Of a stretch of DNA of 64,000 nucleotides, positions 1 to 64,000 are shown piece by piece. The first letter of the stretch is position 1. Each line of letters starts with the position of its first letter. Source of the DNA: Blasia pusilla (Eukaryota); assembly GCA_050084515.1 (NCBI GenBank), contig CM114271.1:41726001-41790000 (forward strand). The letters run 5' to 3'. Under the pieces are notes generated by a model. The model searched no databases. It saw only the letters and a program-made list of their open reading frames with translations, and was not told the DNA's origin. A program made the position numbers and the translations under genes.

Positions 1-1700
1 TAGCCCTCACCTTCAACTACAAAAATATATAATACATAAAACATAGCAAATATTTTTTACAATGCTTCAAAACAAACTTGAAAAGAGTTTAAAAAGTCAA
101 AATTTGAATGAGATATACTTAGATGAGTTAGATATAAGCGACCAATAGGATTATCACAATTGTGTCTTTTATGAATTCCAAAAATCCATTTTTTTATTGC
201 TCCAACGATAATAGGAAGAAAAATCTATATATAGGTATTTTCAAGTTGATGAGTCCAAACAATAAGTTGCAAAGCATTGTATAAGAGTTGTCTCTTTTTT
301 GTAGAATCTCTATCACATTGTCATGATCATTGAAGAAACTTTTTTATAACTTTGGTAGATGAGCTCCCTATCTTATAATGTTTGAATGTTTTTCATGTAA
401 GTTGAACTTGAAAAGTCTCCAACATACCTCAAAAGAAGAGATATATCTATACTTGATACAATTTAAAATAATGAGGAGAAAGATAAACTATTATAGAATC
501 AAATAGTTTAGAAGTTTAATTTATTGTTGATATGACCAAAAAGAATATAAACAAAGAATTCTTATATTGCATGAAGATAATATGAGGTTTAATTAATAAT
601 ATCTATTGATGTGGACGTAGTTGCATCATTTGAAAACTTATATGATATGGCATCTAATCCCTTACACATATATTCATATAAGTATTTCACAGCCAAAATT
701 ATGCTTACGATCTCCAAATTAACGTGACAATCAAAGAGAGTACATAGTAAAGGATTATAAGGAACAACCCAAGGATTATCCAAAGTTTGATCGCACTTCG
801 TTATCTTCACTTTATTATCCAATTTTTCATATAGGGAAGAGGCATGCGACACTAAAATATTTCATGAAAAAAACATCGAATCATGGTGAGGTAAACAAAT
901 ATTATATTTAGGCATAGATTGCATGCCTTCAATAATGGGATAATCGTCCTGGTTCTCTATATTTATGGCTGCAAATAGCTTGTAATAGGCTTTGGTACAC
1001 TTTTTGTTTTCCATATCCATGCATGGAACATTTGGATTGAGTTTTCCTATGGATCTTGAACCACGCAATTACTTATAGTAGATTGAAGTCTTGGATGAGT
1101 GTTTATATTATGTATCTCAACTTATATTATATCATCATAATCAGATGTAGAATGTGGGTTATCCTCATTTGAATGATCAAAATGTGTACATGTCAAATGG
1201 GGTTTTGGAATCCAACCATATGGATGCATCCTACAATCCTACCCAAGTTATTCTTCTCAAGAATAAGCCTTAATTACGCTCTTTTCTTTTTCTCAACAAC
1301 TCTTACAACCAAATTTGATCTATTAGTAGGATGTTGACCTGGTAATAGTGTTGATATGATCTCCTTCCATTTTGGATTGCACATCATCATAAGAAAATAA
1401 TCAAGTGTCGTACAACGGTTATTGCATCTTGATATATTTTTTTCCATATGGTGTAGATCTCTAGTAAAAGAAGAAGCTAATACAATGCGTCTCCCAATTT
1501 TTGCACCATTCCCGTGATTTTGATCTATAGCATCTTTTACACATGGATATAATTCAGCACGCACCTCTTTTTGATTTGAGCAAACCTAGGATATTCATTG
1601 CATCTCTATTCTAGCATAAATATCAATCATAAACTCTTGAGTACGAAGAACACATCAAATCAATAAATTATCATCTCTAGCACTAACATGTATTTTGAAC
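1..1700 (-). mobile_element. Degenerate Helitron Rep (replication initiator) region, running off the window start
   Basis: Collinear minus-strand fragments match Helitron Rep motifs: RAELY..KDA..GRRIVLASSF..YFLMMMCNPKWKEI..LLPGQ (1274-1564), LNPNVPCM..KKCTK (862-1068), DNPWVVPYNPLL..FDCHVNLEIV..AVKYLYEYMCKG (589-852). Many stops and frameshifts; boundary approximate. Confidence 0.85.
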
Positions 1701-2889
1701 TGGAAATGAGGCAGACTTTTAAGGCAATAACTATCTTCTTACTTCCTTAAAGTTGAGCAGAAAATTTTTCCCGTCCCTGCTGAGATTCACATCACCTCTA
1801 ATGAAAGCTTTGGGTGCATGGTCTCACGCAATCAAACTATGCTCACATTTGGATACCATAAATATTGGGTGTTAATAATGACCATTAAAGTGTTCAACAT
1901 CGTTTGGAAGTTTGTGAAAGTTGATGATGGAAGAGCAAAAAGGAAGATTATGGAAGAAAACTTACAAGGAGGGATGGGGGAAGGGATCTAAAGGTTGAAT
2001 GAACAAAGATGAAGATCTAAGTTTTTCCAAGTAGTCAACTATTCATCTACTTCTAACTTTGTTTAGAAGCTATCAAATTTGGAAGAGACAGACACTTTTT
2101 GTAGATTTCGCAAACTTCCAATTTTTTGAACAAGAGGACATTTTTTTGGAACACTTATTTGGAAAAAAGGGATCTTAATTTGGCTAATTGGGTTGCTTAC
2201 AAGTTTTCGATAAAGGGTTGTGGCTTATTTTATGGTGTATAGGTATTTTGTCTATTGTTCTACCTTTCTACCTTGTTACTTTCACCTTTCATTGGGTTGT
2301 TGCATTTGTTCAATTTAGGCACATTTACAATGGAAGTTGTTTGGCTTGCCCTTTTTTCTTGTGGGAAATATTCTCCAACATTTTTTAGGTCAATTTCACA
2401 AATCGATATTTGATTGCAGTGGAGGAGAAGTTTTTGATCAAGTTAAGTGGTTGGATCCACATGTGCGGCAAAGGATTACTGCTGAAATTTTCCAAGAAGG
2501 ATTTTCCATGATTTTTCGGATTTTCTATTAGAACCTTATGACCTCTTAGTCAACAAAGTAAGGAATTTGGGAGAAACCTACTATGGTAAGAAGTACTACT
2601 TTCTAAGTAAAGACTTGAAAAGTCTCAATTTAGTTAAATTTGTGTTTGATTGTATTTTTATATGCTTTGCCAAAGAAATCTAGCTAAACACTATATGAAT
2701 GAAAGAAAAGAAAAAAACACACCCGTCCAATTTCCAATATGTCTTCTTAAGCTTTTTACTGTTGTGAGCCATTTCATCTTGCAAAATATAATTCTCCTCC
2801 CACGAGGTATCATCCTAAAGTTAATGTTGAAACATTCACCCTCTATGAGATCTTAGCAACATAAGCTTCAACTTGTGATTTTCATGAAT

Positions 2890-4100
2890 CTAAGTGCAAT
2901 GGATGCAAATGCAACATATGGAATCCATGATATGTAAACAAAGTTAGCTAATTTTTTTTTATCAAATCCACTCCCACTCATCAAACCCATACATGACTAT
3001 CTTGTCTCAAAATCACCTTACAATTTTCATAATGTGAAAGTCATATGTAGTACTTAACCTAGAAGTGGCATACTCACACTCCAATAGGATAGGTTGCCTA
3101 AGCATGACATGTGGTGCATGCCAAAATAGGCATGAAAATTTTCACCCTAACACATCATGTTCTCTCGTACCATCCTTTCCATATTTGTAATGATGCACAA
3201 CACGTCTATATCATCCCATAGTTTTGTTCCCAAGTACATCCACATTTTAGGCCCTTGCAAAAGATACTTTGCAATGTTAGGGTTTATTGTGGTCTACAAT
3301 GGTGCGTCATATAATTTCCTGATGAATAAAACTTGAAGCATAAATATTTGGCTATCGAAAGAGTCGGTCAAACAATTTGCATCAATGGGTCCGATGTCCA
3401 ATCACAAAGGTTGACATGAACATAGATTTGGGTGGTGTGATGTACTTATGTGATGAAGGGATTTCCTTCCCTACAATCTAAAATCTTGTATAGTCCCTAT
3501 CTTATATGAATTTTTAGCTTTATAATTTTCACAAGCTTAAGATTGCAATTTTGACCTTGCAAATCACGTGGATGCCTCTTATAGATTCATGCGTAAGTGG
3601 ATTGGAAATGAACGACACTTTTTGACGTACTTCGTGAACTATTGCCATCCCAAGATTGTTACTTGGGAAAAGGAATATCGTAAGCATGGTCGATCCGATC
3701 AAGATACTAATGCTACCGGAGAAAGGTGGCATGACACTTTGAAGATGCATCTTACATCCATGATGCCCAAAAAGCTAACGAGGAAGCTTATATGGCTTGT
3801 GCAAATGCTTACTAGAAAACTTTAAGATTTCTTATAGTACCTAGGTTTTTTTGAAACGAGATGGCATGGTGAGGAATAAGGCTATACAGAAATCCATGCT
3901 CATGGCTATCACGAGGCCCGGAAAATGATATACCTAAGAGTCATATCACATTCGACTTGTTGAACGGAAAGAAATGTGCTCATGTTAAGAGTACCTCCAA
4001 GCTAGATATATGACATGATGTGGTGGACTACAATACAAAAGACCCAACATGCAAATGTCTACGTGCCAATGCAGGGTTCATTTGCAAACATCAATCACGT
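2890..4100 (+). mobile_element. Decayed Mutator-like (MULE) transposase remnant with SWIM zinc finger
   Basis: ORF 3568-3825 has FLTYF..W..R..DTNATGERWHDTLK (MULE TNN.xE.xH..LK motif). 4050-4091 encodes CKC-x8-CKH (SWIM). A weak (N)ATYG near 2908-2922 resembles the first catalytic-D motif. Termini not found. Confidence 0.6.
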
Positions 4101-7100
4101 TTATACATCTTTATAAATCACTCCGATTAATTGTGTTACTAGTCATTAGATTTCCTAAAAAAAGGTTATCACTACCAAGGGGCAGCCAATTGAGACCCTC
4201 AACCTTGACATGTTAAATGCCTTCTGCTATGTGGGAATATTGAAGTGGACTTGTCCTTCCTTGGTACACACTTTGGAAGCAAAGCTGGAGGATTAGAAAA
4301 CATGGTCTAAAAGCATGTTGATGATTGAATACCTACCAATAAAAATGATATAGATATACTAGAAGACATGGGAACTCAAGCGGATGCTCAATGTGAAACA
4401 CAAGCTGGTTCAGTAAACCATAGAGGATGACCACCAAATACATTCAAGATATGATGAAGAAGAGCAGACATATTGCCCTTGATGTTCCCTTCTCCGATGT
4501 GCTCATTTTGCATTTTTTTTCAACTCTTGAATAAGGATTTAGGGTCAATTTTGAACTTTTAGGCTAGGATTGAGAAAAACACTCAAAATGATGGTAGTCT
4601 CAATAACATTGTCATCCACTTCCCTAAGCCATTTGTGGGAATGCTAGAACCATTTGTGGGAATGCTAGAAAGGATCATCGTCTTCATCAGCGAATGGGTT
4701 GGTATGAGCATATGCATGAAAGGTAGAGAACAGAAATAGAGTTAGGATTCAACCTTCCATCGAACAACATCAAGTGGTGCTTCCATAGAGTGAAAAACCA
4801 AAAGTTTCTAAACATGGAGGAAAAAATTGAAGCAAAGGTTTGTGGTAATGTGGACTTGAATGCTCTACTTAGCTAACTTGAGAACAGCGGAACCCAACTA
4901 AGCCAAGCTGATTTGCAATGGCCTTTGGTAAATTCCACACCTCATCAACATTACAAAACAGAGAGAGCTACAAAGAGGACCAAAGGCAATGCCTTGCTTG
5001 ATAAACTTGTTGAGAATTCTGGAAAAATCTCCAAGATCAAGAATGAGGTTTTGTGGATTTTGACAAAAATCCAATCCTTGAAAGTTGATCATTACACACA
5101 ACACAACATGTGAAAAATTTCACACTTAAATGTGACATAGTGGTAGACTCTCAAGAGTTTTCTGAGATATTTTGAATCCTTGCAACATTGATTTAAACTA
5201 AAAGATGGGCTTGTTGATCACATACCACAACATTATTATCATATAGCATTGACATGGTTACCAATTCTTCATGGTTTGTTCTATACATGGTTATGAGGTT
5301 TACAATAGCCACACACACCCGTTGCAAATACATAGATGAAAATAAAATTGCAACGAGGATACATAGGCTTATTTATGTGGTTGTACTCATTTCTATGGTT
5401 TGCGGTTGATGTTGTAAGATAAAAAGTGTATTTGACAGGAGCAGAACCTACATTTTTAGTTCTGACTATGCGATTAGTTAAAACTAAAAAATAATGAGTT
5501 GGATGCCATCTCTACACTACCCAAGAGGCCCTTCTCTCTTCATTGACTTATAGCGGCACCTTTGTCTTTCTCTCTAACCTTGATTTTGACTAAATCTTGT
5601 AACCTTGGCTAAATTTTTCAAGAAGCACGCATGGAACTTGAGTTAGAAATGATGATAGGTTTTTTTAAACTACAAACCCAAAATGGTTGGAGTCCTCTAC
5701 CAAGTTACTAACTAGAGCAAACATCAAAGTTCGGTTGTTCAAGCCGACGTGGGCCAATACGAATATTTAGGTGTTCATGTCATATTCGGATGTAATACTA
5801 GATGGTTATGCTTCGTGTATTTGTGGGACGATCTTAATGGCCATGTATATTTTGGATAGACCTTGTAAGGGAAATATCAATAAGCTTGATCATCAATACC
5901 CATTTCACATGTGAGTGTGTGAAGAATACATAGATCAATTAAAACATTCATAGGACTTAAAAAATGGAGATCCAGGTGATTGAATTATTTTTATTTAATC
6001 ACCAAGGACTTGTCCATGGGAGGCTTGTCCATGTTGTAGACTCTTCATGGCTTACATAGTCATTGAAGTACCTCGTATTAGACAAGCTATAAATCATAGT
6101 GTCCAACATAAAAATGCATTGTATTTGTGTTGAATTACAAATTAAATAGACACAAATTTAGTTCACTTTAGTAACACTGAACTAAAGTATAGTTGTGTCT
6201 GGTTCCATGTTGGACAGAATAGGACTTCCATAAAATCATTTGAAAATATAAGTAACTCAAAAATTCCTCGTAGTACTGTAGGTTTACTCTTCTCTTTCCA
6301 AATTTTGTAATTATATTTAAACCTCCTAAGGTACTACTCCTCACTATTGTATAAGGCATGTCAATGGGACCAACACTTGGAATCCAAGACCATAATGGCT
6401 TACTCAACCTGTTGATGTCTACTCTCCAATCCGTCATCCCAATGATATGGTTTTGCCTATCTATCACCCACACTACATATAAGTCATGGAATGCGGCGAG
6501 GCATCTCCAATATGTGGCATGAAGAGCTCTTTCAACGAGGATGGATGAAGGAAGAAGCTTATGACCACACTAAATCCATCCCCTCATTGTATTAGTATGG
6601 CGCAAAAGAGCGCCCTCAAGTTCTTCTCTCGCCTTGCCAAATTCATTGAATTTGGCTAATTTAAGCATGCCCAAGATGTTTTCTGGGCTTCTAATGTCCT
6701 ATAGGCCCCAAATGCAATGAGAAGATCATTCATTGTAGGCATGAACTGTAGGGATAGAAGGGTATGTGGCCCTTTTGCATGATCTTTGGCTTTGTTCAAC
6801 AAAGCTACCTTCCTTTGCCTCTTTTGGTTGGCCCACCATTGCAAGATTGTGCCCTTGAGTATGATATTGGCAGAAAATGATACGATATATGTGCTTGCAT
6901 GGAATGCACAATGTCATCAAGGTGAGAAAAATGAAACGCAAAGCACGAAGTTCATTCACAAAATGAATGAAGAAGAATTGACTATGGAAATGCAGCACGA
7001 ACTACCCTCATCTTCATCTTTGTCTTTATCATGTTGAGTGTCCACTTCCACCTTCTTCCAGGTGTGCTGAGATGTTCCAAGAAATGGGCCGCAACCAATG

Positions 7101-7238
7101 GCTAGCAATGTGCGAATTGAACGTCTTTGGCAATCATAAATATTCATGCACTTTGAGCACAACCAAACAAAAATGGTTTTGCTCTGAGCAATAGCAATAA
7201 TGCACCCAATCCACGGAATCCCATCAAAGGGAGGTTTT

Positions 7239-7261
7239 TATATATATATATATATATATAT
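7239..7261. repeat. (TA)n microsatellite
   Basis: About 11 consecutive TA units. Confidence 0.95.
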
Positions 7262-8189
7262 GAATTAAAACCTAGACCTACATCCACAAGAGCCATGTAA
7301 AACCTTATTTGGCCTTGGATAAATCCACGAATCCCAAAAATTTTGGCTACAGTTTCTAATAGTCTAAGTAGATAGGTCTGGGTGGCCAAGACATAAAAGA
7401 GCTTGCACTACTTACACATAAGAGCCAACACTTGTGAGTGAAAGTAGGATTGGAAAACCATGTCTCAATCAACCCTTGGTTTCCCCAAAAAAAGTTTTTG
7501 CCTTTTCTAACTTCTTTACATTAATCTTTAGTAAGAGGCTGAGAGCAACCCACTAGCATCTAGGAACTTTGGTTGGATAGACATACTGATCGGGGAAGTA
7601 AGGAAAATCTTTGATCAACAACCTAGGAGCATGCGTGAGAGAGCAAGAGGTAACGCCGTCCGCTCATTCAAACCCTAAACCACCCCTCCCCCAAAAGTTC
7701 CGCTCGAATCCACCACTCTTCTCAATATCTGCCTTCCTTAACCAAGGATCCTAGTGCTAGCGGTTACCCAAAGCGTACCTTCCTTGCGTGATTGTGGCCA
7801 AGTATGCCCTTAGAACAAAGAATACTGTACATTTAGTGACAACTTGGTTAGGGTAAAGGTACATGATTGTAATCCCATACCAAAAAAATTAAACGAGTGA
7901 GTGGCCCTTTTAGAGGGATGGGGAGAAAGTAACTATCAAACAGGTGTGTAGGATGCATGAATAGGATAGATGGCCAAGGAAAAAAATAGGGAGAACTTGT
8001 AAGGGTCGTGATAATAAAAAATCGCGGATGGGATGATGTGGAGGAAACATAATTTCGAAGGAAAAAAAATCTTTAACCTTGTGATCATATTATTGTTTAT
8101 ATTTTTTTTTTAAATATTGTGTTCCTTTTTCACTTGTTTCGATTTTAAATGTTAATGTTCCCGTAGAGAGAAAAGAGAACGACATACAA

Positions 8190-8560
8190 GAGGCTGAGGT
8201 GGTGGTGGCAGACGTTGTAGTGACGGATCCTATGCGGGAGGCTATGCGAGCCCAAGTGGTGGCACAAGGGAGATTGCCACAAGTAGCAACAACATCGGTG
8301 AAGAAGACCCATCTCTATAGTCGACTTCATGACGGACATCGATTTGTCCCCCTAGCCATACAGATGTATGGGGCTATGAAGGAGAGGTTTGACTCATCCT
8401 TACGGATTGCATCCATCATCTCTAGTCGAAAAATGGATCATCATTAGCTAGTGCCATTCTTTATTATAGGCAACGGATCTCCATAGCCTTGTAGCGTGCC
8501 TAAGCCAATGGGCTTTTGCGGCACGCTCAGACTATGGGAGAAGCCCGCACTCGAGGCCCA
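8190..8560 (+). mobile_element. 5'-truncated non-LTR retrotransposon remnant: restriction-like endonuclease C-terminus (CRE-like)
   Basis: ADVVVTDP..KKTHLY..RFVPLAIQMYG followed by YRQRISIAL*RA*A (~8465-8506). This resembles the RLE tail (D.xV..P / K..KY / F.P.A.E..G / Q..S.ALQR..A) of CRE-clade elements. Confidence 0.6.
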
Positions 8561-9012
8561 CTTAGTGGTAATCACGTCTATCTAAGTGTTGCTGATATCT
8601 ATATCACTATGCTTGACTCGTGTCTTTTTTGTGGCCTCCACTTAGAACATATGTCGTCTCTAAAAGCTTAGCCCCATCCAACCAAGATCTCAAGAGGGCT
8701 CTTCTTTCACTAGTGCTGAGCGGGAGCACTAGCTAGTTGTTTGTGCTCTTGGGTGAGTTTAGCCTATAAGAGGGTGCCTTCACATGCTGGACTCTTTCAG
8801 TCCCCTTTTTTAATTATTTCCTTTTTACTGTCCCATTTTCTCAATTAAGAAACAATGACTCTCCGACGCAGCCGCCTCCCAGAACCAATAAAACCGACGG
8901 CAAACTAAGTCGGTCCATGAAACTATCTCGAGCACCCTCGAAAGAACGAGTAAACGAAGTGGACTGACTAGAAGACCAGGGCTACCCAATGGCTCGATAC
9001 ATCGATAGGCTT

Positions 9013-9053
9013 CAACCTACGGACCCAGAACCCGAAGTCGCTCGCCCATAAAG
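9013..9053 (+). promoter_or_regulatory. Putative PAL proximal promoter (AC-type element CAACCTAC and TATA-like CATAAA)
   Basis: CAACCTAC at 9013-9020 resembles the MYB-bound AC elements of phenylpropanoid promoters. CCATAAA at ~9046-9052 precedes a CT-rich leader. Motif match only. Confidence 0.3.
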
Positions 9054-9176
9054 ATGAGAGCAGTCTCTGCGGCATTTCAAACAGCTGAGCTGAGCGCAGA
9101 TTCTCTCTTGTCCTCTGCTTGTCTCGTCGGTCTCGCGTGTGGGAGTCTGCGGAGGGAGAGAGAGACTGCCCGGGCC

Positions 9177-9206
9177 CGGCTCGGCTCGGCTCGGCTCGGC
9201 TCGGCT
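9177..9206 (+). repeat. (CGGCT)6 pentanucleotide repeat in the PAL leader
   Basis: Six perfect CGGCT units read directly. Confidence 0.95.
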
Positions 9207-9452
9207 GTGGATACTTCCGATCGAAACTGATTGCTGCAGCAGTGCGGAAAGTGGAGTTCTACTTCGCATTGAGTTGGGGAGGTTGGATTGCCTAGTTTTC
9301 AACCGGCGGGAGCGAGACATTGCCACTGTAATTGGAAAATAAAGGTCAGGAGACGGCACTTCGGAGGTGTTAGGAGACCCGCAATTCTATCGGGAAGTGT
9401 TCCCATCGTCTGGCGGAAGCAATATTGAGGTATATTATTATCCGGTGCAGCT

Positions 9453-11678
9453 ATGTTGGGGGGGCTCGCATCACCTTTGCTCGACGTGGACCAGATTCCA
9501 GGACCCGCTCCGGAACTGGCAGCAGCCACTAACGGTTGGACTGTGCAATTGTGTGTGACTCCCATGGAGAAGACGGATGCTAATGTGAACGTCCAGGACC
9601 CGCTGTTCTGGGCGAGAGCTGCCAGGCTTATGGAGAATAGTCACTTGGACGAAGTGAAGAACATGGTGCGCGAATTCCTGCAGTCGAAGGAGGTGGCGAT
9701 TCAGGGTGTATCCCTATCCGTCGCCCAGGTTGCAGCTGTGGCTCGCAACCCGGACGTGATCGTGGTGCTGGATGCCGCTACCGCGAAGGGTAGAGTGGAC
9801 GAGAGCAGCAATTGGGTGCAGGTGAACGTGATGAAGGGGACTGATACGTACGGAGTCACGACGGGATTCGGGGCTACTTCTCACCGCCGCACAACTCAGG
9901 GAGCTGACCTGCAGCGCGAGCTCATCCGCTTCCTGAATGCTGGAGTCCTGGGCAAGGATGTGCCAATCTTGCCTGTCGACACCACCCGAGCTGCGATGTT
10001 GATTAGGACCAACACATTGATGCAGGGCTATTCTGGCATTCGATGGGAGATACTTCAGACCATGCAGAGGCTTCTCAACAAGCACATCACTCCGCAGCTT
10101 CCGCTGAGGGGGACTGTCACCGCTTCGGGAGATCTCGTTCCACTTTCTTACATCGCAGGTTTGATCACCGGGAGACCGAACTCCAGAGCAGTGGATGCGT
10201 GCGGCAAGGTGCTGACTTCGCAAGAAGCTCTGAATCACGTGGGTCTTGTGAAGCCTTTCGAATTGCAGCCCAAGGAAGGGATCGCTATGGTCAATGGAAC
10301 GTCTGTTGGCGCTGCACAGGCTTCAATGGCATGCTATGACGCCAACATTCTTGCGCTATTCGCCGAAATCTCGTCCGCATTGTTCTGCGAGACGATGCAG
10401 GGCAAGCCTGAGTTCACCGATCACCTCACTCACAAGCTTAAGCATCACCCGGGGCAGATTGAGGCCGCCGCTATCATGGAATATGTGCTAGAAGGGAGCG
10501 CATACATGAAAGCCGCAGCTAAGCTGCACGAGACCGATCCTCTGAAGAAACCCAAGCAGGACAGGTACGCTCTTCGCACTTCCCCACAATGGCTGGGGCC
10601 ACAAATTGAAGTCATCCGCGCGGCCACCCACTCTATCGAGAGGGAGATCAACTCCGTGAACGACAATCCGCTCATCGATGTGTCCAGGGACAAGGCTCTG
10701 CACGGAGGCAACTTCCAGGGGACACCTATCGGAGTGTCGATGGACAACATGCGCCTCGCTCTCGCTGCCATTGGCAAGCTCATGTTTGCCCAGCTCTCCG
10801 AGCTCGTCAACGATTACTACAACGGAGGGCTACCTTCGAACCTGACTGGAGGACCCAATCCTAGTCTGGACTACGGGTTCAAGGGAGCGGAGATCGCCAT
10901 GGCTTCTTACTGTTCCGAAATGCAGTACCTTGCAAACCCAGTGACGTCTCATGTGCAGAGCGCAGAGCAGCACAACCAGGACGTGAACTCTCTGGGGCTG
11001 ATTTCAGCCCGCATGACTGCCGAAGCCATAGAGATTTTGAAGCTCATGTCATCGACATTCATGGTGGCTCTCTGCCAGGCAGTGGATCTCCGGCATTTGG
11101 AAGAGAACATGCTGACGAGTGTGAAGCACGTGGTTTCCACGGCTGCAAAGAAGACGCTCTTCATGGGGCCAGACGGAGTGCTCTTGCCGTCTCGATTTTG
11201 CGAGAAAGACCTTCTCAAGGTGGTCGATGATACACCTCCGTTCACATACGTCGATGATGCCACCAGTGCAACGTATCCTTTGATGGAGAAGCTGAGGCAA
11301 GTGCTGGTGGATCATGCCCTCGGGAACACCAAGGGCGACGAGGGTTGCTCTATTTTCTACCAGATCTCCGCCTTCGAGGAGGAGGTGAAAGCTCAGCTAG
11401 AAGCCACCGTGCCTCTTGTGAGAGAACAGTTCGACAAGGGTGTCACCGCAGTGCCTAACAAGATCACCGACTGCCGCACTTTCCACGTCTACAATTTCGT
11501 GCGATCTCTGGGCACGAAGCTCCTCGTCGGCACCGGGACGAGGTCGCCCGGGGAAGACATTCAGCTGGTTTACGAGGCCATCACCGCGGGCAATTTGGCC
11601 GATCCACTTTTGAAATGCTTGGATGGTTGGACAGGAACTCCGAGTCCTATCACTTCCTGCATCGATATTGTAGTTTGA
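9453..11678 (+). CDS. PAL: Phenylalanine ammonia-lyase, intronless, 741 aa
   Basis: Uninterrupted ORF with [20 protein letters not shown]-forming [45 protein letters not shown] and [21 protein letters not shown] has Phe at the Phe/His switch, so PAL rather than bifunctional PTAL. Confidence 0.98.
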
Positions 11679-13979
11679 GTAGTTTAAGTAGGTGGAGTCT
11701 CGATCTCTCGCCTGTCTCCGCGCACTAGCAGATAGTTATGTATAGACGTCGTGTCAACATAAAGCATTATAAGCAGGAAATCTCGATTTTGTCGATGATT
11801 CCCACTGGCCGGATGCCGGAGTCGTAAAACTCCGAAATTGTCCATATGAGTCGACGAGGACGAATTTCCAACTGGACTCTAATAAAAAGTGCTGAATTCC
11901 CGCTCAACATTCCGAATTTCATCTAGTCTCGTGGTTGTAAAATCCTTCCATGTGTGCTCTGTCATTCATACTACCCACTGACCGACTGCATTCGAACTCC
12001 TACTAATTAAGGGCGTAAATTTTACACGCCGATATCGATAGTCTTCTTAGTTAGACTAGCTCATTGCATCTAATTTGATTAGCTCCTTCATGAACTTGAT
12101 ATTCTGTCAACGAGACTGGAACTACGTCGGAAAGAGAGAATCATAGAAACGAGTACGCTCTGAACGTTACAATTTACGTCCACGGAATTCTCAGGATCAT
12201 TCCGCTGTCCTTCTGTCGTGCGGAATCGGTTGGTGGAGCTTGGTGAACCCCCCAGCAACGAAGATGGACCATCAACAAATGTCCCGAAGGACTGGTGACT
12301 ACACTACATGTACTGGTCACTGCAGCGAAGATTTCATTCTTCTTATATGGCGTTTCCATGTGTCCTTTTCCTTCGGCAGCTGTTGACCCCACCGCTCCCC
12401 GCAACTCACCAAATTTTGATGCCAAACAAGTGTCGCGACAGCCCAATACACATTACGAAGGAAGTCCAGACATCTTCGACACATCAGGGGTCCATGACAG
12501 GTGTGTGGGGATTTCGGGCAAAGAAAGAAGAACGTGACTACGATTGCACATACGATGCTGTCAATAACGTCCGATCTGTACCAGTTCAGGCCTACTTTAT
12601 GTTGCTTTCAATGTCGCTTCTCTATGGTGGCAGAGAAAGCATGCAGTCGGGCCCTCCCATTTACGCCTGAATCATGATGGGTTTGCACAATTTGATTCTT
12701 GGCTCTCTTGAAGCCCTGGCAAAAACGAGCATTCTCATCCGTCGCCCAGGCTCGTCCTTCGTGCACGTAACGTGTAAGGGCTTTTCGGTTGCTGGACTTG
12801 ATCGTACGAGACATTGATGGTGTCGTTCTTTCCTCGTCCTCGGCGATTCTGTTGTGAACTTGTGACCTTGGAGGCTTGGAGCTTGACGACCTTTCTTCTG
12901 TGTCGGCTCGTGTCTTTAGTCAAAACAGTGTGACCGAAAGCTCTTCTAGTCTCACGCGAATTCAAGCCACTACGATGGAGGTCATGTCGAAAACGAATAC
13001 GAGTCCGGACAGCTTCACCTGTCTTGAACGCACAACTGTCCGTCAGCGGCGATGGTTTCTGCGTCGACGCACTTACCTGCGCGACATCTATATCTTCTTT
13101 GCGTTTTTGGGCTCGTCCGAATTTTATTTTTGGATATGGTGAACAGGTTTCGGTCTCATCTAATCGAACTAGTAGATGATTGACTAGAGGATGTTAAATG
13201 TGATGTGAGTGTGAATATTGAAAAAATAATAATCTAGATCTTTTTAATAATGGATTTAATTTTTCTTCTATGAATTGAAAAAAAAGTTATTTCTTTTCCC
13301 ACTCTCAGCTTTCAATTAATAAAATAAAATAAATAATTGGAATTCTTTTTTCGAGCGTACAGATTTTTTTTTTCTCCAATAAAGCTTGAAATTAAAAGTA
13401 GGATAGAAATAAAATTTATTTCATTATAATGAAGAATAATTTTTGCCCCGATATTTTGTATTATCCTTTTTTATTTGCTTTCCCAAAATATTAATTAATT
13501 TTCCCTCCAAAATAAACTTGAAATTTCATTTTTGAAAATTTAAATAAGAAATTTAAATTTTCAAAGGAGAAAAGATAATAAAGATGAGGGAGATTTTGGA
13601 AGATTTCCTAGTGAATAGAGTGTTAAATTGAATTTTTTTTAAATAAATAAATTAAACTAAATATTAAAACCTTCCCCTCGTTCTCCTTTTTTGCTTAGTT
13701 TAAGGTAAAATTTGGAAAAAAATTTCTTCACCAATTTGCTTCATGGATAAATTTCGTAGGTGTCACCGACTCATTGGTCTTCAAATGAACAAATGCCCTT
13801 GATAGAGTGATTAAAATCATATGTAAATGCATATATGTTTGGGAGCTCAAATTTGAACAATAATAAATGTTTATATCTCTATGAGTTGGGATCATTACTC
13901 TCTTAGGATCGGTATTAGATTTTGTAAGTTACCAAGTGGAGAATCCGGTCCTCTTTTGAGTATCCCCTTGCTAAACATA

Positions 13980-14834
13980 TTAGTAAGATGCCCGTGCGAT
14001 GCATAGGTATGTAAATTTTTTTTAGGAAATTAATTTTATAAATAATTGAAAATTAAAATTTTCTATTTTTTTCAAATATCTTCATTTTCTCATTTAAAAA
14101 AGGAGTAATTTATTTCATGTAAGAATTTCCTTATAGACTACATTCCGGGTGTAATCATCTTTCTCATTCGAGTGTGTATAATTTCCAATCATAATATGAA
14201 CTGAACTCTTTTGTCCTACTCTAGACAATGCTACATATAGTTGGCCATGAGAAAATACAGGCGAAGGTAAGTAAATTACAACCTTTTGCAAAGTCTGACC
14301 TTGCGATTTATTAATAGTCATGGCAAAAGCATGATGAATAGGGAATTGCAATCTACGCAAATCAAATGGCATGCCCGAGTCAGAAGCAATCAATGGGATA
14401 CGCGGAATGAAAACTCGACCTCCAATATTTCTCCTTGTAATAATTTCAGCATCTATAATATGTTGCATGAATCCACAAATGATCAATCGAGTGTCATTCG
14501 CTTGTCCTCTTGTACCGTTCATGTTTCGTAGAAGCATGATCGATGCACCAACCTTCAAACACAAACGATGTGGGGGTAGTCCAAAAGGTAAGCATGTATT
14601 CAAGAATTCAGTTGGATAGATATAATTCATTCCCTTGTTTGGAACAGTTTCAACGTTAAGGAGTCAACCTTCTTGCCCCTACATAGCATGGGAGTTAACA
14701 TTATTATGTGCTTACCTCTCTTCTATTTTAACTCCCTAAAATGGCACATGTCAACATCAGAGGAGTCCTCAGAGGACATGTGTCAACTACTAGAGGAAGG
14801 ATTTTGCAAACTTATTCTCTCTCAATAGTATAGA
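13980..14834 (-). mobile_element. Internally deleted Helitron retaining the PIF1 helicase C-terminus
   Basis: ORF 14115-14630 has GLPPHRLCLKVG..MLLRN, RLQFP..AFAMTINKSQGQTL, VFSHGQLYVALSRV and TRNVVYKEIL. 5' end A|TCTATACTATT at 14834. 3' hairpin CCTATGCATCGCACGGG then CTAA|T at 13980. Confidence 0.9.
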
Positions 14835-16178
14835 TGTGTCATTGTAACTTTCGCACATGCCCAAGGGTAGACTTACTCACAATACTTTTTTTCTTGCTAG
14901 TGCCTCTTTCTTGAGGAACTCTACTATTGATAGTCCATTGTGTGTTCATGATACCTACATATATTGGTTGCAACATGATGACAATAGCTTACTACACCAA
15001 TAGTCTGCTCTATACTTCTCTCTCTGAAATTTCCTCTACTATGAACTTAACAAGTGCTCCAAGGACATTCCTACTCTATACTTCCTGCTTATATATAGTT
15101 ATATCATGTCAAGTATAAAATGCAAGAGTCTGAATCTCTTCTCAATTAATTGTTGAGGGTGAACTTCCTCTAGTCCTTAAGAGATATAGCTCCTTCACTC
15201 CTACTTTGGGCTTGATCTCTAGAGAGAAGAATCAAGTGAGCACTCTAACAATGACATTCTAGATAATAGCCATTGAAATGGATTATGCCAAATTCAAACT
15301 CCTAAATGAAATGAAACTCCCAAGTCAAGTCCCTCAAGCCCTTCCCAAGAGTTTTTTACACTCCTTGGAGATAGAATTTGAGTGTCAAGCCCTAAGAGTT
15401 CCCCTCAAACTATATGAACTTCCCACCAAGTTCTAATTCAAATTACCATCCATCATCTATAGAACCCCAAGACATGAATGAAACACTACTACACCCAATG
15501 CTAGAGTTGAAAGTAGATCATCAAAAAGGCTAGAATACTAAGCATGTTCTCACCTCAAATAGGCCACACGTCTTCTAGGAAGGACATGTTAGAATCACTA
15601 AACAACCTAGGTGACTAGCCATGGGGTGACTATAATCTCCTTGAGCATCGTGTGACATCTGTTGATCAAATTATGGAGTGAATTCTGAGAATGGATTTTA
15701 TAAGTAGAACTACTACTCATGACTCCAAGTGCTTATTCCATTTGAAGGCTTAACTTTGGATTCAAAGAGCTACGCTAAGATCGTCAAGCAGCAACGCCAT
15801 GGCATCTTCACCACTCTTGGATTAGATCTCTAAATCTGGAATGCACTAATGTTGGAATTTAGGTGACTTTATTGGTTGCTTTAATTGTATACACAAAAAG
15901 CATCCATCCATTTGGATCCTCAAACACCACAACATACAATACGTGTGCCATGGAAGAGAGGCATTCCAAATTAAGTCACCTACGTAGTCCAAGACCTAAG
16001 CACTTTAATTGTTTACACAAAAAGCATCTATCCATTTGGATCCTTAAACACGACTACTCATAATACGTTTGCAATGGAAGACAGGTACAACACAACAAGT
16101 TTAAATCGGTTATCATAAGGAAGATAAAAGCTTGGTTTTCAAACTTTGAAATAAGAAAGGAGTCTCCGGAGAAATGAT

Positions 16179-16252
16179 CGCTAGATGGAGGGGTCGAACC
16201 TCCGACCTTGCGGTTAACAGCCGCACGCTCTAACCAACTGAGCTAATCCAGC
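16179..16252 (-). tRNA. trnN-GTT: tRNA-Asn (anticodon GTT), intronless
   Basis: Reverse complement GCTGGATTAGCTCAGTTGGTTAGAGCGTGCGGCTGTTAACCGCAAGGTCGGAGGTTCGACCCCTCCATCTAGCG folds as a cloverleaf with A and B boxes. Upstream CAA and AT-rich flank are typical of plant nuclear tRNA genes. Confidence 0.97.
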
Positions 16253-16872
16253 TAGTTGTAAGACAAGATGCACATATTAATATTAGTTATTTCGTACTGA
16301 GTGGTAGTCTCCCGCGTCAGCACAATCTAAGCTCGTTAGCCCATACACTGTGGCGTATTTTAGATGCCACGGCGATGCTCGACCGTTTAATTCAACATGG
16401 TTAGCAGACAGACACGACCTCTTCTTTCTACTCAGCCAGCTAATCTCGTTCCACCAACGCTCCTTTGGGAGCTATGCTAAAGAGAGAAAAAGGCAGCATG
16501 TTGGAAAGGGATGCGACCATTCAAGCCACAAACAAAACTGGAGAAAAATATTCATAATTTAAAAGGGGTCAGAGGGAGACAAGAAGTCCAAAGTCCGGTG
16601 GGAGAAAATCAAATTGCAGAGTTCAACTTTTCCACAACATGAATAATATGGTTCAAAGGTCCGAAAAGGCAAAATAAGAATCTAAAAGCTCATGTTATCT
16701 ATTAAAGATAGGTTTTTGTTACATTTTCAGAAGTATTTTATAATTTATTTTTGTCCTTTCGTTATTGGAAGGTTAATTCTTAAAGGTGTCTTCTTCATTC
16801 AAATTGGTAGAATATCTAAATTGATTAAAAAAAAATTAATTTTTTTTTATCTCAAAGTGTTTTATCCACCAA

Positions 16873-18436
16873 TCTATTTATATAAATAAAAGAGGATGGG
16901 GTTAGAGGAAACCCTCTTCAAATGTTGACACCTCTTTTAAAGGGTTCTTATGGTGTTGACACATGTCACTTGAAGAGAGAGAATTCAATTAAATGAAGAC
17001 CGGATGCTTCTTAAAATTTGAAGATCACCCTTGCATAGCATGGGCACCAACTCGTCTATACTATTGGAAAAAGAGTGTTGCTTGCCATGTAAACCCATTT
17101 TGGGATTCGTATTTGTTGATATGATGATCTAGAATACCACAAATACGAATTCGTATTTGTAGAATCAAGGCATATAAAATAGAATCAAGGCATATAAAAT
17201 AGAACTTCCCAAGGCCATATTGAAATATTATTCCATATATAACATTGGCACAGGAGAAAAACATGCTACTTGATGGGGCTTACAATTCTAGTGTGTGGCA
17301 ATTCCCAAGAGATTTTTTTCATTATATGAACCCAAAAAACTCCTAAAAATTTTGAATTCCCAAAACAAAACTAAATATTTTTCCAAAAATCTATAAGAAA
17401 ATTTTAACAAACTAAAATTAAAATAAATTTGTTAGTGAATTCTGTAGAGAAGTAATTTTTCTATTTCAAAAAATGATACCCACCATTCATAGAACCTTGT
17501 ATATTCATTATTCCCTTACATTGATAACAAACATATATTAAGAGCATATATTTGTGCTTCAACTCATTCCTAGAAGATTTATCTTGGGTCATATGAATAC
17601 ATATTACATTTAAATTTTCAAAATTAAATTACAACGTTCAAAACTAAAGATCATTTAACATTAGGATGCACCTCCTAAGATTAGGGTGTGCATATATTAA
17701 GGAAGAACCATGATTGGTATTAAGAGAAATTTCCACTTTATTTCCATTTTAAGAGATGTCAAACACTTTCCAGACATGGTTGTTGTGCAATAGAATGTCC
17801 ACATATGAAACAAGTACATCTCCCATGTACTCATTTTCTTCGAATTTTGAGGAAATCATGTTTAATAAAATGGAACGACTCCTCTATCCCTCTTGATGTC
17901 ATATTCCTACTCTCCCACACAGTGTGGACATTTTGCAAGGTATCTCCAACCCCTTTAGACTTTTTGCCCTAATTGTAACAGCTGATTGTAAGATGAATAA
18001 CCCAAGACCTATACGGAATATGTACAAGTAAGGACATAAGCTCTTTCATTAACATATTCCCATTTCTTGATATTAGAAAGACATCTTTACTTTTTCAACT
18101 TTTTGATGGGTTCATGGTTCAATCATAAGTTATGGGAGAGTGTCTTCTTAATTCACTTGTGGCAACCAGGCACCAAGAAAATATTTTCTCATCCACAGGC
18201 AGCAAGAAAAATATTTTATGCCTGACGTGATAAATCCCTTCACTCCCGTGCATAACATGGACTGCCCACTAATTTATCATTGTTATGAAACTCTTTATTG
18301 ATTTCAAAACATTTTTAGTTTATAAGATGATTGTCCTCATGATTAAATGAAAAATTTAAATCATTTCATAATATACTAGTAACAGATAATTCAAATTACC
18401 ATTTTACATCCTATCCATCACATAGGCACGGACTAG
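16873..18436 (+). mobile_element. Two non-autonomous Helitrons in head-to-tail tandem (16873-17054; 17055-18436)
   Basis: A|TCTATTTATA start at 16873. Hairpin CCCTTGCATAGCATGGG + CTCG at 17028-17054 is directly followed by TCTATACTATTG (same as the 14834 Helitron 5' end). Hairpin CCTAT..ATAGG + CTAG|T ends at 18436. Confidence 0.55.
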
Positions 18437-19484
18437 TGTTTCGTTAACCATTCCAAGCTTAACATTCATGTAACAGGATTTCCATCTTAATTCTTGGCCA
18501 GGGTCGGCATTTCCAATCCACAACAGTCGAGGAGGCTTAGCATTCAGGAAACAATAATTAACTACCTATAACTTTCATCCAAGTGATGATCTGTCTAGCT
18601 GAGGCCACATCTGCTAACGAATGAAGCCCACCCACATCAGATGACTTGGATATCTTCCTCGCTTTCCTCTCGAACAGCAAGATCTGATGGGCTTTCAGAA
18701 GCTTCCAGAGTTCACCCGTGCTTCAATCTCGGCGAAAGTAATCCTCGCCTCAGAGCATCCCAGATCTTCACGTCTGAAACACAGCCTGACTTCCCAGTCT
18801 TCTCTGAGGAAGGTCAGATCTTCTTGTCTAAGATGGAGGGATTCCCAAGTCCTTTTCGAGGAGGATCAGTTCTGGATTCCCGGCTCAAAGAAGTCTGATA
18901 TCTTTATAGGATGACCACAACATTCCTTTTAGATTGGCTTTAGACTATTCAATTATTCACCGATTGAGATTCTTGACGTTGCGCTCAGACACTAGTACGG
19001 AATCTGATCTTAGCATTGGCCGTTCTTCTGCACATTTTTTACTGGCATGTGCTTCCCTGCTTACGGCAACCTTTGGGGTCCAAGATTTCCTTCATCCTTA
19101 TCCGGCTTGTAGGAAATAACATTTGACATTCCAGACGTGAACCTCCAGGTCAGGAATACGAATCCTCAAGTCAACTGATACTTAGCTTACCAATTTGGGA
19201 GGGAATGTTCTCATTCTCCCATGTAGAGGATATGGCATTAAAGGGACCCAGGGCCATCAGAATTCAAATCAATATTTACGTGCCTTCATCCCTGTACAAA
19301 ATATTAATTGCATAAACCATGACATGGTGTCTTTCATGTACTACAAAGTCTCTCTTACTTGTGTTCCTATGCGCTATGTTCGAATCGGAAGAAGGAGCAA
19401 AAGGCTGTAACTGAACAGATAGATACACATCAATAATCATTCCGTGATGGGAAAGTCTCATGGGCCATCTGGTGGTGGGTAACT

Positions 19485-19944
19485 GAAGATTCATGAAGGC
19501 TGGGTTAGGATCAAATCAGTTGCGATCTGATGGGAGAAACCTGGAATCTTCCAACAAATAAATTCAGGTTGAGTTTCAACTCCTGAAGGAACAATCTCCA
19601 TGCTTGTAGGACAAGCTCATTGCTTCGTTGATCATGCATATGCATGTATACATACATATTCAAGGGTGCTGTACCTGACAAATTGGAATCCAAACAGCCA
19701 GTCGACTTGCAGCTAGTCGACCTTAAAAGCATGAATCGCTTATCTAAACAATAAATTCAAGACAATAGTTAAGCTCTGCTTGTGTCCTTCACTACTAAAT
19801 GCTTCACCTTAACTCTCCCGAAGCCAATGGGAAACCAAGTTCGACCAGAAAAATGCTTGACAGGTAGTTCTTCTGTATAACCTTTAATTACCTGCCATAT
19901 GGTGGGTAACTGATGTGATCCTAACCCAGCCTTCATGAAACTTC
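19485..19944. repeat. 37-bp inverted repeat (35/37) with ~385-bp spacer
   Basis: 19485-19521 GAAGATTCATGAAGGCTGGGTTAGGATCAAATCAGTT versus the reverse complement of 19908-19944. Confidence 0.85.
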
Positions 19945-20367
19945 GACAATCTGCCACTCACCAACAGAAACGACTCACTCTAAGGAACGAGAAGACACCA
20001 ATCCTCACACTAGTGATTTTGCCATTTCCTACTTCACTTGGTGACAAAACTTTCAGAGCCTGTTCCTTTCGACTTTGAACCATGCATGCCATAAAATGAA
20101 AGATTAATCTCAGATGCAATATGAATTGATGATTACAAAAAAGAATGGTAATTGTTACGTTATTGATTGCAGACGTGCAGTGATGTTCAGATAAAACAGT
20201 GACCCGATTCACAAGAGAAAAGCATCTCAAGGAGAAAACATCAGATACATTGCCTACAGATGGGGATTGTAACTATGGGATCTACCTACCCTGAGGCAGC
20301 GCAAAAAAATGTGCATTTCCACAATCTCTGCAGATGCTGGTGGAGAATTATGTTTCGTATCACTTTT

Positions 20368-23300
20368 TCACAACTTGAAAACCATGGAGGTAGCGCTGAT
20401 GGCATTGTAAATCAAAGGCCCACTTATGGGCATGAACTGTCCAGTCAATAGCTGTCAAAGAACAATGCGCACACCAAGTCAGCAATGTGCACACCATGCC
20501 GCATGAATATTTCTTACACTTAATAAGGCCAGTTACCCTATAAACTCAAATAAATCAACAGATTCAATGCTGAGTTTATTTGCACTTTCAAGCGTATGAT
20601 AGTATACATATGAAAGAGAGGATCTCTCCTAATATTGTTTGTACCTTGATGGCCTCCTGAGCAGCTACACCTCCAATAACTGCTGCAACACAGTGTAACT
20701 CAGCTGCCCCAAATCTGCACAACTCTGCAACTAGATCATCTGGAAGGCTTGCCCCAGCACATCCAATGTCGTTCAGCAAGCCTACTGCCACAGCCTTCAG
20801 CCGAGCAATGTCCTCTTCAAGGTCCCTGCCAAACAAAACAAGTGGTAACGATTTCACAAACTGTGTTTTGTTGAATAGAATCACTAAGGTGACTACTAAT
20901 ATACAGATCAAGCCACGACCAGATTCAATTTCATAGAAACTCTCTTCCAACATGCAGATATTGATGTTAAGGCAGAAGAATTTGGAACTGTAGCTCACTA
21001 TTTCCACTGTAAAGGCAGTCTATACATTTGTGGGACACATGCATCAGGACCTTATTATGATTACTGGTACTTGGTCCACAATGGCATCACATTCTAAAGG
21101 AGTGGTAGAACTACAAGATTGAGTATCACACTGGGTTGTCGGGAATACCCATCAAAAATACCAGGATATCTGTTGTAAGTGGCAGCAAATTGATCCACTG
21201 CTCGTAGCAGAACATAAAGGGCAGAGTTACTGCGAACAAGAGTAATAATCAGATCGTGTTTGAGCTGAATTCATCAAAGATGATAAATCATATTACTATA
21301 AACTATTATCAACATGTTCCAGGGCCTCATTTCTCAACAAATCACTTCAAAGAGTGTCTACATGACTGCAGATCACGCATCTGGGTTCTCATTATTTATA
21401 CACTTCCCTTCACTAACAGTCCTCATGATATTACCTGCTCTCGTCAACAGCAAAAAGCTTTAAAAACTCAGAACCCATTTGAGGTCTGAATTCATCTGCC
21501 AAAGACGGATATCGGAATACCTGCCAATATACCCTCATATGTTAAGAGTGTTCCACATAGGAGAGGAAATATGCGACCAACCAAACTCTTCTAATACTAC
21601 CCAAGAACTCAGAGTTGTCAAGGCACAACAAAAAGCAAAGAAGAAAAACATACTCGTAAATTACGAGAATTTTTGCAGAAGTGCTTGATTTGGGTCTTGG
21701 AGATGGAATCAGGATCCCTGCCCATCTGCTTTAAAATGCTTCTAACCCGTTCTTCCACAGCAGCTGCATCAGCCTCTGCACGAGCTTGATAAACCTTTTG
21801 CAAGCGAATATAGTATCTGCATCCATATCACAAGCTTACATCAAGCTACATTACTCACAACTAATTAAAGATCCTTAGTTAGATCCTCAGTACACAACTA
21901 AGGATCACTAGTTAGATCCTTACTAAAGATTTAATCCTTAGTTACATGTGTCCGGATGACACATGATATCAGGCAAATCAAGGTGCCATCTAACAATAAT
22001 GGTTTTTAGTTTTTATGTACATACATATCACACAAAGTGATATCATCAGCAAAAGAAAGACGCAGGCTATGGCACCCGACATAGCAAACTTGCTTACTCT
22101 GTAAATGAGTGCATATCAGGCACAGATCCATCCAGAGGGGGGTCCCCTTGACCTTCATTCTCCATGAACAACTGTAGGTACCAAAAAGACAGCAGGCTCC
22201 ACAATCATTTCATTGCAAAACCTCCACATCCTATTCTTACTTGAGCTCATGAACAAAAGTGCACAAAGAGTTCCAAAAAAACTGTTGCGGATCTACGTCA
22301 AGTGGCCTACATCCAATTTGAATCAATTTCAACATCAAAGTCAAATGCACAGAAGCTACAATTGATTTTCTGCACCTCTTGTAAATCACCAACTAAAATT
22401 ATCTGTCACATCAGCTCATCCCAATGAGATTTACATCCACAGTATGTATTTTCTTTTCCAATGCCATAGTTTGTCTTACCTTCAATGCAGCAACCATCAC
22501 CCAGAAGTCCGATGAAGCCAAATCAACTTCCACGCTCCTATCATTTAGAACAGCACGTAATTCAGGTTCTGCAGGATACAGTGTACAGGTGAGAAAGAGA
22601 AATGCTGAAAATAAGTACAAGAATCACAAGATGACCCTAGAAGCTTCATGTCATATCTTTGTTCAAGCCAAATGCACCTTTCCATGTCTTTTGATTTCAT
22701 GGTGACTAGTACCAAAAATGCGTGTGAGATTCACGAAATCCTCAAAAACAATATGTTTAAAGCAGAGCGTTCCAATTTTCTCAAGCATCAACAGAGCCTC
22801 TACTATGTTGACTGCTCAAAAAAATTTGTGCCTGCCCAGAAAGGCATGTGTCAGTAGGTCTAAATGTCCACAAAACAAAATGGCATCTTTTGTTTATAGC
22901 TTAGACAACAAGTTTGCAGACCTCCTATCTCCCACATGTGAGTGATATGTTAAAAGGAAGCACAGGTAATTAGGCACGGTTATGCTCTGGACTGATGCTG
23001 TCCATTACCTCAGTTGTCAAACGTGAACTAGATCAATTGAGAACCACCAACAAAGATGCTGATCTGGTTAGCTACACTTGTACAAATCATCACAATAAGG
23101 TCACAAGGTCTCCCAGCAAGTGGAGGAGTAAGGTCTAACACATTGCATAGTGATCTTCAGCACGTAGCGAAAAAGCTCAGGTTCAAAAACCAGTGATCCA
23201 GAGCCTTCCACACATACACTCTCTATGTGAAAGCTTGATGAGGTCTACTTATAATCACATGTCTGAAGGAGTTAGATTTGATAAACGCAATGCTCGGATC

Positions 23301-25557
23301 CAGTCTTGGACACCCATTCAAAGACCACCCCTCATCCTATCAAAGACAATCAAGATGGAAAAAGTTCCATTCCATACATTTCCAGTTCAGACGGAAATCA
23401 GCCATTCAGTTCATTCAAAGGTAAAATGATTAATCAAGACACTCCGAAAGTACATCATCTGCTCCCTTAGAGATCCATACTTATGACTGGAGGAGATGTA
23501 ACCAGATAAGCAGCTTTGAGTGCCTCCTTGTAGTTATCCTCTTCATCCGATCGTTTTCTTGCAGAAATAGCAGCCTAGTCATCCAAAATTTTGATTTTCC
23601 AAAGTGAGGTGAGAAAAAAGCAGCAGCCCTTCATGCCTCAACTATTGATTTGAAACTACTTCCATCTGTGGCAGAAACTAATCATAGAGATACATGACTC
23701 TTTTACAACTAAGAGTGACCTTATGCCTGCCACGGTTCTCATCTCATTACAACAAAGTTCATCATCATGACCTTATCTACTCCTCGCTGTACTAGTGAAT
23801 AAGAGAAAAGCAGAAACGAACACATAATTGACCAGGAGTACAAGGTTGCTGGCTAGATAAATAACTACCTTCAGTTCTCTCAAATTGGCTGGCATCTGAC
23901 CGTCATGACTAGCTTTCCATTCTTCAACTATCTTGATCAAGAGGACACCAAATGGGATGTGCTTGTGAACTAAGCCATCTTTGGTGTCGATATCGAACTC
24001 TTCAACAAATCTAGGATGCACAAAATCATACATGACTAACATTGACTTTCAGACATTGGGAGTAGAGATGAGACAAAGATAGCAAACTTCATGCCCACTT
24101 CTAATCAACACAAACACTTTGCACTAGGAAATTACTCAGCCCAAAAAATGAAAGCAAAAAGCAAAGAATCACAACTCTCAGACCTCTGATCTAATCGACT
24201 CTGGCACCATTCATGTCCAATAGACTGCTCATACTGGAGCTGGCTACTGAGGTAAGAACTACGAATGACAAATTTGGGAAAATATCCATACCTCTTTAAT
24301 TCCGGCCATGGCTTCTGCAACCTGAGGTCTTCAACTTTGTTATCTGGCTTTGCCTCAATCACTACATGCTCCTGCAAAAAACATTAGCTCACCCTATCAC
24401 CCAATAAAATGGACAGCTATTCAAAGGAGAACACATGGTTACTAAGACTAGCAAACAACACAATGTCACAAAGTGATAAAGAGATCACAAACATGACCTC
24501 AACTTTGTATGTCTACCCTACTCCTAGGTGTACAGATTAAGCATGGTATATCCTACGTATAAATTTTGCCAAAACAACAAATCAGCTACATAGTAAAATG
24601 CAGTAGGCAACCCCAAGGAAATACCTTCACACTGATCCGGACATGACCAACCAAACCATAGGAACGCGCGACTACGAGGATCACATTAAAATGCCTGCAT
24701 ATGTCATCCAGCTTAACTAGGGCATTCTCGGGCATCTGCATCGAATATACAACAGAAACATAAAAATTTGTCTCCGGCAAAGACACGTGATTAGCCATGA
24801 AAGTACCACAAAATTCACTCGGCCGACACGATTATTTTGTTACCTGTGTAGCAATAACCAGTGTAAACTGTGAAAAGAAGCCTGGATTCGACTCAAGCAG
24901 CGCCTCAGGTGATTCCTCCACAAACTTGGCAACCACAGTTTCATTCAATTCTTGCAACATTGCAGAAACGGCCGATGCTTTACGTGAACCCAGATAATCC
25001 CACTCAACTGCAAACCCACAGGCATCTCCCTTTGAGACATACGAAATTGCCCCGTCTGGATATAAACACATTAGCCAATTCTTGTTCGAACACAGTTCAT
25101 AGCAAATGATGCCGACAAAAGCCCAAACAGAAGGAGACCACACACACCTAGGAAATTGTTCCCCAAATCAGATGGTTTAATGTCAGAACCATCTACAATC
25201 GTGAACGATCCGATTCCACCCAACACCAAATTCTTCAAAGCCTCTGAACCAGTAGGCCCGACATTGAGTACGCAGATGTTTGCCTGCTCCAACGCTTCCT
25301 GCCCTTGCTCTCCCCATATCCTGCACGGACGGCGTCCTCATTCACATTACAGGAAATTCCTACCGCAACCAACAGCAGTGCAAAGCAATATTCCATATAA
25401 ATCTTGTAACATACCGAAGTTGGCGATCATATTTCTTATCGCGCTGCGCCATGGCCTGAACGCCAGGCGTAGCCTCCCGATCCAAACGCCTTCTTTTCGT
25501 AGCGCTCTCCGTTATATCCAGACTGACCGCAGCCTCCTCGCCTATTCTCACCCGCAT
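20368..25557 (-). CDS. AXR1: NEDD8/RUB-activating enzyme E1 regulatory subunit (AXR1/NAE1/APP-BP1), 14 exons, 554 aa
   Basis: Manual GT-AG splicing gives an open 1665-nt CDS. Exons: 25557-25415, 25320-25148, 25007-24844, 24735-24625, 24371-24292, 24010-23869, 23574-23481, 22568-22480, 22171-22098, 21816-21654, 21520-21435, 21229-21149, 20825-20645, 20451-20368. Motifs [91 protein letters not shown]. Alternative start at ATG 25452. Confidence 0.95.
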
Positions 25558-26160
25558 TCATGCAATCGTCAAAATCTCTCTCTTCCTATTCTCCCTGCCC
25601 TGACTCCTTGCCCTCCTCAGCAGAAGAAGAAGCAGTACCACCGGTCCACTCCTCTTGTCCACCAAATTCTCGTCGTCACACGTAATCCCTGAATTTCACA
25701 AACCCTGGTCCTCTAGGACAAAGCGACCGCACCTCGAAATTGGCGCAGCTCCCATGAGTTTTTCCACGGGGCGAACCTGAAACCAATTTGCACTTTCCAC
25801 TACGGAGTTTCGATCTCCTCTTCACGCAAAAATCCGTGGTCGATGATGGACAGTACTATCAGGGTTTTAAAAACGACGACTGACGCCGAGATTCTTCACT
25901 CCTCTCCGAAGCCGTTGCTGGGAGAGAAGGGTTGGGTTTGGCGGAGTACCACTCATCCTCCGCAGCCACGCGCTGACGGGCTATATTGTGTATACTTCAG
26001 TTTAGTTTAGTCGTAGGCGTGCCCCTTTTCTTTTCCTGTCCGTTGTGGGCCGACTCGACCGTAGTGTTCTTGATAGGTTTTCCATCACCCGTTTTTATCC
26101 TCGTTATCACCACCATTCATAATGAACTGAATACTAGGAGCTTATGGGTTCTCACGCACT

Positions 26161-26943
26161 CACTAGGGATAATTTCATTAATTAATGAGATTTCTCTTAT
26201 TAGATTTTTCTTATCATGTCATCTTCCAGCAAATCTACATTTATTTATACCATAGCGTTGACTTTTTATATAATTATCTATGCTAGACCTTAAATCCTAA
26301 ATATCTGAAGTTTTTTAAATATAACTAACTCAGTCGTTTATATGACTAAGACAGTCCACACAATAACCAAACTCGTAGATTCATTTTGAACGACTCGATA
26401 AGTTTGAGTCATAGAATGCCATGACCCAACGAGCCATAGAATATGACTCATGCAGTTAATAATTATGACACAGTCATTTATATTACGTATGCCAAGGACT
26501 AGAGACATTCTATTGATACGTGTCGTTGTATGAGTGCTTTATGACAACGTCCTTTCTCGTGTGGTGTCACGTGGCCACATGTGATTTGTTATTCAAATCC
26601 TACTCAGCATGCCATCTCATATAATTACATGGAAAGTGTAGTTATGATAGAGTCATTTAAGACACGTGTCATTCATTAGTGACTATAATATCATTTTTAT
26701 GCCATGTCACATGCGAATGTGGCATAGTGACATGGCACTAGCACGTGGAACATTAGTCATACATCAATGATTAAGTAATCAATGCCTAACGTCATTTATC
26801 GATCGGGTAGCCCTAGTGATTTCCTGTAAATGACTTGGTTTTTATGACTCTTACATTCATGAGTCATTCTTAGTCATTTACCACGGAAAATGACTCGACC
26901 AAGTCATTTATTAGAGTCATACAAACCATGATTTCCTCTAGTG
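26161..26943. mobile_element. Probable non-autonomous CACTA element or terminus with TGACTC/GAGTCA subterminal repeats
   Basis: CACTAGGG at 26161, CCCTAGTG at 26811-26818 and TTTCCTCTAGTG ending 26943, where the Copia RT is cut. ATGACTC/GAGTCAT motifs are dense in both orientations. No clean 3-bp TSD. Confidence 0.45.
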
Positions 26944-28270
26944 GATGTTTCCCCACGTTTGACATAAACATGCTAACCACACTCATAGCATATGAGATAT
27001 CTGATTGAGTGCAAGTCATTGTATACATCAAACTTCCAACCGCTTTTTCATTAGGAACCTCTGACATTTCTCTTCGTTCATCTTTGATATCACGACTGCC
27101 AAGTGAAGAGAGTCTAAAAGGATTGCCTAAAGGAGTGCTCAAATATTTAGAATTCTCCATGCCAAACTCTTCAAGTACGTTCTCAATGTACGTCCTCTGG
27201 GACATCCACAACCGTTGATTCTTCTGATCGTTGTGGATATTTATCCCAAAAATCCTATTTGAAGCACCAAGTCCTTCATTCTAAACTGCTTGCTCAATTG
27301 TTTCTTCAATTGAGCAATAACTTTCATGTGCTAAGAGGCAATGAGCATATCATCTACATGTAGAACCAAGACAATGTAACCAAAATGAACACCTCTCTCT
27401 ATCTTATTTAGATACACATAACAGTCATACTCACTACGAGTATGTCCATGTATTCTCATAAATGTATCGAATCTTTTATGTCATTGCCTCAGACTCTACT
27501 TCAATCGTTAGGACTTCTTCAATCTGCATATCAAGTTCTCCTTCCCATGTACTTCAAATCCCTATGGCTATGGCATGTTCATCTCCTCCTCGAGCTCTCC
27601 ATGCAAGAAGGCAGTTGTAACATCAAGTTTCTCCAATTTTAGGTGATATAGAGGTACTATGCCTAGAAATACATGAATGGATGCAATGTTTATCATCGGT
27701 GAGAAAATCTGATTGAACTCAATACCTTCCCTTTGGACATATCCCTTTGCCATGTATCTATCTCATGAATTACTTCCTCCGATACAACCATCTACATCCA
27801 ATTTCCTTCTTGTCCTTAGGTAATCGCACTAGTCCCAAGTACGATTATATTGAAGAGACTCCATCTCTTCCTCCATGGCAAGCATCCACCTTGACTGGTC
27901 CTAGACCTCTAAGGCCTCTTTGTAACATGAAGGCTTGCCGTTCTCTGTAAGAACGGCAAAGGAAAATGCATCTAAACTCAAAAAATCCAAGTGTTTGGGG
28001 GGATCTCCTTGGTCTCTCTGCCCTACAAAACTGTGGTGCAATGAGAACTTTAACATGACTCTTAGGCTATGATTCTGAGACAGTCACGTCACTAATGTCT
28101 ATCTCCACCTTTATAGCCTTGGATATTGGACTGTCATCTCTTACCTTACTTGAAATATGAGTCTTTAACAAAACCTTATAATCAAAGGATACATCTCTAC
28201 TCACAACAATCTTGCATGTACTAGGGTCCCACAATCTATACCCTTTCACTCCCTTATGATATACTAGAAA

Positions 28271-29282
28271 TGTCGCGACCCTCATAACCAAACAACACCA
28301 AATAGGCGCCAAGCGAAACAACATAACTCAAAGGAACTCACGCTGCGAGGTTTGCGCTTTGGAGAGGCGTTTGGAAGAGTCTCTTGGAAAAGTCTAAGAG
28401 ACGAAACGCGGAATAGAGTTGTGTGTTTCATGCGTTAGTGGTCACGACCAGGAAACCTAGACCAAATGCGAGCCGAGACTTGAGATGAGTTAAGTCTTGG
28501 GAGGTTGGTTGCCAAAGAGGTGAGAACCAGTTTGGAACACGACTAGCGTTTGGGAGAATCTGACTGTGTTTAGGACCATAACGTTAAGCTCCAAGATGCA
28601 TTCGAGACAAGTAAGGGTGCGTTGGAAAGCTGATCTTGAGACGCTTCCAACGCATCAAAGATCTCAGCAAACGCATAAGTACAAGCTGAGATATTGGCCA
28701 AAAACGATTGAGAGAGCAATCGGGTTGAGGGCCAATTGGAGAGGCCCGGGTGTCTTTCCCTAAATGTAGGGGGCCCCCGGAGATCCCCAGAAGTACTAGT
28801 AAGGGAGGACCTTCTCCGAGATGTCTCGGGAAACGAAACCCCACTTTGGGCGCCAAACGGCGTTTCAGAGGCACGGGATGGAACGGGAGTTTGGCGCGGA
28901 AACCCGAAACCCAAACCTGATCCAAGGGAGTGGACTTTGTACGCCACACTTGGATCCCAACCCGAGATTCAATTCGTGTGAGTCTTGGTGAGGAACTCTT
29001 TGGATGTCCATCGGACAGTTGGAACCACTAGGCGTCCTGAACCGACCAGAAAGTCTGCCCAAGTCTTTCGAGATTTTCCTGTGTTGTAAACCGCGAAACT
29101 AGGAAGGTTCAGCTTGATGAGAGTCCGAGACGAGAACTCGCAAAGTAACCCCGCTGATTGATCCAAGACCCGACTAACCAAAGTGCGTGTTTGGATGCAG
29201 ATCAGCGTTGAGAGCGTGACCTACTGAACGCACGCTTCCGCAACAAACAAGATTAACGTTCAAGGAGAGTAGGCGCACGACA
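28271..29282. mobile_element. Solo LTR (1012 bp) inserted in the Copia integrase region
   Basis: TGTCGCG...CACGACA termini with perfect 5-bp TSD AGAAA (28266-28270 / 29283-29287). Removal restores ...RKCSFLVYHKG. Confidence 0.9.
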
Positions 29283-32200
29283 AGAAAGCTGCACTTTCTA
29301 GTCTTTGGATCTTACTTATACCTCTTATCTTCCTGAACATGAACATATGCAAGGTATCAAAACACTCTAAGTAAAGAGTAATTTGCAAGAGTACCATGCC
29401 ACAACTCTATAGGTATTTTACATCCAATAGTACTAGTAGGAGATAGATTTATCAGATAACAAGATGTATTTACAGCTCTTGCCCATAAGCTTTTCTTGAT
29501 TCCTGCAGCGCTCAACATACTACGTGCTCTCTCCAATAGTGTATGATTCATCCGCCTTTCCACTCCATTTTGTTGATATGTGCCAGGAGTGGTGAAATAA
29601 CAGATGATGCCTTCCTTCTTACAAAATTATTCAAATTACCTAGACCAATACTTTCCACCATTGTTAGATCGTATGCGCTTGATCTTTCGACCGTTTTGCT
29701 TCTCTACCATTGTCTTCCATTATGAGAAGATAGAGAATACCTCTGATTTATTTTGCAAGAAGTAAATCCACACCCTTCTAGAATAATCATCCACAAAGGT
29801 GACATAATATAGGGTTCTGGTGAGAAGCAACAGATGCATAATCCCAGACATCTACATGTATATAATCTAGAGCTCCCTTTGTCCAGTGTACACTAATATT
29901 GAAGCTCACTCTACATTGTCTTGCAAATAGTCAATGCTCACACCAACTTACAAGACTTCATTCCTTTGAGCAACTCATGTTTTGACAGCTCCCTTGGTCC
30001 ACGTTCGCTCAAATGACCCAATTGTAGGTGCCACAATTATATAATATTTATTACGTCTCCGTTTGTTGTGGATGCTACTGCAACTTCACCTACAATGGTT
30101 TCACCTTCAAGCCAATACAAGATTCCAACCTACTTGCCCTTCATCAAGATCAAGGCTCCTTTTGAAACTCTTAGACCTCCATTCTCCGATGCCCATTTGC
30201 AGCCATTATCGACAAGCGCACCATGAGAAATCAAGTTCTCCCGTAGATCCAAGACATATTGCACCTGTCACATATGAGTAGCCGTTAGGTAGGGATCTAT
30301 CACGGCGACGGCATAGAGAGCCAGTGGACTATCGTGAGTATAACTTCGTCTTGAGGTGTCAGATGGAGTTGAGAATAGTTCCGTTGTATCAGGAACGTTG
30401 TTTCTGACAAATTTCCTTTCGGAGTCTTTCATAGCCGGGTGACTTGTTCAACAAGTCATCCGCCCTTAGTAACATGTGCACGCAAGTTACCATGAGGGTT
30501 GCTATCTTTAGGGGAGGAGCCTTTTGGCTCTTTCCACATAGGAGAGAGATGGCTTTCTCAAGCCATCTTTCTCATTTTGGGCCGTTGGAGCACCATTCTT
30601 GTAGGTGTGTGTGAGTTAGGGTATGTGAGTTAGAGTTGTGTAGGTTGTCCATTTTTTGTTCAAAGGGTCGTGCGCGGAAGCGCTGCTCATTTTTTTAGAT
30701 ATCGGTGGTGCAGATTTACAAGAAAGTGGGCGTGTAGTGTGGGGTTTGTTCCATGGTGTAAAGGGAGAAGGTCAAAGCTAAGTGCAGAGCCATACACACA
30801 CGGAGCTCAGGTAGGAGCAGAGCCGTTCTTGGAGCATATGAGCATCTTGGACATTGAAGTTGTAGAAAAAAAAGGGTTGCTCAAAGGGGCAACGGAGATG
30901 TCATTGTCTTAAGTACTAGAAGTACTCACTGGCTCATAGGGCTGTGTGCCTAGAGCGCTGCACAGGTCGGGAGCATGAGGATTTGGGCCCTCACAATAGA
31001 GAGAGAATACAGAGCATTTATTGCTCCCTTTATTTTTTTGCGCAATAAAAGTTGTCGGATTATCAATTGGAAGGGACGTTGAAACAAGTGACTTATTTAT
31101 AAATTAAAACTAAACTACAAGTTGGACGTGGTGGAGACTAGGCAAAGTTGGTTAGCTCGGTTCGCTCACATCCATGATGAGGTCGTGGTATCGGAACTCG
31201 GAAACGCACTGCCAGCATTAGAATTCCTTCCATAAACATTTTACGGAAAGCATTCCAGACTCTGGACATTTACTCCACGGGCGCGATATTTACCTCCACG
31301 GACGCGACCATCTGAACCGCAATAAAGGTTTTCGGTTCTCAATCTATCGAGAGCCGGGTTTGGGTAAGGCTGTGGTCAAAAGGCGGGAGGCTTGAGCGAG
31401 AACAAAGGACATCATACGGAGTCAGGCAAATTGGGATAAAGGAGCCGTGGTGCACTATGATAAGGCAAAGTTAAGACGGGCTCATAAGGGAGCCACGACG
31501 CGTGGAGAGGAGTCAAGTCGTGTCTAACCAGGTGTAAGGGGCAAGACACGTCCATAGGGATGCGCGCCAAAGGAAGAAAGGGCCGCGGTTCTGGGCTATG
31601 TATTCGGGTAGTGAAGAGTGAAGGCACAGTCAGAACTACCACGCAGTTGGGATTGTGCATGTACTAGGAGCGTCGTGGAAGTGGCGATTGGGCAATTACC
31701 CAGTCGTGAGGAGCGAATGTATGCGCGTGCCTGGGAGATAGAGAGACAGTTCGGGGGCTAGGAAGCACGTAACCAAGGGCGCGGTACGGGACAGTATCTG
31801 CGTGGAGTAATACGGATGGAGAGATGCGGGGTTGGAGAGAAGCATGTGTGAAAGGGAGCCGCGCCAGAGCGAAGAGGGAAGGTAGTATGAGGTCCGGACA
31901 GAGATGGCTCCAAGGTGGTGCGGAAGGTTAAGGAAGGTTGCGCATGTGTTTTCAAGCTGAGGAAAAGTCGTGAGGTCCTGGAGCGAGCTGAGGCCGGGGA
32001 GTTGCGGAAGTGGGTAGCCGGGACTCGAGAGAGGTTGGGGACACTGCCGCATAGGGCAACGTGTCCAAGCTGGGAAGGAGTGGGGCTAGTGAAGCCACAA
32101 CGGGAGTCACATACGTGGGCGGCATGCGGGCCGTCTTAATGACAGATACATGCAGTGGAGGTTCGAAGGATACTAGTGGAGTGTGTCCATAGGGACACGT

Positions 32201-32364
32201 TCAGAACGGGGTAAGGTAGAAAGACCCCCAACGCGGGCCTGTAAAGGCAGGGAAGCGCACATGGGACTGCGTGCCTTAAGCAGGGACAAACTGTGAGTAA
32301 AGAGAGGAACGCGCACCTGGGTAGAGTGATGTGGTAAGTTGGATGAACGCGGTCAGACGAATCA

Positions 32365-32785
32365 GACGTGGTAGGAGCTACTTGGTGGCCAGGTTACCTG
32401 GTTAGAGCTAGGCAAGGTTGGAGCTGCTTATGTAGTTAGGAGATCCTACGTGGCTGAGTGGGGCTTGCACTGAGTTTTTCATAGTTGAGATTTTCTGGAC
32501 ATTATTTTCGGAGGACTGAGCTGACTGCCGGCAAGGTGGGTGAGCTACACTAATAGTTTACGACGAGGTGTTACTGACGTGGTAGGGGCTCTTGGTGGTG
32601 GGTTACCTGGTTAGAGCTAGGCAAGGTTGGAGCTGCTTACGTACTTAGGAGATCCTACGTGGCTGAGTGGGCTTGCACTGAGTTTTTCATAGTTGAGATT
32701 TTTCGGACATTATTTTTGGAGGACTGTGCTGACTGCCGGCAAGGTGGGTGAGCTACACCGACAATATACGACATGGTGTTACTGA
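32365..32785 (+). repeat. Tandem duplication of a ~211-bp unit in the Gypsy 5' leader
   Basis: Units start GACGTGGTAGG at 32365 and 32576 and are highly similar throughout. Confidence 0.9.
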
Positions 32786-34662
32786 TGGAGTGTCAGTATG
32801 ATGATATCGATGGGTAGTCCACGTATGTTGATGGGAGGATCCATTTGTTGTGCGAGGAGATGGTTGTGTTGCGGGGTTGCCGAGCCATATGGAGGAGTGA
32901 GTGTTGATGGAGCAGTTGATTGGCGGGAGTATTCACGTTACCCATTCGAGTCCCTTTTCCCGCACTTGTCTCGTGTCAATGAGGGTGCTGGGTTGGGAAA
33001 TAGCACATGCTAGATGGGTTCACTTATGGTGAAGAGTGTAGATTTCTTTCATATTTAGCATGTTTGTACGGCGGTTGCCGAGTAGGGGTCGAGTGTATGA
33101 CCCAAGAGTATGTTGGAAATTAGGTGAGATAGTCGGGAGGCTCGGGGTGAGCCCGGTGTTGAGTGTGTGTGAGACCGGGTGTGTCATCACGGAGTTACCA
33201 TTAGCATAGGTGTGCTAGTGAGGATCACGAGAGACTCTTGGTGAGTCTAAGTGTTTGAGCGAGTGAGACAAGATGATCATCATGGCGTTCTTCTAGGGTT
33301 GGAAAGAACGGGGTAGTTTGAGCAGTAGTGGTGGTGTGACATGGAGTGGGATGAGTTATCGAGGGATTTTTAGTGAGGAGCCACCTCAACTTCCATCTGT
33401 AGTTGGATCGTCATCACCATACAACCGGTCTGGTGACAAGATCGTAGACGAAGGCAATGTCACTTGGCAGGAGATGGACGACATGAGCCATCGGGGCATA
33501 CATTGTTTCTCGGGTGTAGGGCACCATCGACTTAGATGACTTCATCCATGAATTTTACACGTGGTAGGACTTCAAGGAGATACAGACCCCGACACGGTTC
33601 AACCCTTTGATGGCATGGAAGGGGTGGTTCCAACACTTGGAGGGTCCTTCGATGGATGATTACATGGATTTTTTATCGCTCTGTTTAGTAGAGATCGATG
33701 CCTGGAGGATGTATTGGGCTCCACGGTATGTATCCACTAGTGGTCGCAAGGCATACTATGAAATCGTGAGAGGAGAGAGATCCTCACTATCAACCCGGAG
33801 ACTAGATGGAGAGGACAACAGTAGTACAGGCAATGTGGCCGAGACCTCCGGTGGTAGAGGGCCACCCATCTTCAGTCCCACAATAGAGTTCTTCCGACAG
33901 TTGGGGAAGAGCTACCAGGGCGTATGCACCGACAAGCTAAAGAGTCTACAGGATTTTCAACGGCAATCGGGTGAGAGTATGAGAGATGCATTCACACGCA
34001 TGAGGAGGTTGATCATTGCTACTTATGGAGTGATTGAGGCATAGTCAATCCAATATTTGTGCGGGCTTCTGGACCAAGACCTACGGAGGAGGGTCCGAGA
34101 TGTGGTGTTGATTCACACAGCAAAGCCCACATTGAAGGTGGTTTTTGAGTTGTCTGAGCGTATTGAGCTCAACATGAGTGAGGAGCATATAGTGAATACT
34201 ATATTTTCCCCAGAGTCGACGGGTTCACGATTGATGGTTACCCCACAGGTGCCACATCGAGCACCTGTACCACGGGAGTCGGCTAGTGTGCCTAGAGAGC
34301 AAGGCGGGTACCATGAGCCTGTGAGGCAACGATTCGTGCATACGTATGTTGCCCAGCAGGGACCGATGATGTCTTGTTGGACGTGTGGTGGGCCTCATAG
34401 GTAGAGAGATTGCCCACAGCATAGGAGAGGATCCATAGGGGATGGCCCCGCCACAGTATCAATGTGACTATTGCCACAGATGTGGTCACCCTAGGGATAG
34501 ATGTTTTGACCTTCATCGAGAGACACGTTCACAGTAAGGTTGAGGACTTGGGGGTGGTCGTCTTGGAAGAGACCGAGGAGGTGTTGCTTGACGTAGTGGT
34601 AGAGGATCACCACCCACCACATGAGATGGAGCGGGAGCACCAAAGTCGGCACTTCTCTCACG

Positions 34663-35165
34663 TGTAATGTCTTTTAGGATAGATCGGTGAGATCTAGTAG
34701 AGTGCCTTCACGAGTAGTGGAGGATAGACTCAGTAGGTTGAGGATGACCTGATGAGGCCCCGGGAAACCTGAGAGAGCAGGTTTTCCCTTCGTTTCGGCT
34801 CATTTGGAGCCATATTGAGGAACATACTATTTTAGGTAAGTACCATTTTGAGTCTGTGATCAACTTTCTATTTTTTGGTAAGTGGCCCTTGACCTCCTCC
34901 ATCAGGTCAAGAGCCAAGGAGTCGACTTGGGAGCATAGGTTACCATGGAGAGAGCTTGGGAGAGGGGAGGGGTATACCTCAAGGAGAGAGTGCTTGAGAG
35001 CTCATTCTCTCTTTGTTGAACCTCTTGGATTGAGGCGGCGGAGCTATGGTCTTGCTTGCCTTGTGTGTGTAACCCAAACCTCTCATTAGAAGAGTGGGTT
35101 TGGTTTGACATTGAGAGAGACATGTGAGAACTATGGTGTTGTGAGAGAGATTGGATCTTATTTTA
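34663..35165 (+). mobile_element. 5' terminal repeat of a nested related retrotransposon, homologous to the solo LTR at 61448-62092 (opposite strand)
   Basis: Begins TGTAATGTCTTTTAGGATAGATCGG. It aligns to the reverse complement of 61575-62092; ORF translations 34902-35123(-) and 61621-61830(+) are near identical. Confidence 0.8.
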
Positions 35166-37704
35166 CAAAGAAAGAATGAGTGAGTGAGAGAGCTTCATGG
35201 GATAGCTCGCTGGTCACTCGCTGGTTTTGTAGGTTGGGGATTGTATTCCCCGTTCAGCGGTTCATGGGAGTGCTCACCAGAGCAAGAGCCGCTTACTTGT
35301 GATGTTTCCTTTGCCGATTTTTCGTGTGGAAGAGTGGCGCGCGGAAGCGTTGCCCAATTTTTTATAGGGATTGAGTATGGGGGCAGGTTGCCCCATGCCA
35401 ATGCTCTCGAAAGCACCATGTAGCTTGCTGATTTTTTTTCTCACATATTTTACATTTTCGTTGGGAGAAATCAGCGCGGAAGCGTTGCCAACTTTTGTGT
35501 AAGAGAAAGAGACATTGGGCTTTACAACAGTCCATGTCAATTTTTACTGGAATATCTGACTCCTTTTTTGATGCTATCATAGATCATGAAGCTTTGCACA
35601 CTGTACAACAACCGGTGTGCAATTTGGACTTGCGAGCAAAAAGTTATGGTTAATCTTGCAAAACTCCCATTGCGAGGTAATTTTTAGGGTTAAATTGTTC
35701 AAACCTTAAACCAGCCGCCGCGCCGTCATAGTCACCGTCAATGGTCAACGGTCAACCATCACCATCAATGGTCAACCGTCACCATCACCGTCAACAGTCC
35801 ACCATCCACCATCGGCCGTTGCCGTCGCCTAGTGCTACTCAGAGCCGCGTTCAGTCGTTGTCTACCCTTTGGTTGCCATTGCCTCCATTACGGAGTGGAG
35901 GGTCTTCCATGACTACCGTTGATTCTCTGACTTGCGCCGCCACCACGTACTTTGGTTTGGCCGCCACCGTCATCGCAATTTCGTCATCAACCAGTGATGG
36001 TAGATGACCTCCGGTTATGGTGTTTGAGTTTTCATTTCATGTTGCTATGTTGGGATTGGTAGTTGCTCAACGATGATCGAGTACTATGCTGTAACATCCG
36101 TAGCCGCAACGCGCCGCCGATTGCCGCACCCTGCCGCTTGTGGCTGCACCGCACTGTCTCGATCGTGGAGCCGCTCCTTCACTAAGGTGCAGAGCGTGTG
36201 AATTTCTGATTGAGGAGGATATGCCACCGAGTGCCGTGCCGTTCAGTGCCGCTAGTGCCACAACGGACCATTGGACCTACACCGCACATCGAGGAGGTTT
36301 GGGCAGCGTCAGTACGAGAGGAGTACAGCTTGCTGATTGGAGGAGTTGTCTTCACGACCGAGTTGGGGTCGAGATTTTTGCAGTTGGCGAGGAGCAACAT
36401 TGACATTATTGTCAGGTTATCCATTATGGTCTCTTACCCTACAAGTGTGAGGGATTTTCGGATATTGGGAAGTTGTTTGGGATATTGGGTTTTGTGTTGA
36501 TGCTAGGAGCATTGATGATGTATGGGTTTAAGATACATAGACCTGTTTGGGATGTCTAGAGTTGAGGATGGTTTGTCGATGAGACGATATATCGGTTGAT
36601 TTTCCGCACCACGCTGCTTGTTGCCGCACAACACACATCTCAGTGAGAGAGTGTAGATTGAATATCGCATGTTTAGTTTGAGTGATTGAGGGATTACTCA
36701 CAAGATTGAGAGTGATCATGTGAGAGGGGCACAAGGGCCATCACGACGTCCTTTTGGGATTTTGAGAGGCGAGGTAGTGGACCTGAGAGTAGCTCTGAAG
36801 GGTAACCGGAGTGGTGCAAGGTTTCGAGGGTTTCCACATAAGAGACCATCTCAATCTCCTTCTAAGTCATCTTCAGATGAGGGGGAGCATATAGAGGAGT
36901 GTGTTAGTGATCCACCATACACATTGAGTGGTCTTACCAGTTGGGCGTGCGAGATGGACAGGGGGTAGAGGACGCGAGGTTTTAGTCTTGTAGGCACTAT
37001 AGAGGGGGTGTACGGTAGGAGAGAGGTAGGAGAGAGGAAGAGAGGAGGGTCTCTTTAATAAAAAAGGGGCCAAATCTGCCTCCTCTCTTCAAAACTTTTT
37101 GACATATTTGAAATTTTGGTTTGCTTTCAAATTCATGAAATCTTTAGAAGAGAATAGGTAGTGGTCCACATTTGGGCCTTAAGAAACCTCCTTTTCTCAG
37201 GGGGCGAAAAACAAGTAGACATCATAAGACCACTACAAACATTTTTCCATCACTCTCCATGTGAGCCTAAGTTTCTTCACATTGCCTGTCTCTAGTCTCT
37301 GATGTGTGTGCGAGGGCTATTTTTTTTGGAGGACCATGGGCAAATAATGTGACCAGAAGTAGCAATCTCATCTCAATGAAAGGTTCAAATAAAGACCAAC
37401 TTTGTGAAATGTGAACATAGGAGACGACAATTAAACCAAAAAATTGTTAGCTTTCTGGAGTAAAGAGAAACTGATGTCCCTTCATTCGGATCCTAAATCT
37501 GATAAACCGAGAAGCTGCACCCCTCCCAACCCGTCAGAATTTTACAGGTTCCAACTCTTGCAACCCGTCCAAATCAGATGGCTTGCACCCCTTGCAAGCA
37601 AGCTCAACATAACAAAGGAAAGATTTTGAGAAGTGATTCCATTCCACCCTGCACCCACGAAAATTCAACTGTTTGGGAATCCGAAATGGCAATCCGACAG
37701 GTTA

Positions 37705-38797
37705 TAGGAATCCAGCACGTCTTAGAGAAGGAAAGAAGCCTAAGACTGGTTTGACGAAACTAGGGGAATGAGCCAAAAGTGAAGAAGCCCGTCACAATGC
37801 TTCAGAATTTGGTCTCCCAGGGAAAGAGTCCGATCACTCAAGCAGCCAACCTGTCGAAATCCGACAGCTTGCCTGGAAATGGTTGAAAAGTTGAAATGTT
37901 CAAAAAATGAAAAATTGCAACCCATCGGAATCCGATGGGGTGCAAAATTGTAATTCTGAATAGCTAGACGAACACAATCCACAAGTCCAAAAGAAATATT
38001 CAACAAACTTTTAAAAACACCATTATCGGTTGAAAAAATCTCGTCCTTTATTTCATCCGAAGGAATCTCGGAAATGTACATTTGATCTAGTCTATGATTT
38101 CTTCAGCCTCGTCATCTACAAATTTACTCCTAACTCTCCTAGGTTCCTATACAAAAGGAATGTCCTAGGATATAAGTGGCTCCTCTGGCCGATTGTAGAC
38201 GGGGATCGAAAATGTTGGCGAATTCGAGAGCCTTGGCCCTCCCCTAGGTACACCATAACGGTCCCATGTAACCTAATTTGAGTTCCACCGCCTTCTTTGG
38301 CAGTATATCTTGTCCGCTCTGCAATGTGACACCCATCCAGTATCAATATGTGTTCCGTCCTTGGAAATACCATGATGGCAATCCCACATGTAGTAGGAAT
38401 CCAACATGTCTTAGAGAAGAGATGAAGCCTACGGCTTGTTTGACGATACTAGAAGAAGGTGCCAAAGTGAAGAAGCTTGCCAGAATGGCTGTAAAGAGTC
38501 CAAAAGAGTCCGATCACTCATGCAGCCAACTTATCGGAATTCGATAGGTTGCCTGGAAGTGGTTAAAAAGGTATAGTGATCAAAAAGTGAAAAGTTGCAA
38601 GCCGGGGAAATCCGGCGGGTTGCAAAATAGAAGCCCTCGGAGTACATATACTATCACATTTGACAAGACCAAAAAAGATATTCAACAAACTTTTACAAAC
38701 ACCATCATCGTTCGAAAAAATATTTTTCTTTATTACATCCGAAAGAAGCTCGGAACTGTACATTTGATCTATTCTATGAAATCTTTTGCCTCGTCAT
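37705..38797 (+). repeat. Diverged ~410-bp direct repeat (37705-38116 / 38395-38797)
   Basis: Shared blocks in the same order: AGGAATCCA..TCTTAGAGAAG, AAAGTGAAGAAGC, AGAGTCCGATCACTCA, TATTCAACAAACTTTTA, GCCTCGTCATC. Confidence 0.8.
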
Positions 38798-38854
38798 CAA
38801 ATAAATCCCTACTCCAAACGCTGTAGTCAAGTTGGGTCCTTGAGTTCTTTGAAC

Positions 38855-41800
38855 TCACTCGTCATCATCCGAGAGCTCTTCCAAGATTATTGTCAGCCTT
38901 GCCCTCCCGATTTTCAGAATCGTGGGAAGTGACGATTGTGTCCCTACCAATGGTGGGTCTGGAACCGGAGCTCTTGGCTTCAGAGGAGAGTTGTACGCCC
39001 TAACTAGCATGTCGTAATCTGCCTTTGCAAAGGTCAAACATTTGTTGCCTTCCCTCAAGGAAAAGAATATTCCTGCCACTCTGCCACGCGCCTCTGATAC
39101 TCGCTCCTGAAAGGCCCACTAAGTCGAACACCAAGTCACTCGGCCTTGAGCAGAGCTCGATTAGCGTTTGCATCAGGGCTGGCGACTTTTCTCTTCCTCC
39201 AAGTAAGGGGGTACCGTCTTGCATGTAAATTCTCGGGGGGGAATTGTATAAACTATCTAAGATGTATCCATCGGAGCATGGATCCATAGGATCCAGGATC
39301 TTAAACACCTGGAAGTTGTGCTTGGGCCGAACAAAGCAGTAAACATAGGAGTGGTACATCTGTAAAGAAGCACGCTGGAAACAATGTCAGCAACAAGAAA
39401 GAGCTACTTGGCCACTGGTCTACTCTCAGAATGGTGACATAATGTGCAACACGTTCCCAGAGAACTTCGCTGAACCCCAGTGAACTTCTTTATAATCCTA
39501 ACATTGGAGCAACCTGTCGGAGTCCGACGGGTTGTTTTACAAGTGTTAGTGATTTTTTTGTCCATGAGCAACCCGTTGGAAGGCGACAGGTTGCTGGCTT
39601 AGAGCATCCCATGGTTGGCTAAGAGCAACCTGTCGCTTTCCGACGGGTTGCATCATTCCAGAAACACAAGGAAAAAGCATGAGCACTTGCAACCCGTCGG
39701 GTTTCGACGGGTTGCATTCACCCAATGGAGACTTGCGGTAAATTTGCATTCGTCGCTTTCAGATGGATTGCACCACCGCCGTCTCCAGCTCAAACAATCC
39801 GACAGGTTGCATACAGAGATGCAACCCGTCGGAGAAAGAGAATTTGAATACAAATTTAGAGCCCTTACCCGAATTTGACTCGTCGCGGATCGGAGTGGGT
39901 ACTCGTTCTTGATGACCCACGATTGTGCCGTCCTCCACTTTAGCGACCTCTTAACGCATTGGAGGTTGAAGAGCTCATCCTCGCTCCTTCCAGTCAAAAC
40001 TAAGAAATAGCCCCTGTCACTGAGATAAGCGTCTACAAAGGAAAACAGGAGCGCGATCTGGTCATAAGAAAGAGGGGCATTCCAGTTTGGGATCCCGTCG
40101 GACGGATTCTCGTCCCACAAGCGCAACCCTGAGGGCAAATCAGCGTTGTCAATTTCTCGATGGCGGGTGTCGACGCTTGGGAATTGAAACTTTTCAGCTC
40201 ATCCAGAAGATTACTGCACTGAATGATGACGCTTGTCCGGGTCGTTGTTTCTCTATGTCTTCCCAAGGATGATGGAATGTATTCCACATCCTGGTTTGCT
40301 CCCAGGGACAACCCTGGCGCCTCTCGCTTCCGCTTCTCCCGAGTCTGCGGTCGGCTTGTTGGGGTCTCTATGACCTCAGACTCTAGTGGAGTTTTTTTTG
40401 CGGAGGACCTGGTCCCACCCTCTCTCCCCACTCGCCCGGACAATTCCGGCTCTCGCCTTGAATTTTCAGCTTCTCTTAGGGAAGACTCGGCCTTGGAATT
40501 CTTCAATCCCCTCGCCTTGGTTTTGAGATCTGTTGTAGATTTGTCCTTGGCGGTGACGACCTTGGACACCAACTCCGCTGTCTTGAGGGCTTGTTCCTCT
40601 GCATCTCCTTCGAAAAAGTCTTTAGGATGCACAAAATTGGGGATGTCGTCCCTACCTGCGGTCACTCCATCATAGAGAAGGCGTAGATCTTTCTTGGTTA
40701 CGTCCTCACGGTCGTTGAAGTCCAGCCACATCGGGAAATTCTCCACCTCCCAATCAGACATGCTTTGAGCCATCTCCATGTCGTACATGGAAAATGTCTC
40801 TCCATCAGGCGGAGAAGCCCACAATTTGCAAGTTGCCGGTATTTTTGCCGATTAAGCGCATTCTTACAATAGGCAGGTACCGAACACCATGCGTTAGGCT
40901 CTTAGTCGAGATGCATCGGCCGCCTGCTCCTGAAGATCTCGCTTCTTCTTTGCGAAATCCCTTTTTTCGCTTCTATTTCTTCGTCAAGGTCTGCATGAGG
41001 GAGGATGTGATCCTTGAACATCGTCCTGAAACCTGGGTTTTTAATGGGCTTGTCCCGCATGTCATCCAGCCAAAGTTCAAAATCTTCAGCATTCTCCAGG
41101 TTTACTTCCACCGGAACTGGCTCTATTCTTTTCAGCTCCGCTTGGAGACCCACGAGCATGGACTTTCCAAGAAGCCACAACGCATCCCAGAATGACCATT
41201 CACGGAGCCAGTGGGAGATCACTGGATCAGAGACACCCGGAGGATGGTGTGTTGCCCTCTTTTGGGCCTCTGTGCCCTCGAGACTGATTTTCATCAGTCG
41301 GATTCTCCTAAATTTTCTAACTCTAGACAAGGAAAATTGATGCACGCGATTGAGAGACACTTTCTCCCCAATCCGACCTTGCGGATCTTCATCCCTCTTC
41401 TGCTGGCGCTTGATTATCGCCTTCAGCTCCTTGTAGAAATCGGGGCCAAGTTCGGGGTTGAGAATGGTGATGTAGTGTTGCATCTTGCTTGCCGTGAACT
41501 TCGTTGATGCAGATATTGCAGCTTGGATGAACTTTGCACGCTCAGACACAGACACTTTCTCCCTCCGCTGTCGTATAGTAAAATCAACCAGTGTGTAAAC
41601 TCCTTCATCATTAAGTGTTAGAAAGAGTTTCATTAGTATTAAGTAAATTGGCTTAGAAAAAGGAGATTCTTAGGAGTGTCGGGAGAATCCGTGCAGATAG
41701 AGGTGAGTTGAATGCGGAGGAAGCACGAGAGTTCTTCAGGAGATATGGAGTCCAGTTGAGATTAACAACCTCCATGAATCCGGAGGCAAACGGCAAGAGC

Positions 41801-44027
41801 GAAAGGGGACATCCGCCAATCATTCAAGCATTGGTAAAGGCGTGTGGAGATCGTTATGCTGATTGGCCTAGATTACTTCCATTTGCTTTATGGGCAGATA
41901 GAACCACTCACAAAGACCGATTCGGGGTTCATGCCTCTGAGTTGATGACAGTCAAAAGCCGATAATGCCAAAGAGAAGGAGATATACCCACTTGGATGGG
42001 TTTGTCGTGGGAAGACGGGCTCAATAGGAAGAGCTCCTAACACTTGAATGCAAAGCAACTAGAGCGGGAAGAGGATATTGCGAAGCGTTAGTCAAAATGA
42101 AGGAAGCAAGGTTGAAAAATAAGGAGCGCTGACAAAACTCATCGACTTCGGAAGGAGCCGATAAGAGAAGGAGATTGGGTCTTGGTGCACGACAATGCCT
42201 TGACAACCAAAGATAGTACAATTAAGAAGTTTGCACGTCGTTGGTTTGGTCCATATGTTGTAGTCTTTGCTTTTGACAATGCCACTTACAAACTACGTGA
42301 ACTAGATGGCACAATTCTCAAGTCATTTTGCCCATTGCAGGAAAAAGGGTCAAGATTTTCCGTGAGCGTGAAGGATTTCTTGATTTCGATTGAATGTGTC
42401 TAGAGGCACAACATAAGTAAGTCTATAGCAAGAAGTCTTGATGTTTTTGGGCACATACCTGGGAGGATGTGCAGGTTTGGAGGGGTGAATGTCGTATAGT
42501 AAAATCAACTGAAGTGTGTGTAAACTCCTTCGTCATTAAGTGTTAGATAGAGTTTCATTAGTATTAAGTAAATTGGCTTAGAAAAAGGAGATTCTTATGT
42601 TTAAACCTCTTTATGGTGCCTCTTTTATGCGGGCCCAACTTTAGGAAAAGGAGGTAATAAATAAAAGATGACTTTATAAAAGTAAAGTACTTGCTTTAAT
42701 GAAAAGCAAAAGTAGTCTTGGTTGGTGGCTAGGTTAGTTTGGGTAATTTGGAAAATATCATGTGGGTAAAAGAGGATATTTTGGAAGACATAAGAGGAAA
42801 TCTACTTGTGTCAAAATGTGATTGGCTAAGCCTTGAGAGGAAGCCATGTGGCACAAGATAAGATAAACTCTATTTCGTACTCTTGTGGATCCCTTGTGAG
42901 TATATAAAGAGGAGGGACCTTCAAGGGTTCATCACCTTCTATTCCACATCTTGAGTCTCTCGTGTCTCTCTTGAGTGTATGGCTTTGGGATTGCTTGCTC
43001 TTCCAATGAGAGTGGATCACCCCTCTTGGGAGAGTAACTTGATGATGGTCTATTCTTCTAGAGGTTTCTAGAGTGTGGTGTGTGTGTGTGGGGGGGGATG
43101 AGAGGTTTGTCACCGTAGAGGAGTTTAGTCATACTAAAATAGCGGATGTTTTGGCTTGTTACTTTCCCAATGAGAGTGGATTACCCCTCTTGGGAGAATA
43201 ACTCCGCCAAAACCCATTCTTGAGGAGAGTAGAGAATGTCTGTCAAGCATGGATAGGGGTGGAGCACAAGTTGTGCCCGACTTTCCTTTCCTCAATCCTT
43301 ACCATGTCAAGGTACTCTTTGTAGATAGGCATTGGTTGACTCGCTATTTAGTTTATCACTTTGGGGAGGCGTTCATGAACCTGGTCATGCAATCTCCAAC
43401 TCCGGTGATTCTTCCTATCGTCACATATGGAAGGACATGGGATTGTACTTTGTATGTCCTTATATAGCGATCCATGGATGTCAATAGGCCTGGTCAAGTA
43501 GGGTTTAACACTAGTTGTGCTATCTTCCTCGTGTACAAACGTAAAATAGTTTATAGGGATTTTATAGTTAAGAATTTCGGGGTCCGATGTTACGAAGAAG
43601 TGATCGCCTCGGCACTTCCATTTGTGATACCTATCGTGAGAGAATGGAGAGTGTACATCATAATTTTGTATTGAAAAAGGAGAACTTATTAGAGAGTTCA
43701 CCTTGCATTGACCGCATCTACCGCAGCTAGAAGGCCCGCCCTTGCTCGAAGAAAGATTCTCGACACGACACCGCTCCAGCTCCAATGCAACGCTCTTCTT
43801 GGCGGCCTATATCTTCGACCAGCAAAGGATTGTCACAGCTGCATCTTGGGAAATAAATTTATTTGCCCAAGTCTTTTTTTTTTATTTGAGCACCCTTTGC
43901 CAGCACCTCATTTACAAGGGCGTCGCCCAAGAACCCCTTGTACTCTGCCGGGTGTGTCGTTAGCACTTTCTTCACCCAATCGCAATCCTGGATCCAGTGG
44001 TGGGTGACATTCCCCTCCGATACAATC
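38855..44027 (-). pseudogene. Spliced, TE-associated gene with a C-terminal beta-class N4-cytosine/N6-adenine DNA methyltransferase domain and possible ParB-like N-terminus; disrupted by stops, frameshifts and an LTR insertion
   Basis: Motif IV-like ID..ADLPSG (~40130-40153), then REKSPALMQTLIELCSRPSDLVFDLVGLSGASIRGAWQSGRNILFLE (~39055-39195), resembling the N6_N4_Mtase tail. A phase-0 GT-AG intron (39360-39868) joins SQIR|MYHSY in frame. Confidence 0.7.
41569..43202 (+). mobile_element. Internally deleted Gypsy element (5' LTR stub, integrase fragment, PPT, 3' LTR) inserted in the amino-MTase gene
   Basis: TGTCGTATAGTAAAATCAAC starts both 41569 and 42490. Integrase NPEANGKSERGH..WPRLLPFALWADRTT and KKFARRWFGPY. 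PPT GGAGGGGTGAA precedes 42490. TSD TCCGC (41564-41568 / 43203-43207); removal restores GFWRREKV in frame. Confidence 0.85.
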
Positions 44028-44079
44028 CTACACATCCAAACTCAATATAAGAAATTTTGCAAGGTACATGGGTTCGTGC

Positions 44080-44790
44080 AACGTGTCAGACTCCGACAGG
44101 TCGTCACAGCTCATGGTTGGAATGGTAGCTACGAGCTAAATTTTGCAACCCATCGGAGTCCGAGGGATTGCATTCAGATTTGTGATTGCCTGGTTTCAAC
44201 CCGTCGGACTCCGACTTCGACCAGCAAAGGTTGTGCGCCTCTGTTGTCTTTGGACAAGAACAGGAAGTACCCGCGCAACCCGTCGGAGACTGGTGGGTTG
44301 CACTCTTCCCTCATCTTGGGATAACAAAGGCGGGCTTCCCGCGGAACTTGTCGGAGGCCGACAGGTTGCACGCTTCCTTCATGTAAGCCTTACAAGGCGA
44401 GGCACTTGCGTAACCCGTCTGAGGTCAACGGGTTGCGCGCCTCCGCCGTCTTTGGGCAAGAAGGTGCGGCACCCGCGCAACTCGTCGAAAAGAGACGCGT
44501 TGCACGCTTCCTTAATATAAGTGTTACAAGGTGAGGCGATTGCGCAACCCATCTGAGGCCGACGGGTTGTGCGCCTCCGCCATCTTTGGGCAAGAAGGTG
44601 TGGTAACCGCGCAATTCGTCAGAGAGCAACGGGTTGCACGCTTCCTTCATGTTAGCATTACAAGGTGAGGCAGAAGGGTGCAACCCATCTGAAGCCGACG
44701 GGTCGCACGCTTTTCTTATCTTGGGTTAATAGGCGAGGTACCGGGGCAACCCGTCGGTTATCGACAGGTTGCACGCTTTTCTATCCCTTG
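44080..44790. repeat. Array of TGCAACCCGTCGG / CCGACGGGTTGCA paired motifs (also at ~37500-37945 and ~39500-39835)
   Basis: The motif recurs many times in both orientations, e.g. palindrome 39688-39716. Higher-order ~134-bp period at 44448/44582. Confidence 0.85.
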
Positions 44791-44794
44791 GGTA

Positions 44795-46605
44795 ATGTCC
44801 ATCTCCTGCCAAGTGATACTGCCTCCGTTTGCGATCTCGTCACCAGACCCGATGTCAAGTGATGACGATCCAATCACGGATGGATGTTGAGGTAGCTCCT
44901 CACTCGTAACCCCTCGGTATCTCTGTCCACTCCGTGTCACACCACTTCTACTACTCGCTCTACCCCGTTCTTCCGAATCCTGGAAGAATGCCGTGATGAC
45001 AACCCTGTCTCACCCGCTCAAGCACTCAGACTCACCGAGAGTCTCCCACACTCCTCACTAGCTCACCTTTGCTAACGTCAATCCCATGATGACACACCCG
45101 GCCTCACGCACACTCAACACTCGGGCTCACCATAAGCCTCCCAACTGACTCACCTAACCTAGAGACACTCTCGGATCAAACATGCGACCCCAACGCGACA
45201 ACCGCCGTATATCCACCAACATGCTACATATGAAAAGAGTCTACACTCGTCACCATCAGTGCACCCAACTAGCACCAACTACTACTTGATACCCAACACT
45301 CTCAATCACACACGACAAGTGCAGGAAAAGGGACTCGAATGGGTAACATGATCACGCCCTCCAACCTATGCACCGTCAACACTCAGTCCTCCATGTGGTA
45401 CGACAACCTCCGCAACACAACACTCTCCTCAACCAACACGTCGAGCCTCCCGTCAATAGATGCGGACGACCCATTGGCATCAGTGGATGTGTCTCCAATA
45501 CTACCACTCCGTCAAAACACTCTCCACCAAAACACTCGCAAATCTTAGTCATGCCCGAAAAATATTACGTTCGGAAAAATCTGCCCGCCTAACCCCAAAT
45601 GTGCCTGGCAACCTCAACTCAACCCCGTCCGCACTCAACCATGTTAGACCATCTATCACGTCATCCGCGCCTCTACCACATCAACCTTACATGACTACGT
45701 CCATCTCACTAACCACGTCTGGTGTGTACCACATTGGGACGTTGCCAACCATGGCGCTCCCAACCACGTTATGGGGGGGGGGGGAGATGCGCCTCTGGCT
45801 TCTGCCTCCGTGACCTAATCCTAGCCTCCGCAACCTAAACCGCATCCGTGACCCCGCCGCCTCTACCTCCGCGACCTTTCCTTCTTACTCTTTCCTGATA
45901 CACCCGCTTGCGTATACTCGACGCCACACCGCACGCTATACCTGACTACTGTCCCCCGTCAATCAGCACCAAGAAAATCTTAGAAAAATGGGCAGCGCTT
46001 CCATCCACAACCTTTGCGTGGAAAAAATGACAAACACAATGCCAACCAGGGTCTCCACGGGCTCCCCACAAAGGCAACTCGCTTGCCTACCTGCAAACAA
46101 CGAATTCCCACCAGCCCCCTAACGTCTTTTTGATGTAAAAATAAAGACTAGTAAAAATGGCACACCTGGCCTAAAACTCCACTCCTCAATCTACATCGGC
46201 ATATCGAGCCTCATCCACCCTCTGCTATTAAGGAATCCGGACGCTAGCACCCTATCTCACACACATACAAGAGAGGTGCTCCAATAGCCCAACATGAGAA
46301 ATATGGCTTGAGAAAGCCATCTTCCTCCTTTATATAGGGTTGGGAAGAGCCAAAAGGCTCTTCCCCTAAAAATAGTTATCCTCTTGGTAACTTGCACGCA
46401 TAGGTTACTAGGAGCGGGTGACCTAGTCAACAAGTCATCCGATTGTGAAAGACCTCAACAGGAAAGTTGTCAGACGTTTCTGACACAATGGACCTATCCT
46501 CAAACTCATCCGACACCATGGGATAAAGTTACACTCAAGATAGTCCACTAACTTTTACACCCTATCCACGATAGATCTCGGCCTATCGGCTACTCAGATT
46601 TGACA
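44795..46605 (-). mobile_element. Truncated antisense copy of the 30266 retrotransposon family (terminal repeat, leader, gag start)
   Basis: Minus strand begins TGTCAAATCTGAGTAGCCGATAGG at 46605 (cf. 30266). 44795-45500 is homologous to the reverse complement of ~32790-33480 (TRSG..YRG..SEE.PQ.PSV.GSSS). Confidence 0.85.
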
Positions 46606-49230
46606 ATGCACATCAGGTGCGCGCATATATCGGCCCGACAGTATTGTTAGATGCGGCGAGTGTGGGTTCACGAGCATATCGCCCGCGTCTCTTGTAGACC
46701 AACTTGGTACCACACAAGATATTAGTGGCGGTTCTTACCATTCGGGTTAAACAATGCCATGGCTGAGTTTTAGAGGGTCGTGGATAGGATCTTGGCATGT
46801 TTGGATTTTGCTAGGTGTTATATTGGTGACATTGTAGTGTTTAGCGCTACGGTTGAGAAGCATGAGCGATAGCTAGAAGAGGTGTTTCGACGATTGCAGT
46901 TACGTGGGTGGAAGTTACATCCAGGCAAGTGGAATTCTTCTATGGCCATATTGAGTACTTGGGTCATACGATATACCCAGGGGGCCTTGGTGTGCAATAG
47001 ACGAAGGTAGAGGCTATTTCATGCATTCCACGCCCTACAGATGTGAGTCGAGTTCGTGCATTCATAGGATTGGCGAACTTCTATCGACGGTACGTCAAGG
47101 GTTTCAATTCAATTGCAAAGCCGCTAACCTTGATGACCAAGGTGGATCAGGAGTGGCACTAGGGGATGAGCAAGAGAGAGGATTTCACATGCTCAAGGAC
47201 AGATTGACGTCCGCGCCCATACTGAGGAGACCGATCAGGGAGCGTCCTTTCCAGTTGCATACCGATTGGAACATGTTGGGATTTGGAGCTATGCTCACCC
47301 ATTATGACGATGATGGTAGAGAGTTCATGGTGGCTTACGCTAGTCGTTTGAACAACACTGTAGAGGTGAAATATAGCTCGTATGAGGATGAGTGTTTGGC
47401 TGCAGTGTGGGTTGTCGCACATTTTAGATGTTATCTATTCCGCAATCCCTTTACCATCATTACTAATCATCAGCCACTTAAGTGGTTGATGGAGTCCGAC
47501 AAGCTTACAGGGAAGCTTGTGAGGTGGGCTCTTTTGTTGTAGGAGTATGACTCCCAGTTGATGCATAGACCAGGGATGCTCAACCAGGATGCAGATGGTT
47601 TGAGCCATAACCCATGCCCGAGTCAGCGAGATGCGACTGGGGCTTGTTGGCATGGTGAGAGTGATGAGGAGTTGGTGCCAAGATGGCATGCGTCAGCATT
47701 TGGGCTTGTTCACTATGGAGAGCCAGATTGTTGAGACTTCGATGGCGAGGTCTGATGGAGAGTCCTTAGATCCAAAGGCCGGTGAGGAGACAACAGGTGG
47801 CCGAGACATTCACCGTCGCGAGCACAAGGGGTGATAGAGAGCGGGATATGATCCTACAACGAGCCAGACGGTTCCGGTGGGAGGGCACACATGTGTTGCG
47901 AGTGTGGGAGGATGGTAGAGTGCGTGTAGTGCCTCATCCTTTGCAGAGAGCACGTTTGGTGCGTCATGCCCACGAGGAGTTGGGTCATTTTGGAGCGAAG
48001 AAGACATACAGCTTGCTCTATTTTCAATATTGGTGACGAGGCATGCGGACTGACGTTCAAGAGTTTGTTGCCAGATGCTTGGTGTGTGATCGAGTCCAAG
48101 CATTGTTCAATGCTCCAACTCCACAGTTGCATCCACTTGCGATCATAGGTTTAGGCTATAGATGGAGTTAGGATTTTGTAGGACCTTTACCTTTGACGGA
48201 GCGCCATAGTCGTTATGTGTTGGTGATGGTCGAGCACTTCTCAAAGTGGATAGAGTTGATTGCATTGCCTAACAAAGCAAGTGAGGGTGTATCGTATACC
48301 TTCCTAGATCGAGTGTTGAGTCATTACGACGCACCTGCGAAGGTATTGACAGACCAAGGTACAGAGTTCCGTAGGGAGTTTCAGGCCTTGTGTGATCACA
48401 CACTGATCAACCACCGCACTACTTCGCGAGATTATCTTGAGGCGGATGGACTACCAGAGCGAGTTGTGCAGACGGTGAAGAGAGGACTACGCAAGTATGG
48501 CTTGCAGAGAGGTCACCTAGGAGATTGGGACCTTCAGTTGCCGTGGTTGGTGATGGGATACAGATTCAGCAGGCAGGCAGCCTTAGCGTCTTTCTCACCG
48601 TACTTGTTGCTTTATGGCCAAGAGCCAGATTTACCAACGAGCATTCATCAAGATACTGGTAAGGTGTTGAACCTTGATAACCTTGATGTATGGATGCGAG
48701 CATGTTCTCACAGGGTTGAGTTTTTTCGGAGAGTGATGCCCATGGCGTTTGAGAACTTGGCGATTGTGCAACATCGGGATACGTTGAGGTATGTGACTAT
48801 TCGGGAAGGTGGTTATCGACCTACTACCCAGAGGTTTCATCAAGGAGACTATGTCTACTTGCAGTAGACGGCATCCACGATGTTGGATGTGACTGCATGG
48901 TGCACCATCTTGAGATGGTGCACCATGCATCGTAAGGTTTTGCCATCCGGTGTTCTCTTATTGGAGGGACGCGATGGTATGGTTTGGAAGGACCATGTGC
49001 GTAACTGTGCACCATGTCATCTTCCGAACATTAACGATACAGTTGATCCGAGCTTAGCAGTAGTTCTTGCAGGCTTGCGGTGTATGTTGTGTGGTTTCGC
49101 CTATGGTGCAACCACTATGCTAGTATGTGATGGATGTTTGAGAGGATGGCATATGGCATGTTTGACGCCACCTCTCACTAGGGTTCCTAAGGCATGATGG
49201 ATGTGTCCCAGATGTACAAAGAGTAGGTAG
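46606..49230 (+). mobile_element. Second Gypsy pol fragment: C5-MTase motif VIII stub, RT, RNase H, integrase, PHD
   Basis: VLLDAASVGSRAYRPRLL*TNL (~46638-46706), WRFLPFGLNNA..CYIGDIVVFS, PFQLHTDWN..VAYASR, RHAHEELGHFG, VEHFSKWIE..VLTDQGTEF..DGLPER, PHD 49081-49215. Confidence 0.85.
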
Positions 49231-50869
49231 TTCTACATTCCGACTTGTGTCTGTGACATGGATGACAAGAAGGCGACTAACGATGGGACCACATGAGCAC
49301 CCAACCTTCTTGCTCTTAGCGTCCGAGAGATGTATGTCATGGTAGGTAGGATGTGTATGCGCACGACAGACGCATTGATCACTTGGAGCAGAGGATTGTT
49401 GCCATGACAATGATGCAGCTAAGGGAAGACATAGAGCCAAGAGTAGGTAGTGTGACTCCAGCTTCTACCTCTTACCTTGATCGAGGTGAGGATCTTGCTA
49501 GTATGGGTTGTATGTGTAGTGTGGTTGAGGTTGAGGCTACTATGGTGGTGACTCGGGGTGTTGCGAGAGTAATCAAGCCATCAAGAGGTGGGGTTGAGAT
49601 TGACCCACATAAGGGGACCAATGGGCAACAGGCCCGGGTTCCACACTCATTCACATTGTCTAAGGCACTACATACACCATCGATGGTGCCTCTACCACCA
49701 GCGGTGCTTATAGGTCAAGCAGATGCGTCGACGTCACAAGGAGTTGGAGTGACAAATCCTATGCCGGCTCAAGTGGAGTTAATGTTGACCATAATATTGG
49801 AGATGGCCACCAGGGTAAGCCAGGCTCCACTATTTTTTGCCATAGAGTTAGCGACGTTGAGAGTTGGACCAGCAAAGGTGTTCAGGTTGGCTGCCATGTT
49901 GTGTGAGCATGGAGAGATGATTGCCTATGGATGAGAGGTAGTTGAGGAGGTGGTGGACTTACACTCGAAGCAGGTGCTCGGGACGTCCTCCATTGAGATA
50001 TGGAATGCGGCGGTGGCAAAGTTGGTAGATATGCTTGCTAGACCGGCCATAGAGCGAGCACTAGTGACACTTGGCGTGGTGTTATTGGATAACCAAGCTG
50101 GAGTATTTCGTTTAGTTGGTCCAACATGGACAGTGTACCACCCGCAACGCGTCCTACTTGATTTGGGAATGCATCCCTTGATGTTAGGGAAGACCGCGTG
50201 TTTAGCGTTGGGGTTACGGAAGGCTGACATTGAGCCCTATCCCTTCCAGATATAGACCTCGATTGGGGATGTGTCACCCACGTAATATATGACTCAACAG
50301 GAGATAGTTGTCAGAGTCCAGCCAGAGCATGCAACGGATAGTGCTATGGTCAGCACACATGCGATTACGACACCAACTGAGTCGTACGATGTGTTGGTGG
50401 GGAGTAGATTGTTATATCTCCTAGGATTCATCCTTGACTTCTAGGAGGAGACCGTTGCTTATCGACCAGGGTGGCAGTTAGGTGACGGGCGGATGAGTCA
50501 ATAACCTGTGCAATTTGCGGGGCGAGGTGGTCGAGCACGAGACGAGTCCGTGACCATATTGGTAGCTTTCACATATAGTGTTAGCTGGCCAAGAGAGTTG
50601 TTGGAGGGGAATGCACATGTTGAGGATGTCACAATAGCTGATATTCCCACGGAGAGACATGCCATGGCAGGTGTCTCTCCCCATGTTGGCGAGACGTCTT
50701 CATCATTGTGGGGTACGACTTGAGAGCTACACAGGAGTGCCGACGATCTGGTGAGACACGCATGGAGTAAGCCTTTATACCAGAGCAGCGAGAGTCAGGT
50801 GGCAATCGAGCTCCTAGAGTGGAGACATTGAAACCGCTGGATACCACACCCGTTGTGTGGTAGTGTCTA

Positions 50870-51804
50870 GAGGAGGGTGTTAGGGTGTTAGATCTCTTTG
50901 TAGGGATTAGTACCGGATTGGGAGCAGTCCTATAGGCAGGCATACGGGTGCATCAGTACCTTTATGTGGAGAGAGATGAGACCAGCCGGCAAGAATCATT
51001 ACGTCACATAGCGAGATTGGTCCAGAGGTATCTTGAGTTGTTGGCAATATCTGCAATACGGGAATATCGGCATACACTACCCACCGACATTTCTTTGGTG
51101 GGGGCGCACAATCTTGATAGAGCTGGCATCATTCATTTGGTGATTGCTGGATGGCCACCATTCATCAGTTGGCCGAGGTTTGGATTGGAAGATCCGAGGT
51201 CAAGGATGTTTTGGGAGATGTTGCGAGTAGTGCGACACTTGCAGGAGACTCAGAATTGTTCTTCGACGTACATTTTGGGGAAGGTATTGTTGTTGGGAGA
51301 CACTCATACACATGTGTTTATGAGTGTGCATCAGGTGAGGTCCAATTTTGGACGTGCTGTGCTGTTAGATGCAGCGAGAGTTGGATCATGCGACCACCAT
51401 CCACGATTGTGGTGGACAAACCTAATACCATCAAGGTACTGAGTCGAGCACACGATGAAGTCTAGAGAGCACCACATCTCATAATGGGTGCTATTTTGGG
51501 CTCAAGGCGTTGATCTCAGGAGGTGACGCGGGATGATAGACCACTTTTGGCAATGGCCAATAGATTGGGGAAGTTGAGGGCAGCCTTAACTACGTTGGTG
51601 AGCTTCCCAGCATCCCATGGCTTTTGTGAGGGAGGGCTAGGCATGATTTGGGATGAGGTGATCCAAGCATTTGAGGAGCCTACAATAGATGAGCGTAAGC
51701 ATGCCATGGGGTTCGCTATGGGTACTACAGCGATGCCAAGTATGACGGAGGCATCACGGAGACATGTGTTGGGGCAGGAAATGGACCTCAACTGTCTCAC
51801 ATAG
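50870..51804 (+). pseudogene. Retrotransposon-encoded DNMT3-like C5-cytosine methyltransferase domain (degenerate)
   Basis: Motifs in canonical order: I RVLDLFVGISTG, II YLYVERD, IV HLVIAGWP(P) then GLEDPRSRMFWE, VI YILGKV (ENV degenerate), VIII LLDAARVGS..HPRLWWTNL, IX-X ERKHAMGF..T..SRRHVLGQEMDLNCL. In-frame stop at 50933; catalytic Cys absent. Confidence 0.85.
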
Positions 51805-52249
51805 ATAGTCAGCCTAGGTGTGGCTGAGCACAGACAGATGCGAGTGTCATCCATGTTGTCATGTCAACGAGTTGGAGCATTGCCTACAGGGTCTGTATAG
51901 ACATTGGCTAAGGGCGAGACGAGAAGAGATAGGCACCCATGGACTTCCTAGGACGTCGTCCAAGTAGAGAGTGCAAAGGCGGCCAAAGCAGCACATGTTC
52001 ATTTTTTGGATATAAAGCATGGTGTAAGAGGTCAGAGTGGAGTGGCTGTTGCAGAGGTCGCTAGGGTTGCTACATAGCAACCAAAGCCGGAGGTTGCGTC
52101 CTCTCCAAGTGAGGTCACGATGGAGACTTGGGAACCTATGATAGGTCTCAAGTTGACAAGAGGAGAGCGATTGTGGATTCATAGGTTTCTAAGAGGGCAT
52201 GTCAGTTTTTTTGCCTTGAGTATGAGAGATTCAGGTATGTTGAAGGATC

Positions 52250-55073
52250 GCGGGATACGGATTGAGTTGGCTAGTGATACGCTGATCTTTCGTCGACCCT
52301 ATAGGTATTCCAATATGGAGCGAGCCTTGATTTAGAATTTGTGGAGTTATCGCATGGAGAGTATGCATTTGCCACAGTCATGCCGACAAAGAAGGATATG
52401 AATGGAAATTGGACAGATAGACGGATGTGTGGAGATTACCGTCCTATCAACCGATAGATGAGGTCAGATCGGTACGCCACGCCTACTCCTGAGGATATCC
52501 TTGATGCGGTAGGGCATACAAAGATCTTCAGTACTTTAGATCTCCGTTCTGGCTATCATCAGCTTCCTATCAAGTTGGAGGACACGCGTAGGGAGAAGAC
52601 AACATTCTCGAGGATAGATCGGTTTGGGAGAGATTGTCTGCATCAGTAGCAATTCTTACCATTTGGGTTGAAGAACGCGCATGCGGAGTTCCAGAGAGTG
52701 ATGGATAGGATTATGGCTGGCTTGGATTTTATACGGTGTTACATAGATGATATTCTTATCTTCAGTTCCACGATTGAGGAGCATGATCGACACGTGGAGG
52801 AGGTGTTTCGGAAATTGCAGATATATGGACTCATGTTACATCCACGCAAGTGCAGATTCTTTCAGGAGCATATTGAGTACTTGGGACATACCATATACCA
52901 GAGTGGGTTAGGTGAGTGTCAAACTTCTATCGAAGATATGTCAAAGGTTTTAGTGCAATCGTGAAGTCTTTGACCTTGTTGACGGGACTTGATCAAGTTT
53001 GGTTATGGGGAGATGATTAGGAGCGAGCATATCAAGAGCTCTAGGACAGGTTGACGTCCTCATCCATTTTACATAGACCAATTAGGGGTCGCCCATTCCA
53101 ATTACATACGTATTGGAGCATGTTGGGTATAGGAGGAGTGCTTACTCAGAGGGATGACGAGGAGAGGGAGTTCGTTGTGGCTAACGCGAGCCAATCAAAC
53201 AACATTGCAGAGGCAAAGTACAACTCCTGTGAGGGAGAGTGCTTAGGTGTATTGTGGGCCATGGCACACTTCATGTTCTATATATTCGACAACCCTTTCA
53301 CATCACACTTATCACTAATCATCAGCCGTTGAGGTGGTAGATGGAGTTCAAAAAGCTTACGGGAAAGCTTGCCAGGTGGGCTCTATTACGACAAGAGTAT
53401 GAGTTTGAGGTGGATTATAGGCCAGGTTGGTTGAGCTAGGATGCAGATGGGTTGAGTCATAACCCAAATTCAAGTCAAAGAGATAACACAAGAGCACGAT
53501 GGCATGAAGAGAGTGATGAGGAGATGGTGCCCGGTTGGCATGCATCTACCTATCTTTGATGGTTGACTATGGTAGGTCAACCACAGGTAGTGACTCAAGT
53601 GGTGGGATTGGATGATGAGTCTTTGGATCCAGAGGTCATTGAGGAGGCAACAGGCGGTCGTGATATCCATGACGACGTGGAGGTTGTGGAGTTCTTGCGT
53701 AGTGGCATCATAGCGAGAACAATGAGTGCTAAAAAGCAGGATCGGATCCTACAAAGAGTCGAGACTCAAGTGGGAGGGGATTCATATTTTTCGGGTATGG
53801 GGAGATGGTAGGATACGAGTGGAACCTCATCCTTCCCAGCGAGCACGTGTAGTGCGACATGCCCATGAGGAGTTGGGGCATTTTGGAGTAAAGCATACTT
53901 ACCGCTTACTCCAGGTTCAGTATTGGTGGCGCGGCATGCATACTTGGATACAACAGTTTTTGGCCACATGTATGGTATGTGACCAAGTGCGAGCATCCTT
54001 CAATGCTCCCACTTTGCAGTTACATCCTTTTCCGATTATGGGTTTAGGTTATCGGTGGAGCTTAGCCTTTGTGGGACCTTTGCCATTGACGGGGCATCAT
54101 CACAGGTACATGTTGGTCATGGTGGAGCATTTATCCAAGTGGATAGAGTTGGTGGCACTACCGGGCAAGGCGAGCAAGGGAACAACGTATGTATTTCTAA
54201 AATAAGTGCTTAGTCACTTTGGTGCACGTGCGGAGGTGTTGACTAACCAGGGTAACGAGTTCAGGGGAGAGTTTCACGCCTTGTGTGATCAGGCGCTGAT
54301 AGATCACTCCACCACGTCCAAAGATTATCCTAAGGCGGATGGGTTGGCAGAGAGAGTAGTACAGACGGTGAAGAGAGGATTACGCAAATATAGCTTGCAG
54401 CGGGGATAGTTGAGGGAGTGGGACCTACAATTGCCATGATTGGCTATGGGTTATCATTTCAGTTGGCAGACATCCTTGGCATCATTTTCATCATACTTTT
54501 TGCTCTTTGGGAGAGAGCCAGATTTACTTGCAGCTCTTTGACGTAACATGGCGGAGGTGTTAGATCTTGATGATCCAGATATATGGGTACAAGCATGTTC
54601 TCAGAGGGTGGAGATTTTTTGTAGAGTTATGCCTATGGCCTTTGATAACTTAGCTATTGCTTAGCATAGGGATATAGCTAGAGATTATGTGGGAGTGGGA
54701 CCTACAATTGACTTACGTTGAGGGAGTGGGACCTACAATTTGCTATTCATCCTAGAGATTACGTGCGGCACCCACGACACTACATGTGGACGAGGTGTTA
54801 TCGATCGGAGTCCTCTTGTTGGAGGGACGGGATGGTACGGTTTGGAAGGATCATGTACGCAATTGTGCGCCATGTCATCTTCCAAACGTGGATGGGATAT
54901 TGGATCCGAGCTTTGCAATGTTACCTATATGCTTGAGGTGTATGTTGTGTGGATCTCCGAGGGATGCAACCACCATGTTGGTATGTGATGGTTGTTCTCG
55001 TGGATGGCATATGTCATGTCTGAATCTCCCTCTTGATGTGGTTCCCACATGATGATCGATATGTCCGAGATGT
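52250..55073 (+). pseudogene. Gypsy pol: RT, RNase H, integrase (H2C2 + core) and C-terminal PHD finger
   Basis: RMCGDYRPIN, IFSTLDLRSGYHQ, CYIDDILIFS, PFQLHTYWS, HAHEELGHFG..WWRGM..CMVC, DGLAERVVQTVKR, PHD CMLC..LVCDGCSRGWHMSCL..CPRC (54939-55073). Confidence 0.9.
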
Positions 55074-55159
55074 ATATAGGGTAGTAAATCATGTTAGAGA
55101 GATGTGATATCTGCTATCTGGAGTCGAGGGGATCCAACTGCTAGTTAGGGGGACGGTTA

Positions 55160-55913
55160 TGTGATCTCGATGTATATGCGTGAGTTGATTTTTGTGCTTG
55201 TGTGGATTTATCCGTATGTTGGGGAAGATGAGTGTTGTGTGGTGTGGATGTGACCAGCGATATGTATTATGTAGCGATGTGTAGGCATATAAAAACTCTC
55301 ACATCTGAGTAGCCATTAGATAGGGATCTATTGCGGAGACGACATAGAGAGCCAGCGGACTATTGTGAATATAACTTCGTCCTGAGGTGTCGGATGGGGT
55401 TGAGAATATTTCCGTTGCATTAGGAACGTTGTTTATGACAACTTTCCTTTCGAAGTCTTTCACATCCAGGTGACTTGTTGAGCAGGTCATCCGCCCTTAG
55501 TAACCTGTGCGTGTAGTTACCATAAGGATTGCTATCTTTAGGGGAGGAGCCTTTTGGCTCTTCCCACACCTACATATAGGAGAGAGATGGCTTTCGCAAG
55601 CCATCTTTCTCATGTCGGGCCGTTGGAGCACCATTCTTGCTCGTGTGTGTGAGCTAGGACTGGGGTGCTAGCGTCTGGATTTGTTGATAGCACAAGGTGG
55701 ACAAGGCTTGTTATGCCGATGTAGATTGAGGAGTGGAGTTTTAGGCCGAGTGTGTCATTTTTTATCTTCTTTTTGTTGTGTGATCTCGATGTATATTCGT
55801 GAGTTGATTTTTGTACTTGTGTGGATCTACCCGTATGTTGGGGAAGATCAATGTTGTGTGGTGTGTATGTGACCAGTGATATGTATTGTGTAGCGATGTG
55901 TATGCGCACGACA
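55160..55913 (+). repeat. 3' terminal repeat region with B1-A-B2 layout, preceded by a polypurine tract
   Basis: AGGGGGACGG at 55147-55156. 55160-55285 is duplicated at 55778-55905. The intervening 55297-55770 is homologous to the 5' ends at 30266 and 46605. Confidence 0.8.
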
Positions 55914-58410
55914 CACCTCAATAAAAATTTGAAAAGTCTCATCAAACATCTTGATATGAATAGAACCGATCCCTACAATCTCGCATGGCATGTCGTTCCC
56001 CATCGAGATTGTTCCACAAATCCAATTGCGATATGTATTGAAGCACTTTTTGCGGGGACACATGCGGTTAGAGCAACCAAAATCCATAATCCATGCATCA
56101 CGGAGAATGTCCATTCCAGAAGTTACACTTAATACATAATCATCTCCGTATGACTCTCCTACGCTAGCTTGTTCAGAGGTCTGACCTTTCTCTCTACGTA
56201 CGTTCCTCGGAGGGTCCTTTCTTTGCACCTCTTTACAATATTTTTTCATCTAGCCTACCTTTCCATCGGTCCAGAATTTACCTTTCACATTAGTACTTCT
56301 AGATCGAGACTTCAACCTATATCTACCTCTGCTTTGACTCCTATCAGTTGGCCTACCTCGACAACAAGAGCCTCTGAGTTTTTTTTCTCACTGCTTGACA
56401 TCTTCCTAACTCATTAAACAAAAATTTCGTAGTGACCTCATCCAACCCTATTGTATCTTTACCATATTATTGAATACTAACCAGGTGCTCAAAAGAGGCG
56501 GTCCCAAACTTACCCTCAACCCTTTCCCACCTCCTCCTCTTGGTATTTTCTGTTTCCCACCTCCTAGTAAATGTTGCGACCATGTTCTCTTGCGACGGCC
56601 TCTTGGACCATCCCTAACCAAGTTCGCTATGCGCTAAGAGAACAAGACCATTGAGTCATGATAGTTCAGATGGGGCTGCCCTTGGTCCATTAGTTCCCTA
56701 GGAGGCCACTTCAAAAAATTCTCAATTGACACTTTTAAAATGAAAGACCTGTTTACAAATTTATTGGTTGGGTATATTGAATGGTTAGTTCTTGAGGTAC
56801 AATATTTTCACTCTTACCTCCCCAAAATTCGACCCTACACATACTATGCCCCGATAAATGAGAAAACTCATTTCATGCTTGTATTGAAAATTCCGTATTG
56901 TATTAAAAGTATGTTATTTCCTATTGCTCACTAGCATCCTTACTAGTTTAGAATATATCAGGCCAACAACTCCTTCCATGCGAAGATAACAAGAAACACC
57001 ATTCTGTTCGCTTTAAACCTAAATAGGCCATACCTTCAACGTGTCTCTACCCAATTATGACGGTTGCGCCTTTTTTACCGTCCAGTTTGCAGGTATGACC
57101 AGAATTCTAAAGTAAATTTTATAGGCAGATCTTTTGTCTGTCTATTTTGGTTTGTGTTTCCTAGTGACTCTCCACGGCGCTAACGCGGGCCTCACATTGG
57201 TTTCATCCAATGAACAATATTTTTTTCTTAAAAACGTCTTCGTCACATATCGTTTCCGAGTTAACTGCTTACTCATTTATTGAGTAAGCAGTTACTGCGG
57301 ACAAATAATTTATTCTTTGTCCTCTTATGAAGTGATAAAGTGGAAATTCCTCAATTTTCTTGACATATTGTTTCTGAGTTAACTTCCTACTCACCTCTTC
57401 GTCGAACTTTATTCTACCCATCAAAATGCCCAGGTGGAAAGGTGGCAACATTGGAGCTTCCGTTAAGGTTGTGGTGCCGAGAACCGGTGTAAGCAAATGA
57501 TTGGATGGAAATCGGTATCAGCCGCGGGAGAATCTTCACTCCCTGTCCGAAGTCCTTATTCTCTACCAACTCAAAGGACAACTCTATGTTTTGTCAGCTC
57601 TTGGTACTACATGTCTCCCTGCTATTAGACGCTACTTCCATATAGAGGATCTTCATCAAGTTTCTCCTCTGATGTGGCCACGCTGAGCGAACGAATCAAG
57701 TAGTGCCAGCGCACGCGTACGTACTAGGGAAATTTTCACTCCCTTCGCTATCGTAAAAACAGCTAATTTTATTATAGTCACATTCGTGGTAAGAGTTTCG
57801 GGGACAGTAGGCAAGCTTTTCATTTCATTTTATTTTATTCACTTAGAGTCTTAGGCACAAGAAGAAAAAATAAACTCCACGTGGGAGGGATAGAGACTGG
57901 TTCTAGATAATTACTTCCGTACGTGACGGGAAACGTCCACCTGTCAAGACATTACCCAACTTTCTTGTCCATCTCCTTCGCATTAGCCTACTGTCGCCGA
58001 CAGTGACCGCCTTGCCATCCCGTCGCCGTAACTTGACGTGAACTGCAGACAATTTCCCCGACGCTGTTACAGTCCCTGAGACAAGCGTGGCCAGAGAAAA
58101 CCTAGACGGGATCTAGATGCACGGTGAATTAACGTGACCAAAAGTAATCTCACGTGGGGAAATTGTTGGGGTCGCTTCAAGGACCGTTTCTGGCCCACGT
58201 CATCGAACGTGATTTTGTTTCCTCCGTATTAACAAATTATTATTATGGTAGGGTATTTTTTTATTTGTAAATAATTTTATTGCTTGATAATGATAATTGG
58301 AAAAAAATATTTTTTATATTATAAATAATGAGAAAAAAATTTGAATCTATGTGCAACCTCATTAAAAAAATTCATAAATTATTTATCAATTTTTTTAAAA
58401 AAAATTATAT

Positions 58411-59544
58411 CCTGTACATCGCATGGGCAACTTACTAATTTATATTATTAGAAGATGACAGGGTTTTAGGATTCTATCCTCCACTCTCGTTTCTTCTCAC
58501 TAGTTAGGTATCCATGCGATGCACGGAAAAAAACTTGTTTGAAGAGTTTTTTTTTAGTGAGGGGATTAATGATGCCGCATACAAATTCAAATTTTGTTCT
58601 TCCTGTCCATAACATGTGAAACATTTTTTTCTTATCCAATTACCACGTGTCAATAGGGCCTTAAAAAATAGGTGTTTAATTAAGTTTAAATTTTCATATT
58701 TTATTTAATTAAAAATTTAAGTACAATTTCCACTTTTTAAGATCTTAAAAGAGTAAGAAAAATTCACCTTTAAATAACACCCATCTCCCCTAAATAATTT
58801 CTATCCTCCGTAAGAGCTCAGAGAATAAGTATTCTCCCCTTTTCACTCTTCCCACCAAAATAACATTCACTAACCAAAATCTTAGCTAATTTCAATTGAC
58901 GAAATTATTTTCCTTTTCCACTCAGATTCATTTTCCTTTCCCAAAATATCATATGTGAATTAATAAGATTATTTTAAAAATTACCATGTTATTTATTTCA
59001 AATTCTAAATATGATTTCTATTTTCTAAAATCTTAGAAGATTATTAACATTTCATTGTTCTTAGTAATTACAATCCTCCGTTTAAATTTAAGTAATATCC
59101 CAAAACAATAAGTAATTTTATCTTTCCATAAAATTTTAAAAAATATACTCCTCCATTAAAAAAAATTCTTTTTTCCATAAAAGATGAATTGAGGTAAAAA
59201 TTTTAATTTTTGGTAATTTATCATAATTAAAACGTTTTTTAATATCTATAATCACCCATTATAGTATTAAATTGAATACTAATTGATTTATATATATTCG
59301 ACTCAAATTCCTATTCGTTTCCTTTGTTCGATTTCTAACCAAGGCCAAGGCAACAAAATTCGAGGATGTTGCCTATTTTGTCTTATTGTCCCGCTATCTT
59401 GTCGTATTATGCATATGTGGTCGCCAATTATTATATAGATGACAACATGTTCAACATAACAACTAAATTATCATAACGGCCTTTTCACGAGATGTCTTTT
59501 TCATGGATGATTTTCACATGTGCATAGCACCGGTATTATACTAG
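58411..59544. mobile_element. Cluster of non-autonomous Helitron 3' ends in AT-rich DNA
   Basis: CCTGTACATCGCATGGG..CTAA|T (+, ends 58438); TCCGTGCATCGCATGGA..CTAG|T (-, ends 58500); GTGCATAGCAC..CTAG (+, ends 59544). Same hairpin family as at 13980. Confidence 0.55.
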
Positions 59545-60174
59545 CATATGAGAGAAAGTACATTGTTATGAAGACAAACTAGTGTAAGGTTGTGCACATT
59601 TCCATTTAAATTATCTTTCATAGTTAATTTTACAAATTTAAAATGTTTTTTTAAATTATTTTTGATTCTTATTGGGTCAAAAAATGAGTGAACCTACAGG
59701 TTGCAAGTGCGATGTGTCAAGAGGGAAGGAGCTTACAAAACGAAGGGGAAATCTCCAATAATAATATATATGACGTTTAAAAGTAGTTGATTGCAATTTT
59801 ACGATCAATATATCCACTAGTATATCTTTAAGAATTGCATAATCTTTGCTCGTGTCAAAGAATATATAAGTTATAGTTAGTGATACCGAGGATAGAAGAA
59901 CTCTATAAACATGTTGCATAAGGCCTACAATATTGATTGTTGCGGATTTTTGTGCGTGGATGGTATCACTTCATGAATGGTGGACTGTGAGAGTTCTCTC
60001 AAGTTGACGAGGTAGGGGATTATTCCAATATTTGGAAGCATATTTTGCAGGAATCTACTAAATAAGTATAATTATGGCCCCTATATGTATGCTTCGTTTT
60101 GTTTCTCGGCTGAGCAAGCTATTTCAATTTGTGTGATTGTTGTATACCGTGGATGAAAATTTTATGTGTCTACC

Positions 60175-60330
60175 TATCGTGGATCTCCGTAACCTTATTT
60201 GTGTAACCGTAACCCGATTTGTGTGACTCGTGGATCTCCTTAATCCGATTCGTGTGACTCGTGTGACTCAAATTAGTATGATTAATAATTCGTGTGACTT
60301 AAATTCATATGGTTAAATTCGTGTAACAAC
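60175..60330 (+). repeat. Degenerate short tandem repeats with a (T)CGTGTGACT / CGTAACC core
   Basis: The core recurs about six times or more over ~150 bp. Confidence 0.6.
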
Positions 60331-61048
60331 CTCATATGTGGTGGGTTTTAAGTATTTATCTCTAGTCCCACAATTCCCTCTTTATCCGTTTGTATTTTCT
60401 CTTCTCCGTGCCATTATCTTGGTATACAAACTAGTGGTAGTTTGTATTTCCGTCCCACATCGTATACTTGTTTACATCTCCGTTTGTAGTTTTTTCTCTC
60501 CGTGCACTATCTTGGTGCCATCTACTCTAGTGATGGTTTGTATTTTCGTCCCATCTCGAATAAAAACAAGGCATTTTTTCTCCTCCCAAAACTTCCCTCC
60601 AAACAAACTAGTGTGGTTTGTAAGAATTACAAAATTCTTTCTCACCCACCCTTATCAAAGGGCCGCATATTGGTTAATAGAACTCTCACACACACTACAC
60701 TTGAGAATACAATTTCATAATTAGTGAAGGAGTAGGAACATGTCACCTTCCCAATAAGCCCTATCCATGACCAATGACTTTGGTCAAACTAATTATGGTT
60801 AACTATCCTTACGTAATCTAATGATGGTTAATTAACTAAGATGATCTAATTTGTGTGATTTCCAAATGTTTCATTCTAATTGTTTGATTCATTCTTTGAT
60901 CCCCTTCCCCTTCTCCTTAAGATGAGATTTCCAAGATGCGTGCATAAAAAAGTTTACAAAAAGATCTCGCTAAAATCCAACTCAATATTCTTTTAATAAA
61001 TATAAATTCATTTGGAAAAAAAATGGAAGTAAGGGGGATTAAATTATA

Positions 61049-64000
61049 TGTTAAGTTTGCAACAAACAAGAAGGTATGTATGGAATCTAGCAAGATCTAA
61101 GAGGTTATGTGAGCCCATATATGTATCTATTTGGCATGCACGTGCATGTGAAAGGGAAAATCTTTATATTTATGTACAAATAGTTAAATCATGTAGAATT
61201 TCTTCATGCGAAGCTTTATTCAATAATTCATTCTTAACATCCATATAGTGTAGTCTTCACTTCTTACTCACTACAATTGTAACCATTATTCTTGCCATTC
61301 TTGATCATGAATTAGCCTTGTCCTTGCCCATTCAGGATACAGACATCCTTGGATGGAGCGAGTTCGACAAAGTTTATAATCGGACATGAGGTTGTGGTGA
61401 GGATTCGCCCGGGATATCCATCAGATGATAATGATCGATGCCGAGTCTGTCGTGCGCTTACACATCACTACACAACATACATCGTTGTCATCGAACACAC
61501 ACACTAAAATACACGATCCCATGCTAACTCATGGCATCCATATAGAGAGGTGAGAAGTACCAAAATATCTCCAATAAAATAAGATCCAATCTCTCTCACA
61601 ACACCATAGTTCTCACATGTGTGCACTCTCACATGTCTCTCTCAATGTCAAACCAAACCCACTCTCCTAATGAGAGGCTTGGGTTATATACACAAGGCAA
61701 GCAAGAACATAGCTCCGCCGCCTCATGCCAAGAGGTTCAACAAAGAGAAAATGAGATCTCAAGCTCTCTCTCTTGGAGGTATATCCCCTTCCCTCTCCCA
61801 AGCCCTCTCAACGGTAACCTATGCTCGTAGGTTACCTCCTTGGCTCTTGACCTGCTGTAGCGGGTCAAGGGCCACTTCCCAAAGTGGAAATTCAGCTATC
61901 CCCCAATATGGGAACTTACCCCGAATAGTAAGTTTCTATATATGGCTCCAAATAAACCGAAACGAAGGGGAAACTTGGTCTCTCAGGTTTCCCAGGGCCT
62001 CAACAGGTCATCCTCGTCCTCCTGGGCATGTCCTTCACTACTCTTGCAGACGCTCTGCTAGATCCCACCGATCTATCATAACAGTCTTGACAAGTCCTAT
62101 GACGTCTTAGTTGGAGGTGAAGTGCTATATCCGATGGGGTTTTCTCTGGATTACTGGGACCACCCTCCACTCATTCTGTCATTGCAAAATTTTATTCTCC
62201 ATGTTGGTGTGTGAGTGTGACAGTCGTTTCTCACCGATAATGCTTCTTTAGCAATTTTCTATATGATATCAGAACGATAGGAGAATATAAATTGAATTTC
62301 TTGGTGTTTGAGGAGATAAGAGAGGCAAGAGAAGACACAATTTCAGTTTGGGAGAAAATAAATTTTGTTCAAAGCTTAGTGGGTGCTAATTTCAGGTGGA
62401 GTTATGAAGGTGACAAAACTTTAGAGGTATTTTTTAGGGCATTCTCGGTCGATTTAGCCATCTGGATTCGTATCTATCATAATGGTTCCAAAATTTGGTT
62501 GTGACCATCTTGTAGAGTTTGTCAAGAGATTTCCAACGTATCCAAAATCGCTCAATTCTAACAATTGGAGCTCGTGCAATAGCAATTTCTGTGAAGAAAA
62601 GTATAATTAATGAAGGAAAGTTGTGCAGTTTGCTCTCTACATGCGAATTTCAACTAGTTCTTTCATACACTTCATCAACTTTGGCAAAGCTAGGTTGATT
62701 TTTCTTTAGGAGTGGTCTATGCTTCAATTGGAGTAGTGGAGAGCCTGAAATTATATTTCTGAGTTAAATTGTTCATCATGGAGTATTCCTCACCAATAAT
62801 CACAGGCAAGGAGCTAGATAAGCAGAATTACAATGTCTGGAAATTTCCCATGAAATAATTTCTCATGGATCAAAAACTATGGGAGATTGTTATAGGTGAT
62901 GAGGCCAAGCCAGGAGATGACTCAACAAACTTGAATGTTCGCGTTTGGAATAAACGAGCAAAGCAAGTTATCCACTACATTTCAATAACTAACAGTTCGC
63001 CATTAATAGGTCATATTCAAGATGTTGATATTCCAAACGAGGCGCGAGATACATTGGAAAAGCTTCAAAAAGCTTCAATTGAAACATCAATTGAACGAAG
63101 TGAGGAAAGATCGCAGAGCATCAATAACTATGTTTTGAGTATCAGACATATTGTTGATCAATTGAATAACATTGGAGTGACACTAGAAGATGATGATCTG
63201 ATTTTGTTCACGCTTCAAGGCCTTCCAAAGGATTAAAAGTCCTTTGAGACCTCTATATATGTGAGAGAGAAGTATCCAACCTTTCAAGAGTTAGTCGCAC
63301 TATTAATGAGTGAGGAGATGTGCCTATTTGGCAGCGATAGCTCATCTAGTTTGCAAGAGAGTGTGCTATTTGCAGGTAATGGATCAAATTGAGGCAGGGG
63401 TTGTGGTAGAAGCTTCTATGGTTGTGGTGGATATCAAGCATATGCAAGAAGATGCACTCAATATAACGTCATTCAATCAACTACAAACTAGTACCATATA
63501 CAATCATAAGGTGATGATGGTGCAAATCGTTGGGATCAAGGTTAGCAAGAGAGGGTCCCTAGATCTTGGAATTACTATGGGCCGGGATAAAGGATCACTA
63601 TGTAAAGTTTTCCTTAAAGAAGAAGGTGGATATGAGAAAGAGAGCCTTATAACAACAAAACTATGTGGAGCAACAACACGAAGGACACTATCAAGATTAA
63701 CAACATTAATAATTTCAGCACCTCTTGGTCATGACTCATCATGTGGGAGCAATGGTCAAGAAAGACTCGGCAACTGAATTGTATATCGACTCTAGTGCAT
63801 CAAATGACATGACCTCATAAGCTAAATGGTTCATTAATATCGAGCCGATGAAAGATATTACAATGATGCTTACATGAGATGACACTCAACATCATACCAG
63901 ACATACCCATAAAGTTCCAATAGTTTCAGATGGTCTTTGTGCTCTTGGAAATGTTCTCAATGTTCTTACCATTGCAATAAACTTGATCTCTATAGGACAT
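61049..64000 (+). mobile_element. 5' part of a second Ty1/Copia element (putative LTR, degenerate tRNA-iMet PBS, gag, protease), running off the window end
   Basis: PBS-like TGATATCAGAAC at 62264-62275. Gag from ATG 62778: ELDKQNYNVWKFPMK*FLMDQKLWEIV and SINNYV..DQLNNIG..DDDLILFTLQGLP. Protease YIDSSASNDMT at ~63780-63815. The LTR start at 61049 is a guess. Confidence 0.8.
61448..62092 (-). mobile_element. Solo LTR (645 bp) related to the MTase/PHD Gypsy group, 4-bp TSD
   Basis: AGTC|TGTCGTGCG...TTGACA|AGTC. Its minus-strand 3' end GATGTGTAAGCGCACGACA matches 55895-55913, and its body matches 34663-35165. Confidence 0.85.

Follow-up and report, generated by a model that had tools for sequence, protein, structure and literature searches.

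A probable pseudogene of a repeated liverwort gene family with a divergent methyltransferase-like domain in Blasia pusilla

Structure and damage of the gene copy

The window analysed here is a stretch of 64,000 nt of the Blasia pusilla genome (GCA_050084515.1, CM114271.1:41,726,001-41,790,000, forward strand), and all positions given are window positions. It holds a gene copy on the minus strand that spans about 41568 to 39000 (Table 1) and is larger than an earlier note on this DNA had proposed. The start placed there at 40160 was arbitrary, homology to a Riccia protein extending upstream to 41489, and the end placed at 38855 has to be given up; the frame stops at 39000-39002, and 38855-38999 lies in another frame. 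The N-terminal block aligns from 41489 to 41130 with residues 30-145 of the Riccia sorocarpa protein P0002, in an alignment that can be followed by eye to about 40915, and it matched no Pfam family. Within the middle block, 40842-40549 corresponds to P0002 residues 222-325, and this P0002-like part is succeeded by a K/R/E-rich linker and then by ...SVIIQCSN. The methyltransferase-like domain follows in two exons.

Table 1. Features of the gene copy and of the repeats around it, in window positions
Feature	Position	Strand	Evidence or remark
LTR-retroelement piece truncating the 5′ end of the gene	41569..42597	+	direct repeat 92.6%; SH3_Tf2-1 E=0.0012
N-terminal block, domain of unknown function	40905..41568	-	tblastn E=4.6e-13; ORF 40902..41669
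In-frame TAA closing the N-terminal block	40902..40904	-	sequence read directly
Middle block, second frame	40202..40851	-	tblastn E=0.001; ORF 40033..40851
Frame-change zone, second to third frame	40172..40198	-	AAAA run; TGA just upstream in the exon 1 frame
Exon 1 part of the methyltransferase-like domain	39869..40198	-	phmmer relatives, invariant columns
Putative phase-0 GT..AG intron, 509 nt	39360..39868	-	donor CGG/GTAAGG, acceptor TTTACAG/A
High-copy palindromic (foldback, MITE-like) element in the intron	39504..39716		read ends, self-inverted match, fold
Exon 2: short variable region, then AdoMet-binding half	39003..39359	-	PHROGs, PF01555, PDB, phage tblastn, Atlas
EKSPALMQ...DLVGLSGAS...LFLE: motif X, motif I and beta-2 glutamate region	39054..39191	-	ungapped M1.HpyAVI alignment
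Pair of tandem units, each about 685 bp, 77% alike, bearing hairpin motifs; immediately 3′ of the gene	37686..38822		
67-bp-period array of the same hairpin motif, GCAACCCGTCGG...CCGACGGGTTGC	44229..44793		

The three homologous blocks sit in three different frames, as found by ORF reading and tblastn. The copy carries an in-frame stop and two frame changes, its 5′ end is severed at 41569 by the LTR retroelement, and the strand preceding the DLPS motif of exon 1 is not conserved in it. Introns do not explain the two frame changes, since the short gaps contain no suitable GT..AG pair. In the DNA run, whose reads come from paralogs at least 95% alike, none of the 12 indels listed falls at the frame-change sites. 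A 5-nt duplication at 40141-40145 (9 DNA reads) was considered as a repair of the frame; a manual check showed that it would disrupt the frame of DLPS, and it is therefore merely another variant. As read from its frames, the window copy is a pseudogene and cannot make the protein.

The interval between the two exons is in phase 0 and is bounded by GT (39867-39868) and AG (39360-39361), and the Riccia proteins P0001 and P0002 end 5 and 20 residues past the point where exon 1 meets it. To this extent the clean phase-0 intron proposed earlier stands. However, no splice joint was found in three RNA runs (6-12% of each run read), and the interval is hardly clean, holding 8 of the 17 hairpin-motif matches of the window together with the high-copy foldback element. 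Loose ends of DNA reads mark this element at 39504 (95 reads) and 39716 (66 reads), with a depth of 39-72, and it matches itself in inverted orientation, with a fold of -101.3 kcal/mol (z=-10.8).

Sequence kinship of the two exons

Exon 2 carries the pattern EKSPALMQ...NILFLE, and its likeness to N6_N4_Mtase, first noticed by eye, is real: methyltransferase models were matched in four libraries. In Pfam, PF01555 is the only match of exon 2 (17.3 bits, E=0.0048, below the gathering cut-off of 26.7 bits; profile positions 165-215 of 221), and at E<=1 none of the five ORF blocks matches any other methyltransferase family. In PHROGs, exon 2 matches five families, all annotated as (DNA) methyltransferase, the best at E=7.8e-5, 6.5e-4 and 8.6e-4, and all four PDB sequences at E<=10 are class-beta enzymes (5hfj at E=0.021). 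A tblastn search against phages gave 284 records at E<=10 with a best E of 3e-3, and 12 of the best 15 of these lie under annotated methylase genes. The nearest Atlas clusters contain PF01555 in all 30 listed, with a score of 0.95. A word-based protein search returned 48 candidates in its 'longer' mode, none at E<=0.01, and a single one in its 'near' mode, which did not reach the threshold. Thus, five libraries or methods agree on one family and on the C-terminal 60 residues of exon 2, and, with scores that are individually weak and all in agreement, exon 2 clearly descends from class-beta amino-methyltransferases of the PF01555 type.

In an ungapped alignment with M1.HpyAVI residues 170-229, D193-P-F195-M-G-S-G199 pairs with D-L-V-G-L-S-G of exon 2. 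Motif I of the window copy is V-G-L-S-G in place of F-x-G-x-G, with only the last glycine kept, and the acidic residue of strand beta-2 is present, the E of ...ILFLE aligning with E216. The catalytic-loop Asp is retained along with this glutamate. According to the M1.HpyAVI study, loss of either the motif IV Asp or the beta-2 Glu abolishes AdoMet binding.

Exon 1 bears DLPS at 40130-40141 on the minus strand, then LRLWDENPSDGIPNWN, with W..P.WN ending at 40079; more fully, LW...P.WN occupies 40079-40120 and precedes ...W.I.N..P.R. An exhaustive phmmer search of exon 1 against 1.84 billion proteins gave three matches, namely one unrelated repeat protein and the two Riccia proteins P0001 and P0002 (E=2.5e-7 and 2.9e-7), both annotated "hypothetical protein". 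The succession of DLPS and W..P.WN reported earlier is thus confirmed by direct reading, and D-L-P, L-W, N and P-W-N, together with W.I.N..P.R, are common to exon 1 and both relatives in the three-member alignment. DLP is invariant in all three members at about 33% overall identity, and the position after it varies, being S in the window copy and K and T in the Riccia relatives. Since these relatives have DLPK and DLPT, DLPx is a family trait, and the suggestion that DLPS reflects decay of the window copy falls away. None of the three forms agrees with the motif IV consensus (D/N/S)-P-P-(Y/F/W).

The catalytic half was recognised by no profile tried. Exon 1 has no Pfam match at E<=1, no methyltransferase model in PHROGs or NCBIfam, and no methyltransferase at E<=10 in a PDB profile search, and the two Riccia proteins likewise match no methyltransferase model in any of the four. 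BLASTP of P0001 and P0002 against a phage enzyme gave nothing below E=1, a word-based protein search with P0002 found nothing but P0002 itself, and a metagenome scan with alignment A1 gave 161 pattern matches, none of which was confirmed. For P0002, a protein without exon 2, the feature search in Atlas lists amino-methyltransferase clusters (TRM11/UPF0020/N6_N4_Mtase) at a score of only 0.85, a lead and nothing further. In AlphaFold2 models of each exon alone the mean pLDDT was 42.5 and 38.4, values too low for a structural search, and a two-chain prediction of exon 1 with exon 2, run without controls, scored 0.30 against a mark of 0.34.

The class-beta permutation runs from motif IV through a variable region to motif I. 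The motif order from which the earlier note assigned the gene to this class fits that scheme, and from the D of DLPS to the motif I position of F195 there are 171 residues, as compared with 166 from D29 to F195 in M1.HpyAVI; however, when the exon 1 family profile was aligned by hhalign with three phage N-terminal halves, 39 of 150 column shuffles reached the observed score, so that the pairing of DLPS with motif IV does no better than shuffled columns. For the joined domain, the confident hhalign columns are confined to about residues 166-229.

Repeat surroundings, paralogs and transcription

The LTR retroelement that cuts the gene has an LTR start, TGTCGTATAG..., at 41569-41672 and again at 42490-42597, and an integrase C-terminal fragment with a polypurine tract lies between them (41673-42489). 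The whole piece has a DNA depth of about 200 and an RNA depth of 100-250. That the gene lies inside mobile DNA, as the earlier note held, is borne out in so far as the region is rich in repeats and the gene looks multi-copy, but no terminal repeats bounding the gene, no target-site duplication and no transposase or reverse transcriptase in the same unit were found. The integrase and RNase H genes nearby are parts of other elements, on the strand opposite to the gene. Rfam gave no family over 37000-45500. Several further features were observed in the window. An inverted pair of about 680 bp (32802-33479 and 45482-44797, 78% alike) was weighed as transposon ends and looks like parts of LTRs from two elements; at 45662 there is a candidate LTR end accompanied by a matching 5-mer; and at a distance of about 10 kb from the gene there is a Ty3-type element carrying a C5-methyltransferase-like relic.

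Most DNA reads (1703 of 1995) are only 95-99% alike to the window, and depth ranges from 1.1 to 72 across gene bins, figures of relative value as they come with no single-copy calibrator. At 145 places of difference, the window has A/T where the reads have G/C in 68 cases, and the reverse in 32. The reads point to many paralogs, and part of the divergence could be due to differences between strains. Of the listed variants, synonymous changes make up 6 of 12 in the two exons with methyltransferase likeness and 3 of 12 upstream, which faintly suggests past or present selection on some paralogs. RNA depth is zero over 39440-40781 in all three runs (6-12% of each read), with no reads on exon 1, and sense-strand traces from exon 2 of a paralog reach a depth of up to 4.3. 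The sequencing-run index lists no RNA holder of the sequence.

Interpretation and comparison with known systems

Judged by its sequence, the family to which the copy belongs is new and divergent, methyltransferase-like, and situated in repeated DNA. On balance, the favoured reading of the locus is a pseudogene from a repeated family, so far known from liverworts alone, with a divergent, probably non-methylating, class-beta-like domain. The catalytic motif is altered across the whole family, and therefore an active DNA-methylating enzyme is probably not involved. To go by the Riccia relatives, an intact protein would have roughly 600-700 residues in three parts: an N-terminal domain of unknown function, a K/R/E-rich linker, and a C-terminal permuted amino-methyltransferase-like domain split by the phase-0 intron. 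Such a protein would not be expected to methylate DNA in the canonical way and, if it acts at all, might serve as a non-catalytic binding or partner module, by analogy with MettL14.

Of the competing readings, one that is unlikely but deserves some weight holds that only the C-terminal exon derives from a methyltransferase, as a captured or fused AdoMet-binding fragment, and that the likeness of DLPS to DPPY is a coincidence. In agreement with this reading, neither exon 1 nor either Riccia protein matched a methyltransferase in any sequence test, and the confident columns of the joined domain are limited to the exon 2 part. The spacing of 171 against 166 residues argues against it, as does the hydrophobic strand before DLP in the Riccia proteins (IDLLLM-DLPT and IDAMIV-DLPK), which recalls ...DLIATDPPY of a phage enzyme; the amino-methyltransferase clusters listed by Atlas for P0002 lean the same way, as a lead only.

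Distinctly less probable is an active, transposon-carried DNA amino-methyltransferase writing 4mC or 6mA, in which intact paralogs are functional and DLPx is a workable motif IV. Both the motif IV Asp and the beta-2 Glu are present, and the invariance of DLP and several flanking residues at such low overall identity argues for selection on that loop; the synonymous half of the listed domain variants and the sense-strand exon 2 traces also count in its favour. Against this, the second proline and the aromatic residue are missing, with S, K or T at the fourth position, and it is this aromatic residue of motif IV that stacks on the target base. Further, one FxGxG glycine is replaced in the window copy, the catalytic half is recognised by no methyltransferase model, and the copy is broken, with no listed paralog indel at its frame changes. 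The role of 4mC/6mA writer, or of reservoir for such writers, that had been suggested for the gene is speculation. Just as improbable as the active enzyme is the proposal that intact paralogs are nuclear proteins encoded by a liverwort repeat, whose DLPx domain would still bind AdoMet and would either methylate DNA through a non-canonical loop or act as the non-catalytic partner of a DN4MT1-type writer. If true, no PF01555-type module would have been tied to repeats in land plants before, and the origin or the control of 4mC in liverworts might be connected with it. A chance resemblance, with neither methyltransferase ancestry nor a real gene, would suit the modest exon 2 scores (Pfam below its cut-off, PDB at E=0.02) and is very improbable, given five libraries or methods that agree on the same family and the same 60 residues, and given the relatives that exon 1 and the blocks upstream of it have, in unchanged order, in two other species.

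To our knowledge, liverworts are the only plant lineage that writes 4mC with a bacterial-type enzyme. On the favoured reading, liverwort repeats would also harbour a second, far more divergent family of the same superfamily, in which the change of the catalytic loop is conserved. One may then ask whether modules of this kind were gained on more than one occasion and whether some of them have become non-catalytic binders or partners. The window copy is dead and therefore cannot answer them; the family has two annotated members, both hypothetical proteins, and is thus well enough defined for a census of genomes and an assay of activity.

Among known systems, the gene resembles the small class-beta enzymes (PF01555; M1.HpyAVI, 5HFJ/5HEK; M.RsrI, 1EG2; phrog_3008, phrog_6952 and phrog_67) in having a catalytic-loop-like motif before the AdoMet motif, and M1.HpyAVI in particular in retaining the motif IV Asp and the beta-2 Glu, exon 2 matching the last 60 residues of that enzyme without gaps. 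It differs from the class in its DLPx, its VGLSG and its unrecognised catalytic half, and from the bacterial and phage members in a long eukaryotic N-terminal extension and an intron. Marchantia MpDN4MT1a/b (Mp6g18330, Mp6g18340) and bdelloid N4CMT belong to the same superfamily within eukaryotic genomes, the former also in a liverwort host. However, these are single or duplicated host genes, whereas the family in the window appears to be repeated. The kinship to known 4mC writers drawn earlier is not close, to judge from the exon 1 search, which retrieved none of them among its three matches; DLPS also stands against the SPPY of the rotifer enzyme, an active enzyme with a canonical motif in which changing SPPY to APPA abolishes activity. 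The class-beta-like domains of MettL14 (EPPL) and ciliate MTA9 similarly have an eroded motif IV that evolution has kept, but they fall in the MT-A70 branch, and their active partner is known. Finally, the DAM domains of DIRS/LTR elements and streptophyte Gypsy-DNMT3 are likewise DNA-methyltransferase-like modules in repeated DNA. DAM domains are of another family, with an Asn-Pro-Pro catalytic triplet, inside retrotransposon polyproteins, and a 2026 preprint on DAM retrotransposons states that DAM-LTRs are absent from Streptophyta. The window gene contains no Dam-type Pfam family at E<=1 and no reverse transcriptase or recombinase, and it runs in the opposite direction to the retroelement genes that flank it.

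Methyltransferase kinship of exon 2 and proposed kinship of exon 1

The earlier note had described a bacterial-type methyltransferase gene with an intron, and the motifs it named were found on the minus strand by direct reading. Exon 2 is, as judged from its sequence relatives, certainly methyltransferase-derived and would be the AdoMet-binding half. Five approaches point to the same 60 residues (57–116) of this exon. The single Pfam family matched is PF01555 N6_N4_Mtase (E=0.0048, profile positions 165–215 of 221), at 17.3 bits, below the cut-off of 26.7. PHROGs gives five families, each annotated as (DNA) methyltransferase (E=7.8e-5, 6.5e-4, 8.6e-4, 0.07, and 0.075), and NCBIfam one DNA methyltransferase subfamily (E=0.056). 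All four PDB sequences found by phmmer at E≤10 are class-beta, including M1.HpyAVI/DpnA (5hfj, 5hek; E=0.021) and M.RsrI (E=0.26). By tblastn, 284 of 50,697 phage records matched at E≤10 (best 3e-3); among the 15 matches listed, 12 fall under DNA methylase/methyltransferase genes, two under hypothetical protein, and one has no annotation, and three of those phage genes are strong PF01555 members (E about 1e-42). A protein-language-model search returned PF01555 in 30 of the 30 clusters listed (top score 0.95, 182 shared features).

Exon 1 is a real, conserved coding region but is not demonstrably a methyltransferase half. Three proteins at E≤0.001 emerged from an exhaustive phmmer search of 1.84 billion representatives: a "hypothetical protein" of Riccia fluitans (P0001, E=2.5e-7), another of Riccia sorocarpa (P0002, E=2.9e-7), and a 1496-residue repeat protein (P0003, E=1.2e-4), taken as spurious. 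In a three-way alignment, the Riccia proteins share 33–34% identity with exon 1, and D-L-P, L-W, N, P-W-N, and W..I.N..P.R are among the invariant columns, with S, K, or T directly following DLP. DLPx is thus a family trait, not decay of the window copy as had been proposed for DLPS. No methyltransferase match was obtained in Pfam for exon 1, P0001, or P0002, in PHROGs or NCBIfam for exon 1, or in PDB at E≤10 for the profile of the exon 1 family, and BLASTP of P0001 and P0002 against a phage enzyme was negative. An hhalign comparison of this family with three phage enzymes, restricted to their N-terminal halves, gave a score that 39 of 150 column shuffles equalled or exceeded; the joined domain matched the full phage enzymes at 94% probability, with confident columns only in the C-terminal ~60. 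An Atlas search of P0002, without exon 2, gave the amino-methyltransferase clusters TRM11/UPF0020/N6_N4_Mtase at 0.85, by that tool's figures a lead only.

Extent and decay of the window copy

Features read in the window
Feature	Position	Strand	Remarks
Exon 1 open frame	40198–39869	−	reads ...HREIDNADLPSGLRLWDENPSDGIPNWN..., C-terminal end ...PLRSATSQIR
Exon 2 open frame	39359–39003	−	starts after TTTACAG at 39360; reads MYHSYVYCFVRPK...REKSPALMQTLIELCSRPSDLVFDLVGLSGASIRGAWQSGRNILFLEGRQQMFDLCKGRLRHAS
P0002 block 1	41489–41130	−	E=4.6e-13
P0002 block 2	40842–40549	−	E=0.001
P0002 block 3	40141–39866	−	E=5.3e-12
Ty3-type RNase H and integrase genes			within the window
Pif1-type helicase fragment	14115–14663	−	Pif1_2B_dom E=5.5e-14; as in Helitron-like elements
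Intronless phenylalanine ammonia-lyase-like ORF	9429–11678	+	749 residues uninterrupted; named by reading sequence only

The 3′ limit first assigned to the gene, 38855, is wrong because 38855–38999 is in another frame behind the stop codon (39000–39002), and the 5′ limit, 40160, is arbitrary. The exons are separated by 509 nt in phase 0, and GTAAGG at 39868 directly continues the exon 1 frame. The evidence for the position of the putative intron consists of canonical splice signals and the end points of both Riccia proteins, which stop 5 and 20 residues beyond the exon 1/intron point. No splice joint across 39360–39868 was reported in three RNA runs (6–12% of each run read), and the intron is therefore without RNA support.

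The gene is larger than reported, as P0002 matches three blocks of the minus strand by tblastn with their order kept. The window copy is broken: each of the three blocks occupies its own frame, and there are four defects. TAA at 40902–40904 closes the first block, and the short gap between blocks 1 and 2 holds no usable GT..AG pair. The frame change from block 2 to block 3 is confined to 40172–40198, where an AAAA run lies; in the exon 1 frame a TGA stands immediately upstream. The hydrophobic stretch of the relatives is replaced in the window copy (EIDN-ADLPS) by polar residues or a gap of four residues. The fourth defect is the junction with an LTR start at 41568/41569, described below.

Reads from one genomic and three RNA runs of one organism were aligned to 38830–42480. 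Of 1995 DNA reads, 292 showed at least 99% likeness and 1703 showed 95–99%, with depth summed over gene bins of 1.1 to 72 and two letters side by side at many sites. We take this pattern to indicate ten or more paralogs, an uncalibrated estimate in which part of the differences may be strain differences. None of the 12 indels listed, out of 13 in the DNA run, lies inside the gene, so paralogs of at least 95% likeness appear to share the frame changes. The window has A/T against G/C in the reads at 68 of the 145 places listed and the reverse at 32, in line with decay by deamination in a silenced copy. Among the variants listed, 6/12 were synonymous in the two methyltransferase-like exons vs 3/12 in the upstream blocks, a small, tool-selected sample. 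RNA depth was zero over 39440–40781 in all three RNA runs (6–12% of each read). Exon 2 RNA traces (depth up to 4.3, first mate on the plus strand throughout) differ from the window at 39192 and so come from another copy.

Repeated DNA around the gene

The gene adjoins the high-copy LTR start TGTCGTATAG at 41568/41569, and the same 104 bases return at 42490 after an integrase C-terminal fragment and a purine tract. The stretch 41569–42597 (+) reads as an internally deleted LTR-retroelement piece: LTR start, integrase C-terminus, purine tract, and LTR start again. It has an RNA depth of 100–250 from the plus strand and a DNA depth of about 200, transcription over 41514–42480 is strong from the strand opposite to the gene, and its family is active or recently active.

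With one mismatch allowed, GCAACCCGTCGG occurs 17 times vs 0.09 expected: eight times in the intron, twice in tandem 685-bp units 3′ of the gene, and seven times in an array at 44.2–44.8 kb with a period of 67 bp. Over 37500–39850 and 44140–44800 it forms a hairpin family, in which GCAACCCGTCGG is followed after a few bases by CCGACGGGTTGC; no Rfam family matches these repeats. The intron stretch 39504–39716, a 213-bp foldback forming one long hairpin (−101.3 kcal/mol, z=−10.8), behaves as a separate high-copy element, with loose ends on two sides (95 and 66 DNA reads). Terminal repeats, target duplication, or a transposase bounding the gene were not found, and because of this its placement inside mobile DNA is inferred only from copy number and neighbourhood. 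Two inverted segments of about 680 bp (32802–33479 and 44797–45482; 78% alike) flank the gag-like ORFs, hairpin repeats, and methyltransferase-like gene; they may be the two ends of a single large element or LTR pieces from two elements.

Between integrase genes of Ty3-type elements, an ORF at 50936–51442 (+) reads ...IAGWPPFISWPRFGLEDPRSRMFWEMLRVV. Only two PDB sequences match it at E≤1, both M.HaeIII, at the PPC motif region (E=0.3), with Phe in place of the Cys; Pfam gives no DNA_methylase match at E≤0.01. Possibly it is a degenerate remnant of the 'Gypsy-DNMT3' type, which a 2026 preprint mentions for streptophytes.

Comparison with class-beta enzymes

The locus belongs to a new class-beta methyltransferase-like family, a divergent one residing in liverwort-type repeated DNA, and this copy is dead; no link between PF01555 and a land-plant repeat was found in the literature searched. 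The class-beta 4mC enzymes MpDN4MT1a/b are encoded by two genes, Mp6g18330 and Mp6g18340 (Marchantia preprint). Retrotransposons carrying DAM, a domain with an Asn-Pro-Pro triplet that differs from the PF01555-like one here, are reported as absent from Streptophyta in a 2026 preprint.

In class-beta enzymes motif IV comes first, followed by the variable region and then motif I; the consensus of motif IV is (D/N/S)-P-P-(Y/F/W), and its aromatic residue is stacked against the target base (PMC7544214). Known enzymes have SPPY, DPPY, NPPY, or DPPW, and changing SPPY to APPA abolished N4CMT activity (PMC8885841). Canonical methyltransferase activity is unlikely for the present sequence. DLPS probably sits at the place expected for motif IV, and a catalytic half is plausible only by position, an argument from position rather than statistics. 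M1.HpyAVI has D29 of DPPY, F195-M-G-S-G199, and E216 at the end of beta-2 (PMC5173035). In ungapped alignment with exon 2, its D193-P-F-M-G-S-G stands opposite D-L-V-G-L-S-G and its E216 opposite the E of LFLE. From the D of DLPS to the F195 position there are 171 residues in the spliced product, vs 166 from D29 to F195. The motif is preceded by a hydrophobic stretch in both Riccia proteins (IDLLLM-DLPT and IDAMIV-DLPK), and a phage enzyme has IDLIATDPPY at a similar kind of position.
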